DNA from: Carpediemonas membranifera BICM
Lineage: Eukaryota; Protista; Fornicata
Direction: 5' to 3'
Assembly: GCA_019828565.1 (NCBI GenBank)
Contig: JAHDYR010000019.1
Coordinates: 179,984 to 243,983, forward strand
Length of the DNA: 64,000 bases
This document shows, piece after piece, positions 1-64,000 of this stretch (the first letter of the stretch is position 1; each line of letters begins with the position of its first letter). The notes under the pieces were generated by a model. It was not told the DNA's origin, did no database searches, and saw nothing but the letters and a program-made list of their open reading frames with translations. The translations under genes and the position numbers were made by a program.

Positions 1-165
1 CTGTAAGATACGGATAAACACACGGGATGAGGTCGGCTGGAGACTACCACTGTGGGCTAGGGCGACAGCGGTAGGGGGCTAGTATACAGACTAGATGGGT
101 GATGGGAGAGCTGTACATCTCATTTATGGTTCATATAACACTTTCGGACGACCAGAACAGACGAC

Positions 166-876
166 ATGGTGAACTTCATCTCGCCCTCTATCCTGTCTAG
201 CGACTTCGCCAATCTTGCTGAGGAGTGCTATAATGTTCTCAACGCCGGTGGCGACCGCCTTCACGTCGATGTTATGGTTTGTCCCTTTGATTCTCCAATA
301 CTCACCTAGGACGGCCATTTTGTCCCTAACCTCACACTTGGAGCGCCCATTCTGAAGTCTCTCGTCAAGCGGATGAAGGAGAAGTATGCCACGAACGCGT
401 ACTACGACTGCCACCTCATGGTCGCCGAGCCCGAGAAGTGGGTCAAGGACTTCGCCGCAGCCGGCGCTTCCATGTTCACCTTCCACATTGAGGCCACTAA
501 GGACCCCGTGGCCCTTATTCAGACGATCCGTGGGCACGGCATGGCTGTCGGTGTGTCCATCAAGCCCGGCACCCCGCTCTCCGTTACGGCTGGCTTCGGC
601 AAGACCGACATCCTCTCCATGGTTGACCTTGCCCTCGTCATGACTGTTGAGCCCGGGTTCGGTGGCCAGTCATTCATGGGTGACATGCTCGACAAAGTCC
701 GCGAGATCCGAAAGCGTTACCCCGACCTCGAGATCCAGGTCGACGGCGGCGTCTCCGTAGACACCATCAAGCAGTGCGCTGAAGCTGGTGCCAACAACTT
801 TGTGGCTGGTACTGCCATCTTCAAGGCCGAGGACTGGGCTGCGACCATCGCCGAGATGAAGGCTCTCGCTAAGTAG
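166..876 (+). CDS. RPE: Ribulose-phosphate 3-epimerase (intron 277-309)
   Basis: Spliced [20 protein letters not shown]...LHVDVM|[11 protein letters not shown]...DCHLMV...[12 protein letters not shown]...VDGG; 33-nt GTTTGT...CTCACCTAG intron. Confidence 0.95.
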
Positions 877-1019
877 ATCTTGATGTTTAAAAGTTTATTA
901 CTGCTGCGCTCGATTGCTCGGCTGACGAATCGCTCTTCCAGATGGTCGCGATTGGTACCGATTTGATGGCGTCAAGCAGCAGCGATTGCAAACGCTCTTG
1001 TCGAATCGAACTTACGGCC

Positions 1020-1766
1020 ATGGCGCGAACGTTCAAGGAATGGATTCGCTTCCTCGTGTTTTGGATTGATTTTGGCTTCCACTACCAGGTTTTGGCAACG
1101 GTGCTTTGCATTGCGCTCCTTCCTTTCCGTGGGGCTCGGAAAGCAACAATTGCGACACACAAGATCATCTTTAGCTGCTATTGGCCACAACTCACAGTTG
1201 TGAACGGTACTTTGGATGATTTCGAGAAGTTTGAAGGTGTCGTCGCAAGTTGCCACAAGGGCTTCTTCGATTTCTGCATCGGTGGCATGTACTCGAGTGC
1301 TTTCGTCGGCCGCATGCTCGCCGCCATCTGCGTCCCGTTCAACTCCGTCCTCACCTTCCTCGGCAGTGGCATGTACCTAGTCATCCGCCGCGGTAAGTTC
1401 CAGGAGGACCCGAACGCCCTCGTCAACAAGGTCAAGAAGTTCCTCGAGGACTATCCCAGGCTCCTGGTGTTCCCTGAAGGCCATAGGTTCCAGCAGCGCG
1501 GCCTTCTCCGGCTGAGGACCGGGTTCATCAGGATTTGCTACGGTCTGGGCGTCCCAGTGATGGTTGCCCCCATGGAGGGCAGCCAGAACATCATCAACGA
1601 AAAGACACTCACTATTCGCCGCGGGATGCCGCTCGTTCTTGTGCACGGTGGCGTGGTGAGCCCGGAAGACTATGATGACTGGAAGCCTTTCTATGAGGAG
1701 TTCAAAACCAGGTTCGAGAGGGCCTACGACGAGGCCTGCAGAGTCTACGATGAGCTCACGGCCTAA
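1020..1766 (+). CDS. PlsC/AGPAT-family acyltransferase
   Basis: HxxxxD motif (CHKGFFD), FPEGHR motif, LRTGF, N-terminal hydrophobic segment. Confidence 0.85.
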   Translation: MARTFKEWIRFLVFWIDFGFHYQVLATVLCIALLPFRGARKATIATHKIIFSCYWPQLTVVNGTLDDFEKFEGVVASCHKGFFDFCIGGMYSSAFVGRMLAAICVPFNSVLTFLGSGMYLVIRRGKFQEDPNALVNKVKKFLEDYPRLLVFPEGHRFQQRGLLRLRTGFIRICYGLGVPVMVAPMEGSQNIINEKTLTIRRGMPLVLVHGGVVSPEDYDDWKPFYEEFKTRFERAYDEACRVYDELTA

Positions 1767-2000
1767 ATCGGCAGGCGGCGACTTATATTTTTAAACGAGT
1801 GTTGAGGCTTGCCCAGAGGATGAAAGCGTTGCAAGAGCTGGCAGGAGAGGACGATAGTCGCAAGGTCGGCTGAACACTCGGGTAGAGCTGGTGCGATGGT
1901 GCGTGTACGTAGCCGGGTATGTATTCGTGTATACTGATTGTCACAGGGCGGCGACTGTAGATGAGTCAAGCGACGGAATTCGGGAAATTCTCAGCAGGCA

Positions 2001-2433
2001 ATGGGCCATGTGTTCGGAAACATTGGCATTGGAGCAGGTGCGTTGATACCATTCGTATACCCGGCGTACCGGACTCTGAAAACCATTGAATCGAAGAACT
2101 CAAACGAATTGGCGAAATGTGCACGCTACTGGGTTTGTTTATCATCAGAATGTTACCTAGATGAACTATACTGCTATTAGTGGCGCTCTTGAGGCTTCTA
2201 GACTGTTCATTAACTGGAAGCCGGCTTCGCTTTCGTGGATAAGAATGGGGACGGCCATCTGGCTTCTCAGGAACAACTTTGAGGCATCTGAGCGGGCTTA
2301 CAGCACATACCTGGGCCCTGCTATGGATAGGATGCGTCTCGATGACAGGGCTGAGACTCTGCGTGCCACGAGCATTGGGTCCGTCAAGTTGACAGCACAT
2401 ACACTGCAGAGCCAGCTGGGGCACGTGTTGTGA
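2001..2433 (+). CDS. TB2/DP1/HVA22 (REEP/Yop1) ER-shaping protein (intron 2133-2160)
   Basis: Exon 1 MGHVFG...FVYPAYRTLKTIESK...LAKCARYW joined by a 28-nt GTTTGT...TTACCTAG intron to ORF 2161-2433; YPAY...YW is the HVA22 signature. Confidence 0.75.
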
Positions 2434-2661
2434 TCGATAGATGATGCATAGCAGCAGTAATATCACTTTAAAACGGATTATCGTCTAAACAGGTCGAGGG
2501 TGCTTTGCGGTCCTCAAAAATTTTGTTCCAACCAATCTTGCTAGTTGATTGCCATACAACTACAGACAGGCATCGTATGCCCTCACGCCGAACGAAATTG
2601 GTGGTATCAGTTTAGACCATTTTTGCAAAAAACCTCTTTTGTTCCTTTGTGCTCGACATCG

Positions 2662-3118
2662 ATGAACGGCCGCGTCCAGAGTTTTGGCAAGAAGGTTTGT
2701 GCTCATATGCACTTGTTTTACGTAGAAGACCGCCATTGCTGTCGCTCAAATCACTCCCGGCCAGGGCCAGATCCGTGTGAACGGTTTCGCTCTTGATACC
2801 GTCCAGCCCGAGGCTCTTCGCTTCAAGCTGTACGATCCTATCCACATCCTCGGCAAGGAGCGCTTCGCCGGCCTTGACATCCGCATCAAGGTCTCTGGTG
2901 GTGGCCAGGTCTCCCAGGTCTACGCCATCCGCCAGGCCATCTCCCGTGGCATCGTTGCTTACTACCACAAGTTCGTCGATGAGGCCGCCAAGCAGGAGCT
3001 TAAGGATATGCTCGTTGACTTCGACCGTACTCTTCTTGTTTCCGATCCTCGCCGCAAGGAGGCTAAGAAGTTCGACCGCAAGGGTGCTCGTGCCCGCTAC
3101 CAGAAGTCGTACAGATAA
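2662..3118 (+). CDS. RPS16: 40S ribosomal protein S16 (uS9) (intron 2695-2725)
   Basis: [11 protein letters not shown]|KTAIAVA...[15 protein letters not shown]...[10 protein letters not shown]...[10 protein letters not shown]. Confidence 0.97.
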
Positions 3119-3734
3119 ACGGTATCCGCGTGAATAGAGTGAGTGAGGTTGGAGAGGCTGTCTCCTCTTCAGAGCATGAAGACAACAATGACCAAATCAA
3201 GGGACAATGTCTGTCGGCTTCTCACGTTAATTGCTTTGCTAGTGTTCTCTTTAGCGTCATCGCACACTCGCAAAACCTTAGCGGACTCGTAAGGCGCATC
3301 ATGCCATCTGAAGGGGTGTCGCCAGATTTATGCAGAGAAGCCTCTTAACGGATTTACCCACCCGAGGCCGTAATGTGCATATGCTCCCAAATGGCTGGCT
3401 TGATGCGCAAGCCGTAACTGCAACCTTCTCATGGGTCGTCTTTGGTCTTCTGCCTCGACAAAATTGAAAATGGCAGCAGAGTAGTTTAAGGTCGCATAGA
3501 GGACGAAGCACTGCTATAAATGGTGTCCACGCAATGATTATGCCCTGACACTTCGAGCCGAGGATGATTCAGTCAAATGATTGGTTGCTCGCACCCGAAT
3601 CAAACTCTTGTTTCAAGACAACATACAAAACCCAGCCTTTAAGTTGATACACGCGCCTCTTCGTGATATGAGTCAAAGATCACAGTGAATTCGGCCATGA
3701 CCTTATCGTGCGAGTCGTCGAGTCGTCTCCACAG

Positions 3735-5513
3735 ATGTTCAGCCGTATTCTCTGCGCTCTTCTCCTTATTGGAGTTGTTACCTGCGCTAATAACCGGTTT
3801 GCATCGGTAGTTATCGGTCACGATGATACCGATTTCTCGATTAAGCACACCTTCAACAAGGATGCTACCGCCTTCGGAAACGTCATCGATGGTGTCTCCG
3901 AGGAAGGTTTTAGAAGACTTCACATCGACACATCTTCTTCCGAGAAGCCTGTCCGTGTCGCCTATGCCGCTGGCGTGCTCGAGGGCTATCTTACCGCTCA
4001 GAGCATCTATGAGAACTACATGAACTCCTTTGACTCCAACCAGTATCTGTTCAACAACACCGTGTGCCCCCCCATGCAGACGTACATGAACACCAACTAC
4101 AACTTCCTCTCCACATACCCCAAGGAGCATCTCAAGGACCCTTACTGGAACCGTGTTTACCTCGCGATGGTTCAGATGGAGGGCATCGTCGACGGCTACA
4201 ACGAAGGCCGTGGCTCCAACCCTAAGCTGTCTTCCATTGACATCTTCCGCCTGAACATGATTGGCGAGTGCGACGACCTCGAAGGCGTTCTCTGCCCCGC
4301 CACGGCAGCACTCAAGGACATCGATACCCGCATGCACTGCACCGGCGCCGTCCGCATGCTGCCCGACAAGAGCGATATCTTCATGTCCCACGACACCTGG
4401 TCCGGCTACAGCACGATGAACCGCGTGATGAAGGACTACCGCCTCAACCTCGGCACCCCCTCCAACGCCGTCTCCTTCTCCTCCTACCCTGGCATGACAT
4501 ACTCTACCGACGACTTCTACATCACCGAGCAGCTGACAGTCATTGAGACGACCTTCCATGTCTGGAACACGTCTCTTTACGACTATCTCGACGCCGCCAC
4601 CACTGTGCCCACCTTCATCCGCGCGCAGGTCGCCAACTCTCTCGCCACCAATGGTGCTGAGTGGGCTGAGATCTTCAAGCGCCGCAACTCTGGCACGTAC
4701 AACAACCAGTGGCTCGTGCTCGACCTAAAGCACTTCGAGGCCGGTCACTCCCTCATGCCCTGGACTGTCACCCGCCTCGAGCAGATGCCCGGCCCCTATG
4801 TCGTCTACGAGGACGCCACTGCCGAGCTCGAGCAGGTCGGCTGGATCGCTTCGATCAACGCCCCCGCCATTAAGTACATCCAGGACGTCTCGGGCTACTC
4901 GACCCTGCCTCCCGCCCAGGCGAACTACTTCGCGTACAAGACACAGGCCCGCTGGGACATCTTCTCCCACGAGATGGATGACGTGACCTCTTATGACCTC
5001 TTTAAGAAGTTCATGCGCCACAACTCTTGGAAGACCGACACCTACGCTCGCGGTGACCCCGGAGGGTCTATTGCTTCCCGCTACGACCTTCGCCCTGCCC
5101 CCGTTGCCGGCCACGTTGCCGCCCCCTTCGGCTGCACTGACTCGAAGACGACCCGCGTCGGCCACTTCAAGACCCGCACCTTCGACGTTGTCGTCGGCCC
5201 CACCACCGACGGCGACCTGCCCCACTGGGTGTACTCGACGGCCAAGTGGGACGTCCCCCACCGCGGCATCCCCGATGACATGAGCGTCTTCGACTACGTG
5301 GCCTTCGACGGCACTGGCCCCTACGCCCCTACTGCCCTCCGCTGGTACATGATCGTCGCTGGCGTCCTTGTTCTTGTCGCATTCACTCTCTTGATGTGTG
5401 CCGCTTGCGGTGTTCTCGTTGGGTCAACCACTGCTTGGGCCATCTGGCACAAGAAGCGCGGATCGAGCGCGGCTGATCTGGAGTACCAGCCCATCGACAT
5501 GGAAGAGGATTAA
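3735..5513 (+). CDS. Phospholipase B-like (PLBD) lysosomal Ntn-hydrolase with C-terminal TM helix
   Basis: Signal peptide, HC-TG autocatalytic Cys, FSSYPG...STDDFY, NSGTYNNQW, IASRYDL; TM helix and YQPI (YxxPhi) tail. Confidence 0.9.
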   Translation: MFSRILCALLLIGVVTCANNRFASVVIGHDDTDFSIKHTFNKDATAFGNVIDGVSEEGFRRLHIDTSSSEKPVRVAYAAGVLEGYLTAQSIYENYMNSFDSNQYLFNNTVCPPMQTYMNTNYNFLSTYPKEHLKDPYWNRVYLAMVQMEGIVDGYNEGRGSNPKLSSIDIFRLNMIGECDDLEGVLCPATAALKDIDTRMHCTGAVRMLPDKSDIFMSHDTWSGYSTMNRVMKDYRLNLGTPSNAVSFSSYPGMTYSTDDFYITEQLTVIETTFHVWNTSLYDYLDAATTVPTFIRAQVANSLATNGAEWAEIFKRRNSGTYNNQWLVLDLKHFEAGHSLMPWTVTRLEQMPGPYVVYEDATAELEQVGWIASINAPAIKYIQDVSGYSTLPPAQANYFAYKTQARWDIFSHEMDDVTSYDLFKKFMRHNSWKTDTYARGDPGGSIASRYDLRPAPVAGHVAAPFGCTDSKTTRVGHFKTRTFDVVVGPTTDGDLPHWVYSTAKWDVPHRGIPDDMSVFDYVAFDGTGPYAPTALRWYMIVAGVLVLVAFTLLMCAACGVLVGSTTAWAIWHKKRGSSAADLEYQPIDMEED

Positions 5514-5616
5514 ACTTTAACAACAGTACAAACGCCACTTCCCTGTAAGTAACGACCAAAGTGCAGGTTAAGTTTTTTTTGCGCTGAAAAGCGAAGAATC
5601 ACTGTATCATAAGAGG

Positions 5617-5829
5617 ATGAACGCTCAGCAAACAGGACTCCTTCTGAAGCAACAACTCACACAAAATGAACGGTTAAAGCTTCAGTGTGAAGCCTCAAAG
5701 CGGATTATGAAGGTCAGCGAGGCTGCTGAGGTGTTGATAACGTATATAACCGGAAAAGAGGATCCTCTTCTCACTCCTGGAGATTCCTCGAACCCATTTT
5801 CGCCCAAGGGTGGATGCTTCTGCCTTTAG
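5617..5829 (+). CDS. Heterotrimeric G-protein gamma subunit
   Basis: 70 aa, N-terminal coiled coil, KVSEAA...DPLL...NPF, C-terminal CaaX (CFCL). Confidence 0.9.
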   Translation: MNAQQTGLLLKQQLTQNERLKLQCEASKRIMKVSEAAEVLITYITGKEDPLLTPGDSSNPFSPKGGCFCL

Positions 5830-6137
5830 ACCTTTTCCCCGTTTTTTTGCGCTTTGGCGCATATCCATAGACATATTTGTAGATAAACCGACTTCTGTCG
5901 AGACGAGCACGCCAGTGCGCTGGTTTTATGTGCCATTCTCAACTAGGAAAGCTGTTCGCATCCCAGAATCTCGAGATCTAGATTGAGAGAATCACATAAG
6001 AAGGATACCACTCTCAGCGCCGGTAAAGTGGCACTGAACAGGAGACCGGACCCAGCATGGAGAAGTACAAGGCTTTGTCACCGGCGGCGCTGGGTTGACG
6101 GTTCGCGACTCTCTTTATTCAAACGCGATTGATCGGC

Positions 6138-6824
6138 ATGAGCGTTGCAGAGAACCTCGCGGCTATTCTGGACAGCATACATGCTGTCGCATCGGAATGT
6201 GGTAACGATAAGGTCGAGCTTGTGGCCGTATCCAAGCTCAAGCCCGTTTCTATGCTCAAAGAAGCATTCGAAGCTGGACAACGGCTATTCGGCGAGAACT
6301 ATGTACAGGAAATGCTTGAAAAGGCGGCAGAAGTTCCTGAGGCGCAGTTCCGTTTCATTGGCCACCTTCAGTCTGGCAAGGCGAAGCAAGTCGTCCAACC
6401 GAAGAACGTCATCGCTATCGACACAGTAGACTCGCTTAAGCTTGCGAAGAAGCTCGACAACGCCTGTTCGGCCATTGGGAGAACGATCGGAGTGATGCTG
6501 CAGGTGAACACCAGTGGCGAGGAGAGCAAGTCGGGCGTGGCGCCGGCGGACGCCAAGCAGTTCTATGAAGACGTCAAGGCACAGTGCTCGCACCTGAACA
6601 TCGAGGGATTCATGACTATCGGCTCACCAGAGGATTCCCTGAAGCCCGAGCCCGAGGCCTTCCGTGTTCTCGCAGGGATCCGCGACTCGGTCGACCCAAC
6701 CCTAGCACTGTCTATGGGCATGTCCAGCGACTACGAGGCGGCCATCCGCATGGGGACGAGCTATGTCCGGGTAGGCTCGGCCATTTTTGGGGCCAGGCCA
6801 TTTGCTGGGTCTGTGCCAAAGTGA
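6138..6824 (+). CDS. PLPBP: PLP homeostasis protein (YggS/PROSC)
   Basis: LVAVSK, FGENYVQE, FIGHLQS, QVNTSGEESKSG, LSMGMSSDYE, VRVGSAIFG. Confidence 0.95.
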   Translation: MSVAENLAAILDSIHAVASECGNDKVELVAVSKLKPVSMLKEAFEAGQRLFGENYVQEMLEKAAEVPEAQFRFIGHLQSGKAKQVVQPKNVIAIDTVDSLKLAKKLDNACSAIGRTIGVMLQVNTSGEESKSGVAPADAKQFYEDVKAQCSHLNIEGFMTIGSPEDSLKPEPEAFRVLAGIRDSVDPTLALSMGMSSDYEAAIRMGTSYVRVGSAIFGARPFAGSVPK

Positions 6825-7535
6825 GCGGTGTGGGTTGTAAATGTGGCCGTTAAGGGAAATTCTGTGGGTGTTTGTTGGCTTTGTAGTGGCGTGGCGAGTT
6901 GGTGAAGAATGGAGATTTAGACTTATGAGACGGAATGTGCATTGCTGACAGCATGTGACGGGGCTTGTAGTGGTGGGTTAAACACGATTGAAGCGGTTGC
7001 TGACTTGACTTGGGTGGGAAGCTGGAAAGACGATTGATGACACAAGTGGTGACTTGGTTGACAGTGCTGTCAGCCTGATAATGTGAACTCACGTGGTCTG
7101 GATCCACAGACGACATATGGCGACGGCATCTATTGTCTCCGGAAATCACTGCGAATACCGGATGGAAGATGAAACAGTCAATGATAGCACCCAGGCTCAA
7201 CCAGACTCAACCTACAGAAGCCTAGAGTGTGAATGCACGAACAGTGAGGTTGCACTTGACCTTGTCCATGAACCCTGTACTCGATCATTTGACAATGAAG
7301 TAGCGTAGCTGCCCCATTGCCCCACCAGACAGTCAGGACAGCCGGGGCGAGCTAGGAATCAATGACCCGCATGCAAACTGAGTTTTCCCGGATGAATTCA
7401 GTTGAACCGTGGTTTCTTCGAAGAACGTCGACACGGCAATCGCCTAATCTACGACCTGAGAGCATCACTTTTTTATGGCATAAAAAAATGTCCAGGACAA
7501 GCTTCTTAGCGTCCTATTACGCAACAAAGACACAA

Positions 7536-8336
7536 ATGCCCCCGCTAAAGGGCATTTTGAAGACTACAGATTCTGTAGCTTCCTCTTCTTCAGCTGGACC
7601 TAAAGGCATGAGATTCAAGGATGACGCACAGGGCGAGGTTGCGTGTGATGTTCACATGTACGAGATGACTGACGAGGAATGGACCGCGCAATTCGGGAAA
7701 CCTGCTTCTCAGCGTCATGCGAAGCATGCAACGAAGGGCCAGCTTAAAGCAGCCGATGCCGCCGGGGAGCGCATTTCGCGGCAGTCTGCCGCCGAGCAGC
7801 ACATGAACGAATTCCTCAAATTAGCCAAGCGCCTTAAGAGCGCACGCCTGGAATCTGTCTGGCCGACTGAGCTGCCGACCATTCAGGGTGCACTTCCGAT
7901 GCCGTTCAATCTAAAGCCCGGCGAAGCCTCTAGTGCAAGTAAGATACTCGTGCCTGCAGGCAATAAAGAGGTCATTCCCGGTACGACCGCCACGATCGAT
8001 CTCGGTCAGCAGAAGCAGGCAGTCCAGGCGGGAATAGACGCAGTGAAGAAGGCGCTGCAGGACGCCGCCTCGGCCGCGAGCCAGCCCAAGCCTGCAAGTA
8101 GGTTTAGCGCCGTAACACGGGGGCCGCCCATTCACCAGTACAACCGCCCCCAGCAACCCCCGGCACGGACTCAGAGCCACCAACACAGGGACGCTCCGTA
8201 CACATCCAGGCCCCAGGCTGGATATAGCAGGCAGGGGCACCAGCCGGTAGGACGCAGGGGTGACTATCGAGGGGGGAGCAGGGGAGGGTCAGCATATGGT
8301 GCCCGTGACCAAAGGTATTATGGCGGCTACCGCTGA
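7536..8336 (+). CDS. Hypothetical protein with GILK motif and RGG tail (possible PP1 regulator); start uncertain (ORF open from 7362)
   Basis: Long ORF; KGILK, KGMRFKD...VHMYE, C-terminal RGG/Y-rich low-complexity region. Confidence 0.55.
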   Translation: MPPLKGILKTTDSVASSSSAGPKGMRFKDDAQGEVACDVHMYEMTDEEWTAQFGKPASQRHAKHATKGQLKAADAAGERISRQSAAEQHMNEFLKLAKRLKSARLESVWPTELPTIQGALPMPFNLKPGEASSASKILVPAGNKEVIPGTTATIDLGQQKQAVQAGIDAVKKALQDAASAASQPKPASRFSAVTRGPPIHQYNRPQQPPARTQSHQHRDAPYTSRPQAGYSRQGHQPVGRRGDYRGGSRGGSAYGARDQRYYGGYR

Positions 8337-8501
8337 GCTGAGGGAGTTATAAAATCGATTCTGGAAAAGCACCGAGGTGATACTTTTTTATTTACCGGTG
8401 ATGCGAGGGTGTACTTACGACTATGCAGCCTAGATACATCTTGATGACGTGCTTTGACGTCCGTTGATCGCGAGGTCGGTGCACTTTAACCGAGAAAAAC
8501 T

Positions 8502-11500
8502 ATGGCGTCGCCTCCTGCCACAACGGCGGTGCTAAATGCCATTTCTACAATAAGGCGCAACGTTCCAAACAGTGGAAAGTGGCACGATGCCGTCAAAATT
8601 TGCCAAAGTTCGTTTCTTCCTCCACACGTTACCCAGGTGCTATTGACGACGCCGCGAAAGAGAATGTGGAGAACTTTATGGACTCTGTCTCTTCAGATGT
8701 GTATTATGACCCTTTTAGGCACGCTTTATCAAACACAAAGACACGACTCTTGGCGATCAACACCATTTCCAAGCTCGCCTCGAGCCACTACCTAAGCAAC
8801 CGGATGTACCCTGACGGCATGCCAGAGGACGGGACTATCCAGAAGTCCCTCGTGGAGGACGCAGTTTCCTCCATTTACGACGTCCTCCAGCAACCGCCCC
8901 ACTCGAACGAGATCAAGGACGCAGGCGTCACCGCCCTGAGCACGCTGGTCACCGAGACCACGGAAGTCCACGGCGAGCCCCTCCGTCTGGTGATGCAGTG
9001 CTTCTTCGCCCTCCACGCAGGATCGACCCAGGGCCTCAAGGACCGCACGGCGACTGCCCTGCACCAGGTTATGGCAGTGCTGTTCTCGCGACTCGAAGCG
9101 AGCAAGAACGAGGACGAGGCTAAGGTCCTAGCCGCAGATGCCGCCCGGATGTACACGGGGCTGTGCAACAAGGCGAAGATCCCCCCGAATATGGACCCGC
9201 GTTCTCCCAGAGGCCGCAGGGACCGCGAGTCTCGCATCCTTGCCTTCCAGCTGCTCAACACCTCCCTGTCCAACGCCGGTGCTGTCTTCTCTGAGAACAC
9301 TATGGCCATCGAGGCGACCCAGCGCGTGCTCGTTACTGTCTTGCTCGAAGCCCTTCAGTTCACGGACCACAGCGACGAGCTCTTCTTCACCGCTATGGAG
9401 ACGCTCTACCGCACCTTCACCATCTTCCAGGCCCACCTCAAAAACGAGTGCGGCGCCCTCCTCTCGTGGGTTCTCAAGGGGCTCCAGGCCGACTTCGACT
9501 GCAAGCTCACCAGACGCATGTCGGTTCTCCGATTCATCATCGAGCTTTCCAAGGAGCCAGCCAATATCATCGCAATCTTTCTGAACTATGACTGTGACCC
9601 GACGCAGCCACACATCCTTTCAGAGCTGCTCGTGGCCAGACTGGGGCCCATCATCGGTGGGGACGTTGGTACCAGACTCGGCGTGAGCGCGTCAGAGTGC
9701 AGCCTCCTCCAGATGTCCGGAACCAGCGCCATGCTCGCGATCCTCGACGCCCTCGAGCGTTGGAGTGCCCAGCCCCCGGTCCCCAGCGGGAGCACGGATA
9801 TCGGCCGGCTCGAGGAGACAAGGGCGCACAAGGACTCGCTCGAAAAGGCCATTGACCTCTTCAACAAGAAGCCCAAGAAGGGCGTCGCTCGCTTTGTCGA
9901 GCTCGGAATCATGCCTGACACTCCTGAAGCCATCGCCCGCTTTATCCTGCACGAGTCGCGACTGTCCAAACTGGCGATCGGCGACCTCCTCGGTGAACAC
10001 GAAGATTACTACAAGAAGATCATGTACGAGTTTGTCGACCTCATCGACATGAAGGGCATCCGCTTCCTCCCCGCTCTCCGCCTCCTCCTCAGCACCTTCA
10101 TCCTCCCCGGCGAGCCACAGAAGATCGACCGTATCGCCGAGAAGTTCGGCGACCGCTATGTGGCCCAGAACCCTGCACTCGAGTTCAAGTTCGGGGACAC
10201 TGTGTACGGCCTCGCCATGGCGACGATCCTGCTGAACTCGGACCAGCACAACCCCTCGAACCCCCGCCGCATGAATCTGCAGGACTTTATCAAGAACACG
10301 GGGTACATTGACGCGCAGCATGAGATGACACCAAGGATCCTCACCGAGATCTTCGAGGAGATCGGCCGCGAGCCCATCATGGCGGACCCGACCATCTGCG
10401 GCCCCATCGCCGACAAAACCCCGGCGGAGATCAAGGACGAGCAGATCAAGCTCGCCCGTGGTCTCATCGGACGTCTGCGGACCCAGAAGAACGAGGCCGA
10501 ATACATTGTCCCGAAGTGGCGCGACTACGGGCACTTCGTCTTCGGATCGTGCGGCTGGAGCATCCTGGCGTCGCTCTCGATCACACTGGAGACTGCAGAC
10601 GACTTCCACCTCGTCCAGAGCCTTCTCAAGTGCTTCAAGTCTGCTGTTCACATCGCCTCGGCCCACCACATGGGCATGTTCTGTGAGGTCTTCGTCTCAG
10701 CCTTGGCGAAATTCACACACTTGGTCTCAGTAGACCATATCTCCCCCAAGAACATCGAAGTCATCCGCGTTCTGTGCGAGCTTGCCCAGACCAATGCCAA
10801 TGACCTCGGGGGGTCCTGGACCGATGTCCTCCGCTGCCTCAGCGAGCTCGAGCGCCTGCAGATGATCGGCACTGGCCCTGATATCCGAAGCGGCCCCACG
10901 ACGCTCGGGCCCGATACCAACACCGAGATGACCAACGTGCGCTCTGTCACACAGTTCCTAGACCGCTCCATGGTCGACCGCGTCTTCCTTGGCTCTGTCC
11001 AGCTCCACGAAGAAGCGCTAGTCCACTTCCTCTCCGTCCTCTGCTCCATCGGGGCCGCCGAGCTCGGGGTTGACGACGGCAGGCACCGGTTCACACTCCA
11101 GAAGGTAGTGGAGGTCGTCTCTGTCAACATGGATCGTGAGCTCTCCAAGTTCGCCTTCATCCGGTTGTGGAAGTCCATGGGCGGCCTCTTTGTCGACGTC
11201 GGCGCCTCCTCGTCCCTCGAGCTGGCCATGTACGCCGTCGACTCCCTCCGCCAGCTCGCATCCAAGTTCCTTCGTAAGTTCGCAGAAGTCGACGAGTTCG
11301 CCTCGATGCGATTCCAGGTGCGCTTCCTCGAGCCGTTCCGTGACATCGTGCGGCGTACAGATCATCCAGAGGTAGTCGAGTTCGCCCTACGCTGCGTCCA
11401 GCAGTTCATCCACACCGAGGGCGTCACGAACATCAGATCGGGATGGACCCCGATATTTGAGATTCTGACATCATCAATACAGTATGACACAAGCCGCTCG

Positions 11501-12961
11501 ACCGTCCAGACATCCGGCCTAATCGTGTCTCAGATTGCATACACGTTCTTCGACCTCATCACCGAGCACATTGACGCGCTCATCGAGTGTGTCTGTCAAC
11601 TGCGGTCCCAGGCGGTTGACGACAAGGTCTCCGTCAACATGATCGACACCATGGCTCGCTTCGTAGAGCTCCTTCTCGACCGTGCCGAGTCTGACGATGC
11701 CGCCCACGCCTCCTTCCGGTTTGACCAGGATGACGAGGCTCTGGCCCGCCTCGTTGACACACACTACGTGCCAGCCCTGACGGCCGTGGTGCACTCCCTC
11801 AGCGACAGCCGCACAGTGGTGTCGAGACAGGCGTCTAACGTCCTTTTCAACGACAACGGCCTTCTGCAGGCGGTGATGGCCACGCCCATCGGCTGTGACG
11901 TCATTGACAAGACCCTGCTCTCCAGGATCGAGATGCCGTCTGCCGAATGGTCCGCCGGCATCGTCGATGCCGTCGTCTCGGGCACTGCGCGGCTGCTGAC
12001 GGAACTCCCCACCAACCTCATGGCCGGCGACCACACAATCTTGGATAGATTTGCCGATATCTGCCTCCGTGGGGCCACGGGCACTCTTGACGTCGGAAGC
12101 TCGAACGACCAACCCGACGAGGTTCGTATCGCCCGCATCGAGCAGCTGGCGCAGGTCTACTGCGACGGCTTCATCCTCCAGCTCCTGCCCGACCTGGTCG
12201 ATCTCGACCTCGGCCCCCCCTTCATGAGGCTCATAGCCGTTGTCGCAGAGATGCTGGAGCTTACGTTCCCCAGCGAGATCCGGTCTGTCACCGGCACGGA
12301 CGTGTCACCGGAGACCAAGCGGTCGGTCTTCCATGTGGTCCGCCGCAAGTCGATCATCCAGCTCCGGTTGTTCGAGGGCGTCGCCGACCTCATCACGTCG
12401 ACCTCGCTGCCCGAAGAGGCCGCCGAGGTCCTTCTTGCAGGCACCAGACACTGTCTGGCCGCCTGCCGTGACTTCAACCTGGACCTGGACCTTCGCTACC
12501 GCCTCCTCCAGGCAAAGTTCATGGCCCAGCTGCCCAGCATGAAGAAACAGGAGCTCCGCGGCTCCCTCAACGTCGTCAGGTCGCTCCGGTACTGCGTGGC
12601 CAAGTCCACCGGCGAATGGGCCGTTCGCGTTCGGGAGATGCTAATAGCCGAGCTGGGGGACATCATCCGCCACTACGCGGACAGGGCTGAGTCGGCCTTC
12701 TCCTCAGACGACACCGTGCACCACGAGAAGACGGAGGTCGCCGCCTTCCTCGACGTCGCCAGCTACGCGCTCGACACGATAGTCGGCATGGCTCGGGAGG
12801 ACGAGGCGTCTTTCCAGACCACGGTCAAGCTGTGTCACGCCGACCTCGTCAGGCTGATCCAGGTTGCGGGCATGTTCCCAAACAACGACTTTTCCCGACT
12901 ATTGTCTGCCGTGTTTGGGGCGATGATGCCGCTCGTGATGACGGCACTGGGCTCGGCATAG
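8502..12961 (+). CDS. Large Arf-GEF of the Sec7/BIG family (intron 8608-8636)
   Basis: DCB/HUS (FLNYDCD), Sec7 domain (FILPGEPQKIDRIAEKF, ILLNSDQHNP), HDS domains (YAVDSLRQLASKFL, NIRSGW); 29-nt GTTCGT...TTACCCAG intron restores the N-terminus. Confidence 0.93.
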
Positions 12962-13212
12962 GCCGGGCGGGTTTAGTTAAATCAGGTTCTTTTCTATGGT
13001 GTTTCTCTTGTTGATCACATGGATGTGGTCTTGTCCAGGTGGAGAAGGCCACGCCGTCCATCTGCCAACCATGCGGACTTAAGCCGGTGGGTGGCCTAGA
13101 ATTGCCGACCCCAGCCAACATGCAGAGCTGGATTCATCTGCGATCGGCTCTGGCGTGGTGTGAAGGTTGATCGAATTTAAGACGCAATGCATTTAAGGAA
13201 GAAACGGAAACG

Positions 13213-14694
13213 ATGGCGAAGAGCAAGGCTGGTAATCCGCGGAAGCGTGATAACGGCAAGGTTAAGCTTGACAAGCGTTTTGCCGAGATATATGAGGACC
13301 CCGATTTCCAAACCGTCACCGTTGATCAGTACGGGCAAAAGCAGGTCGGAAAGAACAAGGATTTGGACGAATTCTACGAATACGATGGGGAAACCGCCAA
13401 TAAGGCTGATGAGAAGGCCGATAGCAGTGACGGTGAGACCTCCGCCGTGGACACCGACGCTGAACTCACCGAGCCCGACCTCGATCTCAACCAAGAGTAC
13501 GTTGCCCCGGAAGACCAGATCATGGTCGACGACGAGACGCACCGCCTTGCCATCCAGAACATGGCGTGGGACCTTGTCAACGCGGACGACCTCTTCGTAG
13601 TCTTCACGTCGTTCCTCCCCCCTGGCGGCCGTCTCCTCAAGGTTGACAAGTACGTCTCCGAATTTGGCAAGACCAGGCTCGAGCGCGAGGCCACGGAGGG
13701 CCCTGCGGCCTTCCTCGGGCACGGCGAGTCCCTTCAGAGGCCGAGCACACCGCCCGACAGAATCTCCCGAGCCGCACAGGAGAAGCTCCGTGGCTACGAG
13801 CTTGACCGCATGAAGTACTTCTACGCCATCGCGACGTTCGATTCACCCGCCACGGCGCTGTCCATTTATAACGAATGCGACGGCAAGGAGTTCGAGCTAT
13901 CAGGCACTTCTTTCGACCTCCGCTTCGTACCAGAGGACATGCCGTTCGACGAGGCGCCCGCGGACACCGCCTCGTCCATCCCTGTCGGGTATACGATGAA
14001 GGCGGGCCACCGCGTCTCAGCTGCGATGGACACGCGGGTCGAATCGAGCTGGGATGTTACCGACGTGAACAGGAGAGCTTTGACACACAGGCAGCACGGG
14101 CTGCAGGACCTGGTGGGCGAGGACTTTGATGCGATGATTGGCTCAGGCTCCGAGGACGAGGCCCGGGGTGCAGAGTACCGGGGGCTCGTCGAGGCCATCC
14201 AGGAGGAGAACCCGGGCTGGGGCGATGCCGTGGACGAGGAGATGAGGAAGGCCGAGGAGCTTCGGCGGATCATGCTGGAGGCCATGGATAGTGGTAGTGA
14301 AAGCGATGAGGAGGATGATGATGATGATACGGCCGTGTCTGGAGACGACGAGGCCGAGGCCGATTCTGGCTCAGAAGCGGACGGTTCAGAGGACGAGGAC
14401 GAAGACGATGAGGAGGAGGAGGTGACCGTGGACATGCTCGTTAAGTACCAGGCCCTGCTCGACAAGGTCGCCACCCGCCCCGGCCGCTACGCCAAGAAGC
14501 GTCTGGCCGAGTACATCGCGGACCACCCCACCATCGAGGCCGCAGCAGCCGCGGACGTCGAGAACACCTTGTCATCCGCTGCCCGATTCCCGGACCTCGC
14601 GGCGGCCGAGTTCAACCTGGACCCGTCTCACGCCTCGTTCAAGAGGACGCCGGGTGCTGTTGCGCTGCTCAAGAAGAGGGCAGAGGGCAAGTAA
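13213..14694 (+). CDS. ESF1: Pre-rRNA processing protein ESF1
   Basis: DKRF...DPDF, RLAIQNMAWD...DLFVVFTSF, LRGYELDRMKYFYAIATFDS, DLRFVP, acidic tract, C-terminal NUC153-like FNLDPSHASFKRT. Confidence 0.9.
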   Translation: MAKSKAGNPRKRDNGKVKLDKRFAEIYEDPDFQTVTVDQYGQKQVGKNKDLDEFYEYDGETANKADEKADSSDGETSAVDTDAELTEPDLDLNQEYVAPEDQIMVDDETHRLAIQNMAWDLVNADDLFVVFTSFLPPGGRLLKVDKYVSEFGKTRLEREATEGPAAFLGHGESLQRPSTPPDRISRAAQEKLRGYELDRMKYFYAIATFDSPATALSIYNECDGKEFELSGTSFDLRFVPEDMPFDEAPADTASSIPVGYTMKAGHRVSAAMDTRVESSWDVTDVNRRALTHRQHGLQDLVGEDFDAMIGSGSEDEARGAEYRGLVEAIQEENPGWGDAVDEEMRKAEELRRIMLEAMDSGSESDEEDDDDDTAVSGDDEAEADSGSEADGSEDEDEDDEEEEVTVDMLVKYQALLDKVATRPGRYAKKRLAEYIADHPTIEAAAAADVENTLSSAARFPDLAAAEFNLDPSHASFKRTPGAVALLKKRAEGK

Positions 14695-15171
14695 GGCTGT
14701 TAAATATGCGGATAGAGGGGTTGGATGCGAGGTGGACGGGGCTTGTGTGATGTCGTGACGCCTGGCGCTGATGCTGACCCGTGGTTCCCATGATGTATGG
14801 CTACTGAGGCATCGCGGGGGTGTTAGTTTTTTTCCACCAGTTGAAGATCAGATCAGATCTTCCGCCTCCTGACATAGGTACTGGATAACTTGTCTCTGAG
14901 ACATCCATAACCCGATTTCGTCGCATAAATCGAGAGTTTGCATTCCCGAATCTGATTCGATATTTGGTCAGATGCGAAAAGACAAGACCTCCGGCAAGAC
15001 ATTAATTGACAAGCTGTCGCTGATGACACACTTTCCAGATATGCGGTTCCCTGATACGAGTGTAGATTGGCCGTGAGATTGAGGAGCAATCTTCCTCGAC
15101 TCCCTCCATCAATCAGATGATTAAGGGTCGGATCAGGGTCGTCGCTTTTCGTGCTTCGCTACAAAACGGTA

Positions 15172-16650
15172 ATGGGCGGTCCTTCTCACCACAACTCAGG
15201 TGCTTTCGTCATCAGGAAGGAGGTTTGCCACAGGGTGGTGGATTGCTTCATCAACCACCGTGATAGCTTTGCCAAGAACGTCTCACGCATTGGGTTTCAG
15301 ATGAGGCCGGTTGCTAAGAACCACGAGAGTCACTACAACCGTTGCTGCATCTACAAGGACCGTGAGATCATCCGTTTCCGCACTATGTCGGTGCTCGGCT
15401 TCCAGGCAGAGGACGAAGGCGATGACGAGCGCGGCCTCTTCGAGTACGCCCAGAAGGCACTGCTCAGGCAGAAGCCCGCCACTGACACTCTCGGCGTCAT
15501 CGACCTCGCCTGCGATTCCTGCATCCAGAAGGCGTACCTCGTCACCGAAACCTGCCGCAGCTGCCTTGCCCAGCAGTGCAGGGGCGTCTGCCGCAAGGGC
15601 GCCATCACCATCGACCGCAGGAGGAACAAGGCGGTGATCGACCCCGACAGCTGCGTCAACTGCGGCAAGTGCATGGACGCCTGCCCATACGGTGCCATCA
15701 TCCGACTCACCATCCCTTGCCAGGAGGCGTGCCCAGTAGATGCAATCCACAAGAACGAGTTCGGCCAGCGCGAGATTGACCACGATAAGTGCATCAACTG
15801 CGGCAAGTGCTCCAGCGCTTGCCCCTTTGGCGCAATCGAGCAGGTTTCCCACATCGTCGACGTAATGCTCGCCGTTGAGAAGTACAAGAAGAACGAGGGG
15901 CCGGGCGTCGTCGCCCTCGTCGCTCCCAGCATCATCGGCGGCCAGGACAACTGGATCGAGATCGTCTCTAAGCTTCGTGCATTCGGCTTCAAGGCCGTCG
16001 TCACTGTCGCCTCTGGTGCCGCCGAGACTGCCCGCCGCGAGGCCGCGGAGATCATGGAGAGGAAGCACGAGGGCAAGCCGACGACCTCCTCCTGCTGCCC
16101 GGCGTACGTCAACCTCGTGGACAAGCACATCCCCTCCCTCAAGCCGTACGTCTCGACCACCCCCAGCCCCATGGTCATCCAGCACGAGATGATGACTGAG
16201 GTGGAAAACCACCCGCACCTCTACACCTTCATAGGACCCTGCATGGCTAAGAGGGACGAGGCGCTCAAGCACGGCATCGACTTCACCCTCACGTTCATGG
16301 AACTGGACGCCCTCCTGGCAGCCCTGCCCATGCCTGACGCCATACCCACGGACATCACGTTCCCCCCCGCTGTGCGGTTCGCGTACTCGACCGGCGTGAC
16401 CCAGACAGTAGTCAACGTCCTGGGCGATGAAGCAAAGGACCTCACTACCTCCCACATCGACGGGCTGACCAAGAAGACCGTGTTGAAGCTCAAGACATTC
16501 CACAAGAAGGCGATGAAGGGCGACGTCGAGGACTTCCTCGAGGTCATGAGCTGCGAGGGAGGGTGCATCGGCGGGCCGTGCACAAACGTCACCAAGGAGA
16601 AGGCTGAGGCGAAGATCAAGAAGCTGAAAATTGGGGACGTGTGTCTGTGA
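15172..16650 (+). CDS. Monomeric [FeFe]-hydrogenase (group B-like) with N-terminal 4Fe-4S ferredoxin domains
   Basis: H-cluster motifs TSSCCPAY, GPCMAKRDE, EVMSCEGGCIGG; two CxxCxxCxxxCP motifs plus additional Cys clusters. Confidence 0.93.
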   Translation: MGGPSHHNSGAFVIRKEVCHRVVDCFINHRDSFAKNVSRIGFQMRPVAKNHESHYNRCCIYKDREIIRFRTMSVLGFQAEDEGDDERGLFEYAQKALLRQKPATDTLGVIDLACDSCIQKAYLVTETCRSCLAQQCRGVCRKGAITIDRRRNKAVIDPDSCVNCGKCMDACPYGAIIRLTIPCQEACPVDAIHKNEFGQREIDHDKCINCGKCSSACPFGAIEQVSHIVDVMLAVEKYKKNEGPGVVALVAPSIIGGQDNWIEIVSKLRAFGFKAVVTVASGAAETARREAAEIMERKHEGKPTTSSCCPAYVNLVDKHIPSLKPYVSTTPSPMVIQHEMMTEVENHPHLYTFIGPCMAKRDEALKHGIDFTLTFMELDALLAALPMPDAIPTDITFPPAVRFAYSTGVTQTVVNVLGDEAKDLTTSHIDGLTKKTVLKLKTFHKKAMKGDVEDFLEVMSCEGGCIGGPCTNVTKEKAEAKIKKLKIGDVCL

Positions 16651-16790
16651 TAGTGCGCGGCAGTTTAAAAAGCATTAGCGGATTATTAATACCACGTCTG
16701 TGTATGGGTGAGCGTCTGATGCCGATGTTGGAGATTTTATTGGGTGCAGGGTAAGACACTAATGCGGCGGTGCCGCTTGATCTGAGCTAA

Positions 16791-17225
<435 letters not shown>

Positions 17226-17567
17226 AGGGGGCGTGTTAGGAGAAGGTTCAGCTCCATATGGCATTCATGAACTTGTCATGCGGGTCGACAAGGGCGTCGT
17301 CCCTTGAGACGCACAAGCCACTGAAGTGTGGGAACCGAGTAGTTTGCGAAAGACATCGCATATTATCTGATTATGATGCGCCTTGCCGTTACACCCGCCG
17401 CGCTTCATGCCCGAGTCGACTCAGTAAATGGTCATGGAACAATCATGGGCTGCATCGGGTACGAGGATTATGACCATGGTGTATGCCGTGACGGGCTCGG
17501 TGAGTTCGGGGCGGGACGTCTGAGTTGGTCTGCTGCCCGTGGACTTTCGCCGACGCCACCACGCAGT

Positions 17568-18326
17568 ATGATCCCAACTGCTGTCCATACCACCGGGGAG
17601 CATCCTATCAACTATCTCACAGCAGCAACAGATGCTATCTTTGGCGTTGAGCTGTTCTACTGCGGCATTGTTCTCTGTGGGAACTATAGCGTCGCTCTTC
17701 GGGCTGAATCGAAGCGCAAGCCCAAGATGAGCGACTTGTTGATGGGGATATCCATCATCCTAACCGGCGTGATGTCCTTTACCGGCGCCAAGAACCACTC
17801 GACCACTTCTATCGCCGAGGCCCGCCCCTATTGGATCACCACCTTATACTCCGGTCTCCTCTCCGGATACGTCTTCTGCCTGGGCTGCGTTGCGGACTAT
17901 GCGCTCATCCCCCTCCGCCTAGCAGTCCACGCGGTGATCCCGACGTTCTTTCTCCTCTTTGGCTTCATCCTGATTCCCGCCATGGACTGGAAGTTCCTCT
18001 CCTTCGGGATCGCCCAAGCGCCTATGTTCCTCATCGGTCTAGTGTACTCTATCGTGGCCTATCTCCACTCGCACTGGGTCAACTCTGCAAACATCATCAT
18101 GATTGTCCTCGTCGCGATTGGCATCGTCGTGCAGGCTGTCGGCAACATCATGAAGTTCCACTTGTCGTTCTACAAAGACTTCGACTACAACGTGGTCTTC
18201 CATCTATACGAGATGGCAGTCTTCTTCATCTTTCTCGGCATGCGGCTGTCACCCTTTGTACAGGCGGAGCACGCCACGAAAATCCCTCGGTGGAACGTGT
18301 TTGCGCCGTTTCTGAAGAAGGAATAG
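17568..18326 (+). CDS. Multi-pass membrane protein (DUF6962/CREST-like)
   Basis: About 7 hydrophobic segments; TAATD near the N-terminus, GAKNH, DFDYNVVFH near the C-terminus. Confidence 0.6.
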   Translation: MIPTAVHTTGEHPINYLTAATDAIFGVELFYCGIVLCGNYSVALRAESKRKPKMSDLLMGISIILTGVMSFTGAKNHSTTSIAEARPYWITTLYSGLLSGYVFCLGCVADYALIPLRLAVHAVIPTFFLLFGFILIPAMDWKFLSFGIAQAPMFLIGLVYSIVAYLHSHWVNSANIIMIVLVAIGIVVQAVGNIMKFHLSFYKDFDYNVVFHLYEMAVFFIFLGMRLSPFVQAEHATKIPRWNVFAPFLKKE

Positions 18327-18439
18327 GCAATGTAGAATAAAGGCGGCTTGTTATCTCTTGCTGGAGTGGCCCTCAACCCAAGATGACTCTTGATGGAGTC
18401 AATTGCCAAGACTGAGAGGTCCCTGCCACCACATAAACT

Positions 18440-19948
18440 TTATTCATCCTTCTTCTCCACCTCAGCGCGGGTCTTCCTCGACCTGGAGACCAGCGTGGCG
18501 ACAAGCAGCAACGCCACCGCGCCAATGACGGGGATGTAGTAGACTGCCGCCCAGAGGTCAAGGATGGGGGCGAGCCTCATCAGTGCAAACGCCGACTCGA
18601 CAAACTCGACGTATACATTGGTTATCACACACCCGGTAATCACATAAATCCACATGACATACCGCGACCTTGCTGCCACGAGCGGTCTAAACGCCTTCCG
18701 CAGCGCTCTGTGAGTAAACGTCCCGAGAGCCATGGCCAGGAAGAACACATAGTATCCAGGGAAGAATCCGTGCCACAGGGCTGACATCAGGTACGTCATG
18801 AGCGTCCGAACAGCCCGAGGCGCGGGAACGCGGTCGTAGATGTAGTACTTCAGCCAGCGGTTCGTACCGCGGTTCCACGCACCAGTGACAGTGCGAACGT
18901 CAGGCGTGGTCTCGAAGTGGACGATGTCAATGTTGCTGTACTTGCCGTAAACATAGCGTCCGTCTACCTCATGGAGTCCGAACCCAGCAGCCGCACAAAA
19001 GGCGTCGCTCATGATCCAAGCAAAGTAGTACTTCACACGGAACATGACACAGACTACCTTGATCGCCACAGCCTTCCAGACGAGCGAGGACGTGAGGAAG
19101 GCGGGGTCGGAGAGTGTCGAGGCATTGAAGTGGTTGAACGACAGCGCCGCGACGGGGATGAGGCAGAGCGCGATGGCGAAGTTCTTGCCGATGGCCCGCA
19201 TGCGGTTCTCTCTGGGCTTGTCGGAGGGTAGTTTCTTGGTCATGAGGAAGGTACGGAAGTCGGCAAACTCAAAGTTGGGACCAAACATGACCGATGGGAA
19301 GAAGAAGACGTAGGCTACATATTCGGACAGCTTGGGCATCGAGCTGATGGCGTACCTGCGCTGGCGGGGGGTGAGGGAGGTGGGGTCGCTCTTCATCTTC
19401 TTACCGTCCTCGATGTTGTGTGCAAGCATCGTGATCTTCTGGACGAAGACCATGAGAGGTCCGGAATAGTCCAGTGTCCAGCCTGCCACAGACCAGGAGA
19501 GGTACTTGTTGAGCTGGACGTAGTTCAGGAACCCGAATGCGAGGAGCCACGTGAACGCCGTGACGTAACGCAGCCGGACAACACGGAAGGGACGGAAGGC
19601 GCGGGGGAGCTGGCTCTTGTCAATCCCGAGAAGGAGGAGGGCGTAACACAGGCAGGCGAGTGCGACGCAGTAGAGAGAACGGACGCCGTATGCATAGACG
19701 AGGAGGAACACGCCGAGGCCGCCGCTGAGAGATTTGCGGCTCGATGGCCGCGAAACAAACATAAAGCTGAAAGAAAGAGCCATGGTGATCAGGATGGCGA
19801 TGAGGGTGCGGGCAATTGACAAATCGACGCCCAGCACATCCGCTACAAGAGCAGTTGGCCGATGAAGGAACATCAGTGCTTCAATGCGACCCCAGACATT
19901 GATAATCCTCTCCAGTTGCTCTGGAGGAACGCGCTCAAGGAGCTGCAT
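18440..19948 (-). CDS. MBOAT lysophospholipid acyltransferase (LPCAT3/Ale1-like)
   Basis: KYYFAW, WNRGTNRWLKYYIYDR, SALWHGFFPGYY (catalytic His). Confidence 0.93.
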   Translation of the reverse strand: MQLLERVPPEQLERIINVWGRIEALMFLHRPTALVADVLGVDLSIARTLIAILITMALSFSFMFVSRPSSRKSLSGGLGVFLLVYAYGVRSLYCVALACLCYALLLLGIDKSQLPRAFRPFRVVRLRYVTAFTWLLAFGFLNYVQLNKYLSWSVAGWTLDYSGPLMVFVQKITMLAHNIEDGKKMKSDPTSLTPRQRRYAISSMPKLSEYVAYVFFFPSVMFGPNFEFADFRTFLMTKKLPSDKPRENRMRAIGKNFAIALCLIPVAALSFNHFNASTLSDPAFLTSSLVWKAVAIKVVCVMFRVKYYFAWIMSDAFCAAAGFGLHEVDGRYVYGKYSNIDIVHFETTPDVRTVTGAWNRGTNRWLKYYIYDRVPAPRAVRTLMTYLMSALWHGFFPGYYVFFLAMALGTFTHRALRKAFRPLVAARSRYVMWIYVITGCVITNVYVEFVESAFALMRLAPILDLWAAVYYIPVIGAVALLLVATLVSRSRKTRAEVEKKDE

Positions 19949-20199
19949 CTGGATGACGACCTTTATTCGCAGATTACGCCTGGTCTGCCGCGGTCAAACA
20001 GGCCTTTACTCCGCTACCAATGCTTTCAACGATGGCGATTTTGAAGCGTTCTGGATAGCAACTGACCCATTTGATAATGGTTTGAAGAATAGTTGCGCTG
20101 GCTCAAGTGATTCTCAATCTTAGTTCACACCTCGCCCAACCCAACTCACGCAGCCAGCCATGTTTATGTAATAAGATAAAGTCGCCGCACTGTCGGACG

Positions 20200-20907
20200 C
20201 TAGCTGCTCTCCGCCTTCTTCCTCATCCTCGCCACATAATTCTGGATCTGCCTCAGCGTCGGAGCGGTACCCTCATAGTCGCTCTCGAGCCGCGCCTTGA
20301 TCTGAGAGGGCAGCATCCCGTCCCTGGCCATCGTGGTGACGGGCGCCCTCATGTGATCTGGGACCCCCCGGGTCCGGCGGGTAGACGAGGCCAGCGGCTG
20401 GAGCAGGCGGTGCGTCCCTGTGCGGGAGAGGTAGACCTGGCAGGCGACGCTGCAGTATGTGAACTTGATCTGCACGGTGCAGGACTCCTTCTCGCATTGG
20501 AGTTGGGCACAGCGGTAGCGGATGGCGCGAAGACTGTTCGCTGAAGCTTTGTGCTCTGGGCAGCGGCTGGCGCTGGAGCCTCGTGACTTGTAGATGATTG
20601 GTTCAGCATCCTTGAAACGCTTGATAGCGAAGCGAATTTGCTCAGCACTCCATGAATTTGAGCTGATGTGGAGTCTATTGGTGATGTTTGTGGTAACCCA
20701 TTGCTTCTTTTCACCATTCCGCTGTTGCTTGTTCGCGTCATTGACGTCGACGCCCGTAAATGGTCCAAAGGCCAAAGGCTGAGGAACAAAGAAAGAATCT
20801 GGTGAAATAGGGTCAATAGCGAGTGGATTGAGATTCTCTAACGATGATAGCGAGCCAGTGAGGCTCATAGACGTCTCCCACGGGAGATCTGGGATGGTTG
20901 CGTCCAT
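20200..20907 (-). CDS. Putative DNA-binding protein with WRKY/MULE-type zinc finger and HTH-like C-terminus
   Basis: YRC-x9-C-x22-H followed by GMLPSQIKARL...PTLRQIQNYVARMRK; start uncertain (ORF open to 20952). Confidence 0.55.
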   Translation of the reverse strand: MDATIPDLPWETSMSLTGSLSSLENLNPLAIDPISPDSFFVPQPLAFGPFTGVDVNDANKQQRNGEKKQWVTTNITNRLHISSNSWSAEQIRFAIKRFKDAEPIIYKSRGSSASRCPEHKASANSLRAIRYRCAQLQCEKESCTVQIKFTYCSVACQVYLSRTGTHRLLQPLASSTRRTRGVPDHMRAPVTTMARDGMLPSQIKARLESDYEGTAPTLRQIQNYVARMRKKAESS

Positions 20908-21141
20908 TACGACTCGCGGAGTTGCTTTGGGTTGAGCACCCCATCTCAACATGCCATAGGGTCGGATTGGACGACATCAGACTCGCCGCCTGACTATATG
21001 CCCACGTTAACTCTTGTTCGTTTCCATGATTCGTGGCTGGCGGCAGTCCAGAGTTGTCAAGTCGACCGAGATCCTCCAATCCAGTCGTCATCCACGCCCC
21101 TACTAGCCAATTACATGCCTTTATACAAATATATCATATAT

Positions 21142-23984
21142 CTACTCGTCGTTATACTTGTCCATCACAGTATTATAGACGTGTTCCAACGATGTCGTCG
21201 TCACGCTCCAGTCGGCCACACCAGATTCTGGGGGGAGAGTCATCATGGCACGCAGGACCTTCGACGTGCGGTGGTCGGGCGGGACGTGGAGCGTGGCCAC
21301 AGAACCCACGATGGAGGAGATCGTCGCGTCCAAATCGGCCATAAACTGCGCGACTCCAGCTGCCACGGCCCTTGGGTCGCGGCCATAGTTTGTCTCCAGC
21401 GTCACCCTGAGACCGCCTCCGAAGCGAGTCTTGAGCCTGTTTCTGGTGCCGACTGCGCGAAGCTTGCCGGTTGCCATGATGCCCAATCTGTCACAAATGG
21501 CCTCAGCCTCCGCCATGGAGTGTGTGGTCATGAGTACGGCTCTGGACTTCTTGATCTTGCGGAGCACCGCCCAGATCGACTGCCGTGTGGCTGGGTCGAG
21601 ACCAGTGGTTGGTTCGTCCAGATAGAGCACTTTAGGGTCGCCGCAGAGGGACTGGGCGAGCGATAGACGACGCCGCATGCCACCGGAGAGATGCTTGGCG
21701 CGTGCCCCGGTTGCGTGGTCGAGGCCGACGTCGAGCAGGCGGGCCTTAGCGTGCGACCGTTCCTCGAGGGGAGATACGCCCTTGATACGTGCAAAGTATA
21801 GTATATGAGCCATACACGATAAATCGTGGTAGTACACGTCGAACTGGGGGGTGACGCCGAGGATGCTGTGCAGGTGAGCCCGGGCGGCGGCATTGAGGAT
21901 GTCCTTGCCGTCGACAACGGCGCTGCCAGACGTTGGCGGGAGTAGGCCGCATAGCATGTTGATAGTGGTGGTCTTGCCTGTGTAAATGGTTGGGTTTGGT
22001 ACAAACCTGCGCCGTTGTGGCCGAGGAGGCCGAAGCACTCGCCCTGCCGAACTGTCAGATACAGTCCGCGCACGGCATGATGTGCCGGTGCAGACCGAGT
22101 GTCGCCCCTGAACGTCTTGTGGAGCCCGATAACCCGCACGAGCGGCTCGGGCTCGTCGAGCTTGCCCTGGGCCCTGTGCTTCTCCTCGAGGACGTCCGGG
22201 TCCGTAATACGGTCGGCTGTCTCGTCGATGTCGTACGGCACCCCCGACCCCGGCATCGCCAGGTCGATATCAGGATATGAACTTGTCGGGGTGTCGAACA
22301 TGTCGGATCGGGAGTCGGTGGACATCGTGTCGTACGAGAGCGTCGACTTCAACAGGGGCTGGGTGGACGTGGGGGCGGTGGGGGAGAAGGCGTCGAACTC
22401 GGGGGAGCGGGTGGTAGTCTTGTTCGAGAGGTTCTTGACCTTGGAATACGCTATTCTGCACCAAGCCCAGATTGTGGAGATCGTCATCTTAAACGGTCTG
22501 AGCAGCAGTGTCCACTTGCTATCCCACACGGAGTCCACCCACAACGCCCCCAGTACGAAGGCAGCGCCCCATATGAGCGAGAGCACGAGCATGCCAGTAC
22601 AGCCGGCGCCATTGGCTTCAAAAAGCATCGAGGAAATCGTTGCACCGGGATTGCCGATCATCACTTGGTTTGAGAAGGCGGTCATGACATAAAAGATGGG
22701 GAATATAGGAGTCAGGGCGTATACATACCATGGGGCATGGTACGTAAATAGCACGGCATTTGCGATAAATATGAGGATGACAAGGATAAACGTGACAACA
22801 GGGGCGACTCTCGGCGACCGTACCAGAGTCGACACGATGAACGCCGTGGTCGACTGGGCGATCCCGAGGAGAGAGAGGACAAAGAACATTAGGAGCGGCG
22901 AGTTCGACCTGAAGTACGGGATGTGGGCGACGAAGCCGAGCACGACCACAATAGCGACGACCAGGGCGTTCACAAGGGCATGGTGGGTGACGGTGGCGGC
23001 TATGAAGGCAGACTCGCGGAGGCCGCTCATCTTAGCGTAGTCCCGCATGCCGTTGGCCTTCTCTGACGAGAGCGAGTGGACGAAATATGGGATGAGGAGT
23101 ATGAAGGCCAGGGGGTAGACATACACGCCGAGCTGCTCGATGAGGAGAACAGAGTGGGCAGTCGACACGTACGGGAGCGACTGTGATGACCCGGTGACCA
23201 CAAAGTCCTGCGCATTGTCATACATGTATCTGACCATAGCTGTTGTCAACAGATCCATGTGATCTTGGACGAGCATGAGCGTATCTTCCGCGATCCAGAG
23301 CGTGTCGGGGACCTGCACGGTAAACTGCAGTGCTGGGCTATCGATAGTCTTTTTGAAGTCGTCAATGTGGAGCGACGACGTCGGTATGTGCTGCCTAGCG
23401 TCCCAGTCGGGATCCTTGGCGTGCTTCTTGGTCTCGGAGACGAGCGCCTTGAGTGCCTCCATGAGCATATCGTCAACATCTGTCTGTGTGTCCACCACCT
23501 GTGTCTGGGGCCATGTGTGCAGGTGCGGGTCTGACCAGCGTATGCGGCGCTTGACGTTGCCCTCGGGCCCGTCCAGCGTGGCGAGGAGGCCTGTGGCGTT
23601 TCCAAAGTGATCGTGCAGGTAGCCGATGTCAACGCCGTCTGCCTGAGTCAGGAGGATCGTCGAGAGGTCCAGGTTTGCCGCGATCTCGTCCGACATGGGC
23701 TTGCTGTTGTGGTGGAAGTGCTGCACAAGGGGCCCCTGGTTCTTACTCAAAACACGGTTGAGGAGCGCCATGAGAAGAACCATGAGGATAGGAATAGACC
23801 CCTGAATGAGGAAACTGTGTTAGAGAGGGGCGCTGGAACACACCTGAGGAAAGAGACGCGCAGAAGATGGAGGTCCTTGATTACGACGGCCCGGAACTGG
23901 ATAAGCGACAAGTAGGAGGGAACATACCTGTAAGAGCCATATCGGCACCTTAATTTGCCTTAAGCGGCTCGACGTCGGCGCCAT
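21142..23984 (-). CDS. ABCA-family half transporter (introns 23897-23927, 23815-23843, 21978-22006)
   Basis: Walker A GHNGAG|KTT split by a 29-nt intron, LSGGMRRRL, YLDEPTTGLDP, TTHSMAEAE; TM domain; two 5' introns restore MAPTSS...FRAVVIKDL. Confidence 0.9.
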
Positions 23985-24147
23985 TGTCTCTTTTGCGAAC
24001 CAGGAGCCCAATTCTGCTCGGCCGACCCAGGGTGCAATGAGGATCGGCTGGCTGTCATACGGCTCATTATCGCTAAATCCGCGCCCGATTCGTCGTTTAT
24101 TCCTCGGCGTGCGTCTAAGCTTCCATTGTAATCAACTCCGAACAAGG

Positions 24148-24780
24148 TCACGCCTTACAGGATGAGGCCAGCTCGCGCACATTATCGAAAGCCGTCCGCA
24201 GGTCCTCGCGGCTCTTGGCGTAGACCGACACATTGCCCGTGGCGAAGAGGTTGGTGGTCGCCCCGTCCGGGTCCGACCACTTCGAGTTGACTGCGTCCTG
24301 GATCTCGGGTGAGTAGTTACTGATGACGGCGTACGACTTGTAGAACTGCGCCAGGTCCACCCTGAAGCCGATGTTTCCCTGTCCATTGACAGAGGTGATC
24401 TTGGGCGTGGTGATCACCATCTTGCGGTACTCCTCGGACTTGCGGAGCTTTCCCTTGAGGTAGTCGGTCACTTTTCGAGGTTCTTCCTCGTTGCGGCAGC
24501 CGAGGATGGTCCCCTTGCCCGACTGGAACAGACGAACGGTGATCTTCGTTCCTGAAGGGATCATCGGGAGATGCTTGTTACCAATATCGATTTGCATGGC
24601 GGGCGAAGGCTTACGGCCAGCGTTCTCTGAGAACTTGGGGTTGTAGTCCGAAGATAGGCCGAGCTGCTGCAGAGACTGGCTCAAGCTCTTCAGTCCGTCC
24701 CTAGAGAACTTCTGGGACTTCACCTTGAATGAAGCAGCAACAGTGGTCACTCGAACGCTTCCTTCAGTGGTGTCACCCAT
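24148..24780 (-). CDS. Divergent TATA-binding protein (TBP-like)
   Basis: Two TBP repeats: YNPKF...LFQSGKGTILGCR and VDLAQF...YSPEI...LFATGNV. Confidence 0.8.
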   Translation of the reverse strand: MGDTTEGSVRVTTVAASFKVKSQKFSRDGLKSLSQSLQQLGLSSDYNPKFSENAGRKPSPAMQIDIGNKHLPMIPSGTKITVRLFQSGKGTILGCRNEEEPRKVTDYLKGKLRKSEEYRKMVITTPKITSVNGQGNIGFRVDLAQFYKSYAVISNYSPEIQDAVNSKWSDPDGATTNLFATGNVSVYAKSREDLRTAFDNVRELASSCKA

Positions 24781-25032
24781 CTGGCGTTGTCTCAAGAGTT
24801 CAGGATGTGCACTTTATGTCAGCTACAATGCGCGGACCGTTGCGAGACAGCCGCGATCTCCTTAAGGAAGTCGAGTGACTGCCAGAGCCGAATCCATCAG
24901 CGCCCAACGCAAACGGACGCACCTCCGGGGTTGCTAGCCTTCTTTGACTTCACTGCCAAGGGCGATGCGCAGTTTATAGTCAACAGAGTGTGATATTTAG
25001 AGGTTTATGTGGAGGATTCATGTAAAGGTGAC

Positions 25033-25239
25033 TTAAGCTGTCGACCCCCCTGGGATGAACTCCAGAGGACTGAACAGGTTCAGTCTGACGGCCCACCTGT
25101 CGTACACCAGAAGGGTAGCGGACATGAGGGCGTCGGCGATGGTAAGGGCGACGGTTCTGGGCGGGATCTTGGTTCTCGCTCCAGCAGAAACTAGGAATGC
25201 GGCAGCTTTGGACGCGCACATTGGGATGTTGGAGCCATC
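25033..25239 (-). CDS. Possible small hydrophobic protein; start uncertain
   Basis: ORF ...TKIPPRTVALTIADALMSATLLVYDRW... with host-like C-ending codons; no recognised homology. Confidence 0.3.
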   Translation of the reverse strand, partial: DGSNIPMCASKAAAFLVSAGARTKIPPRTVALTIADALMSATLLVYDRWAVRLNLFSPLEFIPGGSTA

Positions 25240-25310
25240 CGGCCGCGGATTGATCACAGTTTAGAGTCGAGTCGCGTCCGAATTGATGCGGCGAGAGGCT
25301 GCTCTTTTTT

Positions 25311-25467
25311 AGGAGGTCCGCACCACCACTCGGCCCCTTGTGGCCGAGCGGGACCACATCTGGTCCCTTGGTAGGTGGGCCCCGCGCCAGTAAATCCTTC
25401 CCCTCGACATAGCGCAGTTGGCCTGACTTGCATAAATAGCGACTCGCCCGACAGCCCAAGACCTCCT
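25311..25467 (-). ncRNA. Unassigned 157-nt structured element (candidate ncRNA, structured 3'UTR or tiny MITE)
   Basis: Ends AGGAGGTC/GACCTCCT pair; internal hairpins GGGACCA-GATG-TGGTCCC and GCTCGGCC-ACAAGG-GGCCGAGT closed by CACCTACCA/TGGTGGTG; G-U pairs favour the - strand. Confidence 0.4.
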
Positions 25468-25487
25468 TAACAACGTAAAGTGCCCGT

Positions 25488-26516
25488 TTAGTCCTTATAT
25501 CCAGCGGGGTGGGCCTGGTGCCACCTCCATGCGCTCGCGATGATGTCATCCATGCTATCATGCTCCGGCCGCCATCCCAAGACGCTCTTCGCCTTCACGC
25601 TGTTAGCAACGAGCGTAGGGGGATCCCCAGCCCGACGGGGGGCCAAGTCGTACGGAACCTCCCGCTGCGTCACGGTCTTGGCAGACCCAATAACGTCCAT
25701 GACGGAGAACCCGTTGCCGTTGCCGAGGTTAAACTGACCAGAGAGATCGTTATGGATCATCCACGCGAGGGCCTTGACGTGGGCCTGCGATAGGTCCATG
25801 ACGTGAATGTAATCGCGGACACAGGTCCCGTCGGGCGTCTGATAGTCGTTGCCGAAGACCTTGAGACGGCCGCCGCTGCCCTGGATGGCCTTCATGACGT
25901 TGGGGATGAGGTGCGTCTCGGGCGAGTGATCCTCGCCGATATCACGGGTCGGGTGTGCCCCGGCGGCGTTGAAGTACCTGAGGGCAACGTATTTCAGCGT
26001 CGATGACGGCGACTCGCTCGCCCAGTGAAGCATGCGCTCGATAGCCAGCTTCGTCTCACCGTAGGGGTTCTTAGGGGCCTTTGGAGTGTCCTCGGAGATT
26101 ATGTCTACCTCGGGGTCTCCGAATATAGCCGCGGTACTCGAGAACACGATGTAGTCAACACCGTTCCGCCCCATGGCCTGGAGGAGGCTGATGGCGCCGC
26201 CGACGTTGTTATCGTAGTACTTGAGGGGGTCGATGACAGACTCGCCAACAAGGGAGTCCGCGCAAAAGTGCATTACCGCGACGGGCTCGAAACGTTTGAA
26301 CGTCTTATCGAGCAAGTCCCCATCGCGGACGTCTCCCTTGACGAATGCGACGTTCTTGAGGCCGACAATAGACTGCTTGTGGCCTTTGTACAGACTGTCG
26401 TAGACGACGACGTTGTACTTGTTCTCAACAAGGTCAGCAACCACGTGAGAGCCAATGTAGCCTGCTCCTCCGGCTACAAGGATGGTTTGCTGGTCAGGAT
26501 CCATTTCCACTCGCAT
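25488..26516 (-). CDS. galE: UDP-glucose 4-epimerase
   Basis: GGAGYIGSH, FSSTAA, YGETK (YxxxK), LRYFNAAGAH, DGTCVRDYIHV. Confidence 0.95.
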   Translation of the reverse strand: MRVEMDPDQQTILVAGGAGYIGSHVVADLVENKYNVVVYDSLYKGHKQSIVGLKNVAFVKGDVRDGDLLDKTFKRFEPVAVMHFCADSLVGESVIDPLKYYDNNVGGAISLLQAMGRNGVDYIVFSSTAAIFGDPEVDIISEDTPKAPKNPYGETKLAIERMLHWASESPSSTLKYVALRYFNAAGAHPTRDIGEDHSPETHLIPNVMKAIQGSGGRLKVFGNDYQTPDGTCVRDYIHVMDLSQAHVKALAWMIHNDLSGQFNLGNGNGFSVMDVIGSAKTVTQREVPYDLAPRRAGDPPTLVANSVKAKSVLGWRPEHDSMDDIIASAWRWHQAHPAGYKD

Positions 26517-26735
26517 TTCGGTTGTTGAAACGAAGGCGTAGGAGAAGATGCTTCCAAGCCAGACAATCATGACGACTAACCCGACAGTGAACTGCGTGAG
26601 GACTGAAAAGGATGCATACGAGTGTCTTTTCTGGGGAGTCGGTCAGTAGACGGAGAAATGGCGACGTACCTTTCTCCATTTGTCCGTTCGAGGTTTTGAA
26701 CTGTCAATGTGCAGGCTAAGAGGTACTAAGAACAA

Positions 26736-26774
26736 GTCTGGGAGGTTCGAACAATGTGTTTATACTGCGCAACA
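26736..26774 (+). repeat. 39-bp terminal direct repeat (left, copy 1)
   Basis: GTCTGGGAGGTTCGAACAATGTGTTTATACTGCGCAACA; 38/39 identical to 27532-27570. Confidence 0.9.
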
Positions 26775-26917
26775 CTGCCCTGGCTCCCTCCTACTCACGT
26801 CTGACAGACAGATCGTCTTCTCCAGGGCTTCCACAAAGCGTCTTCTTCGTGGACGTCAGCACAGCTGCAAACATCACAATCGCACACGTCGTCTCATTGT
26901 CTTCTATTCCACATTAA

Positions 26918-27490
26918 ATTCACTTCTACACTTGTATAGTTCGCCAGAAGCACTTCGCCCGCTGCGGCCAACAGTTGGCTCGGGAGTTCGGTCGCCACCA
27001 TCCCATCGCCACCCCCATTCGCCTGAAAGTCTTCTACGGGAGCTCGGGATTCACCACGCCTGCTGGTATGTTCATTCCTTGCGCGCCATATCGAAAGTTC
27101 GCGAGAGAGATAGTACCCCTTCTCAAGAGGTATAACATTGTCGTCGATCTTAACATGGTTAACGAGGACCGCACCACCGTCGTCTGCCCTCACTGCCACG
27201 CCCCCTACAAGCGAGTTCGTCCGCGTGATGACCAGCACGTTCACCCACAACGTGTGATGCTCTGCGAAAATCCACAGTGCCGTGGTGCTCAGTGGCGCGC
27301 AACAGTTCCTGATGCTCTGAATGTTGATCATCGGGACAAGAGTGCTGCAGAGAACATCCTGTGGCGTTCTCTTGCCACGGAAGATGAGCTCGGTCGCTCT
27401 CCGTTCAGTCGCACCTCGATCCCGCGCCTTCCAACATCATTCCAGTATCATCAATTGGCTAACCGCCAACATTCGTCTACGGACGGATGA
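26918..27490 (+). pseudogene. 5'-truncated Fanzor (TnpB-family) nuclease
   Basis: VFYG (RuvC-II position), [29 protein letters not shown] (RuvC-III), RSPFSR; in-frame TAA upstream, no RuvC-I/WED/REC. Confidence 0.82.
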
Positions 27491-27570
27491 TGTTGTACAG
27501 TTTGGCACTTTGATCGTTCCTTTCAGGCCCTGTCTGGGAGGTTCGAACAATGTGTTTACACTGCGCAACA
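27430..27570 (+). ncRNA. Putative Fanzor omegaRNA scaffold, copy 1
   Basis: Hairpins TTGGC/GCCAA, ATTCGTC-TACG-GACGGAT (UNCG loop) and an 80-nt hairpin 27491-27570 with G-U pairs ending at the element boundary. Confidence 0.65.
27532..27570 (+). repeat. 39-bp terminal direct repeat (right, copy 1)
   Basis: GTCTGGGAGGTTCGAACAATGTGTTTACACTGCGCAACA. Confidence 0.9.
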
Positions 27571-27673
27571 GTTTAGTTCTTGCCGACCTGGCCGTGTACA
27601 CACCCAGCGCCAGGCCATCCCCAGCCCACCATCACCACCACGATTACCTCATCAAACATAAAATTTACGGGTC

Positions 27674-29182
27674 TTAGCTGCGAGCGCGCTTGCCATTCCC
27701 CATCGCCGATGAAGGTCCACGCTTCCCGGCATTGGCGGTTGGAATACGGGACCCGGCGCCCTTTCTGGGCAGCGTCTTCACCTTCTCCGCCGCATCTGCA
27801 CTCTGCCTCACCGGCGCCGTCCTCTCAGCGAGCGGCACCCGCTTGTTGGACGTCTGAACGTCATTGACCACAGAATCAAGATACCCTTCGTCCCCAAACA
27901 TGAATGTCAGCCCCTGGGCCTCGTACTCCTTGATCAGCACGATCAGCTTCTTGTTGATCCTGGGCAGGTCCTTCTTCAGGGTATTCCGGAACTTCTCCTC
28001 CCGCAGCAGACGGCCCGGGTCTCGCTTGGTGAGCCGGGCCGGGTCCGCAGAGTTCTTCTCGAACTGCTCCTTGTCCCTGAGGATTTTTTCTCTCTTGCCC
28101 ACCAGGTCGAGGATGGGAAGCACGGCCTCTACGCGCTGGTTGAACGCCTCCTCGACCTCCTTCAGCTTGTATAGCGCCTCTTCGCTGCAATCCGACTCTG
28201 CCGGGAGGTCGCCGCCTCCGTTGATCTGATCGTTGCCCTCGAGCGTCTCCTTCAGTCCAGCAATGGTCTCGCGGTGTGCGGCACAAAGCTCTGACAACCG
28301 CTCGATCTTCTGGGCGTTCATTTCATCCTTCTTGGTCACGAACGCAGCCACGCCGGCCTCGGTCAGGTCAGTCGGCTTGGCAGGGACCTCCTCCTGCAAC
28401 AGTCCTGCGATCTGGCACACCTCGCTGTACGTGTCGTCGATGACCTGTTGGCGGCCAGCCTTAACCTGCTCGAGGCCGGCGACGAGCTTCTCTAACGCCG
28501 GGATGAGTCTTGGAACGATCTCGACAGTACGGTGCTCCTTCAGGATAGGGTGGATCGTCTCGGCCTCGGGAACCTCGCTGCTGAACTGTTCGAGGTTGTC
28601 GATACCAAGCTCGGCCTGGAGCGCGGTCAGCGTTGTCGAGATCTGGATTGCAGTTTCGGTCAAGTGGGCACGCCTCTCAGAGGCGTCCTTGTGTGCCGCC
28701 TCGAGCTTGCTGAGTCTGCTGAGGCTGAGATCTGTGGTGCTGGCAAGTTCTTCTGGGAACTTCTCGCCAAGGTCGGCGACGGCTTGTTCGAGGGCGAGCT
28801 GCACGGCCTCCAGCTGCGCCGAACGCTGGGAAACCTTCTCCTTGGTCTCAGCCAGAAGAGTTTGCGTCCTCTGCAGCTGATCTTTGAGTGTGACTGTCTT
28901 ATCGCCCGCGAATGACAGGTCGATGACCTCCTCACCGAGTTGCGCGAAGAGATCTCTAATGGTTTGGCAATTGGACTGGATATCCTCTACATGCTTGTCG
29001 CGGTTGTCTTCCTGTGCGGATGCAAAGATGTCGAATTGCTCTCTGAGGCCGCTTATCAAGTTTGTCTCAATCTCCCGGCTTACCTCGTCCTCGCTAAGGC
29101 CCAATGAGGTCCAAACCGGCGCTAAACGTTCCAGAAGAGTGCCTGTTTCGGTTTCTATGACTGCTTTAATCGTCTCAGCCAT
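27674..29182 (-). CDS. MAP65/Ase1/PRC1 microtubule-bundling protein
   Basis: Coiled-coil rod, VWTSLG, conserved DPARLTKRDPGRLLREEKFR...LPRINKKL. Confidence 0.88.
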   Translation of the reverse strand: MAETIKAVIETETGTLLERLAPVWTSLGLSEDEVSREIETNLISGLREQFDIFASAQEDNRDKHVEDIQSNCQTIRDLFAQLGEEVIDLSFAGDKTVTLKDQLQRTQTLLAETKEKVSQRSAQLEAVQLALEQAVADLGEKFPEELASTTDLSLSRLSKLEAAHKDASERRAHLTETAIQISTTLTALQAELGIDNLEQFSSEVPEAETIHPILKEHRTVEIVPRLIPALEKLVAGLEQVKAGRQQVIDDTYSEVCQIAGLLQEEVPAKPTDLTEAGVAAFVTKKDEMNAQKIERLSELCAAHRETIAGLKETLEGNDQINGGGDLPAESDCSEEALYKLKEVEEAFNQRVEAVLPILDLVGKREKILRDKEQFEKNSADPARLTKRDPGRLLREEKFRNTLKKDLPRINKKLIVLIKEYEAQGLTFMFGDEGYLDSVVNDVQTSNKRVPLAERTAPVRQSADAAEKVKTLPRKGAGSRIPTANAGKRGPSSAMGNGKRARS

Positions 29183-29293
29183 TGTCCGCCCGAATTTCTG
29201 CGTGGTTTTTGGTTCTTCAACCATTAACATTCCTTCGCCGTAAAGCACGTAAATTCAATATTTTTGCGGTCGAACGAATTTAACAGCCAGCTA

Positions 29294-30538
29294 TCACCCA
29301 GTAAGACTGAGAAGGTGCCCCAGTGCCGTCTGGTACACAGTCACGTAGTACCCGATCTCTCCACGCCGGTCGACGTCGCTGAGCAGCGTGTCCAGGACGG
29401 CATGGGCAGACATCGCTCGACTGAGACCCGACCTAGCAATCACAAACGTCAGAACAGGCAAAAACTCGTCTGCTGACACATTCTGCATGCCAATGGCCGC
29501 GGCCCTCGTGTAGATGGCCCGGACGGCGTCCAGGAGCGCGCCGCGCATCAGGGCTGCGTCCATTCCATTCAAAGCCCCGTCCAGACGTCGCATAGCAGTG
29601 ACTGCGGTGGCATACCCGGCTGGATCAATCATGGTCGCAGCGACGTCCATTGCCTCCTGAGCAATCGCGACATCGCCAAAGGCCCGGATGGCCCTGTCCT
29701 GTGTCTCAAACTCACACACAAGCTGCGCGTTGAGTGGGTTAGTAAGAGGATGGACGATTGCTGAGAATAGACTTCGTTCGACGACGTCCGCGATGGCCAC
29801 AGGAGCTACTGGGGTCCCGAACTGCTCTGGCACGATCTGGTACTGACGTAACGCGTCTGTGTCGCAGTTTGTGAGGATGTGGCGCTTGACCTGATCGATA
29901 AAGCGTCGCACAGCCGCGCCAGTTTCAGAAAAAGAAGCGCCAGGTTTGAAATTTGAGATATATGCCTTAATCGTGAATCCCAAGTCTTGCGTGCGATCGT
30001 AGACTAGCGCATCGACCTCAAGTCCGATTCTTGTGTCCTCACAGCTTCCCGTCAGCTGCTCGAGTTTTCGCCGTCGCTGCAATGCAATCCGAGCTTCGTC
30101 GGAGATTCCCAATGGCGGAGGTGGTTTCGGCGAACGTTGCGCCATTTCGATGGCCCTCTGGGAGTTCTCGGTGTCTGTATGCTGCTCAAGATAGGTCCTG
30201 AGCTCGCGAACGATCACGGCTGATGTTGGTGCCTCGTAGTTGTAGTCGTGGAGTGAATGAAAGGTAATTGTGAAGTGATGAGTGTCTACAAGGGTTATTT
30301 GCTTGATGTCGGTGAAGGGAATGTGCCTTTTGACGACATCTGGCTTCTTAAGATTAAACAACCCACTGTCTGTGATTCGGAGCAGCCTTTCCTGCTTTCT
30401 GCCACGTAGATTGGTCTTTCGCACTTCATACTCGGCAAAAGTACAGCCGTGCTGCTGCCTTGGTGATTCCATTAATTCCATTTGAGGTGCAACGAGCAGC
30501 TTTAGCTTGAGCATCATACAGTTTGCTTGCGGCTCCAT
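29294..30538 (-). CDS. VPS9-domain Rab5 GEF with N-terminal PH-like domain
   Basis: SADEFLPVLTFVI, GEIGYYVTVYQTAL; N-terminal VRKTNLRGRKQERLLRIT; start uncertain. Confidence 0.85.
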   Translation of the reverse strand: MEPQANCMMLKLKLLVAPQMELMESPRQQHGCTFAEYEVRKTNLRGRKQERLLRITDSGLFNLKKPDVVKRHIPFTDIKQITLVDTHHFTITFHSLHDYNYEAPTSAVIVRELRTYLEQHTDTENSQRAIEMAQRSPKPPPPLGISDEARIALQRRRKLEQLTGSCEDTRIGLEVDALVYDRTQDLGFTIKAYISNFKPGASFSETGAAVRRFIDQVKRHILTNCDTDALRQYQIVPEQFGTPVAPVAIADVVERSLFSAIVHPLTNPLNAQLVCEFETQDRAIRAFGDVAIAQEAMDVAATMIDPAGYATAVTAMRRLDGALNGMDAALMRGALLDAVRAIYTRAAAIGMQNVSADEFLPVLTFVIARSGLSRAMSAHAVLDTLLSDVDRRGEIGYYVTVYQTALGHLLSLTG

Positions 30539-30800
30539 GATCTGATTCTGCCTTGTCCAGCAGTGCATAGACTATCTGTGCTCTCTTCGGGCCAGACCCC
30601 TCCCAGCCAGACTTACCGAGGGCCCTTGTCACGATTCCAGCCCGATGCCTGTACAAGCCCTGAGAGGAGGTGAGCAGTGACGAATCTGCCTGGGCTGGGA
30701 TTGGGGACACCTCCCCTCCCTTGAACGCCATGAGCATGGCTCGACATCTTTACGAAGCCCGCCGTAAATCAATTAACCGCCGTATTTAATCTAAGTTGCC

Positions 30801-33800
30801 TCACTGCCCTCCCTCAACCTTCCTCAGGTTGACGAGATAATCAATAACAGAGCTCCGGAAGTCGGTGTCAGACGGGAACGCCTGGCTGGCGTCTGGGACA
30901 ACCGAATGCACGAACCGTCCGTGAGTCTGCTGGGTCAAGTTGTCGAACCAGCCGCTCAGCCCCGCGGTCATGAATGCCTGGATGAAGACCGGCCCCTGCA
31001 TGCCAGACGCGGGGTCGGTGAGGGCCTGGTGGTAGTCGGCGTCTGCGTGGACACGCGCGCACAGCGTCCGGAGGAGGTCTATGCACTCAACCTCGTTGTT
31101 CTGGTGCTGCAAATCAGTCAGAACCTGGAGAGTGGTCTTGAGAACCATCGCGAAGTACGACTGCAACCACTGGACCTTAAACTGCGGAGCCTGGTTCGAG
31201 ACGCGCTCGACGAGTAGTGCGAGAGATTTGATGGCGACCTCCGTGATAGCCGGTGTGCCGTGGATGGCGCACTGGGTGAGTGTGGCGACAGTGAAGAAGT
31301 GTCCGTCGGGTCTGATCGCCGAGGAGACAGTCACGGCGCCAGGGCAGTAGGTCGTGACGTCGCGGATGAGCTGGACGAGGGCCTCAGGGAATGCTGTGAG
31401 CCGAGGATCGGCGTTGAAGTCGACCCACCAGGTATCCTCGCCAACCTGACCTGCCGCGATGGCCTGTGCGAGCTGGGGGGCGGTGAGTGATGCGACAGAC
31501 TGGTCAGCGGCGACGAGGAACATCATGAGGGTTGACTGGACCATGCCTATAGTCCCGGCGTTGTCCGCCTGGCCAAACAGGCAGGCTGCGAGGTTATGTT
31601 GGACAGCTTCGCCAAGACACTCAGCGGTGGCCCCGAGGAGGGCGAGACATGAGGCCTCACGGGCAGCGGGCACGGGGGCGTCGATGTAGGCGCTGAAGAT
31701 GGACCAGAGGTGGGCGAGAAGCTGGGTCTGGATGAACGGCTTCTCGTCGGCGTGGGCGCTACGAACAAAGGCTGTGAGGACTCTCAGAGCAGCCTCCTTG
31801 AACGCACGCATCTTCCGGGCAATATCGTGATCGACTGCTCCCGGCCCATGTGCGGCGATGCCGCTGACGATGATCCGAGAGAAGTCGCCAAAGAGTCCGC
31901 CGTCTTGGCCACCCCCGATGAGGGCGCGGCATATAAACTCCATCTGGGGCTGGAACCCGCCGCGGATGGTCTCGGCGACGGCGACATTTGCCTTGAGGAC
32001 GTTGATGAGGCTGTTGATGAGCGGCTTGTGCTCGTTCATCTCCTGCAGCCCGGGTCCGTGCTGGGCGATCATCTTATGCAGCGTGTCCGCCCCGGCCCAT
32101 GTGTCGTTGCAGCCCTGGAGAACCTCCGCGATGGCGTCGACCCTGGGATATGCCCCTGGGTTGTCCGGGGAGACGATGGGGAGGGCCGCGAGGATCTTGC
32201 CGACCGCGCGGAAGAACGTAGGGATGTGCTGCGACTGAAGGCAGTTGACCATGTTGCACTTGTTCCTGTCAGGATCGATGTTATACGACTTCATCCTCGC
32301 CGCGAGCACGTGGGTGACAAAAGGTGGTTCCACCTCGCGTGTCTTGGGGTCATGGTGTTCGATGACGAACTCTCTGGCACAGTTGTCCGCGATGGTTAGG
32401 AATGTGTCGCACGCCATCTCCGGAACGCCGTCGTGGCGCTCAGACATGAAGTAAAAAAGCTTGTTTGTCACAGTCTTCAGGAATGACCAGTGCGAACGAA
32501 GGAACGTGGGGTATTGTGAGCAGACGTACATAATGTCCGCGGCCAGGACCGCCTTGTACTCGGAGCGCATGCCCGGCCGGTTGACGAGGCCGAGCAGTAC
32601 TGTGAGCACTTTAAGGACAAAGTCCCGCTCGCCCACCTGACGGCCGCCGTTGAATGCACGGTTGCCGAGGACGCCGGCGGCCCAAGAGACGGCGTTGACC
32701 TCGTCCATGGTGAACTGCGGCGCCCCATTGACAATATGGCCGCGGTTCTTGAGGTCGTTAAGGTGGTCGAGGATGACGCTCGTCGTCGCCCCAGTATCGA
32801 TCCGACAGAGGTCAATGAGCGCCGCCCGCATCGACTCGTGGAGCGACACACTCTCGACGTCCGGCATCTCTTCCCGTACGATAGCCCCGGTGTCGTCCTG
32901 GGTGACGATGACCTCGCGCGGCTTCCGCATGTTCCGCACCAGGATCCTACGGAGGTGGGCGAGGATCGAGCTCTCGCCCTGGCCCTGGATGTCGTATAGG
33001 GTCTTCAGTGCGTGAGGGGAGCCGGGGGCGTAGCCTGGGGTCGCCCCGATAGAGCCCTGGACACCGTGGACGAACGTCTGCCAGAAGTCGACTGTCATCT
33101 TGAACAGGACCTCATCTGCCTCAGTGGCGGGGTCCGTGAAGACGATGATGTGGCGCAGCATGGCGGTCCAGACGTCGCTCACGGTGGCTTGGTTGCCCGA
33201 CCACTCAACGGGGCTGTCCAGATTCCTCTCGACAATGTCGGGGTATGCTGTGGCAGCCGCACAGAAGAAGTAGATGAAGGCGTGGACCTCCTCCTCATCG
33301 GGGGTACTGCCCTCGAGAATGGCACGGAATAGTTCCTCTCCGAGCCACATGAGGCCCAATGCTGTTTGAACATACCCGTCTTGTCTGATGGTCGTGCGAC
33401 ACTTCTCAAACATGATCGTGACAGATTTGATCACATCATTTCGGGCTGCGGCGAAGTTGTTCGGGTCTCGGAGGACGGCTACGATGCGCTGGACAAAGAG
33501 CTGGTTGAGTGCCAGGTCGGTGTCGATGATGGCGATGGAGCCGAGGAGACGGAAGGCTGTGGGTGCGAACTCAGGCCGGAATGACCCGGCGAGGATAGCG
33601 AAGCCAAATGTCTGGGAGTTGCTGGCGATGACGCCTTTGATCCATTCAGCCTGCTCGCGGCGGATAATCTTTGACCTCGTGTCGAATGCAAGGTCGAGGA
33701 GCTGGCTGATGAACGACATGACGCGTACCGAGAAGACCCACTTGGTCGGGTCAGCCTCAGGCATGGTCTGGGCGTCCTGGGCGAGCACGAGGTTGCTGGG

Positions 33801-34334
33801 GTCGAGGAAGGTGGCAATGAGGGGCGTCTCAGCATCAGTGTCCTGGCCCATGATGTCGACGAGCAGCTTGTCGAGCTTGTTCAGGATCATCTTCGTCATG
33901 GGCTCCGTCCGTCGAGGCCAGAGTTCCATCGTATCGCCGATGAGCTGCAGCGCATAGCTGCGGACTTGAGCCTTGTCGTCATTGGACAAACCCGACCACT
34001 GCTGCGTGATGACGGCGTCAAAGATCGACAGGGCGTTGAAGAAGGCGTGGGACTGGGTACAGTGCTCGAACACGGCGGGGACAAACATCCAGGACCGGGC
34101 GTCAGAATGGATACGGTTGAGCACAACATGAGCTACCGAAAAGGAAAACTGTGTGAGATTGAAGGTGAAGAAGTGACAAACATCTACGGTGGATGGAAGT
34201 CCATTGGCCGCGAGAGAAACTTGTTCAAATAACGAGGCCCAATTCTGGCGTCCCGTGCCGTCAGAGACGTCACAGTTAGCAAAAAATGTCATCACCTCGC
34301 TAACTTGGTTGTTTTCCGCCTGGGAAAGCTCCAT
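30801..34334 (-). CDS. XPO1: Exportin-1 (CRM1)
   Basis: MRKPREVIVTQDDTGAIVRE acidic loop, IMYVCSQYPTFLRSHWSFLKTVTNKLFYFMSERHDGVPEMACDTF. Confidence 0.93.
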   Translation of the reverse strand: MELSQAENNQVSEVMTFFANCDVSDGTGRQNWASLFEQVSLAANGLPSTVDVCHFFTFNLTQFSFSVAHVVLNRIHSDARSWMFVPAVFEHCTQSHAFFNALSIFDAVITQQWSGLSNDDKAQVRSYALQLIGDTMELWPRRTEPMTKMILNKLDKLLVDIMGQDTDAETPLIATFLDPSNLVLAQDAQTMPEADPTKWVFSVRVMSFISQLLDLAFDTRSKIIRREQAEWIKGVIASNSQTFGFAILAGSFRPEFAPTAFRLLGSIAIIDTDLALNQLFVQRIVAVLRDPNNFAAARNDVIKSVTIMFEKCRTTIRQDGYVQTALGLMWLGEELFRAILEGSTPDEEEVHAFIYFFCAAATAYPDIVERNLDSPVEWSGNQATVSDVWTAMLRHIIVFTDPATEADEVLFKMTVDFWQTFVHGVQGSIGATPGYAPGSPHALKTLYDIQGQGESSILAHLRRILVRNMRKPREVIVTQDDTGAIVREEMPDVESVSLHESMRAALIDLCRIDTGATTSVILDHLNDLKNRGHIVNGAPQFTMDEVNAVSWAAGVLGNRAFNGGRQVGERDFVLKVLTVLLGLVNRPGMRSEYKAVLAADIMYVCSQYPTFLRSHWSFLKTVTNKLFYFMSERHDGVPEMACDTFLTIADNCAREFVIEHHDPKTREVEPPFVTHVLAARMKSYNIDPDRNKCNMVNCLQSQHIPTFFRAVGKILAALPIVSPDNPGAYPRVDAIAEVLQGCNDTWAGADTLHKMIAQHGPGLQEMNEHKPLINSLINVLKANVAVAETIRGGFQPQMEFICRALIGGGQDGGLFGDFSRIIVSGIAAHGPGAVDHDIARKMRAFKEAALRVLTAFVRSAHADEKPFIQTQLLAHLWSIFSAYIDAPVPAAREASCLALLGATAECLGEAVQHNLAACLFGQADNAGTIGMVQSTLMMFLVAADQSVASLTAPQLAQAIAAGQVGEDTWWVDFNADPRLTAFPEALVQLIRDVTTYCPGAVTVSSAIRPDGHFFTVATLTQCAIHGTPAITEVAIKSLALLVERVSNQAPQFKVQWLQSYFAMVLKTTLQVLTDLQHQNNEVECIDLLRTLCARVHADADYHQALTDPASGMQGPVFIQAFMTAGLSGWFDNLTQQTHGRFVHSVVPDASQAFPSDTDFRSSVIDYLVNLRKVEGGQ

Positions 34335-34506
34335 TCCTCGTCACGTCGCTGATGTGGCAAAAACTGCACTCCCGATAAATCGAGTCCTCGGCCACTCGAT
34401 TGATGCTTATCCAGCCCATGGCGACTAGCACAGCTGCTGGTAGCGGCAAGCCGCAGCGGGTTCAGTCCAGACTAATCTGCACTGCTGGACGAAGACGTTG
34501 TTCATC

Positions 34507-36052
34507 ATGGACGACCGGAATGTTCGGTTCGTTCCCACAATCTATTTCATAACATAGAAGAGGTTTTCAGAACAATTTTCAGCGGAAGAGCATCAAGCAG
34601 AGCGTGAATGACCTTCGGAAGAAGAAACGCGAGGAGATGCTCGAATCGTCCCGAGCAGATCCGTCTACGGAGCCACCGATTAAGACTATCGACGTTGAGC
34701 TCCCCGACGTGATCAACGAGGACGTCATCATGTCGTATGCCGATAAGCTCCTCCTGCCCGACCCGGACGAGACGCTTGTGGGCCTTGTAGCCGTCAGAAA
34801 GCTCATCTCCCGACGCAAGAACGCGACTGTGAACGTGTACGAGGTTCTTGTGCGCCGCGACGTCATCTCGCGCGTGTCGCCCTTCGCCAACTGCGACTCT
34901 GAGAAGCACGCCCACGAGGCCTGCTGGATCCTCACAAACATTGCCAGCAGGGAGAGCGCCGTCGCGCTGACTGTGGTGAAGGCCGGCGCCGTGCCCCGCT
35001 TGATCCAGACCATCCACAAGACCAAGAATCTCCAGCTCGCGGAGCAGGCCATCTGGGCCCTAGCAAACATAGCTGGGGAGGGGACGCAGTACCGCTCGAA
35101 CATCATCCGCATGGGCATCGTAGAGTCTATGACGTCCGTCCTCGGGCGGCAGATGGACCGAAAACACGTCCGTAACATCACCTGGGCGGTATCGAACATC
35201 GCACGGACGCCCCTACAGGATCCCAAGGACATCAAGGAGCTGACCAAGCTGGTGCCCCTCTGCGCGAACGTCTTCAGATCCGTGCAGGTCGACCCCACCA
35301 AGCAGCTGGTCACGGTCGAGCTGGACATCCTGGTGGACATCATCTTCTTCTTCTCGTTCGTGGCAGACGGCGACGATGACGACATTACAGTTATCGTCAA
35401 GGAGAACCTGACGCCCATGATCGTCAGCTACATGGCCATCCCATATGCCCGACTCAACTCCGCTTGCCTCAGATGTCTCGGGAACCTCATGTCCTCCCAC
35501 GACAAGACTATCGGTGACTACCTGGTCTCCTGCGGCGTCGTCCCCGGCATGCTCCGGCTGTTCCAGTCGGCCCTGCCCTCTGTCCGCAGGGAAGTGGCCT
35601 GGGCGATGTCCAACATCGTGGCGGGAAGCCAGGACCACTTGAAGGTGTTTGTGGACCATAACGCCGTCCCCATCGTGCTGCGGACCATGGAGCACGACGT
35701 CCCCGAGGTCGCCACCGAGTGCTCTTGGATCGTCATGAACTATGCCTCTGCTTGCAACGACGAGCAGATGCAGCATCTCCTCGACTGTGGCGCCCTCGAG
35801 ACTCTGTTCCGAGTCCTGAAGTCGATCACCAACTACAAGACCAAGTCCCTCATCCTCGATGCCGTCTCCCGACTTCTTACCAAGAGGCCGGACGCCACGT
35901 CCATCGTCGAGTCCGTTGGCGGTGTCCAGCTGCTCTCGTCGCTCATGTACAACCAGTACGCGTCCGTGAGCAACACGGCCCAGACACTCCTCCAGGAGCA
36001 CTTTAGCGACGACGTCGGGGACCTCGGCGAGCTGGGCGGGTTCGACTTCTGA
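34507..36052 (+). CDS. Importin alpha (intron 34527-34557)
   Basis: IBB-like LRKKKREEML, ARM repeats EACWILTNIAS, EQAIWALANIAGE, EVAWAMSNIVAG. Confidence 0.92.
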
Positions 36053-36537
36053 GGCTGGTCTCCTCTGCTATAAATAGTACCGGTTAGACTATGACGCGAC
36101 TCCATCGTGCGACTATGCGGGCTCCTGGGGCGGTGCAACTGAGAGCTGACTGAAGCCCAGGCCTACCACAGACGGGGGGCAATAGCAAAGCGCTTCAGAT
36201 ACACCTGGGAATCTGCGAAGGCAGGTGGGAACCAGTTCTTGACTGTCAGCGTTTCCGAGCGTGCGTTGAGGCTGGTTCATTGTCTTGATTTGCCAGATTT
36301 GCTCACTTATTATCCAGTATGGGTTCTTGACAACAGGGATCTCTCGAGAGCTTATTCTTTCATGAATGATGAGAAATTGAGGATAATTATCTCTGTTATG
36401 CTCGTTGTATGCCAGGCTCCTTCACTCCTTGCTGACTAACCGTGCTGCTGTAGCACATGTCGACACGAGGGTTACTTACCTTTGCCAACGAACCTTAGTA
36501 TGTTTAGAACCACATTAACAACACAATGAGTCTATCA

Positions 36538-37242
36538 ATGAGTCTATCTAAGGACGATCTTATGGAGCTCCCCCGCGACTTGTCCGAGCTTCCCCCTTTC
36601 GAGAAGGAGGGCAAGACGGCTGTTCGCTGCATCCTCCCACCACACGGGAAGATGATCGCGATCAAGGACGCGATGCTGACATACCTCCCCGCAGGCCAAG
36701 TGTCGTTCAAGCACAAGGGCCGTGGCACGAAGAACCGCATCCAGAGCCTGTTCACAGCGGAGGCGTTCGTTCCGCTGATGACTGTCGAGAACAAGTCCGA
36801 GCTAGAGCACGCCGCAGTGTATTTCTCCCGGGGCCGCAAGGTAGTGATGCTTGACCTTCATGGCACGATCATCGTCGACGCCAACTCGATCTTGTGCTTT
36901 CCCCCGTCAATTCACCACGAGATCCGTGTGATGAAGAGCGTCGGATCGATCTTTAGGTCCGGCCTCTTCCAACTGTGTCTTAAAGGAGACGGCCCAGTCG
37001 CCCTCGTTGCCCCCACTGCGCCGATTAGCCTTAAAGTGCACAATGACCGCCCAGTGCGTGTTGATGCCGGGTGTGCCTTGGCCTGGAGTGATGGTCTCGA
37101 AGTTGACTTCAAGTTTGACTTTCACAGGAAGGATCTCATTGGCAAGGGGTCAGGCGAGCAGGTCCAGCTGGAGTTCAGCGGGGAGGGCTACGTTATTGTG
37201 GCGGCCCGGAGCAAGGCGCGGTCCATTGGTGTCCGCAGGTGA
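36538..37242 (+). CDS. AIM24-family protein
   Basis: GLFQLCLKGDGPVAL, VRVDAGCALAW, GSGEQVQLEFSGEGYVIV. Confidence 0.85.
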   Translation: MSLSKDDLMELPRDLSELPPFEKEGKTAVRCILPPHGKMIAIKDAMLTYLPAGQVSFKHKGRGTKNRIQSLFTAEAFVPLMTVENKSELEHAAVYFSRGRKVVMLDLHGTIIVDANSILCFPPSIHHEIRVMKSVGSIFRSGLFQLCLKGDGPVALVAPTAPISLKVHNDRPVRVDAGCALAWSDGLEVDFKFDFHRKDLIGKGSGEQVQLEFSGEGYVIVAARSKARSIGVRR

Positions 37243-37450
37243 GGGGGAACATAAAGAAACGTGCGGTGTAGGGCCGGGGTTCGTGCTGAGTAGCAGTGCT
37301 GGGGCAAGAGGGTGCATTGCGGTCACCGGCTGACTTGCCGTGGACCCGACTGTGGTCGACTCCTGGACATGCGTCCGAACCAACTGAACCGATGAAGCGC
37401 ACTCTCATGCCTTCATATGTGCGTAGAAATGGAACACAGTTACACAGGAT

Positions 37451-37825
37451 ATGACGCATGTCCACACTACCGCTCAGCGGGAGATCATTCCTGAAGATCA
37501 GCTGCCTATAATCCCTCTCGCTGAAGTGCGCCAGCATAACGATAGAAAGGACGCCTGGATTGTCATCAACGGCGATGTATTCGACGTAACGACGTACGCG
37601 CGCTCTCATCCTGGCGGGATGTCGATCTTCGGCAGTCTGCACCAGGTGGATTCCACCCCATGCTTCGCCCTCCACCACCGCTCCCAGCGGGCATTTGATA
37701 GGGCTAAGAGCCTCAGGATCGGCCGGCTGTCTCCCGAGGACTACCAGCAATTGAAAGACGACGTCGAGGCAGAGCGGGTGGCCGAGAACGAACGCATCAT
37801 GAAGAGGTTTGGCGGACAGCAGTAA
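37451..37825 (+). CDS. Soluble cytochrome b5-like heme-binding protein
   Basis: EVRQHN..DAWIVINGDVFDVT...HPGG...F..HH...IGRL; no TM anchor. Confidence 0.9.
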   Translation: MTHVHTTAQREIIPEDQLPIIPLAEVRQHNDRKDAWIVINGDVFDVTTYARSHPGGMSIFGSLHQVDSTPCFALHHRSQRAFDRAKSLRIGRLSPEDYQQLKDDVEAERVAENERIMKRFGGQQ

Positions 37826-37923
37826 AGGGCGGGTAGAGACTGGTTATGGTGAGCATTCAGGGGTCTGTCATTGTCGGCTGGGCGGGCGGGTTCGACTGAT
37901 CCAACCACAACGGAGCCAGTTGA

Positions 37924-38680
37924 ATGGATGAAAGGCACGACAGCCAGAGGATACTACGGTTCTCCAATAACCTTGACAGCCTCACAGAGACTATGGCAGT
38001 TCGTATAGGTCCTCTTTCTCACGCAGTCCACCAAAAAGCAGACGGTGATCCGGTATGAGAACACGCTGGCCTCGCTGCAGGAGAAATTCGCCGAAATGGA
38101 GAACACACGTCGCAGCGGCACCATCGAAGAGCAGTTGCGGGCGATTACGGCGACATTTTCGGAGACGAAGCTCGAGAACGAAACGTCTGTCGCGATGTTC
38201 ACCCAGACCACGCGCCAGCTCGACTCCAGATTGCGGCAGACACTGAACTCGATGGGCAAGGAGCGCGACGAGGGCCGATGCCGTATGGAGAAGGCGCTAG
38301 ACGGGAGGATCGGCCTCGTCGAGGACACCCGCCGCAAATTCAGCCCAGCGCAGTCGTTCACAAACAAGACCCTGCTCACAGACCTGGACAGACTGGCAAA
38401 GGAGTGCGAGGCGCTCGTCAGCGGGGGGAGGCGGGCAGATCATGCCTTCGAGGAGACCATCGCCCGTGACATCACTGAGCTGCGGGCTGGGATGAAGCGA
38501 TCCCTCGCAGTTGCCCAGAGGCGGCGGAATGAGATGCGTTCGAAGTTTGAGGCCGTGGTGGCGGGGCTGGACGAGGCTATGGCGAGGGAGGCGTCCGACA
38601 GGCGAGAGAGCGAGCACACCCTGTGCGGTCTGGTCGAGTCCGCGTGCTACAGGGTCAGCAGAGCGAAGGCACTGTCCTGA
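37924..38680 (+). CDS. SF-assemblin/beta-giardin-like coiled-coil protein (intron 37999-38026)
   Basis: All-helical ~240 aa; C-terminal EASDRRESEHTLCGLVESAC; 28-nt GTTCGT...CTCACGCAG intron. Confidence 0.6.
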
Positions 38681-38760
38681 GTGAGCCTGTTGTTGTACTT
38701 TAAGGTTGGCATAAAAGTTGACGATCATTTTTCGAGCATCCAACGAAGCGATCGGCCGAA

Positions 38761-40566
38761 ATGCTTCGCCACCGGCCATTGGCCCCAAATCCTTATAACG
38801 CCGACTTTATACGGGAGCCATTAGGTCCCATAGTTAGCGAAGAAGTCATCCAGCGACATCTTTTGGCCGATGTGGAACGGAAGAGCCGCTCCACGATGAA
38901 CACGCTCGTGTACGACGTTGACGAGGCAAATCCCCGTGTTAGAAACCAAACGATGCCCCATGATCGCGTCCATACGGTTGAAGACCTTGTTCCGTGGTGG
39001 ATTTCGACTGGCGATGATGACGACACGCTGTTGTTCGAAAGCAGGTTCGAGAGCGGTAACCTGGGCCAGGCGTTCCGGGTTGCAGACAACGAGTACAACC
39101 TCTACCTGCACGCGGATACGAACACGAAGGGCCACACCCAATGGTACTACTTCAGCGTGAAGAACACCAAGAGAGATGCCACCGTCAAGTTCAACATCGT
39201 CAACCTCGCCAAACCCGACTCCCTCTATAACTACGGCATGCGTCCCCTGGTCCTGAGCAAGCAGCAGATGGACGGTGCGAACATTGGCTGGCGTAGGGCG
39301 TGTAGAAACGTGTGCTACTTCGCCAACGGGGTCCGCCGCCGCGGTTCGTCTAGCTACTACACGCTGACCTTCACATACGACTTCAAGAGTGACGGCGACA
39401 CCGTCTACTTCGCCCATTGCTACCCGTACACCAGAACAGACCTGACATACTATCTCGACCGCCTGGAGCTCAACCCTCGGATCAGACAGCATATACGCCG
39501 CAGGGCGCTGTGCCGTACGATCAGTGGCGACGTGTGCGAGACAGTTACCATCTCCTCCTTCACGAATGACCCGGACGCCCTGAGAAAGAGACGGGGCCTG
39601 GTCATCTCAGCCAGAGTGCACCCGGGGGAGACGCAGTCGAGCTGGATGATGAAGGGGGTCCTCGATTACCTCACGGCCGACACGCCCGATGCCCGCTTGC
39701 TGCGAGACAACTTCGTGTTCAAAATTATTCCCATGATGAACCCCGACGGCGTCGTCCTGGGGAACTACAGATGCAACCTTGCCGGCAACGACCTCAACAG
39801 ACAGTGGATGCGGCCTGACGAGCGGCTTCATCCCACAGTTTTTAACCTGAAGGCGGCGATTGAGCGGTTCACTGAAGCTCGAGACGTAATCCTCTTCTGC
39901 GACCTCCACGGACACTCAAGGAAGAAGAACATCTTCATGTACGGCTGCAACAACAGCGGGAACCCGGACCTGCGCCTCAAGGAACGAATCTTCCCCAAGT
40001 TGCTCAACGCTAACGCACCAAGCTTCTCGTTTGAAGACTGCTCGTTCAAAGTGCAGAAGTCGAAGGACTCCACGGCCAGAGTTGTCGTCTGGCGGGCCCT
40101 CCGTGTGATGAACTCCTTCACAATGGAGGCCTCGTTCTGCGGCCCGAGCTACGGCAGAGATGACGGCTTCCACTTCTGCCAGCGGACGTTCGAGGAGATG
40201 GGCAGCGTGCTGTGTGAGAGCATCCTGGACTATTGTGACCCAGATACTACACGAGTGGACGCGATTCACCAGGAACTGAGCCTGCAGTACCCCGTTGAGC
40301 CTGACGACGTGATGATGGAGGATAGCGAGGACAGCGACGACGGGGATGCGAAGGAGGGTAAGAAGAAGAAGGAAAAGGTCGGGAAGAAGGGGAAAAGCAA
40401 GAAGGGCAAGAAGAAACGGAAGATCGCGAGGACTTTCAGTGATATGGGGGCAGACGATACCAAAGAGGCCGTTGAAGTTCGGCCTCGATCGCTGTCTGCG
40501 GCTACAACCAGGGAGAGACCCAGTCGACTCAAGACGGGGCCGAGGAAGGGGAAGAAGCGGGGGTAG
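38761..40566 (+). CDS. Cytosolic carboxypeptidase (CCP/AGBL tubulin deglutamylase, M14)
   Basis: FESRFESGNL, QWYYF, AHCYPYT, ARVHPGE, MNPDGV..GNYRC...DLNR, DLHGHS. Confidence 0.95.
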   Translation: MLRHRPLAPNPYNADFIREPLGPIVSEEVIQRHLLADVERKSRSTMNTLVYDVDEANPRVRNQTMPHDRVHTVEDLVPWWISTGDDDDTLLFESRFESGNLGQAFRVADNEYNLYLHADTNTKGHTQWYYFSVKNTKRDATVKFNIVNLAKPDSLYNYGMRPLVLSKQQMDGANIGWRRACRNVCYFANGVRRRGSSSYYTLTFTYDFKSDGDTVYFAHCYPYTRTDLTYYLDRLELNPRIRQHIRRRALCRTISGDVCETVTISSFTNDPDALRKRRGLVISARVHPGETQSSWMMKGVLDYLTADTPDARLLRDNFVFKIIPMMNPDGVVLGNYRCNLAGNDLNRQWMRPDERLHPTVFNLKAAIERFTEARDVILFCDLHGHSRKKNIFMYGCNNSGNPDLRLKERIFPKLLNANAPSFSFEDCSFKVQKSKDSTARVVVWRALRVMNSFTMEASFCGPSYGRDDGFHFCQRTFEEMGSVLCESILDYCDPDTTRVDAIHQELSLQYPVEPDDVMMEDSEDSDDGDAKEGKKKKEKVGKKGKSKKGKKKRKIARTFSDMGADDTKEAVEVRPRSLSAATTRERPSRLKTGPRKGKKRG

Positions 40567-40811
40567 CGTGCCAACAATAGAATAGTTTATGCTTGGAATC
40601 TGAGAGAATTAAAACTTATGCCGGAGGAAGGGGAGGTGTTGTTCATAAGAATGGCACCACAACTTGACTGGGTCCAATGGAGTGCCGGCCAAGCTTCCCG
40701 GTCGGGCACGCTTGATCAGCGGGGTAGTTACGTGCGTAGAACCTGTTGGCAGCGTCGGATATACATGATTACGTAAATGCGCAGTTTTGCGAGAGAGCGG
40801 ACGAGAGCCAC

Positions 40812-41255
40812 ATGGAGAACGAGAACGGCAGGAAAATAATCCTGACCATTCGGCTTATACGCTCATTGGCGCATAGAAACATCCGTCTTCTTGTCCTTCG
40901 TCAAGTACCCCAGGACATCACTGTTTCAGCTCTCTTCGACTTGATCTTCGCCAGTTTGTCCCCTCCTGAATGATATACGTCTTACACAGCCATTTCCTTG
41001 GACCCTAAGTTCAAGATCTTCGCTGCCATGAAGCCTAAGGCCGACACCCTCAAGATCTACTCCCGGCCGCAGTCCCACAAGACGCAGAACCTCGCCATCA
41101 ACATCGGCGACGACGAGGAGCTCGTTCTCGACTCCTCCAAGAAGCTCAGCGACTACAAGATCGGGTCTGAGACCGAGCTCTCGCTCTTCCTCTGGTCCGA
41201 GTACGAGGAGTTCTGCCGCAACCCAGACGCCCAGCGCGCGTCGTTTGGACACTGA
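40812..41255 (+). CDS. UPF0538 (C2orf76-like) protein (intron 40954-40989)
   Basis: LTIRLIRSLAHRNIR, DTLKIY...KTQNLAINIGDDE, ETELSLF...YEEF. Confidence 0.85.
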
Positions 41256-41704
41256 ATAGGGCCGTAGGCATCTGTTTGGAGTTGTTCGAGTAAAGTGCCC
41301 TGTAGGATTGAACCCATGCCTGGCGTTACCTTCCTTCCTTGCAGCGGACGGACATGTCCTGACAAGCAGTGCATCTTGCATTCGTATCTTACTAGTGATG
41401 CCCGAGCACACTGGAAGAGAACGTTTGGAGTCGGCCCGTTGCTCGATTTCGGATGGTTGGCCCATCTTTGCTCTTTAAACAATCAACGTTGCTTTCATGG
41501 CAATCAGCTCGGGACAGCCACTAATGAGGCGAGGGCTCGCATCAGGTGTCGAGGGGACAGTGGGGATTAGACCTCGACCTGGATCGTGTGATGTTCTTCT
41601 GCGCTAATCTGCACCACGCTAGTTCTTCCTCGGTTGGGTCAGCGGGCCGACTCCACACGCCACAACAATAGTACCAGAAGCCTCATATTTACAATACCGC
41701 ACCT

Positions 41705-42834
41705 TTAGGCCTTCTGGCCATACATACTCTCGCCGATCTTGGCGGCGGCAACTCTAAGGGCTTCCTTCGCGTCGAAAAGCTCATCGTAGCTGCAGTCCGG
41801 CTTGCCCATGAGGCCGCGGACCTTGGCAATCATGTCTCGCAGGTCGGAAACGAGGCCCGTGGGGATGCGGGCGGCGTGCTCTTCCAGCGAGCCCTCAGTC
41901 GAGTATACGAGGTTGTCACTGACATTCTTGAGCTCGAGAAGCTCCGTGGCGAGCTTGTCCTCCTCCCGCGAAGCCTCGGCCTCCTCCACCATGCGTGCGA
42001 CCTCCTCCTCGCTGAGCCCGCCGCTCGTCTGAACAGTGATGTCCTGCTTCTTGTTGGTCGCCTTGTCGAGCGCAGAGACCGTCACAATACCGTTGGCGTC
42101 AATGTCGAATGACACTTCGATCTGGGGCACACCTCTCGGGGCTGGAGGAACACCCGTCAGCTCAAACTCGCCGAGCATCTTGTTGTGCTCAGCGATGTCC
42201 CGCTCGCCCTGGAACACCCTGATGTTGACGGCGGTCTGGTTATCCACAGCCGTGCTGAACATCTGGGCGCGCTTCGTGGGGATGGTGGTGTTGCGGGGGA
42301 TGAGGCGGGTGAACACGCCGCCCCTGGTCTCGAGCCCGAGGGAGAGCGGGGTGACGTCGAGCAGGACGACGGATGACACGTCGCCCTTGAGGATGCCGCC
42401 CTGGATGGCTGCGCCAAGGGCCACGACCTCGTCCGGGTCGACGCTGGTGTTGGCGGCCTTGCCGAAGAGCTTCTCGACGCGCTGCTGGACCAGGGGCATG
42501 CGCGTCATACCGCCCACGAGGATCACCTCGTCGACGTCGGCGGGGGTCAGGCCGGCGTCCTTGAGGGCGGCCTTGCAGGGGCCCTCCGTCTGGGTGACGA
42601 GGCCGCCGACCATGCGCTCGAACTGGGGGCGGGTAAGACGGCGCTCGAAGTGGACGACGTCGCCGGCCTTGTTCTGGGCGAGGAAGGGGAGCTGGATGTC
42701 GACCTCCTCCATGACGGACAGGTCGATCTTGGCCTTCTCGGCCATCTCCTTGAGCCGCTGCATCGCCTGGATCTCGCCGCTGACGTCAAGCTTGTGCTCC
42801 TTCTTGATCTCGGTGAGCATCCAATTCACGAGCA

Positions 42835-42867
<33 letters not shown>

Positions 42868-43579
42868 TGCCGTTGGTCGACTTGACCTCGAAGACACCGC
42901 CGCTCAGCTCGAGGATAGAAATGTCGAAGGTACCGCCGCCAAGGTCGTACACCGCGATGCGCTGGTCCTTGTCGGTCTTGTCGAGGCCGTAGGCAATGGC
43001 GGCGGCGGTCGGCTCGTTGATGATGCGGAGGACCTCGAGGCCGGCGATCTGGCCGGCGTCCTTGGTAGCCTGGCGTTGCGAGTCGTTGAAGTAAGCGGGG
43101 ACAGTGATGACCGCCTTGTTGACCTCATCGTTGAGGTACTTCTCGGCGGACTGCTTCATCTTGGTGAGGACGTACGCCCCGATCTGGGAAGGCGAGTATG
43201 TCTTGCCCATGGCCGGACTCTCGACCCAGGCATCCCCGGAGTCGCTCTGAACGATGCTGTAGGGGGTTTTCCAGTCCTCAAGCTCCTGGTACCGGCGCCC
43301 TATGAGCCGCTTCGTGGCAAAGAACGTGTTCGCGGAGTTGGTAAGAGCCTGGCGCTTAGCCGGAGCACCGACAAGAGTCTTCTTGTCCTTGGTGAATGCA
43401 ACAGTGGAAGGTGTAGTTCTATCACCCTCTACATTCTTGCAAATCATGGGCTCATTGGTGAACACGCCCACACAACTGTTGGTGGTACCCAGATCGATGC
43501 CAATGACCGATGAGCTCAGCGCTCTACTAAATATGTCGGGCAAATTCACAGGAGAACGCGTAAATAGTGTACTAAGCAT
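41705..43579 (-). CDS. Mitochondrion-type Hsp70 with N-terminal presequence
   Basis: MLSTLFTRS...SRALSS presequence; GIDLGTTNS; mitochondrial/alpha-proteobacterial signatures GDAWV and YSPSQIG. Confidence 0.93.
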
Positions 43580-43593
43580 CGTCACCTTCAGTC

Positions 43594-43734
43594 TGTTGCG
43601 CAGTATAAACACATTGTTCGAACCTCCCAGACAGGGCCTGAAAGGAACGATCAAAGTGCCAAACTGTACAACATCATCCGTCCGTAGACGAATGTTGGCG
43701 GTTAGCCAATTGATGATGCTGGAATGATGTTGGA
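43594..43734 (-). ncRNA. Putative Fanzor omegaRNA scaffold, copy 2
   Basis: Same hairpins as 27430-27570, ending at the element boundary. Confidence 0.62.
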
Positions 43735-44252
43735 AGGCGCGGGATCGAGGTGCGACTGAACGGAGAGCGACCGAGCTCATCTTCCGTGGCAAGAGAACGC
43801 CACAGGATGTTCTCTGCAGCACTCTTGTCCCGATGTTCAACATTCAGAGCATCAGGAACTGTTGCGCGCCACTGAGCACCACGGCACTGTGGATTTTCGC
43901 AGAGCATCACACGTTGTGGGTGAACGTGCTGGTCATCACGCGGACGAACTCGCTTGTAGGGGGCGTGGCAGTGAGGGCAGATGACGGTGGTGCGGTCCTC
44001 GTTAACCATGTTAAGATCGACGACAATGTTATACCTCTTGAGAAGGGGTACTATCTCTCTCGCGAACTTTCGATATGGCGCGCAAGGAATGAACATACCA
44101 GCAGGCGTGGTGAATCCCGAGCTCCCGTAGAAGACTTTCAGGCGAATGTGGGTGGCGATGGGATGGTGGCGACGCCAACCGAACTCCCGAGCCAACTGTT
44201 GGCCGCAGCGGGCGAAGTGCTTCTGGCGAACTATACAAGTGTAGAAGTGAAT
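43674..44252 (-). pseudogene. 5'-truncated Fanzor (TnpB-family) nuclease, copy 2
   Basis: Same motifs as copy 1 ([29 protein letters not shown]). Confidence 0.82.
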
Positions 44253-44574
44253 TTAATGTGGAATAGAAGACAATGAGACGACGTGTGCGATTGTGATGTT
44301 TGCAGCTGTGCTGACGTCCACGAAGAAGACGCTTTGTGGAAGCCCTGGAGAAGACGATCTGTCTGTCAGACGTGAGTAGGATGGAGACAGGGCAGTGTTG
44401 CGCAGAATAAACACATTGTTTGACCCTTCAACAGCACACAGTCAACTCCCTTAACCTGCGAATTAATAACATGGGCCCTCGAGCCGATGATAGCCGGACC
44501 CACCCCAGCATCGTCTGGCCAGGTTTGTCTGGCAGAACTACTCCGCATTTTAGGGAAGAAACGAGAAACGAGGA

Positions 44575-45176
44575 ATGGAGTGGAGCGACGACCTTGTAGA
44601 CCATATTGCGAGCTTAGAGAAGAATTTTGACGATTCAGTATTCGAAACTTTCATCCATGCCCTTGTATCGATGCTTTGCGGTGATATTTCGGTTGAAGCA
44701 ATGGAAGGTTCGTCCCCAGACGCATCATGTCTTATTTAGAGCACGAGTGCCTTAGCTCATTCGAAGAAAAGCAGAGAAATCTCATAGTCAACTCGTTTTC
44801 TCTCCTAGTTACGGACGCGTCCCGCCATCACACCAGCGTGTCCGCCCTGTCCTCCATCATCGGCATGTCTGCTGACCGATGCACCGTTATTGTGGACTGT
44901 ATTGCCCAGTCCCGCCTCCGCACCAAGCTTTCCTTCATCGACTCCAACCCCCGCCCCAAGCTCGTGGACATGGCGTACGTACTCTCATACCAGGTCAAGG
45001 ACCAGCACGACGGGTTCATTGGCGATGACCTGGCCGAGATCACCCTCCAGACTATCGCTGACGGGGAGAAGAAGCCTGTGACCTTTGGGATGACCCAAGA
45101 GATGGTGCTTCATCTCAGGGACGTGCTGAAGGACGCAGTGGAGGAGGTCAGCAGGATCACTAAGGCACGGGGATAG
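44575..45176 (+). CDS. COMM-domain protein (COMMD3-like) (intron 44708-44739)
   Basis: C-terminal PKLVDMAYVLSYQVK...ITLQT...VTFGMTQEMVLHLRDVLKDA; 32-nt GTTCGT...TTATTTAG intron. Confidence 0.75.
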
Positions 45177-45388
45177 AAGGAGTTCATATGCCAGTGTTTT
45201 ATTTAAACTGCAGCTCCCGATCAGCCTGATTTGATTTAGGTTGATTCAGCTTGAACTAAACTTGGGTACTATGCGTGATTCATGGCGCCAGGACCTACCC
45301 AGCCACTTGATGGTCATCTCCCAGCTTGCCTTCCCGGTGGTCGATTGCCCCATCATTTGACTTTCCGTGACTGGCGTAGCATAGCAAC

Positions 45389-47039
45389 ATGCCTGTTGAA
45401 TACCACACTGAGAGACGCTCTGGCGACCACCCCGCTGTTTGCTTCGAGACAGCTGTCATGGATGGCCCCGATGGCTCCAACGGCCCCGTCACTGTCAACA
45501 TCCCCCGCAGCACGTTCGAATACACCGTTGTTCGCGCCGCCTACATGTTCCCCGTGAACGAGGAGCTTGGCTATGAGAAGCGCATTGAAGACGGCTACGT
45601 TCTTTCCCACAACGACAAGATTGAGTCCTGCGGCCAGTGGACCGACGCCATTGCCGCTCGCGTTGCCGAGCTCGCCGGCAAGATCTACATCGTTGGCGGC
45701 AAGCCCGACTCCAACGAGGTCCCCAAGCACCGCGCTATCCTCATGCCCGGCTTCGTCAAGGCCCACGGCCATGACCACGAGTCTCCCATCATCGGCCTCG
45801 CCAAGGACGTCCCGCTCACCGAGTGGCTCGACGGTGCCGTCAACATCTTCACTGGCTTCATGAACGAGCAGCGCGAGATGCTGACCGAGAAGTTCCAGGA
45901 CTCGCCTAACCACGTTACGTACCTTAAGGCGCGCGTGGACGATATTTATTACGGCATCACCACAAACATGTGCCACCACTGCAAGTATGTTACATAGCAC
46001 GCATGTATCATGTAATTACACAGCCACAACAAGTACCGCGTCCAGGAGATTGTTCAGGCCAACCTCCAGGCCGGCACGACCATGTACGTCGCCGTTGGCG
46101 CCCAGGACCGCCACTACGACGCCCGCATCCTTGACACGCCCGAGCAAGCCGTTGCCCGCCTGGACCGCTACGAGCAGCAGTTCGGCAACGCCGAGCGCAC
46201 GACGATTGTCCCCGGTCCTGACCAGTTCTTCTCCAACGGCCCCGAGCTGCTCAAGGCGCTCAAGGGCTGGGCCCGCGACCACGACCGTCTCTTCCACATC
46301 CACTCAAGCGAGGAGCCCAACACTACCAAGTGGTTTAAGGAGACTTACGGGTCGACCCCCATTGAGTATGCCGACTCGATCGGCGTGCTTGACGAGCGTA
46401 CCGTCGTCGCCCACCAGGTGAACAACACCGAGCACGACCTCGAGCTCCTCAAGGAGCGCGGCGTCAAGGTAGTCCACAACCCCCTTGGTTTGTCCCCCAA
46501 CTCAACCCACTCACCCAGCCAACACGATCCTTGGGTCTGGCATGCCCCCAGTGCCTGAGATGCTCGCCAAGGGCATCCCCGTCGCCATCAGCACCGACGG
46601 GTCCGGGTCCGCCGACTTCCAGAACATCATCTGCGGCATGCGGACCGCTTCGCAGTACTTCCGTGGCCGTGACTCTGACCCCAAGGTCCTCCCCGCCGCC
46701 CAGTGCCTCGCCATGGCCACCGCCGTCCCGGCCAAGTTCCTCGGGCTGGAGAAGGGACAGCTCCGCCAGGGTTACAGCGCCGACTGGGGCATGCTTGACC
46801 TCCGCAGACCTAACATGACACCCACCCATCTCGAGAACTGCATGGAGAACATGCTGTGGGCCGCTGACGGCAATGAGGTCACCACTGTGATGAGCAACGG
46901 TGTCATTCTCCGCGAGCAGGGCGCTTTTACCACCATTGACGTCGATGCGCTGTTGGAGAAGGTCGACATGCTTGCTGGTGAGCTGATGGAATACAAGAAG
47001 CACGCTGCTGAGATCCGCGGGACTGGCGCCCACAAGTAA
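45389..47039 (+). CDS. Amidohydrolase, MTA/SAH- or guanine-deaminase-like (introns 45985-46023, 46488-46518)
   Basis: MPGFVKAHGH (HxH), HIHSSE, VVAHQV, HNPL|ANTILGSG, STDGSGS. Confidence 0.88.
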
Positions 47040-47196
47040 ATGAGTAAATCAAGGGGAAATGTGAGATGCCATGAAACGGCTCCAAACGACACGTACCAAT
47101 GACTCTTCGGCCCAGTTCTTGCATGACCAGCCTCCAGCATGACACGGGTCGACTCGAATGACTGGATCATTTTCCAGACTAGACCTGGTGCCAAAC

Positions 47197-47946
47197 ATGT
47201 CGATGAGCAGACGCGATGCTCCGAGATCCACGGAATGGGATGATATTCACCGGAAATTCCGTGGTGAGAAGGTATGAGCTCCCATGCTTCCCCCAATCAC
47301 ACAGACCGTGACCGAGGAGTGGGAGGAGGCCGAACAAGCCGCCCTCGAGCAGCAACAAGTGCTCCAGGCAATTATGGAGATTGAACGCCTTGAAAACGCC
47401 ACTATTGATGAGCTGGACGAGATGGAGGACGAGATGGACGAAGACGTCTTCGATTCGTACCGCCAGCAGCGCATGGAGGAGATGCGCAAGGAGGTCCAGC
47501 GCAACAAGTTCGGCTCTGTCTTCCGCATTGGCCAGACCGACTACACGGCGACCGTGGCGTGCAAGGGCGAGCACTTTGTGGTCTGTCTGCTATACGGCTC
47601 GGACCCGTGCTCCGCCAGGCTGCAGCACTACGTCACCCAGCTCGCCCCGAGGTTCAAGGATGTCAAGTTCGTGGAGATTGCCGCCACTGCTGCCATCCCG
47701 AACTACCCCGCGAAGAACGCGCCGACCCTGCTGGTGTATTACGATGGTGAGCAGAAGGAGGCCATCGTAGGCCCCCTGCGACTTGGCGGGAACCAGGTCA
47801 CTGCCGACGAGTTCGAATACATGCTCGGACAACGGAAGATCATCAAGACGAAGGTCGACCCCGAGAAGAAGAGGCGCGGACGGGGGATATTCGGGCGGAT
47901 GGACGAGAGTGATCCGGACGAGAGCGACAGCGAGTATAGCGACTAA
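47197..47946 (+). CDS. Phosducin-like protein (PhLP2/PDCL3) (intron 47272-47304)
   Basis: TEWDDIHRK exon 1; YRQQRMEEM...KFGSV, VKFVEI...IPNYP..NAPTLLVY. Confidence 0.9.
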
Positions 47947-48045
47947 CAGAGCTAAATTGGTGCTTAGGATTGTTTCGGCCCCCCGAATCGCAGATTCGCA
48001 AATGATTTCTTCGATTTCGCAGTTTAACAACAAAAACTTCTTTCC

Positions 48046-48697
48046 ATGGGTTTTGGACGCAAGCAACCTGATATCACTGACCAGATCTTCGAGATGAAGT
48101 TCGCGATGAAAGAACTGAACCGTAGCGCCAAGAAGGCGGACAAGGACAAGGCTGCGGCCGAGAAAAAGGTATCAGACTGCGTTAAGCGGTCAGATGACAA
48201 CAGTGCGCGTCTATATGCGACCACTGCAATCCGTAAGAAGAAGGAAGCTTTTCAGTACCGCTCTATGGTCGCTCACCTCGGTTTGTCCCACTCATCCAGC
48301 TCACCCAGACACGTGCATCGGCCTTCTAGAGCAGCAGGCGACCATGGCATCTATCGGGCATACCATGGGCAAGCTGAGCCACAACCTGTCCAACGCGCTC
48401 TCCACTGCGAACATGACTGAGATGGGGCAGGCCGTCGGTCAGTTCATCGGCCAGCTCGAGGACGTCCAGGCCCAGTCCATGTTCATGGACCAGGTCATGA
48501 GTCAGTCCGCCGCCTCTGCGGTGCCCCTCGAGGAGGTTGACACCCTCATCCAAGGCATCGCCGCCAAGGAATCACTCGAGTTTAAGTCGGAGTTCGCCAC
48601 ACCCGGCACGACACAGGTGGCCGCCCCTGAGATGGAGCAGCCTGTCGCAGCAGCGCCTCCTGTTGACCCGCTGGCTGAGAGATTCAATAACTTGTAA
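48046..48697 (+). CDS. ESCRT-III-associated CHMP1/Did2 (intron 48281-48308)
   Basis: MKFAMKELNRSAKKADK, ARLYATTAIRKKKE, C-terminal MIM1 DPLAERFNNL. Confidence 0.88.
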
Positions 48698-48749
48698 AGT
48701 TTGCCCCGTTTTCCCATGGAGCGTCACTCGTAATAAAAACATTTTCTAT

Positions 48750-50639
48750 TTATTTTTCAGACAGGGAGACGTTCTTCTGGAGGAGCTCAAGTGTGGTAAG
48801 CATCGTCACGGTCTGAATATGTGTCAGCCGCTCAGTGAGCACCTTGCCCGCGCTCCCTATGGGCAGCAGGGCCGCCGCTGTCAGCAACACGCGGGATAGC
48901 TCCTTGTTCGACTCAACACGAGTCATATCCAACCGCACATGCGTGTATATCGGGCTCTCAAGGAGTTGTACGATCTTATCAAGCGTCACGAGGCTCTGGA
49001 GGTCGTCGGACGGCACCTCCAGTAAAGCGTCCAGCGCAGTGCCGTATTGCCTCGCCAGCAGTGCGATGGAGGCGACTGCGGTGGGGCACCGTGCCCAGCT
49101 CTCGACCAACACGGGATACAGCCCTGACCCGCCCGCGATGGCCCGCCGTAGGGGGGCGAGCTCGTCGGCTGTGAGGAGCAGCAGGCTGGCCCTCTCTACA
49201 AGCTGGGGCATGTGTGTTGTGGCGGCCTGTGTGTGTCTGGCCAGAGCCCCTACGAACTCAGCGGGGCCCACCGTCCCAGCCAGGGCCCTGAACATAGTCG
49301 GCATGCGGACTGTGGCGGCGCTCCACTGGGCATCCCATGCGGCCACCAGCTGGTTGACTACGGGGTCGAGGCGCTGGGCGAGGGCGGGTTGAGTGAGGAA
49401 CGTGCCGAGGGTGGTCAGCGCGACGGATGAGGCCTCCTCGTCAGTGTCGAGAGTGCCAGTAACCAGCATCGCCTCGACATCAAGCTTGGCGGCCTCGGCA
49501 GCCTTTACGGTGGGGCTGGGTGATGCTGCGAGCAGGCCCCGAAGGCACAGCATGGCGGAGACCCGTGTGGCGGGCTCCTCAGACTCGCACGCGTCCTTCA
49601 GCACCCCGCATATGGCGTCAAGGTGGGCATCGAACACGGCCGAGTCTGTGCTCAACGTCTCATTGATAAATCCGATAATGGACGCGCTCAGGGTCGACAC
49701 GTGCGCGAGTGGCGAGGCACACAGCTCCAGAGCAGACCTCAGGAAGAGCGCAATGTGCCCGTCGGCTACCCGTCTGCTGAGCAGGGCTTGGGACCAGTCG
49801 AGAGTCCTCTCAACGAGCACGGGCTGCGAGCTGTTCGTGCCGAGCCATTTCCTGAGAACACCGACCACAGCGTCCGCATTGGTGTCCTCGAGGCAGTCGA
49901 TGGTGTGCTTCATCAGCTCGGCTACGGCGACGTCGAGTGCTGGGATGAGAGAGTCCTCGTCGCCCCCGTCACCGTCGATCATACGAAGCAGTGCATCCAG
50001 AATTACTGGGATCGCAGAGACGATTGGCATGGTGCCCGTGAGGATGGCAGTCACCCAGCTAAGTAGGAACCTCCGCAGGGGCGTCGAGTCGACACCCGCG
50101 CGGTCGGCCAACACCGCCACAAACGCGTCGACGTCAAAACCGTCGTCTTCAAGCACGACGTCCTTGATGAGCCTGTCAAGCACCGTGGCAGCCCTGCGGA
50201 CGGAGGGTTCCTTCTCTGCGGCCATGCGGGCTAGTGTGTCGAACAAGGCAGGGAAGTGCGTCCGCAGCGCCGTCTCTCGAGCCACCTTGACGATGTTGTA
50301 CAGAGCCTCGCACGCGAAGAAGCGGACACGGGAGTCCTGGTCCTCGCATCGGACCATGGCGGGAAGGATGAGTGCGTCGAGGTGGTCTCCAATGGCCTCG
50401 TAGCCGAGAACAACGGCAACGGAGGCTATGCCCATCAGACCACCGCTTCTGGAGGAGCTGTTTGTGTTGGATGCAAGATTTGTGAGCGCTTCGATCAGCG
50501 TTCTTATGTCCTCCTGGCGATCGCCCTCGAGGAACTCATGCGTGATCTTTTCGACATCCTGAGCGGCCAGTTTCCTCTTCTCGTATGCCTTGTTGCATAT
50601 ATTACGTGATAATGCGGCCGGGAGGACGGTATCAGCCAT
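48750..50639 (-). CDS. VAC14: VAC14 PI(3,5)P2 complex scaffold
   Basis: KAYEKRKLAAQDVE, DQDSRVRFFACEALYNIVKV, LDRLIKD, LDKIVQLLESPIY. Confidence 0.92.
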   Translation of the reverse strand: MADTVLPAALSRNICNKAYEKRKLAAQDVEKITHEFLEGDRQEDIRTLIEALTNLASNTNSSSRSGGLMGIASVAVVLGYEAIGDHLDALILPAMVRCEDQDSRVRFFACEALYNIVKVARETALRTHFPALFDTLARMAAEKEPSVRRAATVLDRLIKDVVLEDDGFDVDAFVAVLADRAGVDSTPLRRFLLSWVTAILTGTMPIVSAIPVILDALLRMIDGDGGDEDSLIPALDVAVAELMKHTIDCLEDTNADAVVGVLRKWLGTNSSQPVLVERTLDWSQALLSRRVADGHIALFLRSALELCASPLAHVSTLSASIIGFINETLSTDSAVFDAHLDAICGVLKDACESEEPATRVSAMLCLRGLLAASPSPTVKAAEAAKLDVEAMLVTGTLDTDEEASSVALTTLGTFLTQPALAQRLDPVVNQLVAAWDAQWSAATVRMPTMFRALAGTVGPAEFVGALARHTQAATTHMPQLVERASLLLLTADELAPLRRAIAGGSGLYPVLVESWARCPTAVASIALLARQYGTALDALLEVPSDDLQSLVTLDKIVQLLESPIYTHVRLDMTRVESNKELSRVLLTAAALLPIGSAGKVLTERLTHIQTVTMLTTLELLQKNVSLSEK

Positions 50640-50812
50640 TTTGTCGTGTTGTAGATAACGCTGGAATGAGACCAAAATGAACCGAACAAAATCTGGTCAT
50701 GTAGAGGCATCCGGGCTGGGTAGGTAGCCTGGATATCTTGGTCGAGCGCTCGTGACTCAAAGAAAAAATAGTCTTTCGCAGAATATGGCGGCAGGTTGCA
50801 CGACGTTCAAAT

Positions 50813-51487
50813 ATGGTCCAGAAACTGACCGTTGTCATAGTTGAGGCGCAGCTAGAGACAGCAGAGATACAGAAGGGCAATTCAACCCGCGTGGAGCTCC
50901 TATCTTCAGACAATCAGGAGTACGCCACTCTTCCGTCAAATAGGAGCCGTGGCCTTCGTCCCGACATCACATACCAGCTTCTTCTGAACATGCTCGACTC
51001 TCCATTGAACAGGGCTGGCATGCTGAAGCTCTACATCCTTACAGAGGCCGGAGTTCTCCTCGACATCCACCCCTCTCTTCGTGTGCCCCGCACCTACCCC
51101 CAGTTCGCCATCCTCATGGGCCAGCTCCTCGAGCGAGGCAAGATCCGATCCAGCGGCAAGTTGAACGTTATCCTCGGCCGTACCACTACGAACGTGCTGA
51201 AGCCCGGTGCTGAGAGCACTGAGTACAACACAGTGCTTCCCCTGGGGGCCCTCCGCATTGGACTGGAAGCCAACATGGAGGAGATGGTCGAGCTGCAGTC
51301 CTATGTGGGCGCCATGGACCCAGACAAGGAATACGTCTTCGCCTTGGGCGCGACGTCGAGGTCGAACATTGACGACAAGGCGACGTGGGTCGAGAAGTGG
51401 GTCAGCGTCAGCAAGTACCCCCTGTCCGCCGCTGTGGTCGGTAATAAGCTTGTTGGGGCGTTTGAGACGCTTTACGGGGTAGTGTGA
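50813..51487 (+). CDS. EMG1: rRNA pseudouridine methyltransferase Nep1/Emg1
   Basis: RPDITYQLLLNMLDSPLNRAG, RVPRTY..F..LM.QLL, SKYPLSAA. Confidence 0.93.
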   Translation: MVQKLTVVIVEAQLETAEIQKGNSTRVELLSSDNQEYATLPSNRSRGLRPDITYQLLLNMLDSPLNRAGMLKLYILTEAGVLLDIHPSLRVPRTYPQFAILMGQLLERGKIRSSGKLNVILGRTTTNVLKPGAESTEYNTVLPLGALRIGLEANMEEMVELQSYVGAMDPDKEYVFALGATSRSNIDDKATWVEKWVSVSKYPLSAAVVGNKLVGAFETLYGVV

Positions 51488-51932
51488 GCGCTATCCCTCG
51501 GATAAACGACACTCGCTTTCTTTGGTGGCTAAGGGAGTGGCGCCGTGAATCAACGGAACAGTTTGAAGCCTGGAACAGTTGACAGGGTTAACTATCATCC
51601 GCCCAGGCATCGCACTCAGCAGTCATCGCAAGACTTGTTGCAAGGTTGGGGAAGGCTATCCGCCCTCAGCTGTCGTCCCATCAAGCTATCGGGAAGCACA
51701 GTGAAGCTGATGAAAAGGGGCCTTGGGGAGCGAAGCAATGTGGTTATGAGTTTTGGCCATTACTCTGACAGAGTGGGTTTACGTTTAAGGCCCAGCTTTT
51801 GTCTGCCTTGACGAAGCCCCCTGTTCATGAAGTATCATAGAGTGCACAGTGCAAGCAGTAAAGTAGGACTCTCAATCGTCTATAGCAGACTTCAGTTCAC
51901 TATTTCGCAGTTTATGTCACAACAAGGCAGTG

Positions 51933-54431
51933 ATGTGGTATCGCGGGATCACTGGGGCAGAGTTCTTCCGAGAGCATCTCAAGAACGTCCCTGGATTCAG
52001 GGAGCAAGGTATTAGCAACATGTCAAATGAGGAGTTCACGGAATGGGCGGTTGAGAACTTCCGCCCCAGGTTTGAATGGCCGGCGATGCCAAAACGGCCA
52101 CCGCGCAAATGGGTTGTATTAGGACAGCACAAAACCCGTGAAATTCCTCCCGAAGAGAGCGTTGTCACGCCAGTTGAAAAGCCCGCCAAAACTGAATTTC
52201 CACTGAGCCAAAAACCCGAGGCGTCGCGGAGCCCAGCAGCGATGGCTATCGCAGACGATCAGACGCGACAATCCACGTCCAAGGGATACACTGCAGCAGA
52301 GCCGAACCAGGCGGGACCGATTTTCCAAGAAGGGGCCGACGTTGCCAGAGGCACAGAGGCGACTCACGCTCCTCAGGCGGCTGAGATACCCTCGCCGGCT
52401 ATTGAGGGCACCAGACAGGTAGAGGTCACGGCAGCCGGCCCATCTCCTGATGTCACCCAGCCAAGCAGGAGGGTTCCTGAGCTGAAGGTCTCGGCGCAGT
52501 CGACTGGGCCTAAAGACATCGATGCCGCTCACTTAGCCGCCGATGAGGTCACCCTCGCCGGAATGCTGTCAAATCCCGAGTCGCCACGAAGCCCGGCAGC
52601 GATGGCTGTGACGGCTGAGACCAGGCAGGCTACACCCGAGGTGCACAAAGCAGCCGAGTCGGGCCAGACGCCCCGAGTCTTCCAAGCAGATGCCGACCTA
52701 GCTAGAGGCACAGGCGAGACGCCAGCCGTGACCAGTATTTCTCGAATGCAGAAGGTGCAGTCGCCTGCCATTAATGGTTCAGGACCCGTGGAGGTCACAG
52801 CGGTTGGTGCTTCTCCTGATGACGCCCGGCCGAAGAGCGTCCCGGAATTGACGATCTCAACTCAGTCGGCCGACTATCCTGATGCTCGTGACAACGACGC
52901 CTCTCACGTAGCGGCTGATGAGGTCACACTCACTGGAAAGCCCTCAAGTCCCGAGGAGCCCCGGAGCCCAGCAGCGATGGCTGTAACGGCCGCTCAGACG
53001 CGGCAGGCTACTCCCAAGGTGTACTCTGCTATCGAGACGAACCAGACGGCGCGGGTCTTCCAAGAGGGCACCGCCGTTGTCAGAGGCCCAGAGATTCGCA
53101 GTCCAGATGTGACGAGCATCACGCGGGCAGCCAAGGTGCAATCGCCAGCATTAGACAGCACTAGGCCGGTAGAGGTCACAGCTGTTGGTCGACTCGTCAC
53201 CCAGCCCAAGAGGATGCCGGAGCTGAAGGTCTCGGCGCACTCGACTGGGCCTCGTGACATCGATTCCTATCAGCAGGCGACCGACGAGGTTACTCTTGCC
53301 GGGAGACTATCAAGTCCCGAGGAGCCCCGGAGCCCAGCAGCGATGGCTGTAACGGCCGCTCAGACGCGGCAGGCTACTCCCAAGGTGTACTCTGCTATCG
53401 AGACGAACCAGACGGCGCGGGTCTTCCAAGAGGGCACCGCCGTTGTCAGAGGCCCAGAGATTCGCAGTCCAGATGTGACGAGCATCACGCGGGCAGCCAA
53501 GGTGCAATCGCCAGCATTAGACAGCACTAGGCCGGTAGAGGTCACAGCTGTTGGTCGACTCGTCACCCAGCCCAAGAGGATGCCGGAGCTGAAGGTCTCG
53601 GCCCGGCCAGTCAAGGCCCCGACCGAGGAAACTCTCCACAAGTCTGCCGACGAGGTCACCCTCACTGGCAAGCCCGCCAAGACCGAGACGCCCCCGAGGT
53701 CGACCTTCAGGTCCCCCACGACAGTCCGACTGGCCCCCCTCCCCACGCTGGCTGAGCCCGCCCTGAGCACCTCGCTGTCCATGTCGTATGCCCTGCCTCC
53801 CGCCCTCATGCCGTCCTCTGCCGCGCCGCTGGAGCAGAGCCATGATGCGCCGCTGCCCTCGATGAAAATGATCCCGTCCGAGCCGAGTCTCGAGGATTCG
53901 ACTGATTCACTAATGGATCTTGTTACCCGCCTCTCACCCAAAGTCGTCGCCGCGGTCCCCAACCCAGTGGTCAAACCAGTGGTTGCCGCCGCCAGCCAGG
54001 TCCCGGCGATGGCCGACTCTACCCCGCAGCCGGAGCGCCGAGTTGCCCAGTCCCGCATTCCAACGCCGCGTAGTGTACAGCGCCCAGTGAAGCCGCTGCC
54101 CGCTGCTAGAGAGGCGCGGGCTCCTCCCCCAATGGCCACACCAGTCGCGAAAGCCATTTCACCCAACACCGAGCGGACCCCCATAGCGGAGCCGGAGAGC
54201 CCGGTGCAAGAAATGACCGCCTCATTCGAGGCAGACGGGATCGTGACGGACTTCCTGCCTGGCCAGTCTGCCTCCGACCTCGCCGCCAAGGCCAGGTCGC
54301 CCCTGAGCCCAGGCGAGGTGTTCCCCCTCGATCACAAGCGGAGGAAGGCCCACCTTGACACGCTGGTCAAGTACTACGGCGAGCAAAGCATCTTGAGTCG
54401 GTCGGACGAGTCGACCCTGTCAAATTTTTAA
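51933..54431 (+). CDS. Pro/Ser/Thr-rich protein with four ~122-aa tandem repeats; 5' end uncertain
   Basis: Repeat unit RSPAAMAV...RQAT...VFQEG...VEVTA...PELKVS...DEVTL.G. Confidence 0.8.
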   Translation: MWYRGITGAEFFREHLKNVPGFREQGISNMSNEEFTEWAVENFRPRFEWPAMPKRPPRKWVVLGQHKTREIPPEESVVTPVEKPAKTEFPLSQKPEASRSPAAMAIADDQTRQSTSKGYTAAEPNQAGPIFQEGADVARGTEATHAPQAAEIPSPAIEGTRQVEVTAAGPSPDVTQPSRRVPELKVSAQSTGPKDIDAAHLAADEVTLAGMLSNPESPRSPAAMAVTAETRQATPEVHKAAESGQTPRVFQADADLARGTGETPAVTSISRMQKVQSPAINGSGPVEVTAVGASPDDARPKSVPELTISTQSADYPDARDNDASHVAADEVTLTGKPSSPEEPRSPAAMAVTAAQTRQATPKVYSAIETNQTARVFQEGTAVVRGPEIRSPDVTSITRAAKVQSPALDSTRPVEVTAVGRLVTQPKRMPELKVSAHSTGPRDIDSYQQATDEVTLAGRLSSPEEPRSPAAMAVTAAQTRQATPKVYSAIETNQTARVFQEGTAVVRGPEIRSPDVTSITRAAKVQSPALDSTRPVEVTAVGRLVTQPKRMPELKVSARPVKAPTEETLHKSADEVTLTGKPAKTETPPRSTFRSPTTVRLAPLPTLAEPALSTSLSMSYALPPALMPSSAAPLEQSHDAPLPSMKMIPSEPSLEDSTDSLMDLVTRLSPKVVAAVPNPVVKPVVAAASQVPAMADSTPQPERRVAQSRIPTPRSVQRPVKPLPAAREARAPPPMATPVAKAISPNTERTPIAEPESPVQEMTASFEADGIVTDFLPGQSASDLAAKARSPLSPGEVFPLDHKRRKAHLDTLVKYYGEQSILSRSDESTLSNF
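52224..53680 (+). repeat. Coding tandem repeat with ~366-bp period; 52944-53236 identical to 53310-53602
   Basis: Direct sequence comparison. Confidence 0.9.
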
Positions 54432-54596
54432 ATCAATTGTATAATTAAGTGGCGTGTGGGAAGCAGTGGGGATGATATCACGATTGAAAATAATCATCTC
54501 AATCTCAGAGACAATCTCATGATTTGTGTAGACCTGGATCAGAGCTTTTGACGAGGTCATTTGCTGCCGCGTCCAAGATCGTGTTGCTTCTAAGAA

Positions 54597-56099
54597 ATGG
54601 GAGCTCTGTTGGTGGCAACAACGATCATGACGATGTTCAACAACATCGTGTACACAATCGTCTACACAATGGGCTTCTTCACAAGCTCGTTCGTTGCCCC
54701 CCTTGTTTTGGTCTCAACTCCCCTTTCTGTACGCGGTGCTTGCTCCATTGTGATTTATATGACCATTTACAGCCTTGTCCTTCGATCTTTCGTCTTTGAC
54801 ATCCTTGTAGACTCCCTCTTCCGTCTTCTCTTCAGCTCTTCCGAGATCTTCGACGCAGAAAATCCCGTGAACGTCCTGAGAAGCTCCACTGGCGATGTCA
54901 TCTCCCGCATGCTCAGCTACTTCACATACACAGCAATCCTATGCTACACAGTCTACTCTTATGTTCTCAAGCCATTAGTATCTCTCACTGTGCAGCGTGT
55001 ACTCATCTCGTTAATATTACTCATGGCGATCATTGTATACATCCCCCTGACCACCATCCACACTATGTTCGTGATCAGCTACTACCTGCCGACGAACCAG
55101 CTGACTGTCGACGAGTTTGGAGCATGGAACAACGTCATATTCCTCGTCATGTTCATACCATCCACAAACGTGTTCCTGGTGATCTCAGCGCTGTGCTTCT
55201 GCATGCTCTTCTTCCGCAGGGTCCGACAGCATGCCAGGTTCTCTCCCGCCGTGTTCGTCGCTCTGTTGGCACTCTCCGCCAATCGTGTGGCGAGCACCGC
55301 TTCCACCGTCACACGCCTAATCAACTTTGACTTCTATGTCCTCATTTATCCGTTTACATTTGCTATATGGACTAATATACTGATCATCTTGCTCTACACC
55401 ATTATCCCTGTCATGTTTATAATCGTACCGGGAAGGGTCAAGCGGTGCATCCCCCAGGCGGTGGCGAGCAGTCCTAGGTGCAGACGGCACCTGCGCATGT
55501 TCATGAAACGCCAGTACTGCGAGGAGAACTTCGACTTCCTCACTGTCACTGCCAAGTTCAGGGCCCAGTTCATGAAGGTCTCGCAGCCGCAGCAGGATAG
55601 GCTTCTCGACGAGGAAATCACGCCCCAGCAGATATATGACGCTTACATTTCTGACTCTGGCGACTTCCAGGTCAACCTCCGGCAAGATACATGTCTACAA
55701 ATCCTGCACCGAATCAAATCGGATGAGATCTCGGCTGACCTGTTCGAGCAGGCGGAGAGGGATGTTTGGGCGATCATCAACGGCGACGTCTACCCACGTT
55801 TCCTCTCCAGCGACGAGTACGCACAGATGGAGCTCATGCTGCGCCACGGCGGTGCCATTAAGGCCGTCTCCGTGATTGGCGCGGGCTTCATTCTTGCGCG
55901 CCAGGGTATCAAGGAACGCCTCATCAAGTACGGTGTCATCAAAGACCATGCTTCCGTCGACGAGAGCTGGGTGCACCCGTTTATGAGGCCGGACGAGTTT
56001 AAGTTCGACCGGGACGCCCACAAGAACGTTGAGATGATGGAGAACCCACTAGCGCAGGCATACCCCGCCGTCGAGCCAGGCATGTTTGGGGTTCTCTGA
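54597..56099 (+). CDS. Multi-TM (7TM-like) RGS-domain protein
   Basis: About 7 hydrophobic helices followed by an RGS box FMKRQYCEENFDF...IYDAYI...QVNL...LFEQAE...DVYPRFLSSDEY. Confidence 0.88.
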   Translation: MGALLVATTIMTMFNNIVYTIVYTMGFFTSSFVAPLVLVSTPLSVRGACSIVIYMTIYSLVLRSFVFDILVDSLFRLLFSSSEIFDAENPVNVLRSSTGDVISRMLSYFTYTAILCYTVYSYVLKPLVSLTVQRVLISLILLMAIIVYIPLTTIHTMFVISYYLPTNQLTVDEFGAWNNVIFLVMFIPSTNVFLVISALCFCMLFFRRVRQHARFSPAVFVALLALSANRVASTASTVTRLINFDFYVLIYPFTFAIWTNILIILLYTIIPVMFIIVPGRVKRCIPQAVASSPRCRRHLRMFMKRQYCEENFDFLTVTAKFRAQFMKVSQPQQDRLLDEEITPQQIYDAYISDSGDFQVNLRQDTCLQILHRIKSDEISADLFEQAERDVWAIINGDVYPRFLSSDEYAQMELMLRHGGAIKAVSVIGAGFILARQGIKERLIKYGVIKDHASVDESWVHPFMRPDEFKFDRDAHKNVEMMENPLAQAYPAVEPGMFGVL

Positions 56100-56335
56100 C
56101 CCAGGCGAGATTTTACTGCAGACACAGGACACGCTTGTATGGCAGCCGCTCTGTTAGACGGTATTCATCAGATGAACGCCATCCAGCAAGCTCAAGGTGA
56201 GCCATCTCATTTTTAAAAGAATCGGAAATGCTTTTGCTGATATCTCAGCTGCCTTCTCATATTGAAGCCTGTCTGCCCAGCGGTCAACCAAGGCACTCCC
56301 ACCCAACCGTATATGTTTATCACTATCAGTTAATC

Positions 56336-57004
56336 CTACTCGCTGTACAGCCCGTGCTCCACGATGTACTGGGCGACCGCGGGGTGCACCAGTCCAGACA
56401 GCGGCCGCCGCTCCTTCACGGCGTCCCTGACCATTGTGCTGCTTATGTCGTTCTCGACCGTCGGCTGGGTGACAACAATGGTCTCGTTGCCGGGTGCCAT
56501 GTGGGGTTCGCTACCGATGATGGCCGCGACACGGTCAGCTGAGGCCTGGGTCCGCTCAACAACGACGAACACGTACTTCTTGAGCAGGTGACAGACGTCT
56601 TCGGGCGACCACGAGGGGTGGTGGGCCATGGAGTCGATGAGGTCCGCCCCGCAGGCAAAGAAGAGCTTCACGTCGGGCCCAGCCTCCTCCTGGATGTGGT
56701 CGAGGAGGACGCGGGTCCGGACGAACTCGTGCTGGCGCCACTCCCAGTCGTGTAGTTGGAGCCACGAGTCGGAGCAGGCAAGGGCTACCATCTCCGCACG
56801 GACGGATGCATCCAGCAGTTTCGGTTTGTTCATCCTGTATGCGTCTGGAACTGGCGAGAAGTAGCCTCTGTCGACCGTATAACCCATGGCCTGGCATTTC
56901 TCCCGGACCGTGTCCATCATGATGAAGTGCCCCGCTGTTATCGGGTTGTATGAACCCCCTGCGATGATCCACGCCTTCTTGGCATCGATTACAGGCATCA
57001 CCAT
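56336..57004 (-). CDS. NMNAT: Nicotinamide/nicotinate mononucleotide adenylyltransferase
   Basis: GSYNPITAGH, SPVPDAY, CGADLI, NDISST. Confidence 0.93.
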   Translation of the reverse strand: MVMPVIDAKKAWIIAGGSYNPITAGHFIMMDTVREKCQAMGYTVDRGYFSPVPDAYRMNKPKLLDASVRAEMVALACSDSWLQLHDWEWRQHEFVRTRVLLDHIQEEAGPDVKLFFACGADLIDSMAHHPSWSPEDVCHLLKKYVFVVVERTQASADRVAAIIGSEPHMAPGNETIVVTQPTVENDISSTMVRDAVKERRPLSGLVHPAVAQYIVEHGLYSE

Positions 57005-57067
57005 TGAATGCGAGTTTCAGGGGCCGAAATTGGACAAACCTGCGTTCACGTGCCAACGTGAAGTATA

Positions 57068-60000
57068 ATGAGCGAAGACGTCCAGTTCAGAGCTCTACGT
57101 GCGAAACACTTTGCTATAATTGCCTCTGAGGCGAAGCTGGATCTCCCCGATGTCAAAGCCGCCAGTTCTAAGAAACCTTATCGCTACTCCCGCTCCAAGT
57201 CCGTAGAGCCTAAGGTACCATTCAAAATCTCTTTACCACGTGGCTTTGAGCGACCACCATCAGCGCTAGCGATCAAGGAGTCCAATAATCGGTACGACCA
57301 CTTCCAGCGTCTCGGGAAAGGCACTCCATCTTCACGCCCGCGCTTCCCAAACACAGTGTCAGACTCCCCAAGTAGGTACAAGCTCCCCAAGGTTGCTAAT
57401 CCGCGTACTGTGCTCTCGCCACGCACCTTAACGTCGCCACGTACGCCATTACCAGCCATATCACCGCAGGGGGCCGTTAGTGCAGAGGCCGAGGCAGCGC
57501 TGCGGTACAACATGCGGCTAATGCGCTTTGTTGTCCCGAAATACGCCATGCCCTTCCCACTCCCGAAGCAGCGCTGGTTGAATATCGTCCGAAGATGCAA
57601 GCCGCCCCCAATAACGGGCAACGAGTACTTAATGCCAGTGATCCGACAGCTCAGGTCAGAGGTGATGACCGACTTCATCGCCGTTCAAAAGAGACTTCTG
57701 TTCAATCAAAAGCTGTTGACGACTCCAGATCCAGGGCTTGTCGGGGCATTCTTGGACAAGCTGACCCGACCCCAACTGCGGTGGATGGTCAAGGGGGCCA
57801 CTAACGCCAAGGTGCAGGAGAGTGTGGGTTCGCTGCGTCGGGCATGCTTTCTTCATGCACATCCAATATCGCTGCGGTGCTTACAGACCGTGATGGACCA
57901 GATCGATCATATGATGGCCGATGACCTCCTTCCATTATACAGCAGCACAGACAGCCTCCCTTTCGAGGCTCTAGACGCTATGCACAAGACCCTGCTCGCC
58001 CTTGTTACCAGCCGCCTCCACGAGTCCCACGACCCAGCCGACGGGTCGACCCAGCCGACGGGAGACTCTGCGCAACCCCTGCCCAAGATCATCGAGGCGA
58101 TCATCCTCGATTCATTCACCGCTCACGCTACTGAGCTCGCCGACCAGATCAGGGCTGAATGGCACGGGGCCGACGCCGCGAACAGGGCAATCGGGCTCTT
58201 GGCACCAGTGTACCGTCGTCTCACGGTGCTGTGCCGCATGCTGATCCAGGGGCGGGCGTACCACCTCGCGCACACTTGTCGGGAGCGTGTGGTCGCCGTG
58301 CTCTCGCAGGGCATCGGCCAGTCGTGGGTTGAGCAGATCGGGGCCCTCGAGTTTGAAGCGTTCACGCATGTTACGGCTCAGCGGTCAGCTTTCGTGTGTT
58401 CCATCACGATCACTGAGGATTCAATGCTCGAGTTCACCCCTGATATCGGCATCCTCCTCGACTCATTCAGATCATTCAGCAGCGGACTCATCAGACGACT
58501 CTCGTCAATCCATGCCCCCTTGGTCGGCATGCTCGAGCAGCATGCCGAGGAGATGGACTCTGGCACCGAGTCCGAGTGGTCGGCAGCAGTTACTGACGGG
58601 GTAGCGACCAGGGCGATGCTCCAGGGCGATGAAGAGGTGCGGGACTTCGATTCAAAGGCGGGGGATGCCGAGAGCAGCTATATGAGCAGCCGTGACATGG
58701 ATCTCGAGGTCCCTTCCGTCCCGGCCTCCGAGAGAACCGCGGCATTTGAGTTAGACCCGAGTCGCTCCCCGTCTATCGCGTCAGACCCTGCGGGTTGGGG
58801 CGATGACTTAGGAACGCCCAGGTCTGCGCTGACTTATTCGGATGGCCGGACATTCAGCGATGATGACCTGGGCTATCAGTCGAGTCAGCGATCGGAGACT
58901 TACGATCTCAGATCCGAGCGCACTTCGTCGCCTGTAGCCGAGTCAAGCAGACGCTCACCGACTTACGATCTCAGATCCGAGCGCACATTGTCTCCCATCG
59001 CCGAGTCGAGCCAAGTGTGCTTCGATTCCAGGTCCCAAGCGTTCGAAATGCCGCCCCCCGTCGAGGCCCTCACCGCACCAGATTCTGTACCTTTATGCAG
59101 GGTCGACCTGTCGAAAGTCGAACAAGGCCTCATGCGGGACATCTCCATTGAAACTCAGGCGGTGCTTGCATTTACCGGAGACGCGCGGGCCATGATTTAC
59201 GATCTGATGGATGCCGAGCCGAGAGAGATACCGTTCCTCATGCCCGAGGCCGACCTGGAGACCTACATGCGAGACCAGTTCGCTACTGGTCCGCTGTGGC
59301 GCCTGCTCAGCTCAGCCATCGCCCGTAACGAGCAGATCCTGGATAAGGTCGACCAACTTCGGAACTCTGTCTGCGTGGGAATGCTTTCGATTGACTTCAC
59401 TCAGCTGAAACGACGGGTTGCCTTAAGGTGCGCAAACCACAGATCCATCATTCTATCCGCCCTCGCCGACTATACTGGTACGAAGCTGCAAGAGCTGGAA
59501 GAGCAGGCGTCCCAGGCCATCGCCGTCATCAGCAACGTTCCAGACGAAGTCGAAGCATTCGCTGACTACCGCGAGCGCATTGACGGTTACCACAAGGGCA
59601 TCGCCGTCTTCCACTCGCAGATCATGATGATCTGGAACATCCAGCACATGCTGATCTCCTGGCAGCACCCGGTGTCAGACTCCACGCTGAGTCGCGTCCT
59701 GGCCATGATGGCGCACTGGCGCACGATGGGCTCGGCCATTGAAGAGTCGCGGTACGTCGCTGACCGTAACCTCAAAATATTGCAGGACGGGCTGCTCGAT
59801 GGATTCGCGGATATGCTGGATCGGATTAGATCTACATTACCGCATGTTGAGAAGATTGTCAATCTTACCGATCTTCCAGATTATGCTACGATCGACATAA
59901 TCTCCGAATCCCTCATCCGCTTTGCCGAGCGCCTGGCCGATGACATCACCCACGCCTCCCGCGCCCGTTCGCTGGCCAAACGGCTTGCTTTCAAACTTCC

Positions 60001-60736
60001 GAGCTCACACTTCGAGCCAGCCAACATCATGAGCCTCGCGTCTCCACTCAGAAGCCAGTGGAGTGGGATTAATAACTTTATCGGTGAGCTCTACAGCAAC
60101 ATATTCCCAATAACCGTCGCTAATCTCAAAATAGAGAGCTTCGACAAGATGTGCGGCGTGGCTCGAGCCGGTCTGGCCAAGGTCGAGCGAGAGCTGACCG
60201 ACAACGACCTCCAGATACGGCGTCTGGCACCGGTGCTTCCTTCAGTCGGCGAACAGCTCCGCAATACGATCAATATGATTGATTTGATGAAGCAAGAGAT
60301 AGCCACCGTCGAGAGAGATCTCGGCCTAGTTGTCCGACTCCATGCCGAGTCGAAGTTTATATCTGATGATGATTGGATCACCCTTAACAGATACTTTGAC
60401 CGCCCGTCGACTGTCCGAGGCTTTGACAACATGACTGTCGGTTCGATGTTTGATGCCGCAGTGACTCGGTTTAGAGACATCGAGGGCATCCTCAACACGG
60501 CCACGAGGGCTGTGAGAGCCACGATGCTTAAGACGATGACCAGTAGGGACAGGGCAAACGACAGCAAGCCCCTGGACGCGTCGAATGCAGGGCTAACACT
60601 GCCCTCTGAGATCTCCCTGAGTGGGCGGTTGAAGGACGTGGAGGCGGCCGGCAGCGACTATGATTATGACTATTCCTCGAGTGGTAGCTCCCGCAGGATG
60701 TCGGATCTGGACGATTTCGATCTGGATGAAGATTAA
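57068..60736 (+). CDS. Large protein resembling a dynein heavy-chain N-terminal stem, no motor domain
   Basis: 1222-aa ORF; helical region with VCVGMLSIDFTQLKRRV and LEFTPDI motifs; no P-loop found. Confidence 0.5.
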   Translation: MSEDVQFRALRAKHFAIIASEAKLDLPDVKAASSKKPYRYSRSKSVEPKVPFKISLPRGFERPPSALAIKESNNRYDHFQRLGKGTPSSRPRFPNTVSDSPSRYKLPKVANPRTVLSPRTLTSPRTPLPAISPQGAVSAEAEAALRYNMRLMRFVVPKYAMPFPLPKQRWLNIVRRCKPPPITGNEYLMPVIRQLRSEVMTDFIAVQKRLLFNQKLLTTPDPGLVGAFLDKLTRPQLRWMVKGATNAKVQESVGSLRRACFLHAHPISLRCLQTVMDQIDHMMADDLLPLYSSTDSLPFEALDAMHKTLLALVTSRLHESHDPADGSTQPTGDSAQPLPKIIEAIILDSFTAHATELADQIRAEWHGADAANRAIGLLAPVYRRLTVLCRMLIQGRAYHLAHTCRERVVAVLSQGIGQSWVEQIGALEFEAFTHVTAQRSAFVCSITITEDSMLEFTPDIGILLDSFRSFSSGLIRRLSSIHAPLVGMLEQHAEEMDSGTESEWSAAVTDGVATRAMLQGDEEVRDFDSKAGDAESSYMSSRDMDLEVPSVPASERTAAFELDPSRSPSIASDPAGWGDDLGTPRSALTYSDGRTFSDDDLGYQSSQRSETYDLRSERTSSPVAESSRRSPTYDLRSERTLSPIAESSQVCFDSRSQAFEMPPPVEALTAPDSVPLCRVDLSKVEQGLMRDISIETQAVLAFTGDARAMIYDLMDAEPREIPFLMPEADLETYMRDQFATGPLWRLLSSAIARNEQILDKVDQLRNSVCVGMLSIDFTQLKRRVALRCANHRSIILSALADYTGTKLQELEEQASQAIAVISNVPDEVEAFADYRERIDGYHKGIAVFHSQIMMIWNIQHMLISWQHPVSDSTLSRVLAMMAHWRTMGSAIEESRYVADRNLKILQDGLLDGFADMLDRIRSTLPHVEKIVNLTDLPDYATIDIISESLIRFAERLADDITHASRARSLAKRLAFKLPSSHFEPANIMSLASPLRSQWSGINNFIGELYSNIFPITVANLKIESFDKMCGVARAGLAKVERELTDNDLQIRRLAPVLPSVGEQLRNTINMIDLMKQEIATVERDLGLVVRLHAESKFISDDDWITLNRYFDRPSTVRGFDNMTVGSMFDAAVTRFRDIEGILNTATRAVRATMLKTMTSRDRANDSKPLDASNAGLTLPSEISLSGRLKDVEAAGSDYDYDYSSSGSSRRMSDLDDFDLDED
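58897..59008 (+). repeat. 63-bp coding tandem duplication (TYDLRSERT.SP.AESS x2)
   Basis: gacttacgatctcagatccgagcgcac at 58897 and 58960. Confidence 0.85.
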
Positions 60737-61009
60737 AGTGCTCGGCAGTTTATGGATAGGGGAAAGATGACCTTGCGGGGGGCGGTCTGTTGTGGCCCGG
60801 GCCCGGGACCTTACATCCTGCCTGTGTCGGTATTGCTGGCCTGGGCGGGCAATATCTGGAGCTGAACCTCAATTCACATAAGCTCACGTAAACAGCAGCA
60901 AAACCGCGCCCCGCGCGGAATGGGGTGACTCATTACCTGATTATATGGCCGCGGTAGCAGCCCCCGCCTGGCAGCGGTGGTGCTTAACCTGCACCATGAT
61001 CGTTCGCTG

Positions 61010-62468
61010 ATGACGAAAACATTCTTGGAGACCGGGTTGACAGCATCGTTGGCATCTGTTCTCGACTCCATTGGTTGGAATAATGCGACTGGTATTCAAA
61101 GCGAGGCCATTCCTTTGCTCCTTCAAGGCAAAGACGTGATTGCACAGGCAGAAACAGGTAGCGGCAAGGTATATCACCCCCATTTCCCATTTTACAAAGA
61201 CCGGCGCGTTCATGCTTCCCATCATCGACGAGATGATCCAGCTGGACGACTATCTTCACCGGAACCATGTGTTCAGTGCCCTGGTCATCTCTCCCACGCG
61301 CGAGCTCGCCCACCAGATCGTATCGGAGGCGCAGCGGATGATTACAGCTGCTGGTGAGAAGATCCGCGTGCTCGGCGTTATTGGCGGCGAGTCCGAGCAC
61401 CTCCAGAAGCGAGCATTCATCGACACAAGCCGGAGACCGCAAATCGTCGTCGCCACGCCCGGTAGACTTCTCGACATCCTTTCCGGTGATGACTGGAAGG
61501 ATGTCCGCGATTCCTACCTCAAGAACCTCAAGCACGTTGTCCTTGACGAGGCCGACAAGCTCTTTGAATCAGACTTCGTCGGCACGATCGGGCAGATCCT
61601 GGATGTTGCTAGGGACGCCAAGATCGGCGCAGGGATCGAGACAGGTCAAGACTGGCAGACGGCGCTCTTCTCTGCGACCATGAGCACGGGTGTCACTCAG
61701 ATCAGTACCGTCGCCAAGATGAAGAAGGGCACAGTGAGGGTGAGTGTGACCGCGACCCACACCACCGAGGCGCTCATCCAGCAGTGGATGCTCGTTCCTA
61801 TCGACCTCAAGGACCTCTACCTCATCCAGTTTTTACGGAAGCAGGACACTGCGAAGAAGGTCATCATCTTTGTCAACACGAAGCTTCAGTCGAACCGTCT
61901 TTCCTTCCTCATCAACAACTACTGGGGATTTGAAGAGGACAACACCATCGACTTGCCCGACCTAAACGACACCGAGGCCCCCCGGGGCAAGTGGCGCGCC
62001 GTGCCACTCAATGGAAGCATGAATCAGGCGACCAGGACGACCAGATTCAGGCGGTTTATTGACGGTACGGCCAACGTGCTCGTGGCTACAGATGTAGCCT
62101 CTAGAGGCCTGGATACGATCGTAGACATCGTCGTCAACTACGAGTTGCCCGCTTCGTCCAAGGTCTATGTCCATAGAATCGGTCGGACTGCCCGTGCAGG
62201 CCGACACGGCATGGCCATGTCGCTGGTGTCCCAGTACGATGGTCATCAATTCATCCAAATCGAAAACGGGCTCGCCAACAAGGAGCAGCTGCATCAGGTC
62301 GACCGCACGCCGGCAGACGCCATGGATGCGGCGATGGTGGAACATCTGAAGGTGGCCAAGAACGACACGATGACGCAGCTCCGGGACCTCGGTCTGGATA
62401 AGGTGCAGGATAAGAAAAAGGGCAAGATCGTGAAGAACAAGGGAAAGAGAGGTCCCAAGCGGATGTAA
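61010..62468 (+). CDS. DEAD-box RNA helicase, Rrp3/DDX47-like (intron 61169-61199)
   Basis: AETGSGK|T split by the intron, PTRELA, DEAD, SAT, ATDVASRGLD, HRIGRTARAGR, SLVSQYD. Confidence 0.9.
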
Positions 62469-62712
62469 ATATGCGGTTAATGGCGTTGCTTGGCAGTGGA
62501 GTGTGTTGCAGAGGCGGGCGTCAGGATTGATCGCTCGGCTGAGTAAACGATGAGGCAGAATTTTGGTGCGAGAACACATCGTTGAGACTGGTGTGGGCTG
62601 AAGTTGCTGGCATGGCGTCATGTTGTCCCTGCGTCGTATGCCTCATCGCATTTCGTTGCCAGATTTTTTTTGTGCAAATTCTTGCTATTCTGCCCGAAAT
62701 CCCAGCGAAAGC

Positions 62713-64000
62713 ATGTTCCTTCAGGGTGAGCGTACTTTTGGACAGTCCGTAAGAACTCAAAATGGTTTGTATACTGCCAGCTCTCTTGGTTTACCCAGTC
62801 AATGCCGCAGTGTCTCTTGGCTCTATAGTTTCTACTTCCTTTGGCCCCCTGGGCCTTGATAAGATGATTGTGTCCACGGTTGGTGATATTACCGTCACCA
62901 ATGATGGTGCTACCATCCTGTCTAGGATTGATGTCCAGCATCCTGCTGCTCGTGTCCTCGTCCAGCTTTCCAGACTTCAGGACATGGAAGTCGGTGACGG
63001 CACCACTACGGTTGTCATCCTTGCCTCCGAGCTCCTCAAGTTGGGTAACAACCTCATCGAGGCCGGCATCCACCCCACCAACGTCATGAGCGGCTATCGC
63101 CGTGCCGTTGCCAAGGCTACTAAGTTCCTGGAAGAGAACATGTCCCACCAGGTGTCGATCGAGGACACTGAGGTGCTCATGAACGTTGCCCGTACTTCTA
63201 TGTCGTCCAAGAACATCTCCAACCCCGACTACTTCTCTCGCCTTGTTGTTGACTCCCTTCGCGCCATCAAGAACTCCTCTGGCAAGTTCCCCGTTGAGAA
63301 CGTCCCCATTCTCAAGGCTGTCGGTGGCTCCAGCAATGAGTCGCAGCTCATCGAGGACGGCATCGCCATCCCCTGCATGATGGTCTCCCCGCAGATGCCC
63401 TCGTACATCAAGGACGCCAAGATCGCCATCCTCGACTTCGCCCTCAAGCCCCAGCGTATGGCTACCGGCGTCCAGATCCAGGTAACCGATCCCGATAAGC
63501 TCCGCCAGATCAAGGAGCAGGAAGAATCTATGCTGCTTGCTCGTACCAAGGTCCTCACCGACGCCGGCGCCAATGTCATCCTCACGACCGGGGGCATCGA
63601 CGGCACTGCCGCCGCTTTCCTCGTTGAGAACGGCGTCATGGGCGTGCAACACTGCGATAAGCGCGATCTCCGCCACATTATCAAGAACACGGGCGGTAAG
63701 ATCCTTCTCTCCTTCGCCGACCTTGACGCGCCCGTTGAGGGCGACGAGTACGAGGCCGACACTTTTGAGGAGGCTCTCGAGGACTACAAGACCAACCTCG
63801 CCGGCTCGATTGGCTCGGCCGACACGGTCTCCGAGGAGCTCCTCAAGACCACCGATACGGTCGGTGACCTCAACCAGAAGCTTCTCTTTATCCGCGGTGG
63901 CCCCACCAGCGCGGTCAGGTCCATCATCCTGCGCGGCTCGAGCGAGGAACACATCGACGAGACCGAGCGGTCCGTCCACGACGCCCTGTGCGCCGTCAAG
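62713..64000 (+). CDS. CCT1: Chaperonin CCT alpha subunit, runs off the window (intron 62765-62798)
   Basis: MFLQGERTFGQSVRTQN|V..., SFGPLGLDKM, TNDGATIL, EVGDGTTTVV, IHPT, DETERSVHDALC. Confidence 0.92.

Follow-up and report, generated by a model that had tools for sequence, protein, structure and literature searches.

To our knowledge, all documented carriers of Fanzor nucleases are DNA transposons. Among the Fanzor1 proteins, SpuFz1, GtFz1 and PpFz (PMC3627910, PMC10432273, PMC10711439) combine a catalytic triad of DPG, shifted Glu and RD with a TDG motif and a length of about 630 aa, and the Fanzor1 family from the flagellate Carpediemonas membranifera that we describe here shares these features, together with a predicted three-stem RNA at the right end that includes the terminus. 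The Carpediemonas family differs from them in its second zinc pair (Cx4C), in having direct terminal repeats where those elements have terminal inverted repeats (TIRs), and in a conserved motif lying 13–21 nt off the end where those elements have an adjacent TAM. SfAV is likewise a Fanzor element without its own transposase. A homing model predicts that such a nuclease brings no benefit to elements that lack excision (PMC13565253). We found no literature pairing Fanzor with Carpediemonas or Metamonada, nor did the pairing occur in the supplements searched; the family extends Fanzor1 to Metamonada.

The window, by which we mean the whole 64,000-nt stretch of C. membranifera DNA that was analysed, contains two copies of what we call family A. 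Copy 1 occupies positions 26736–27570 on the forward strand, between the host genes galE and MAP65, and copy 2 occupies 43594–44438 on the reverse strand, between mtHsp70 and a COMM-like gene. An earlier note, made from the letters of the window, had described two near-identical units in unrelated flanks, and alignment bore this out (98% identity, one 6-nt indel). Its end point for copy 2, 44434, is corrected to 44438 by a 5-bp target duplication on the reverse strand, at 44439–44443 on the left and 43589–43593 on the right. The mtHsp70 ATG lies 14 nt beyond the element end. The two copies lie 16 kb apart and are each other's closest relatives, with a private change common to both 65 nt from the left end, and both units carry a 32–39-nt direct repeat at their two ends.

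Both window copies are derivatives of the same internal deletion. The unit had been described as 5'-deleted, which did not hold: the lesion spans approximately positions 211–1629 of a 2247-nt copy, and both ends are kept. The same junction was found in eight copies among those read, and in copy 1 it falls at 26938–26940 (forward strand), where about 1420 nt were lost and 1 nt of filler remains. What follows (26940–27490, forward strand) is a C-terminal Fanzor1 remnant without RuvC-I, WED or REC, as the earlier note had stated. The motifs which that note quoted are present in a 190-codon open frame at 26918–27487, and include FYG, NEDRTTVVC with the shifted Glu, a CxxC..Cx4C zinc finger and RDKSAAENI of RuvC-III; in the forward-strand remnant, the Gly lies at 27038–27040, the shifted Glu at 27164–27166 and the RuvC-III Asp at 27335–27337. 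The first residues of this frame, HFYTCI, are noncoding left-end DNA fused in by the deletion. Because they lack RuvC-I, the window copies are, judging by their sequence, nuclease-dead and cannot encode an active nuclease.

We note several other features of the window. A 32-nt GT-AG intron in the COMM-like gene (44706–44737) was spliced in three runs. For positions 43073–43525, read contigs contain a second mtHsp70 form, 97% alike and with a different 5' end, which may be a paralogue or come from another strain. A GC-rich small repeat of about 80 nt lies at 60887–60965, with an 85% match in another locus read (L004), and tandem coding repeats of about 366–375 nt lie at 52211–53602 within an 833-aa frame that had no Pfam match.

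The count of two copies in the earlier note proved a large underestimate. A genome search gave 188 DNA and 330 protein candidates, which fell into three groups: A, the family of the window copies, B and C. The terminal repeat of A had 233 genome matches and that of C had 123, compared with 0 for the control in each case. The C. membranifera genome holds more than 100 copies of family A, plus two sister families. A fourth family, D, is represented on a JGI metagenome contig (L051) by an element that is complete at 2346 nt, so that the architecture is common to four families at 43%–67% protein identity, one of them from an independent metagenome. Searches of metagenome and viral contigs by protein and by terminal pattern found no relatives. 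Full elements are 2.2–2.6 kb long with a single gene each, and nearly all A copies are internally deleted. Among the loci read, which were the best BLAST matches and not a random sample, no A copy had an intact gene, one B copy did (L035, 634 aa; KAG9394109.1, 634/642 aa), and so did the D element (P0046, 646 aa). The proposal that the window unit is non-autonomous and recently mobile, with a longer parent elsewhere, therefore stands in outline, but the parent is also without a transposase: none lies inside the 2.2–2.6-kb elements. As for a full-length parent, longer A copies exist, but the only intact gene among the genome loci read belongs to sister family B.

Sister families also left traces in the window. 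A left-end fragment of family B lies at 24989–25261 (forward strand), with no right end. It includes an extra segment also found in four other loci (L045, L049, L021 and L041), and a spurious 193-aa frame overlaps it. A solo left unit of family C lies at 51828–51894 (67 nt, reverse strand), with 6-bp inverted termini and its own 5-bp duplication. Family C solos probably outnumber full elements, since approximately two thirds of the C-end matches were unpaired among the first 100 listed.

The encoded protein is supported as a Fanzor1 by its motifs, with only a fragment left in the window copies. The fingerprints that Yoon et al. gave for Fanzor and Fanzor1 (PMC10711439) are the motifs found here in the longer copies, and the Fanzor1 assignment of the earlier note gained support from them. 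Families A–D all have the RuvC-I motif GFDPG, which is deleted in both window copies, and the TDG motif of the WED domain. The catalytic Glu stands six residues before the zinc finger (E-x6-C) in all families, with FYG or AYG upstream, and longer copies have Gly at the canonical RuvC-II site. The zinc finger is followed by RuvC-III in the order CxxC..Cx4C..HRDK, with a spacing that departs from the regular expression of Yoon et al. The two intact frames exceed 600 aa, which fits the long REC of Fanzor1. Fanzor2/IS607 elements are marked by a serine recombinase partner and by insertion without a duplication, whereas the 2.2–2.6-kb elements have no second gene and make a 5-bp duplication.

Similarity searches point to a very divergent member of this group. 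A match to PF07282 (E = 0.013) fell below the cut-off, and a PDB sequence search with a single protein or a profile gave no Fanzor match, only Cas12f at E 0.33. When a structural model of the family D protein was compared with the PDB, the seven top matches were all Fanzor (PpFz, SpuFz, GtFz; best E 7e-4), in line with the earlier note, although the model is of low confidence (pLDDT 48) and the TM score in the Fanzor matches is 0.2. A language-model search returned TnpB/Fanzor-type clusters from giant viruses, fungi and algae at 0.96–0.98. Among 1.8 billion representatives, we found no sequence-level relatives outside Carpediemonas except one metagenomic sister gene. Separately, we observed that the NCBI annotation of Fanzor pieces (P0001, P0036, P0034) calls them cytosine deaminase or joins them to Cdc73 and Smc gene models.

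The right end is predicted to encode an omegaRNA. In copy 1, the predicted scaffold (27455–27570, forward strand) has two short hairpins and a terminal stem of 80 nt that ends exactly at the last base of the element. The last 116 nt of family A fold with a z-score of −6.8 on the element strand and −3.1 on the opposite strand, and z-scores range from −2 to −7.6 across families. Families C and D have the same predicted three-stem order, and B has a hairpin plus a long terminal stem; UNCG-type loops cap the second hairpin in the predicted folds of A, C and D. Almost no compensatory changes were seen within families, whose copies are too alike for covariation, and there was no Rfam match near copy 1. 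Element sequence was present in contigs of the three runs with the spliced host intron, although contigs cannot reveal a small RNA. If the prediction is correct, the deletion derivatives in the window can still supply this omegaRNA.

The ends of the elements resemble parts of long terminal repeats (LTRs). All four families start with TG and end with CA, and each repeats 32–34 nt of its right terminus, in direct orientation, just within the left end. Each end is itself a small TG..CA unit of about 40–67 nt in A, C and D, and the B left end is often lengthened to about 160 nt. The tract after the left unit is rich in purines on the opposite strand (17, 15, 18 and 18 of 20 in the four families), adjoins TG and ranks in the top 0.4%–3.5% of windows. 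In copy 1, this tract lies at 26775–26794 (reverse strand; 17/20 purines in the reference copy), next to the TG of the left unit, and the right TG..CA unit lies at 27531–27570 (forward strand), its last 32 nt being at once the terminal repeat and the predicted stem's 3' arm. Copy 2 has canonical ends, with a 43-nt TG..CA left unit at 44396–44438 (reverse strand). Solo left units carry their own 5-bp duplication. One A solo has left-type outer bases and right-type inner variants, which fits recombination between the repeats.

In each of the four families, fixed differences separate the left unit from the right one, and across 26 copies none of 24 variant bases was common to the two terminal repeats of a copy. 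A homogenised left end, made of right-end sequence, occurs once in the genome, in copy 1 (26736–26774, forward strand; one exact genome-wide match to the junction). Copy 1 is also atypical as an insertion, with no 5-bp duplication and a target-motif-like site (26711–26719, forward strand) displaced to 25 nt upstream, the family norm being 21. We also considered the internal repeat as a CRISPR-like mini-array and rejected this, as the repeat occurs just twice and its inner copy is always followed by one and the same sequence, which has no match to the target motif in B–D. Two further oddities concern the termini. In one copy (L005), the right junction is clean and the motif is in place, but the left end has lost its first 14 nt, the part in common with the 4.55-kb elements described below, and has a 9-bp duplication and filler in their stead. 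In many copies, among them L041 and L031, the final 9 nt of the A terminus recur 2 nt upstream of the Fanzor ATG.

The first 14 nt of family A connect it to a second kind of element. Among the first 100 matches listed for this 14-mer, 11 were direct pairs 4551–4555 bp apart, which have the appearance of LTRs belonging to a compact retrotransposon that is known by position only. Examples lie at G000 C14:153900-158600 and C3:174100-178800. In copy 2, the first 14 nt resemble the terminus of this element of about 4.55 kb with one change. The genome contains 1519 reverse transcriptase (RT) and 716 rve (integrase) candidates, and none of the 150 best of each fell inside the 4.55-kb pairs. No purine tract precedes the 14-mer in these pairs, as would be expected if it were the 3' end of an LTR on the opposite strand, and the pairs do not share the other family A terminus. 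By inspection, there was no TGG primer site after the 5' unit of the elements, nor did one follow the 14-mer in the 4.55-kb pairs. At three places (G000 C11:577536-577568, C13:393610-393644 and C15:129033-129066), 4.55-kb elements were head-to-head with a family A left end, 5–7 nt from it.

Insertion sites are defined to the base. An exact 5-bp duplication flanks 19 of the 24 distinct A copies with both flanks, 6/7 B copies, and five C full elements or solo units. In family A, the motif GCAGKWTW has its start exactly 21 nt upstream of the left end, as it does for copy 2 (44451–44459, reverse strand), and GCA was present in 25/27 flanks read. Genome-wide, the motif was at −21 in 82 of 148 14-mer sites, a total that includes non-A pairs, compared with 0 in the control. 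It lies 19–20 nt before the family B left end, including the fragment in the window (−20, at 24969). In family C, the motif is reversed and stands 7 nt before the duplication in 7/7 left ends, including the solo in the window (51907), and the same holds for D. Two loose ends in read contigs have the same motif offset. A host ATG lies within 40 nt past the right end in 11/33 copies compared with 3.5% in intergenic controls. No conserved bases that could form a TAM adjoin the duplication in the family flanks, and a relaxed version of the motif fell in intergenic DNA no more often than its reversed control. The motif is also found near the right ends of A and B elements, where it could replace the displaced target site. 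The head-to-head placement of 4.55-kb elements and family A left ends suggests that both insert at one host site, in opposite orientations. Two fixed positions flanking one motif resemble the behavior of Tf1, which inserts at two fixed offsets on either side of the Sap1 motif (PMC5741268).

Copies on the same contig are more alike than expected. They differ by 7.1 substitutions compared with 13.3 expected (p < 5e-5), and the nearest relative was on the same contig for 16 of the 21 copies that have a same-contig partner. Seven pairs, compared with 0.9 expected, shared a deletion class on one contig (p = 4e-5, flank-sharing pairs removed), and the clustering of sister copies spans 8–110 kb. This similarity reflects local hopping or local gene conversion. 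Four-gamete conflicts amounted to 22% and rose with distance, and one copy (L037) is a chimera with a C left end and a B right end at a C-type site, its duplication kept. Copies do exchange sequence, although chimeras and conflicts might also come from template switching during reverse transcription. No GT-AG or CT-AC ends were seen at the deletion junctions by inspection, so there is no intron-loss sign of an RNA step. Swapped or shared flanks in two groups of neighbouring copies (L022, L034 and L043 on contig C65; L016 and L020 on contig C13) record rearrangements between them.

The explanation that we prefer, and to which we give about an even chance, is a non-autonomous Fanzor1 element that relies on an integrase in trans, has LTR-derived ends, and has copies rewritten by local break repair. 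The element would be the 2.2–2.6-kb unit with a Fanzor1 of about 630 aa as its sole gene and the omegaRNA built into its right end, and it would reach new sites through a gypsy/rve-class integrase. The ends are TG..CA, the 5-bp duplication is exact, the motif offset is fixed and no transposase lies inside; this insertion chemistry and targeting suggest a gypsy-class integrase in trans. We infer the enzyme in this way, and with it a host DNA-binding protein at the motif that would set the site, as Sap1 does for Tf1. The ends would derive from LTR parts, with the left unit comprising the purine tract and a mini-LTR whose outer 14 nt correspond by position to the terminus of the resident 4.55-kb element. 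Copies would then be broken and repaired, mostly from nearby copies, leading to filler deletions, inter-family chimeras, solos and local similarity. The copies display this break-repair pattern, and their mosaic interiors suggest frequent repair from neighbours that was plausibly started by Fanzor, which would act as the cutter.

The substrate of the integration step may be cDNA made by the reverse transcriptase of the partner, which we rate a little short of even, or excised DNA, which we rate only slightly lower. LTR integrases act on free linear ends, without excision, and a gypsy partner therefore implies cDNA. In such a route, the 14-nt match would capture the nascent minus strand of the partner, the purine tract would prime the plus strand, and the 32-nt repeat would serve the second jump, leaving the ends unequal. 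Tentatively, and at somewhat less than even probability, we can picture an OMEGA nuclease that is parasitic on a gypsy retrotransposon, using the partner's reverse transcriptase and motif-tethered integrase, with the 5' leader of a host gene as the guide. Such a parasite would have retained only the purine tract, the 14-nt LTR-end match and the 32-nt repeat, the last doubling as the 3' arm of the guide-RNA stem. Against the preferred explanation stand the lack of shared variants between the repeats and the single homogenised left end genome-wide, as well as the 4.55-kb pairs, which share one terminus only.

The preferred explanation accounts for local similarity by the retro route only with added gene conversion, and it is here that a composite-like cut-and-paste DNA transposon, which we consider unlikely on balance but a serious contender, has its strength. 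Two tiny TG..CA units would flank the Fanzor, and an unlinked Ginger2/TDD-type transposase would excise the element and reinsert it nearby; Fanzor would cut the empty donor and repair would restore the element (restorative homing), with deletions as abortive repair and LTR-like features as relics. Clustering at 8–110 kb would then be local hopping of the kind that P, Ac and Sleeping Beauty display (PMC2874221), a simpler account of the local pattern than a gypsy partner gives, and the two ends evolve independently. A 5-bp duplication is what TDD-4/5 produce and TGT opens the ends of Ginger elements (PMC2836005), KolobokP is a DNA transposon with direct repeats, solos and a nuclease (PMC9587614), and homing benefits only elements that excise (PMC13565253). 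However, a candidate transposase was not identified, the inverted termini are just 3–6 bp, and the empty-site joint was not found in four runs, of which contigs only were searched. This account also leaves unexplained the purine tract of four families and the 14-nt identity with the 4.55-kb elements.

It is very improbable that Fanzor itself cuts the target with an element-encoded guide starting in GCAG. The A duplication does occupy positions 17–21 counted from the motif G, matching the SpuFz1 cuts after 16/17 and 20/21 (PMC10432273), and the motif is present in A and B ends. However, the motif is reversed in C and D with the cut 7 nt upstream, which a guide cannot give, positions 6 and 8 of the target consensus do not agree with the candidate guides, and precise TG..CA joints fit integrase chemistry. 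Least probable, and largely refuted by the unshared variants and the single homogenised form, is an ordinary TRIM-like non-autonomous LTR element with a standard two-jump cycle and Fanzor as an antisense passenger, which would account for TG..CA, the 5-bp duplication, the purine tract, the solos and the homogenised ends of copy 1 as the expected product of such a cycle, but not for the fixed left/right differences in four families or for the failure to see a TGG primer site.

Compared with known mobile elements, the Carpediemonas family combines features of several groups. With Ty3/gypsy TRIMs and Tf1, it shares TG..CA ends, a 5-bp duplication, a purine tract, solos, and a fixed offset from a host motif near genes; it differs from them in that its units are 40–67 nt (A, C and D) and neither identical nor homogenised, no tRNA primer site was seen, and sister copies cluster locally. 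With Ginger2/TDD (PMC2836005), it shares TGT..ACA ends (A and B) and the 5-bp duplication of TDD-4/5, but the TIRs of that group are 50–180 bp, or 40–270 bp across Ginger/TDD, compared with inverted termini of 3–6 bp here, and no transposase lies inside. The closest known architecture is that of KolobokP (PMC9587614), which likewise has terminal direct repeats with short inverted ends, solos, and an endonuclease as cargo. KolobokP differs in its repeats of 450–660 bp, RR..YY ends, own transposase, lack of strong target preference, and His-Me nuclease. Among Fanzors, a carrier with retrotransposon-type integrase marks has not been described before. More than 80 natural sites show insertion that is exact to the base with respect to a short motif, an intact and very divergent nuclease of 634–646 aa is now at hand for assay, and the family offers a direct test of the homing model. 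Either a Fanzor here rides, for the first time, on a vehicle of the retro type, or the family points to an integrase-type DNA transposon of a kind not described before, its ends derived from LTRs.
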